Below are positions 1 through 13,884 of a stretch of 13,884 bases of DNA, piece after piece. The notes beneath the pieces were generated by a model, which made no database searches, had not been told where the DNA came from, and was given only the letters and a program-made list of their open reading frames with translations. This DNA is from Candidatus Eiseniibacteriota bacterium (GTDB taxonomy: Bacteria > Eisenbacteria > RBG-16-71-46). Position 1 is the stretch's first letter, and each line of letters begins with the position of its first letter. The translations under genes were made by a program, and so were the position numbers. The stretch covers positions 1 to 13,884 of the forward strand of contig JANLWX010000022.1 in assembly GCA_031364845.1 (NCBI GenBank), read 5' to 3'.

Positions 1-2
1 CG

Positions 3-887
3 ACGCGCGACAACGTGGCGCGCGCGATCTACACCGAGGTCCGCGAAGGCCGCGGCTCGCCGCACGGCGGTGTGTTCCTCGATATCGCCTACCTCCCGGC
101 CGAGCGCGTGAGGAAGAAGCTGCCGTCGATGTACCACCAGTTCCTGGAACTGGCCGACGTCGACATCACGAAGACGCCTATGGAAGTCGGACCGACGATG
201 CACTATCTGATGGGCGGCGTGCGCGTCGAGCCCGACACCGCGGCGGCGACGGTGCCCGGTCTGTTCGCTGCCGGCGAAGTCGCGGCCGGCCTGCACGGCG
301 CGAACCGGCTCGGCGGCAACTCGCTCTCGGATCTCATCGTGTTCGGTCGGCGCGCCGGCATGGGTGCGGCACTTCACGCGCGCGGCATGACCGGGAGCCT
401 CGAGATTTCGGAAGCCGACATCGAAGCCGAGATGCGCGACGTGCTCGCGCCGTTCGAGCGCGCGAGCGGCGAGAGTCCGTTCGCATTGCAGCGCGAGCTG
501 CAGCAGTGCATGAGCGCCTACGTCGGCATCTTCCGCACCGAGTCCGATCTCGAAACCGCCGTTCGGACACTCGGTGAGCTCAAGGCCCGCGCGCAGAATC
601 TGCGCGTCGAGGGCGGACGCGTGTTCAACCCGGGCTGGCATCTGGCGCGCGACCTGCGCAACATGCTGGTCTGTTCGGAAGCGGTCGCGCGTTCGGCACT
701 GCTGCGCAAGGAGAGCCGTGGTGCTCATTCGCGGCTCGATCACACGGCGATGAACGACGCGTTCGGAAAAGTGAATCACTGCGCGAAACGCGCGGGCGAT
801 GGGATGAGCGTCGCGCCGACGCCGCTGCCCGAGATGCCCCAAGATCTGAAAGTGCTGTTCGAGGCCGCGAAGGAGATGGCGAAATGA
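3..887 (+). CDS. sdhA: Succinate dehydrogenase/fumarate reductase flavoprotein subunit, C-terminal part (5' end lies outside the window)
   Basis: The frame is open from position 3 (TRDNVARAIY...). Flavoprotein motifs present: PTMHYLMGG, GLFAAGEVAAGLHGANRLGGNSLSDL and RKESRGAH. The stop overlaps the start of the Fe-S subunit gene (ATGA at 884-887). Confidence 0.95.
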   Translation, partial: TRDNVARAIYTEVREGRGSPHGGVFLDIAYLPAERVRKKLPSMYHQFLELADVDITKTPMEVGPTMHYLMGGVRVEPDTAAATVPGLFAAGEVAAGLHGANRLGGNSLSDLIVFGRRAGMGAALHARGMTGSLEISEADIEAEMRDVLAPFERASGESPFALQRELQQCMSAYVGIFRTESDLETAVRTLGELKARAQNLRVEGGRVFNPGWHLARDLRNMLVCSEAVARSALLRKESRGAHSRLDHTAMNDAFGKVNHCAKRAGDGMSVAPTPLPEMPQDLKVLFEAAKEMAK

Positions 888-1699
888 CCGACGCGCGATC
901 GACGCCGCACCAGGCGGCAATGGAATCGACCACCGGAGCCGCGGCTCACGGCGGCCAGCGCGAAGTCACGATGCGCGTGTTCCGTGGCGGGCCCGAAGGC
1001 GGCGAACTCGTGGACTATCAGGTGCCGGTCGAGACCGGCATGGTGGTGCTCGATGCGATCCACTGGATCCAGGGCAACCGCGAGCCGGATCTCGCCGTGC
1101 GGTGGAACTGCAAGGCCGCCAAGTGCGGCTCGTGCAGCGCTGAGGTCAACGGCAAGCCCGCGCTGATGTGCAAATCGCGCATGGATCACATGGCCCAGGG
1201 CGAGCCGATCGTCGTGCGCCCGATGAAGACGTTCCCGGTGGTGAAGGACCTCGTCACCGACGTGCGCTGGAACTACGAGGTCAACAAGCGCATCAAGCCG
1301 TTCACTCCGAAGGCCGGCGCCGAATGGAAGTGGTACCAGCACGACATCGACCGCGTGCAGGAATTCCGCAAGTGCATCGAATGCTTCCTGTGCCAGGACG
1401 TGTGCCACGTGCTGCGCAGCCACGAGCTGAAGCACGAGTTCGCCGGCCCGCGCTTCTTCGTGCGCGTCGCGGGGCTCGAGATGCATCCGATCGACGACGC
1501 GAACCGGCTCGAATATCTCAAGGACAATGCCGGCATCGGGCTGTGCAACATCACCAAGTGCTGCTCGGAAGTGTGCCCGGAGTCGATCACGATCACGGAC
1601 AACGCGATCATCCCGCTCAAGGAGCGTGTGGTCGACGAGTATTACGATCCGCTCAAGATCGTGTGGCGGACGATGACCGGCGGCGGCAAGAAGAGCTGA
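884..1699 (+). CDS. sdhB: Succinate dehydrogenase/fumarate reductase iron-sulfur subunit
   Basis: 2Fe-2S motif WNCKAAKCGSC...ALMC, plus CIECFLCQDVC and CNITKCCSEVCP cluster motifs. Coupled to sdhA by the ATGA overlap. The true start could be a later ATG (920 or 971). Confidence 0.95.
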   Translation: MTDARSTPHQAAMESTTGAAAHGGQREVTMRVFRGGPEGGELVDYQVPVETGMVVLDAIHWIQGNREPDLAVRWNCKAAKCGSCSAEVNGKPALMCKSRMDHMAQGEPIVVRPMKTFPVVKDLVTDVRWNYEVNKRIKPFTPKAGAEWKWYQHDIDRVQEFRKCIECFLCQDVCHVLRSHELKHEFAGPRFFVRVAGLEMHPIDDANRLEYLKDNAGIGLCNITKCCSEVCPESITITDNAIIPLKERVVDEYYDPLKIVWRTMTGGGKKS

Positions 1700-1740
1700 C
1701 CTCGCGGACCGGTCAACGCGTCCGCCAGCATCCGATCGAG

Positions 1741-1768
1741 ACGGGGCGTCCAGAAATGGGCGCCCCGT
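1741..1768 (+). terminator. Stem-loop after sdhB, probable intrinsic terminator or 3' stabilising hairpin
   Basis: ACGGGGCGTCCA-GAAA-TGGGCGCCCCGT: 12-bp stem with one G-U pair and a GNRA tetraloop, 41 nt after the sdhB stop. The U-tract is weak (TTCGTCAT). Confidence 0.7.
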
Positions 1769-1855
1769 TCGTCATCTGGACACTCGCCGCCCGCGTGCGC
1801 GGCCCCGCGCCGCTGCAAGTGCCCTCTACGCGCGCCACGGCGATCTCGTGCTCAC

Positions 1856-1871
1856 CGGCACGGACGATGCT
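1856..1871 (+). promoter_or_regulatory. Putative sigma54 (RpoN) -24/-12 promoter for the small-peptide array
   Basis: CGGCACGGACGATGCT versus consensus TGGCACG-N4-TTGCW. GG at 1857-1858 and GC at 1869-1870 are exactly 10 nt apart. It lies between the sdhB hairpin and the first small ORF. Confidence 0.6.
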
Positions 1872-1973
1872 CTGATGCTCCAACGGAATCGCGAGGCGAT
1901 GGACGCGCTTCACCGGCGCCATCTCACCTCCCCGCCGATCACCCCGCTCCGCCCCCGCAACGGAGTCGTTCCG

Positions 1974-2237
1974 ATGCGCCCACTCGCGTGCCGCATGACG
2001 GTCAGCGCGCTTCTGTTTGCTTCGTTCCTCACACCCGCCGCACTCGCTGCGGATTCGGATACGACCATGGTCCGTCACGGGCCGCCGCGGGCTCACGGCA
2101 GCATCGCCATCGCGTCATTCCGTGTCGGCGCGCGACTCGCGAGCCGCATCCGCTTCCCCGCCGGACTGGGCCTCGGCCTCGCCGTCTGCGCGGCCGGCAT
2201 CGCGCTCGAAATCGACGACTACGTGCGGTCGCGCTGA
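1974..2237 (+). CDS. Small secreted/membrane peptide P1 (87 aa) with signal peptide and hydrophobic Cys-containing C-terminus
   Basis: GGAG at 1962-1965 precedes ATG 1974, which I prefer to the track start at 1848. The N-terminus MRPLACRMTVSALLFASFLTPAALA-A resembles a Sec signal. The C-terminus GLGLGLAVCAAGIALEIDD resembles those of the downstream peptides. Confidence 0.6.
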   Translation: MRPLACRMTVSALLFASFLTPAALAADSDTTMVRHGPPRAHGSIAIASFRVGARLASRIRFPAGLGLGLAVCAAGIALEIDDYVRSR

Positions 2238-2296
2238 GCGCCGCACGCTCTCGCCCCCCGGCAATTCACGCATCACTCAACTGAAGGGAGTGGACC

Positions 2297-2422
2297 GTGT
2301 TTGGAATCGACACGCTGATGGGGAAGCTCGTGTGCGCCTTCGCCACCGGCTTGGGCTCGTGGACCGGCAACCGCGGCGACGCCGCCGCGCTGTGCCTGTT
2401 CATCCAGGCCAACGACCTGTGA
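2297..2422 (+). CDS. Small peptide P2 (41 aa), no signal peptide, C-x19-C-x6-DL core
   Basis: Not in the ORF track; translated by hand. RBS GAAGGGAG at 2283-2290, GTG start, sequence MFGIDTLMGKLVCAFATGLGSWTGNRGDAAALCLFIQANDL*. Codons are mostly G/C-ending like the host genes. Confidence 0.7.
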   Translation: MFGIDTLMGKLVCAFATGLGSWTGNRGDAAALCLFIQANDL

Positions 2423-2441
2423 TTCTCGACGGAGGACTCTC

Positions 2442-2687
2442 ATGAACAAGGAACGCCATTCGATGCGCAGGCTCGCCGCGAGCCTGATGCTGACCGCGGT
2501 ACTCGCCGCCACATCCGTCGTGGTGGCTCACGCGGCCGGCGGCCGTGGTTCCGATCCGGGCGTCGGAGTGAACGGCTTCTGGGGCGGAGTGACCTGCGGC
2601 TTCTCGCTGGTGCTGGCGAAGGCCGACCCGAGTTTCTACGGGAGCGCGCTGCTGATCTGCGCGCGGGTCTTCCTGCTCGACCCGTAA
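2442..2687 (+). CDS. Small secreted peptide P3 (81 aa), signal peptide plus C-x20-C-x6-DP core
   Basis: RBS GGAGG at 2431-2435. Signal-like N-terminus ending VAHA-A. Core CGFSLVLAKADPSFYGSALLICARVFLLDP*. Confidence 0.8.
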   Translation: MNKERHSMRRLAASLMLTAVLAATSVVVAHAAGGRGSDPGVGVNGFWGGVTCGFSLVLAKADPSFYGSALLICARVFLLDP

Positions 2688-2695
2688 TCGATGCC

Positions 2696-2722
2696 GTGCC
2701 GCCCGCCGCGATGGGGCGGCAT
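2696..2722 (+). other. Intergenic stem-loop between P3 and P4
   Basis: TGCCGCCC (2697-2704) pairs with GGGCGGCA (2714-2721), with a flanking G-U pair. It starts 9 nt after the P3 stop. Confidence 0.45.
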
Positions 2723-2762
2723 TCCCACCGGTTCGCAAACCTCCTGAACTCGAGGGGACACC

Positions 2763-2903
2763 ATGAACACTGGAGTCGTCACAGATCTGGGCCGCGGCTC
2801 GGCCATGGGATGTGCGATGGGAGTGGCGATCGGGATCGGTCTGCCGGTCTTCCTCCCGGGCGCCTTTCTGGTCTGCGTCCTGCTGATGATCACCGATCCC
2901 TGA
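2763..2903 (+). CDS. Small peptide P4 (46 aa), no signal peptide, C-x20-C-x6-DP core
   Basis: Not in the ORF track; translated by hand. RBS GAGGGG at 2752-2757, sequence MNTGVVTDLGRGSAMGCAMGVAIGIGLPVFLPGAFLVCVLLMITDP*. It aligns without gaps to the P3 core. Confidence 0.75.
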   Translation: MNTGVVTDLGRGSAMGCAMGVAIGIGLPVFLPGAFLVCVLLMITDP

Positions 2904-2924
2904 GCCGACCGTTGAGCCTGTAAC

Positions 2925-2969
2925 ACCGGCCGGGAAGGCCGGTCTGCCCACCCTGTGGACGGGCCGGCC
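2925..2969 (+). terminator. GC-rich hairpin(s) closing the peptide array
   Basis: GGCCGGTCTGCCCA (2937-2950) pairs with TGGACGGGCCGGCC (2956-2969) with two G-U pairs and one mismatch. An alternative perfect 7-bp stem ACCGGCC/GGCCGGT spans 2925-2943. No U-tract. Confidence 0.4.
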
Positions 2970-3104
2970 CTCGGCATGTCCCTGGGCCGCGCACCACCGT
3001 AGCCCGGGCGACAGCTCGTGCGTGCTTGCCCGGTTTCGGGCGAGCGGGAGCCGCCGGCGCGCTGGCCCTTTCCCCTCCTCACTGAGCACCGCCCTGAGCA
3101 TTTC

Positions 3105-3134
3105 TTCCCATCTCCGCAGGAAACCCGATACACT
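3105..3134 (+). promoter_or_regulatory. Possible sigma70-type promoter for the EEP gene
   Basis: TTCCCA-N18-TACACT, each 4/6 to consensus, in a locally AT-richer patch about 100 nt upstream of ATG 3233. Confidence 0.3.
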
Positions 3135-3232
3135 TTTGCCGGATCCACCCATCGAGACATTTCGCGGGAGCGGCCCAGGCCGCTGCCCCGATGGCCTTGC
3201 CGGCATCGTGATCGTTTTTCTCTGGAGAACGC

Positions 3233-5296
3233 ATGGCCCCCGAAACGGTTCGCACCCTGGACGGCTGCATGGCGCCCGCGCCGATCGCACGCCGCGATAC
3301 GCCGATGCCCCGCGGTCTCGAATCGCGCGCGATTCTCCGCTGGGCCGCGCGCTTCGCCGCGATCGCGATCGTCGGCGTGCTCGCCGCGACGATGACGCCC
3401 TCGCCGGCGCACGCCATCAGGGTGACCGCGTGGAATCTGCTCAACTACCCCAATCTCGACCTTCCGGGCCGTCAGCAGCACTTCCGCACCGTGATGCAGA
3501 ATCTGGACACCGACATCCTCATGGTGCAGGAACTCAAGTCCGCGGCCGGCGCCGATTCGTTCCTGCTGAACGTGCTTCGCGTCGCCAATCCGACACGTCG
3601 CTGGAAGGATGCCGGGTTCATCCTGAGCACCGAGAGCACGATCTACTACGATTCGCTGAAGGTCGCGGTATCCAACCAGACGGCCATCAATACCGGCGGA
3701 CCACGACGTGTCTACCAGCTCGTGGCCCAGCCGCTCGGTTACACCGCCTCCGCCGCCCGGTTACGCGTCTATTCCGTGCACTACAACGCGGGGACGGCCG
3801 ACACCGCGCTGCGCCGCGCCGAGTGCACGAACTTGAGAACGGTCCTCAACAACCAGTCGACGTTCACACCGACGATTCTGGTCGGAGGCGACACGAATTT
3901 CTATGGTGACTGGGAGAGCGGCTATCAGGTTCTTCTCGCCCATCAGGCCGACAACGACGGTCGCTTGAAGGACTCGGTGAGCCTCCCCGGCACCTGGAAC
4001 CAGTTCGCATACCGCTGCTACCACAGCCAGTGCCCCTGCAATTCTCCGGGGTGTCCGTCTGGCTTCTCGGGCGGCGGGCTCGACGACCGCTTCGATTTTT
4101 TCATTTACTCGTATCCCACGCAGGATGGCGAGCAGGTCGATATCCTCTCCCAGTTTCCCTACGGCAACGACTGCTCGCATTTCAACGAGTCCGTCGATCA
4201 GGACGGCCGCAACAGTGCCGTTCCACTCGCGGTCGCGACCGCGCTGCGGCTCGCCTCCGACCATCTCCCCGCGGTCGCTTCGCTGCAGCTTCCGGCGAAG
4301 ATCGCAACCTCGACTTCACAGCTCGATTTCGGAACGGTGCTCATCGGGGCGCCCACGCCGTCGCAGAACCTCACGGTCACGAATGCGGGCACGTTCCTGC
4401 CGATCGACGAACTCGACTACAGCGTCACCATGCCTGGCGGCTTCAGCGGACCCACAGGGCAAACCTTCCAGGCGATCGCCACCAATCCCGGCAACGTGCA
4501 CACGATCACGCTCGATGTCTCGAGCGAAGGCGTAAGAGGTGGAGCGATGGCGATCGCGAGCGATGACGTCGATTCGCTGACCAAGTTCGTGCTGCTATCC
4601 GGAACCGTGCTGCGCCACGCCACGGCGTCGCTCGACTCGAGCGAACTCCGAACAGCGGAGTCGATGACGTTCGGCCTGCACGGGCCGGGCGGGTTCAGCG
4701 ACCTTCCGGTGCGCATCCACAACCTCGGCTACGACGCGCTCCAGGCGCGGCTTTCGGTCTCGAACGCGGTCATCACGGGCGGTGGCGGGCGCTTCACGAT
4801 CGTCGGCGGATTCGCGCCCGGGCTCGTTTCGGGAAGCGCGCGCACGCTCTCGATCCACTTCGACGACACCGGTGCCACGCCCGATCAGTACTACACCGCG
4901 ACGCTCACGATCACCTCGGCCGACGAGCCGCTGCCGGGAGCAACGACGCAGCCCAACATCGTCGTGACGCTTCGCGCGTTCCCGTCGAGCACCACCGATG
5001 CGACCGGCTCCCTGCCCACCGCACTCGCGTTCCTGCCCGCGCGGCCGAATCCGCTCGGCGACGGAACGACGATGCGTTTCGAACTTCCGCGCGCGCAGCG
5101 CGTCTCGCTCCAGATCTTCGATCTGAGCGGCCGCCGCGTGGCGGGGCTGGCCGAGGGTCTGCGCGAAGCAGGACGTCATGACGTGCGCTGGAACGCGACC
5201 GACGACCACGGGGTCCGCGTGGGCGCCGGACTCTACTTCGCGCGCTTCAGCACCCCCGGACTCGAACGCAGCCAGCGCCTGATCGTGCTGCCGTAA
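3233..5296 (+). CDS. Secreted endonuclease/exonuclease/phosphatase (DNase I-like) protein with two Ig-like domains and a C-terminal FlgD-Ig/T9SS-like domain
   Basis: GGAG RBS before ATG 3233; signal region ending PAHA-I. EEP catalytic motifs TAWN, DILMVQE, SVH, GGDTN, DRFD and SDHLP. Two beta-rich repeats (LDFGTV...LTVTNAG; MTFG...VRIHNLG) resemble choice-of-anchor D/ASH-type Ig folds. Tail PNPL...FEL...VSLQIFDLSGRRV...W...G.RVGAGLYFAR. Confidence 0.88.
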   Translation: MAPETVRTLDGCMAPAPIARRDTPMPRGLESRAILRWAARFAAIAIVGVLAATMTPSPAHAIRVTAWNLLNYPNLDLPGRQQHFRTVMQNLDTDILMVQELKSAAGADSFLLNVLRVANPTRRWKDAGFILSTESTIYYDSLKVAVSNQTAINTGGPRRVYQLVAQPLGYTASAARLRVYSVHYNAGTADTALRRAECTNLRTVLNNQSTFTPTILVGGDTNFYGDWESGYQVLLAHQADNDGRLKDSVSLPGTWNQFAYRCYHSQCPCNSPGCPSGFSGGGLDDRFDFFIYSYPTQDGEQVDILSQFPYGNDCSHFNESVDQDGRNSAVPLAVATALRLASDHLPAVASLQLPAKIATSTSQLDFGTVLIGAPTPSQNLTVTNAGTFLPIDELDYSVTMPGGFSGPTGQTFQAIATNPGNVHTITLDVSSEGVRGGAMAIASDDVDSLTKFVLLSGTVLRHATASLDSSELRTAESMTFGLHGPGGFSDLPVRIHNLGYDALQARLSVSNAVITGGGGRFTIVGGFAPGLVSGSARTLSIHFDDTGATPDQYYTATLTITSADEPLPGATTQPNIVVTLRAFPSSTTDATGSLPTALAFLPARPNPLGDGTTMRFELPRAQRVSLQIFDLSGRRVAGLAEGLREAGRHDVRWNATDDHGVRVGAGLYFARFSTPGLERSQRLIVLP

Positions 5297-5300
5297 GACC

Positions 5301-5335
5301 GCGCCGGGTGCTCGCGCCTCGCGAGCGCCCGACGC
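5301..5335. terminator. Stem-loop between convergent genes, possibly a bidirectional terminator
   Basis: CGGGTGCTCGCG-CCT-CGCGAGCGCCCG (5305-5331), 12 bp with one G-U pair, extendable by GCG/CGC. No U-tract. Confidence 0.5.
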
Positions 5336-5359
5336 TGCCGCGCTCGATCGCCGGAACGC

Positions 5360-5566
5360 CTATGGCGCTTCGGGCTCCGACTTCCGCTCGTACCCGCCGC
5401 ACTCGATGACCGGCAGCGCCGGATACTTGGGGAATCGGGGATCGACGGCCGAGAGCCCGCACAGGAGAAACACGCTGCGCGGTGTCTCGATCCGCCTCGA
5501 GTGCCGGCAGGTGAGGCACAGCCCCACACGCTGAGCGCCCGCTTTCGGCGGGTTCGACTCGCTCAC
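5360..5566 (-). CDS. Small hypothetical 4-Cys protein (68 aa), probable metal-binding
   Basis: C-terminal part of track ORF 5360..5842, with a likely GTG start at 5566. Sequence includes GLCLTCRHSRRIETPRSVFLLCGLSAVDPRFPKYPALPVIECGGY, giving CxxC-x15-C-x19-C. I recall similar DPRFPKYP.LPV..C hypothetical proteins but cannot verify this here. Confidence 0.7.
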   Translation of the reverse strand: MSESNPPKAGAQRVGLCLTCRHSRRIETPRSVFLLCGLSAVDPRFPKYPALPVIECGGYERKSEPEAP

Positions 5567-5689
5567 CGGCTGCGCCGATTGCCGCAGCCGCGGGGGTTCA
5601 CGCCCAGCCCGCTGCGCCCGCGCGAACGTCCGGCCCGCATGAGATCCGCCAAACCGTGTGCGGGCAACGGCAACCCATCCGACCACCCG

Positions 5690-5705
5690 GGGCACATCGC
5701 TTGCG
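5690..5705 (+). promoter_or_regulatory. Putative sigma54 -24/-12 promoter
   Basis: GGGCACATCGCTTGCG = GGCAC-N5-TTGC. GG at 5691-5692 and GC at 5703-5704 are 10 nt apart; the site is 60 nt upstream of ATG 5765. Confidence 0.6.
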
Positions 5706-5764
5706 TAGTGAAACAGCATGGGACGCCGCCGTCCGGCTGCGCCACCGCAACCACCGGGGCCACC

Positions 5765-5914
5765 ATGCAACCGATCCTTACCGGCCTCACCATCGTGCTG
5801 ATCTTCGCGGGCGCGTTCACCGCGCGCGACGTCGTGCGCCACGAAACGATCCTCGTGTCGTCACTGGGATTGATCCTGATCGGCATCGCGGTACGTCAGC
5901 GCTTCAAACGCTGA
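5765..5914 (+). CDS. 49-aa membrane microprotein with two hydrophobic segments and a basic tail
   Basis: MQPILTGLTIVLIFAGAFTARDVVRHETILVSSLGLILIGIAVRQRFKR*. GGGG RBS-like run before ATG 5765, host-like codons and an upstream sigma54-like site. Overlaps the otsB 3' end by 11 nt. Confidence 0.6.
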   Translation: MQPILTGLTIVLIFAGAFTARDVVRHETILVSSLGLILIGIAVRQRFKR

Positions 5915-6791
5915 GCCGCGCCGGGATCTCCGCATCGGGTCCTTCGGGGACCTCGGCATCACGCTCCGCGGACGAAGGCTCCGGAGTTTCGCCGGGCTTC
6001 GCATCGAGGCCCTTGGCCTCGCGCCATTCGCGTTCGAGCCACTCCAGGAACCACGTCACCTGCTGGGGATCGGTGAGCGCGTATTCCGCCCGCGACGCAA
6101 AGCGTCCGATCGCCACCGCGAAACCGTCGCGCTCACGCACGCGCGGATACACCGCCTCGTCATGGGCATCGTCGCCCATGTAGAACGACACCGCGGAGCG
6201 GTTCGCGTCGACCCACTCGGCGAAGGCGTGCGACTTGTCGCGATCGACCGCCGGCAGCACTTCGAACACCTTCTTGCCATGCAGAAGTCGCGCGTTCTGT
6301 TCCTCGCCCGCGAAGCGGCGGCGCAGACCCGAGCAGAACGCAGGCTGGAACCGTTCGCTCACCGCGCGATAGTGAACCGCGAACGCCGGACCCTTGTCCT
6401 CGAGCCACGCGCCTTCGAAGCGCGCGCACCACTCGTTCATCGACACGCGCACGCGCTCGGGCAGCGCCTGGTCCGCGGACACGTGCAGGCGCCGCTGGCC
6501 GTGGATGTCCAGCGTCTCGAGTCCCGCGCTTCCCGACAGGAACACACCGTCAAACGGCATCAACTCGCGCAGATCGTCGAGTTTGCGGCCCGAGAGAATT
6601 CCGACTTCGACACCCGGAAGTGCCGTGAGCCGTTCGAGCGCCACGCGCGTTCGCGGTGCGAGATCGGCCTGCGCGGGATGGATCACGATCTCGGTGAGCG
6701 TGCCGTCGAAGTCGAGTCCGACGTACAGCTGATTCGTCTCGCGCATGCGCGCGGCGATCGTCTCGAGGTGGAGCCACAGAGGTTTGAGCAT
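5904..6791 (-). CDS. otsB: Trehalose-6-phosphate phosphatase (HAD IIB family)
   Basis: HAD motifs LDFDGTL, ILSGR, DKS and MGDDAHDE, plus OtsB-typical LEDKG...VHYR and GKKVFEVLP. Start placed at ATG 6791 from a GGGAGA RBS about 10 nt upstream; 6800 is an alternative and the track start 6953 is unlikely. Confidence 0.9.
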   Translation of the reverse strand: MLKPLWLHLETIAARMRETNQLYVGLDFDGTLTEIVIHPAQADLAPRTRVALERLTALPGVEVGILSGRKLDDLRELMPFDGVFLSGSAGLETLDIHGQRRLHVSADQALPERVRVSMNEWCARFEGAWLEDKGPAFAVHYRAVSERFQPAFCSGLRRRFAGEEQNARLLHGKKVFEVLPAVDRDKSHAFAEWVDANRSAVSFYMGDDAHDEAVYPRVRERDGFAVAIGRFASRAEYALTDPQQVTWFLEWLEREWREAKGLDAKPGETPEPSSAERDAEVPEGPDAEIPARLSV

Positions 6792-6857
6792 GGGCCGCAT
6801 TCTCCCACGTCGGACCCTTCCGCGCACAGCCCGGGAAGGGGCGCATATGTTCAATGA

Positions 6858-6887
6858 TTGCAAGCTCCCGGCGGCGCGACGTATCCT
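6858..6887 (+). promoter_or_regulatory. Putative sigma70-type promoter for the otsA operon
   Basis: TTGCAA-N18-TATCCT in the AT-richer divergent spacer. It is consistent with an otsA start downstream at TTG 6953. Confidence 0.45.
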
Positions 6888-6952
6888 TCGCGTCCCTGTT
6901 TCATGGGCCCTGGACGATCCACGAACTGCCCGCCCACCCGCGAGGACCCGCA

Positions 6953-8554
6953 TTGGTATTGTCCGATCGAGTGCGTGAAGCGTTGTCCCGCGCGGCCGAC
7001 AAGTCTCGCGCGCGCGCCAGCGGTCCCAAGCGAACGACCCAGGAAGATCTGGTGGCGTGGGCGCGCGGGCACCTGAGCCATCGACCGATCGTGATCGTCT
7101 CGAATCGCGAACCGTGGTCGCACGTGCGCGACGGCGAGTCGATCCGCGCGGTGCGCAACGCGGGCGGCCTGACGGTGGCGCTCGACGCCGTGGCGCAGGC
7201 GCTGGGCGGAACCTGGGTCGCCAGCGGCAGCGGCGATGCCGATCGCGAAACGGTGGACGAGCGCAGCCGCGTCGGATGCCCGCCCGATCGGCCGAGCTAC
7301 CAGCTGCGGCGCATCTGGCTCACCGAGGAAGATCACGCGCTCTACTATTCCGGCGCCTCGAACGGCGCGCTGTGGCCGCTGTGTCACATCGCGTACGTGC
7401 GGCCGCAGTTCCGCCGCGAAGAGTGGGAGCGCTACCGCGACGTGAACCAGCGCTTCGCCGACGCGGTGCTGGAGGAGGTCGGCGACGAGCCCGCGATGGT
7501 GTTCCTTCAGGATTACCATCTGGCGCTCGCCGCGCGTTTTCTCAAGAAGCGCCGGCCCGATCTTCAGATCGCGACGTTCTGGCACATCCCGTGGCCCAAC
7601 GCCGAGGTGTTCCGCATCTGCCCGTGGCGCGACGAGCTGCTCGACGGCCTGCTCGCGAACGACTTCATCGGATTCCATATTCGCGGCCACGCGCTCAACT
7701 TCCTGCAATCCGTCGCTTCGACGCTCGAAGCGCGCGTCGACCTCGAGCAGCTGCTGGTCGATCGCGGCGGCAGCCGCACGTGGGTGCGCGCGTTTCCGAT
7801 CGGCGTGCCGGCAGACGAGATCGACGCGCTCGCCAATCATCCGGACACCGCGGCCACCGAACGCCGGTTGCGCCAGGAGATGAGCCTCGAGGGCATGAAG
7901 GTCGGCCTCGGCGTCGATCGCATGGACTACACCAAAGGTGTTCCCGAGCGCCTCGAAGCGCTCGAGTTGTTCTTCGTCGAGCATCCGGAGTGGGTCGGGC
8001 GTTTCGCGTTCATCCAGATCGCGGTGCCCTCGCGCATCGAGCTCGAGGAGTATCGCGCGGTCCAGCGTCGCACGCGCGAGATGGTCGATCAGATCAACCA
8101 GCGGTTTCCCGCGCCGCACGGGCACACGGTCCATCTGATCGAATCGACGCTCGATTTCCGCCAGCTGGTCCCGTTCTACCGCATGGCCGACCTGTGTGCC
8201 GTGACGTCGTTGCACGACGGCATGAACCTGGTCGCCAAGGAGTACGTCGCCGCCTCGACCGACGGCGACGGCGCGCTGATCCTCTCGCCGTTCACCGGTG
8301 CGGCGCGCGAATTCGAGCGTGCCTTCATCGCTTCGCCGTATGATCGCGAAGGCACCGCCGCCGCCTATCACGCGGCACTCACCGAATCCGACGAATCGCG
8401 GCGCGAGCGCATGGGAGCGCTCCGTGAGATCGTGCAGCGCCGCAACATCTACGACTGGGCGATCGAAGTGCTGGATTCGATCCAGCGCCTGACGCTGTCG
8501 ACCCCGGTCGAATCCGCGCCGGCGGAACCGGGCGATTCGAAGGAGGTCACGTGA
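6953..8554 (+). CDS. otsA: Trehalose-6-phosphate synthase (GT20 family)
   Basis: Motifs IVSNREP, AGGL, ALWPLCH, QDYHL, FWHIPWP, DFIGFH, AFPIG, GVDRMDYTKG, IAVPSR, SLHDGMNLVAKEYVA and LILSPFTGAA. The ORF is open from 6854; I prefer TTG 6953 because of the GAGGA RBS at 6942-6946 and the promoter position. Confidence 0.92.
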   Translation: MVLSDRVREALSRAADKSRARASGPKRTTQEDLVAWARGHLSHRPIVIVSNREPWSHVRDGESIRAVRNAGGLTVALDAVAQALGGTWVASGSGDADRETVDERSRVGCPPDRPSYQLRRIWLTEEDHALYYSGASNGALWPLCHIAYVRPQFRREEWERYRDVNQRFADAVLEEVGDEPAMVFLQDYHLALAARFLKKRRPDLQIATFWHIPWPNAEVFRICPWRDELLDGLLANDFIGFHIRGHALNFLQSVASTLEARVDLEQLLVDRGGSRTWVRAFPIGVPADEIDALANHPDTAATERRLRQEMSLEGMKVGLGVDRMDYTKGVPERLEALELFFVEHPEWVGRFAFIQIAVPSRIELEEYRAVQRRTREMVDQINQRFPAPHGHTVHLIESTLDFRQLVPFYRMADLCAVTSLHDGMNLVAKEYVAASTDGDGALILSPFTGAAREFERAFIASPYDREGTAAAYHAALTESDESRRERMGALREIVQRRNIYDWAIEVLDSIQRLTLSTPVESAPAEPGDSKEVT

Positions 8555-9249
8555 CGCTCGTCTTGCTTCAGATCACGTCGCTCGACGAGCTGGGCGCGCG
8601 CGTTTCGACGACGCTGTCGGGCGCGGGGCTGTGGGCGCTCGATGCGCTGATCGCGATCGCGATCGTGCTGCTCGGGTGGGCGATTGCGCGCGGTGTCGCG
8701 GTCGTGCTGCGTGCGGCACTGCGCACGTTCCGCTTCAACGACGGCATTCGCAGCCTGCTCGGCGACACGCCGCTGCGCTACGAGCCCGCCGCACTCGCGG
8801 CGTGGGTCACCCAGTGGACGCTGGTGATGCTGACCGTGATGCTCGCCGCCGACGTGCTGGGATTCGATCTTAGCCGCTCGGTCTCGGACCGCCTCGGCGA
8901 GCTGCTGCCGCGCGTCACGGCGGCGACCATCGTGCTGGTCGCGGGGATCGCGGTCGCGATGGCGCTCGGGTTCGCGACGCGCCGGTTGTTCGAAAGCGCC
9001 GGATTCAGCGGCGCGATCCTGCGCGGGCGCGTGGTGACGGGCACGCTCAGCGCGTTCGCAGTGCTGCTCGCGCTCGAACAGCTCGGCGTGGCCGCCCAGT
9101 TGATCGTCGCACTCGGCGTCACCGCGGTGGCAGCGGCGGGGCTCGGCCTGGCCCTCGCGTTCGGACTCGGCTGCCGCGATCTGGTGCGCGACTTCGTGGT
9201 CGAGATGCTGCGTTCGATCGACGACGACACGCCGCGCCAGCCGAAGTAG
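8551..9249 (+). CDS. MscS transmembrane-helix-repeat (CmpX-like) membrane protein lacking the cytoplasmic MscS domain
   Basis: AAGGAGG RBS; GTGA overlap with the otsA stop. Repeated units (AIAIVLLGWAIAR / LPRVTAATIVLVAGIAVA) and C-terminal LALEQLGVA...GLALAFGLGCRDLVRDF typical of MscS TM2-TM3. Confidence 0.75.
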   Translation: MTLVLLQITSLDELGARVSTTLSGAGLWALDALIAIAIVLLGWAIARGVAVVLRAALRTFRFNDGIRSLLGDTPLRYEPAALAAWVTQWTLVMLTVMLAADVLGFDLSRSVSDRLGELLPRVTAATIVLVAGIAVAMALGFATRRLFESAGFSGAILRGRVVTGTLSAFAVLLALEQLGVAAQLIVALGVTAVAAAGLGLALAFGLGCRDLVRDFVVEMLRSIDDDTPRQPK

Positions 9250-9258
9250 CCATCCTGA

Positions 9259-11466
9259 ATGAGCGCGCGACGCCCGCCACGTCCTGATCCGCGCCCGCGT
9301 GCCGGTGGCCGTGAGGATTCCGTGCGCGCCCGTCCCGGCGGCGGCTCCGGCTTTCATCTCGATGCCCCATCCGGCGTGCGCCCGCTGAGCGAACGCGCAT
9401 TCGCGATCGCCGCCGGAGTCGTTGGTGCTGCGTTCGCGGTCGTCGCGCTCTACTTCGTGTTCGGTCCGCACCAGCTCGGCGACTACATGACCGAGACCGA
9501 CTTCTACGGCGCCTACTCGCAGGGCGCGCGCATGGTGCAGAGCGGGCAGCTCGATCCGTCGCGCTATGGCGTGATCGGACCGGGCTACGAGATCGCGCTG
9601 GCGCTCGCGGGCTTCGTCGTGCGCGACCTGTTCCTCGCCGCGGAGCTGCTGTCGTTCGCCTCGTCGATCGCGGTGCTCGCGTTGTGGTTCGTGCTGCTGC
9701 GCCGCCGCGCGAACGCGATGACGGGGTTCTTCGCGGTGCTGTTCATCGCCGCCAACGCGCACTTCCTGCGTCACGCGTATTCGGCGGCGACCGACACGTT
9801 CGCAATCGCGCTCCAGGCGGGAGCGTTGTTCGCGCTGCTCGCGCCGCGCGGAGCGCGCGGGAGTGTGGACTCTTCAACGGCGACCGCGCCCAACTCCGAT
9901 GTGCCGGCGGCCGCGCCCGCGACGTCCGACCGCCGCTGGGCAGTCGCCGGCATCCTCACCGCGTTCGCGTTCCTCACGCGCTACAACGCGATCTCGCTCG
10001 TCCCCGCAAGCATCGTCGCGATCCTCGCGGGTGCCACCGCCGCTCCGCGCCCCCTGCGTGCCGCCGCGTTCTACCTCGGCGGATTCTTCCTCGTCGTCCT
10101 GCCGTGGGTGCTGTATTCGCTGTCGCACGGCGGATCGTTCGCATTCCAGCTCCACCACAACATCGCCTACGAAGTCTTCGCCAAGGCACGCGGCATCGCG
10201 TGGGACGACTATCAACGCACGATGCAGCCGCAATTCCACAACCTGTGGGACGTGATCGCGAAAGATCCCAAGGCCGTGTTCTCGCGCATGCTGTTCAACT
10301 CGTGGGACCACCTGCGCCTCGACGCGCAACTGTTGCTCACGGTGCCGCTCGCGATCGCGGCGTTCGCGGGCATCGTGATCGGCCGCGGCGATGGCGCGCT
10401 GCGGCGCCTGTGGCCGTTGTGGCTCACCGGGGCACTGCTGTTCCTCACGCTGGTACCGGTGTTCTATTCCGAACGCTATTCGCTGGCATTGCTGCCGATG
10501 TACGCGAGCCTCGCGGCACTCGCGTTCGCCTCGCCGCAGCTCGCGTTCGCGCTGGGTTCGGGACGCGTGTGGCTCAAGCCGCTGCTCGCGATCATCCCCG
10601 TCATCTCGCTGATCATGGCGTCGGTGAAAGTGCAGGCGCGCATGATCGACCAGCTTCCGGTCGAAGTTCTTACGGCCGCAAAGACGCTGCGCGAGTTGCG
10701 CCGGCCGGGTGATCGCGTGATCGCGCGCAAGAGCCACATCGCCTACCACGGCGGCGTCGAGCCGCTGGCGTTTCCGTTCGCCGACTCGCTCGAAACACTC
10801 GCGCGCTTCACGCACGAGCACAACGTGCGCTGGATCTATTTCTCGTGGCCCGAAGCCGAGACGCGTCCGGGGCTCTGGTACCTGCTCGACACGACTGCGG
10901 TCGTGCCCGGTCTCACGCCGCGCGTGGTGACTCAGCCGCATCCCGCCGTGCTGTATGAAGTGGGCAAGGACTTCGGCATCCGGCCCGAGTGGTTGAAGAA
11001 CGACACTTTGATGATCTATCACAAGCTGCGAGCCCAGCTGATGGTCGACGGCGGCAATCCGACCTATCTCTACAACTACGCCGTGATCGCGCGCAGCGTC
11101 GGCAAGCTCGACGATGCGCGCGGCGCGCTCGAGCGGCTGCTGACGCGCGTGCCGACCGACGCCGGAGCGCTCGCGCTGCTCGGCGACATCCTGCTGGTGC
11201 AGAACGATCCCGCGCGCGCCGGGCGCGTGTTCGAGCGCCTGATCGCGGTCGATCCGACGAATCCTCTCGGAGGCCTCGGGCGCGGATGGGCATTGCTGCT
11301 GCAAGGACGCGACGCGGATGCCGCGCGCGCGTGGCGCCCGCTGATCGGCGTTGCGACCGACTACGGCACGCTCGCGCGCATGGCGGAGCTGTACTCCACG
11401 CTCGGGGACCAGGCGTCCGAAGTCGCCGCGCGCCGCCGCATCATGCAACTCGGAGGTGGACAGTGA
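9259..11466 (+). CDS. Polytopic membrane glycosyltransferase-like protein (ArnT/PMT, GT-C fold) with C-terminal TPR repeats
   Basis: Acidic first loop (ETDFYGAY), then GPGY, ATDT, AFLTRYN and ERYSLALLP motifs with many TM segments. Tail has TPR-like helices (GKLDDARGALERLLTRVPTDAGALALLGDILL). Confidence 0.72.
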   Translation: MSARRPPRPDPRPRAGGREDSVRARPGGGSGFHLDAPSGVRPLSERAFAIAAGVVGAAFAVVALYFVFGPHQLGDYMTETDFYGAYSQGARMVQSGQLDPSRYGVIGPGYEIALALAGFVVRDLFLAAELLSFASSIAVLALWFVLLRRRANAMTGFFAVLFIAANAHFLRHAYSAATDTFAIALQAGALFALLAPRGARGSVDSSTATAPNSDVPAAAPATSDRRWAVAGILTAFAFLTRYNAISLVPASIVAILAGATAAPRPLRAAAFYLGGFFLVVLPWVLYSLSHGGSFAFQLHHNIAYEVFAKARGIAWDDYQRTMQPQFHNLWDVIAKDPKAVFSRMLFNSWDHLRLDAQLLLTVPLAIAAFAGIVIGRGDGALRRLWPLWLTGALLFLTLVPVFYSERYSLALLPMYASLAALAFASPQLAFALGSGRVWLKPLLAIIPVISLIMASVKVQARMIDQLPVEVLTAAKTLRELRRPGDRVIARKSHIAYHGGVEPLAFPFADSLETLARFTHEHNVRWIYFSWPEAETRPGLWYLLDTTAVVPGLTPRVVTQPHPAVLYEVGKDFGIRPEWLKNDTLMIYHKLRAQLMVDGGNPTYLYNYAVIARSVGKLDDARGALERLLTRVPTDAGALALLGDILLVQNDPARAGRVFERLIAVDPTNPLGGLGRGWALLLQGRDADAARAWRPLIGVATDYGTLARMAELYSTLGDQASEVAARRRIMQLGGGQ

Positions 11467-11474
11467 GATCGGGA

Positions 11475-12338
11475 ATGCACACGCGTCACGCGCACGTCGT
11501 TCTGCTCGCGATCGCCGCGTTCGCATGCGGCGCGTGTGCGCACAGCGGCGGGCCCGCGGACGTCACGTCGTCCCGGGCGCCGGCCGCGGATTCGATCACA
11601 CTCGCGCTCTATCATCTCGACGACCTCGGCGGCACCTCGTGCGACGACGCCGGCCCCTATCGACTGACCGGCACCGCGGGCACCGAGACGCGCTCGGACT
11701 TCGGCCGCTTCGGCAACGCGCGCGCGTTCACCAACTCGATGGAATCGTGGATCTACGTGCCGCCCTCGCGCGACATGAATTCGCGCCATCTCACGGTGGA
11801 GGCCTGGATCTCGCCCGAGCGCTTGAGCCTGTACGAGGACGTGACGATCGCGTGCCGCTGGTCGGAGATCACGAGTGAACAAAGCTGGCTGTTCGGGATC
11901 GTCGGGCTGCGCGGAGACGTGCGCCTGGAGCCGATCCAGTCGCCTCACCTTCACGAGCGCCTGGTCGCCGGCGGGTCACCGGGGCGGCTGATGTTCGCCT
12001 TCCAACCCGCGGAGCCGGTGCCGCCGGTGATCTTCTTCTCGACCACTGAGATCCCGCTGCAGCGCTGGACGCATGTCGCCGTGACACACGACGGATCGGT
12101 GGTGCGGTTCTTCATCAACGGCCGGCTCGACTCGCAGTTCGCGTCGCTCACTTCGATCCGCGCGGGCGACGCGCCGCTGCTGATCGGCAACTACTTCGAC
12201 ACGAGGCGGCTCAGCAACTTCAGCGGCGACCTGAAGCTCGGCGAGCAGGCGCCGCATGGGCCGGTGTATGCGTTTCAGGGAATGATCGACGAACTGCGTG
12301 TCTCGAGTCAGGCGCGGGCGTTCGACTCGGAGCCGTGA
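11475..12338 (+). CDS. Exported (possibly lipoprotein) LamG-like jellyroll / concanavalin A-like domain protein
   Basis: ATG 11475 follows the previous stop by 8 nt (track start 10989 is over-extended). Hydrophobic signal with Cys (LLAIAAFACGAC). LamG_3 motifs ALYHLDD, GRFGNA, LTVEAWI, WTHVAVTHDG..VRFFING, LLIG and FQGMIDELRVS. Confidence 0.82.
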   Translation: MHTRHAHVVLLAIAAFACGACAHSGGPADVTSSRAPAADSITLALYHLDDLGGTSCDDAGPYRLTGTAGTETRSDFGRFGNARAFTNSMESWIYVPPSRDMNSRHLTVEAWISPERLSLYEDVTIACRWSEITSEQSWLFGIVGLRGDVRLEPIQSPHLHERLVAGGSPGRLMFAFQPAEPVPPVIFFSTTEIPLQRWTHVAVTHDGSVVRFFINGRLDSQFASLTSIRAGDAPLLIGNYFDTRRLSNFSGDLKLGEQAPHGPVYAFQGMIDELRVSSQARAFDSEP

Positions 12339-12400
12339 ATCAGGACGGCGTCAGCTGAGTTTCTCTTCTATGAAGCAACCGGGCACATGGGTAACACTTT

Positions 12401-13630
12401 TTAGCCTCCATAGCGACGCCGGCGACGCTTGCGTAGAGCAGGATCAACGATGGGGTCGAGCATTCCGAACTGACGAGCATTTCGCTCGGCAGCCCGCCTA
12501 AGATCGATCACTCCGATCGGCACCCAAGCAAAGTGAACTCGCCAGCGACCGTCGTCGCATGGCTCGAGTCCAACTCTTTCACCCGCGAGGCAGCCGCTGA
12601 CGTACCACTGAGTGGTGCCGAACGAGATCACGCCGTTGGGATAGGCGATGCGGCTCTCGAAGTGGGCCGGGTACTCAGGCTCAGGAAGCCGACGAGGATA
12701 CGTTCGAAGCGAAGATCGGTAGAGCGAAGCGGGCACTACTTGTCCCAGAGCTTCATGCGGCCGCTGCTCGTTGTACTCGATCTGGAACCGATCGAACGCA
12801 CGCTGCTGAGCACTGAAGCTCGAACGTGGTGGCCTGGCGGTCTCGGCTTTCAAAGTCCGATGCATGCGCTCATGGCGCCCGTTCTGATCGGGCCGGCCCG
12901 GCATGATGCGTTCGGGACGGATCCCGAGTCGGATCCACCAGATCGATAGGCGCGAGAGTCCGCCCGGCGCGAGTGTCGAGAACGGCGGCCCGTTGTCTGT
13001 GCGGATCGCTCGCGGCAGTCCGTACTCGTTGAACGCCGACTCGAAGACGCGCCTGGCGTACTGCGACAACGGACGCCGGAGCCCGCGACAGCGAAGCAGG
13101 AAGCGACTGTACCCATCACTGATCGTCAGGGGATGACAGCGCTCGCCCCCCACACCGCCGACGGTGAAGCAGCCTTTGAAGTCGGCGCACCAGACGGCGT
13201 TCGGCGCGACGTACTCACGCAGTCGAGCTGCGTAAGGTGAACTACGCCGAACCCGCCGACGCGGGCGAACGAGTCCATGACGCTTCAGGATGTCGCCGAT
13301 TGTACTGGCCGCGGGGAGTTCGATGCGCGACCGCTGCCGCTTTAGCACTGCTCGGACCTTGCGAGGGCCCCAGCGTGGATGGCGACGACGGATCGCAATG
13401 ATCGATTGCACGATGTCTGCCGCGACCGCGTTGGGGTGAGCGTGTGGAGCCCGTGACATCTCTTCCAAGGCCGACACTCCTTCCGCCTCGTAGCGACGAA
13501 CCCACTTGTAGCCGGTCTTCCTGCTGATCCCGAAGTCCAGACACAGATCACTGAAGTTCGCCTCGTACTCCAGATACGCCGCGATGAACTTTACTCGTTC
13601 GGACATCCAGTCGGTCCTCGCCCATGGCAT
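12401..13630 (-). CDS. IS481-family DDE transposase (HTH plus integrase core)
   Basis: MPW start, HTH region GISRKTGYKWVRRY, HPRWGPRK, and DDE residues in WCADFKG, IRTDNGPPF and QNGRHERMHRTLK, followed by YNEQRPHEAL. Strong RBS GAAGGAGG. Confidence 0.95.
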   Translation of the reverse strand: MPWARTDWMSERVKFIAAYLEYEANFSDLCLDFGISRKTGYKWVRRYEAEGVSALEEMSRAPHAHPNAVAADIVQSIIAIRRRHPRWGPRKVRAVLKRQRSRIELPAASTIGDILKRHGLVRPRRRVRRSSPYAARLREYVAPNAVWCADFKGCFTVGGVGGERCHPLTISDGYSRFLLRCRGLRRPLSQYARRVFESAFNEYGLPRAIRTDNGPPFSTLAPGGLSRLSIWWIRLGIRPERIMPGRPDQNGRHERMHRTLKAETARPPRSSFSAQQRAFDRFQIEYNEQRPHEALGQVVPASLYRSSLRTYPRRLPEPEYPAHFESRIAYPNGVISFGTTQWYVSGCLAGERVGLEPCDDGRWRVHFAWVPIGVIDLRRAAERNARQFGMLDPIVDPALRKRRRRRYGG

Positions 13631-13669
13631 CGTGTGGTCCTCCTTCGACCACAGATGATGCGCGAGGGC

Positions 13670-13716
13670 TGTAACCCATGTCCCCGGTCTGATCTGTTAC
13701 CAGTGTGCCCGGTCTG
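13670..13716. repeat. Tandem 22-bp sub-terminal repeats of the IS (probable transposase-binding sites)
   Basis: TGTAACCCATGTCCCCGGTCTG (13670-13691) and TGTTACCAGTGTGCCCGGTCTG (13695-13716), 25-nt period. An inverted copy lies at 12378-12396. Confidence 0.85.
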
Positions 13717-13884
13717 AACCCTACTTTGCTCTTGACGCCGCAAAAGCTTCGATCGCCGATGTTCCGCGACAGGGCTGCTGAACGCCCCGCATTCTGCCGA
13801 CGATGCGCGATAGCCATATGACGGGACATCGACGGAAACGCTCTCATGTCGCACCGTGTTATGCGCTCCGCGCGCATTGCTGTG

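What the first reader, a model, noticed from the sequence alone, without database searches (positions are those of the whole stretch)
1974..2903. Array of four small hydrophobic peptides, three sharing a C-x19/20-C-x6-D[P/L]-stop core: candidate undescribed peptide system
Seen: four co-oriented small ORFs, each with its own RBS; two (2297-2422, 2763-2903) are below the ORF-track cutoff. Cores are P2 CAFATGLGSWTGNRGDAAALCLFIQANDL*, P3 CGFSLVLAKADPSFYGSALLICARVFLLDP* and P4 CAMGVAIGIGLPVFLPGAFLVCVLLMITDP*. P3 and P4 align without gaps with 8 of 30 identities (C, P, F, A, L, C, D, P). In P2-P4 the stop falls exactly 8 residues after the second Cys. P1 keeps only the second half (LAVC-x6-E) and has Ser (ASF) roughly where the first Cys would be. 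I see no obvious DNA-level repeat, so the conservation is at protein level. Inference: a diversified paralogous family of disulfide-stapled membrane-active helical hairpins, such as bacteriocin/microcin-like toxins, RiPP precursors or signalling peptides. I recognise no named family, and no maturase or dedicated transporter is in this window.
Basis: partly seen in the sequence, partly recalled or inferred. Interest (0 to 1): 0.85.

Follow-up and report, generated by a model that had tools for sequence, protein, structure and literature searches.

The report
Sigma-54 operon of cysteine-stapled hairpin peptides
Four tiny related genes in an uncultured sediment bacterium form a conserved, uncatalogued family of two-cysteine hydrophobic peptides, two with a predicted export signal and two without, behind a likely sigma-54 promoter; they likely fold into disulfide-stapled hairpins that would assemble together in a membrane.

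Summary
The array is real and conserved. P2-P4 carry C-x19/20-C-x6-D-[P/L]-stop as described. They are the only hydrophobic matches in the 4.6-Mb genome (Ca. Eisenbacteria). Syntenic arrays follow sdhB in 3 of 30 family loci (two genera); 3 of 206 phylum genomes carry it.

Seventy distinct homologues fall into four orthologue groups plus one extra, with cores under purifying selection. The family motif is C-x18-21-C-x6-[D/E]; the last residue is free. P1 has Phe, not Ser, at Cys1.

New here: P1/P3 carry Sec-type signal peptides (35 of 36); P2/P4/X never do (0 of 34). A sigma-54 promoter motif precedes 3 of 3 arrays against 2 of 27 empty sites. AlphaFold gives helical hairpins with the cysteines symmetric about the turn.

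No family in Pfam, NCBIfam, PHROGs or PDB. No maturase or exporter nearby; no SPASM or YcaO enzyme found; DsbA-VKOR and YidC are present.

Best guess (0.38): the hairpins co-assemble in the producer's own inner membrane. Close rival (0.30): a gallocin-A-like exported toxin pair with hairpin-mimic immunity. Function, expression and binding are untested.

The parts
1741..1768 (+). GC-rich hairpin after the sdhB stop; likely terminator that separates the array from sdhAB (it has no T-run)
   Evidence: z = -4.4; not called by the terminator scan
1856..1871 (+). sigma-54 (-24/-12, GG-N10-GC) promoter-like site, 118 nt upstream of P1
   Evidence: same motif upstream of the arrays in G001 and G013; 3 of 3 array loci vs 2 of 27 array-less loci with the fixed consensus
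1974..2237 (+). P1, 87 aa: predicted Sec signal peptide (about aa 1-25), variable spacer, hairpin core with Cys1 replaced by Phe49, Cys72, acidic tail
   Evidence: 18 distinct homologues, 7 with both Cys
2297..2422 (+). P2, 41 aa, no signal peptide: C13-x19-C33-x6-D, invariant Arg in the loop
   Evidence: 16 distinct homologues; the open frame extends only 4 codons upstream
2442..2687 (+). P3, 81 aa: predicted Sec signal peptide (aa 1-31), spacer, hairpin C52-x20-C73-x6-D
   Evidence: 18 distinct homologues
2763..2903 (+). P4, 46 aa, no signal peptide: the most hydrophobic hairpin, C17-x20-C38-x6-D, with invariant G-x-x-x-G
   Evidence: 17 distinct homologues
2926..2975 (+). hairpin after P4, possible end of the transcript
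   Evidence: z = -2.1; 4 of 200 shuffles fold as well
884..1699 (+). sdhB (iron-sulfur subunit): upstream landmark in all three array-bearing genomes; probably not part of the system

Best explanation
The array is one likely sigma-54-driven operon of four paralogous peptides, each predicted to fold into a short helical hairpin that would be stapled by a disulfide, and the hairpins would co-assemble in the producer's own inner membrane as a regulated pore or leak. Shown: the genes, their homology, conservation and synteny, the promoter motif, and the split into signal-bearing (P1, P3) and signal-less (P2, P4) members. Predicted: the hairpin fold with the two Cys facing each other. Inferred: P1 and P3 need Sec because they carry a longer polar N-terminal spacer. 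P2 and P4, whose N-tails are only 9-14 residues, would be inserted by YidC with both ends outside, as ATP synthase subunit c is. All four would then present their Cys pair to the periplasmic DsbA-VKOR oxidase, so only housekeeping machinery is needed. The marginally hydrophobic hairpins would be stable only as a hetero-oligomer. The physiological output (depolarisation or solute leak under an envelope or starvation signal) is a guess.
For: Both Cys are kept in 34 of 34 signal-less members, which is hard to explain if they stayed in the reducing cytoplasm. Charge pattern fits ends-out, loop-in for P1, P2 and X: acidic or near-neutral termini and about one Arg/Lys in the loop. DsbA-like plus VKOR domains and YidC are present in all three genomes; subunit c is a YidC-only substrate (PMC9360617, passages). 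No exporter, maturase or unrelated immunity gene lies within about 19 kb either side in G013 or about 16 kb upstream in G001, or in the window. The groups persist as orthologues across two genera at one chromosomal site, in near-equal numbers (18, 16, 18, 17). Cores are under purifying selection: identity 0.95 vs 0.72 for the signal peptide in P3, and 0.90 vs 0.41 for the spacer in P1; 10 of 11 listed strain substitutions in the P1 core are synonymous. Array GC (0.674) matches the window (0.669), and no real match was found in viral contigs or plasmids. Hairpin models.
Against: Each hairpin leg has only about 14-17 apolar residues, and on a recalled insertion scale only P4 helix 2 is favourable; P2 helix 2 and P1 helix 1 are clearly unfavourable. 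P4 has no positive charge in its loop and P3's loop is net neutral or acidic, so the topology signal is partial. Subunit make-up varies (P1+P4 in G001; X+P1+P2+P3 in G013; all four in G000), which a fixed complex would not predict. P1 lacks Cys1 in 11 of 18 homologues. The patchy spread (3 of 206 genomes) suits an antagonism locus as well. DsbA-VKOR and YidC are housekeeping genes also found in array-less genomes or controls, so they permit the model but do not favour it. There is no expression evidence.
Confidence: 0.38

Rival explanations
1. Gallocin-A-like antagonism system. P1 and P3 are Sec-exported, disulfide-stapled hairpins that reach other cells (for example in outer-membrane vesicles) and permeabilise their membranes. 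The signal-less paralogues P2 and P4/X stay in the producer's membrane as look-alike immunity peptides that block assembly.
For: Gallocin A is two exported, weakly charged, disulfide-stapled helical hairpins plus a hairpin-mimic immunity peptide in one operon (PMC10100652: abstract, passages and section 9). Signal-bearing to signal-less members are 2:2, 1:1 and 2:2 and alternate in the three genomes, fitting modules P1+P4/X and P2+P3. Marginal hydrophobicity, small-xxx-small motifs and a patchy distribution fit bacteriocins.
Against: Sec delivers only to the periplasm of a diderm, and no route across the outer membrane is encoded nearby. No double-glycine leader is conserved; PF10439 was not found in 0 of 5 genomes, though no control genome passed its cut-off either. 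Orthologue groups are stable, GC-typical and at a fixed site rather than mobile. The invariant Cys pair in the supposed immunity peptides is unexplained.
Confidence: 0.3
2. Metal- or redox-binding envelope peptides: the two Cys and the acid two helical turns after Cys2 bind a metal or act as a thiol switch, as part of a sigma-54 envelope-stress response (compare ZraP, recalled).
For: Cys2 is invariant and an acid at Cys2+7 occurs in 68 of 70, on the same helix face. The sigma-54 motif is conserved.
Against: No His or Met ligand is conserved. Cys1 is lost in 11 of 18 P1. No metal-transport gene is a shared neighbour.
Confidence: 0.12
3. Pilin-like or coat-like structural subunits that polymerise into a thin filament or a surface layer.
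For: Signal peptide plus hydrophobic hairpin resembles conjugative pilins in outline (recalled). Sub-threshold hits to TraA (E 0.021, 14.8 bits against a cut-off of 50) and CedA1 (E 0.13). Sigma-54 drives some pilin genes (recalled).
Against: The hits are far below cut-off and cover 25 residues. Cores of about 40 aa are much shorter than such pilins (recalled about 65-70 aa). No assembly genes lie nearby.
Confidence: 0.08
4. RiPP precursors modified by an enzyme encoded elsewhere in the genome (for example Cys-Asp thioether or macrolactam formation).
For: Invariant C-x6-[D/E] next to the C-terminus looks like a reactive pair.
Against: SPASM found in 0 of the 3 array-bearing genomes (completeness 97, 93 and 86%) and YcaO in 0 of 3, with controls ringing. 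No shared leader. The tail after Asp is one residue, too short for a lasso.
Confidence: 0.06
5. Small accessory subunits or regulators of the adjacent succinate dehydrogenase.
For: The array follows sdhB directly in 3 of 3 genomes.
Against: 27 of 30 sdhB loci lack it, the site is otherwise highly variable, and a strong hairpin and a separate promoter motif lie between.
Confidence: 0.05

Closest known systems
Gallocin A (GllA1/GllA2 plus GIP) and the disulfide-hairpin subgroup of class IIb bacteriocins (brochocin C, thermophilin 13, ABP-118), PMC10100652
   Same: Operon of small, weakly charged peptides modelled as antiparallel helical hairpins with two facing Cys; exported members sit beside a non-exported hairpin look-alike; disulfide formation depends on a thioredoxin-like oxidase (abstract, passages and section 9 read).
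   Different: Gallocin uses double-glycine leaders and a dedicated ABC peptidase-exporter in a monoderm. Here the leaders are Sec-type, there is no exporter, and the host is a diderm. The signal-less members are true sequence paralogues that keep both Cys. The promoter looks sigma-54-dependent. No PF10439 match, and no activity shown.
Sec-dependent class IId bacteriocins such as divergicin A and enterocin P (recalled)
   Same: Signal peptide plus a small hydrophobic, Cys-containing mature peptide; no dedicated exporter.
   Different: Monoderm producers, a single structural gene with an unrelated immunity protein; no paralogue array.
Multi-peptide leaderless bacteriocins such as aureocin A70 and garvicin KS (recalled)
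   Same: Tandem array of three or four short related peptide genes.
   Different: All members there are leaderless, cationic and Cys-free, with a transporter in the locus. Here half carry signal peptides, and the P2-P4 cores are mostly neutral or acidic with a Cys pair.
ATP synthase subunit c and other hairpin proteolipids
   Same: Signal-less hydrophobic hairpin inserted by YidC alone that oligomerises in the membrane (PMC9360617, passages); a conserved acid in helix 2.
   Different: No sequence relationship above threshold (best 14.8 bits against a cut-off of 101); legs are much shorter; the acid is at the C-terminal end; Cys pair present.
Class II microcins (MccV type, recalled)
   Same: Small, weakly charged hydrophobic peptides of diderm bacteria, some with a disulfide.
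   Different: They need a double-glycine leader and a peptidase-ABC/MFP/TolC exporter, none of which was found here.

Membership tests
Class IIb two-peptide bacteriocins (gallocin A subgroup) | Double-glycine leader on each peptide | tested here: not met
   FWGG in P3 is not conserved (WAAA, WAHK, WARK in three homologues); P1/P3 have Sec-type signal peptides and P2/P4 no leader
Class IIb two-peptide bacteriocins (gallocin A subgroup) | Dedicated C39-peptidase ABC exporter | tested here: not met
   None in the window or the flanks examined; only weak stand-alone C39-like matches (E 1e-8 to 2e-4), also in 2 of 2 array-less genomes
Class IIb two-peptide bacteriocins (gallocin A subgroup) | Match to PF10439 | tested here: inconclusive
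   No hit for 4 window peptides or 24 family proteins and 0 of 5 genomes, but no control genome passed the cut-off
Class IIb two-peptide bacteriocins (gallocin A subgroup) | Helical hairpin with facing cysteines | tested here: met
   AlphaFold2 models: P3 helices 43-61 and 63-79 with C52/C73; P4 helices 4-26 and 28-44 with C17/C38; pLDDT about 78-84 over the Cys-to-Cys span. The S-S distance itself was not returned
Class IIb two-peptide bacteriocins (gallocin A subgroup) | Two peptides needed together to permeabilise target membranes; cognate immunity | not testable with these tools
   Needs bench work
Sacti-/ranthipeptides and YcaO RiPPs | Radical SAM-SPASM or YcaO maturase in the cluster or genome | tested here: not met
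   0 of 3 array-bearing genomes for each family, controls ringing in 8 and 5 of 14; genomes are 86-97% complete
Lanthipeptides | LanC/LanM cyclase and conserved Ser/Thr partners | tested here: inconclusive
   PF05147 rang in no genome and no control; no Ser/Thr column is conserved across groups
Conjugative or Ced pilins (TraA, CedA1) | Family HMM score above cut-off and adjacent assembly genes | tested here: not met
   14.8 bits against a cut-off of 50; no assembly genes in the flanks
Tat substrates and lipoproteins | Twin-arginine motif or lipobox | tested here: not met
   0 of 70 by a recalled TatFind-type pattern and a lipobox pattern
Sigma-54-dependent operon | -24/-12 GG-N10-GC site upstream; rpoN and activators in the genome | tested here: met
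   Site in 3 of 3 arrays vs 2 of 27 controls; rpoN in 5 of 5 genomes; 25 PF00158 matches in G000, most of them strong. Promoter activity itself is untested

The most novel reading that the evidence does not exclude
A new kind of membrane machine built only from paralogous 40-residue disulfide-stapled hairpins. The subunits are delivered by two different routes (Sec for P1/P3, signal-less insertion for P2/P4), possibly even from opposite faces of the inner membrane as an antiparallel pair. They assemble 1:1 into a minimal channel switched on by sigma-54, with no dedicated enzyme, exporter or immunity gene.
Probability: 0.3. Interest if true: 0.85.

Novelty: new variant of a known kind. Interest (0 to 1): 0.66.

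Why it matters
It is a real, selected peptide family that gene callers partly miss and that no library searched here names, in a phylum with no cultured member to my knowledge (recalled). The pairing of signal-bearing and signal-less paralogues under one likely sigma-54 promoter is unusual. If it is a self-membrane assembly, it would be among the smallest natural hetero-oligomeric pores and a clean test of how routing sets topology. If it is an antagonism system, it would be a Sec-exported, diderm counterpart of the gallocin A class with paralogue-derived immunity, a type that miners keyed on double-glycine leaders and C39 exporters would not find. All parts are 41-62 residues when mature and can be synthesised, so both readings are directly testable. 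Its narrow range (3 of 206 genomes) limits general importance.

Tried and rejected
Family libraries: no hit above cut-off in Pfam, NCBIfam or PHROGs (best a holin at E 0.009, over the signal peptide of one homologue). P2's Toxin_13 match (E 0.036, below cut-off) did not recur in the P2 homologues and was dropped. PDB sequence search: 2 matches at E 2.4 and 4.3.

Fold searches with the P4 model: nothing at E <= 0.001; only generic helical hairpins, best Z 6.5. The P3 model was never searched because the queue was busy. ESM Atlas on whole P3: best 0.78, below the lead level; a second search on the core did not complete.

False leads checked and dropped: metagenome scan hits L064/L065 (L064 read and found to be a ribosomal protein S9-like gene containing LAKADPSF, name recalled; L065 has the same match); viral hits L084/L085; Kocuria L080; 7 weak phylum hits L068-L074 without the second Cys or terminal motif; 2 repeat proteins among the 13 hits (P0032, P0033); 16 weak P3 hits in long open frames or stop-containing frames (not examined singly). 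Plasmids: no match.

Expression: no RNA holder listed among 16 runs. Sigma-70 promoter and T-tract terminator scans found none. No activator-binding palindrome is shared by the three upstream regions. DsbB was not found in 0 of 5 genomes; VKOR stands in.

Literature: 7 searches. No listing pointed to this family. I read passages of PMC7298704 (Eisenbacteria mentioned only for NRPS/PKS potential), PMC7482065, PMC9360617 and PMC10100652; the others only as listings. No supplements were opened; smORF catalogues such as PMC11364881 may hold these sequences unnamed. Earlier scan findings by sequence, relatives and words: nothing.

Full report
Observation. Each has an RBS-like stretch and coding-like GC3. 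The motif C-x19/20-C-x6-D-[P/L]-stop matches 6 of 147,043 stop-to-stop segments in the 4.6-Mb genome: P2, P3, P4 and three Arg-rich shadow frames. P3 and P4 share 8 of 30 ungapped identities. One correction: P1 has Phe49 (TTC), not Ser, at the first-Cys position.

Distribution. A P3 search of 61 genomes gave one clear relative, in G013, another genus of the family. Its locus reads sdhB, four Cys-pair peptides (an extra member X, then P1-, P2- and P3-like), then the same nuclease-like gene. Of 30 sdhB loci fetched from the family (of 32 genomes with a match), 3 carry an array: G000, G013 and G001, the last with P1- and P4-like genes only. Core profiles found the array in 3 of 89 family genomes and 3 of 206 phylum genomes, and these three supplied training rows; 7 further weak hits were noise. 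Only these four copies exist in G000. On an sdhB tree the three genomes fall in one weakly supported subclade (0.63) that also holds two array-less genomes. Protein searches gave 70 distinct sequences after dropping 2 repeat artefacts: 18 P1, 16 P2, 18 P3, 17 P4 and 1 X. The unindexed scan of 1.84 billion representatives returned 11 members and the 2 artefacts. No real match was found in viral contigs or plasmids. Matching contig lengths suggest all four genes on a 2,633-bp contig, P1-P3 on 1,245- and 1,625-bp contigs, and P1, P2 and P4 without a found P3 on two others; this is indirect. A contig from another study bridges P3 and P4 with 3 differences (record 30).

Homology and selection. Profiles built from three groups recognise the fourth. 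All 9 P3 tested beat 300 of 300 shuffles, including shuffles that keep the Cys positions. The 11 P4 and 6 P2 were reached by at most 3 of 300, and 8 of 10 P1 by at most 7 of 300 (the other two by 13 and 32). Profile-profile probabilities are modest: P2-P3 75%, P3-P4 39%, P2-P4 20%, P1-P3 14%, P1-P2 and P1-P4 about 1%. The family motif is C-x18-21-C-x6-[D/E]: both Cys in 59 of 70 (11 P1 lack Cys1), acid at +7 in 68 of 70, and D-[P/L]-stop in only 31 of 51 P2-P4. Cores are far better conserved than leaders: P3 0.95 vs 0.72 among 6 close orthologues, and P1 0.90 vs 0.57 (signal) and 0.41 (spacer) among 5. Among strain differences listed by read-laying, 10 of 11 in the P1 core are synonymous against 9 of 20 in residues 22-37; 16 further rows were not shown and depths are low. 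A second laying gave 5 of 5 codon changes synonymous in the P2-P4 cores. This is not a formal dN/dS, but the genes behave as selected coding sequence.

Anatomy. By a simple heuristic (basic n-region, hydrophobic h-region, A-x-A), 35 of 36 P1/P3 have a Sec-type signal peptide and 0 of 34 P2/P4/X do; none has a Tat motif or lipobox. P2 and P4 have no room upstream for one. The two kinds alternate and are 2:2, 1:1 and 2:2 in the three genomes. AlphaFold2 with shallow alignments (9 and 11 rows) gives a tight hairpin for both peptides modelled: P3 helices 43-61 and 63-79, P4 helices 4-26 and 28-44, with the Cys 10-11 residues either side of the turn (pTM 0.42 and 0.45). The S-S distance was not returned. 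P2-P4 cores are mostly neutral or acidic; the window-type P1 core is +3 to +4 with an amphipathic first helix. Termini are acidic or near neutral, and the loops of P1, P2 and X carry about one basic residue. On a recalled insertion scale only P4 helix 2 is favourable alone.

Regulation. A sigma-54-like GG-N10-GC site lies 118, 65 and 142 nt upstream of the first gene in G000, G001 and G013. With a pattern relaxed after I had seen the sites it occurs in 3 of 3 array loci, 0 of 27 others, and 103 times genome-wide. With the fixed consensus TGGCAC-N5-TTGC (recalled; TGG-N9-TGC in PMC7482065, passages) and up to 2 mismatches, it is 3 of 3 against 2 of 27, with single-locus chance of 0.02-0.06; G000 and G001 are kin, so these are not fully independent. 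rpoN and many activators are present. A strong hairpin follows sdhB and a weaker one follows P4. The array is therefore likely its own conditional transcript.

Machinery. No maturase, exporter or immunity-like gene lies in the window or in the flanks of G013 and G001 that I examined (29 ORFs scanned). SPASM and YcaO were not found in the three genomes; the LanC search was uninformative; C39 matches are weak, stand-alone and shared with array-less genomes. Adjacent or fused DsbA-like and VKOR domains, and YidC, are present.

Mechanism. I favour (0.38) co-assembly in the producer's own inner membrane. P1/P3 would go through Sec and P2/P4 through YidC with short N-tails, as subunit c does (PMC9360617, passages). 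All would be oxidised from the periplasm and form a sigma-54-switched pore or leak. This needs no missing machinery and explains why signal-less members keep both Cys (34 of 34). Against it are short, marginally hydrophobic legs, variable subunit sets and loss of Cys1 in most P1. The close rival (0.30) is a gallocin-A-like system: exported disulfide hairpins plus look-alike immunity peptides (PMC10100652, abstract, passages and section 9). It fits the alternation and patchiness but lacks a way across the outer membrane. Metal or redox binding (0.12), a filament (0.08), a RiPP (0.06) and an SDH accessory (0.05) follow. Expression, disulfides, interaction and activity are all untested.

Comparison and novelty. 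No library names the family, and seven literature searches showed no description (supplements unseen). In architecture it works like the gallocin A subgroup but fails two defining membership features (double-glycine leader, dedicated exporter), so I do not file it there. Verdict: a real, uncatalogued, lineage-restricted peptide system; new variant of a known kind, with a 0.3 chance of being a new kind of minimal membrane machine. Interest 0.66.

Noticed in passing
window 1974-2015 (P1 residues 1-14): 10 of the 11 P1 homologues that lost core Cys1 have a Cys at position 6 of the signal peptide. Unexplained; the remaining core Cys would be unpaired after cleavage and free for an inter-chain disulfide.
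   Followed up: partly
window 5768-5914 (+): Small two-helix hydrophobic ORF of about 49 aa, below the 60-aa cut-off, conserved downstream of the array in G001; not scanned against families.
   Followed up: partly
window about 5360-5530 (-); L021 556-759 (+): Short four-Cys ORF (C-x2-C ... C ... C) conserved between G000 and G001 on the strand opposite the array, possibly zinc-binding.
   Followed up: no
window 3233-5296 (+): Secreted endonuclease/exonuclease/phosphatase-like protein with a C-terminal FlgD Ig-like domain. It follows the array in G000 and G013 and follows sdhB directly, with no array, in G007.
   Followed up: partly
window 5904-11466: Trehalose phosphatase (-) divergent from trehalose synthase (+), then a mechanosensitive-channel-helix protein and a PMT/TPR membrane protein. 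The trehalose pair and channel-helix gene also lie beside the array in G001, but were not seen in the G013 flanks.
   Followed up: partly
window 12401-13630 (-): IS481-family transposase near the contig end.
   Followed up: no
G013:C1:3872746-3873223: rpoN matches in two overlapping pieces in different frames, a frameshift or an assembly error.
   Followed up: no
G000:C164:8368-9900: Module of a secreted protein with a Gly-Gly plus hydrophobic tail, a stand-alone C39-like peptidase and a TPR protein (PA2778/PA2779-like, name recalled). The peptidase and TPR pair also lie about 15 kb from the array in G013, but C39-like genes occur in array-less genomes too.
   Followed up: partly
L020-L049, downstream of sdhB: The site after sdhB is highly variable across the family: HD-GYP-like genes in many genomes, peptidase-, kinase- and nuclease-like genes in others (names recalled from the sequences).
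   Followed up: no
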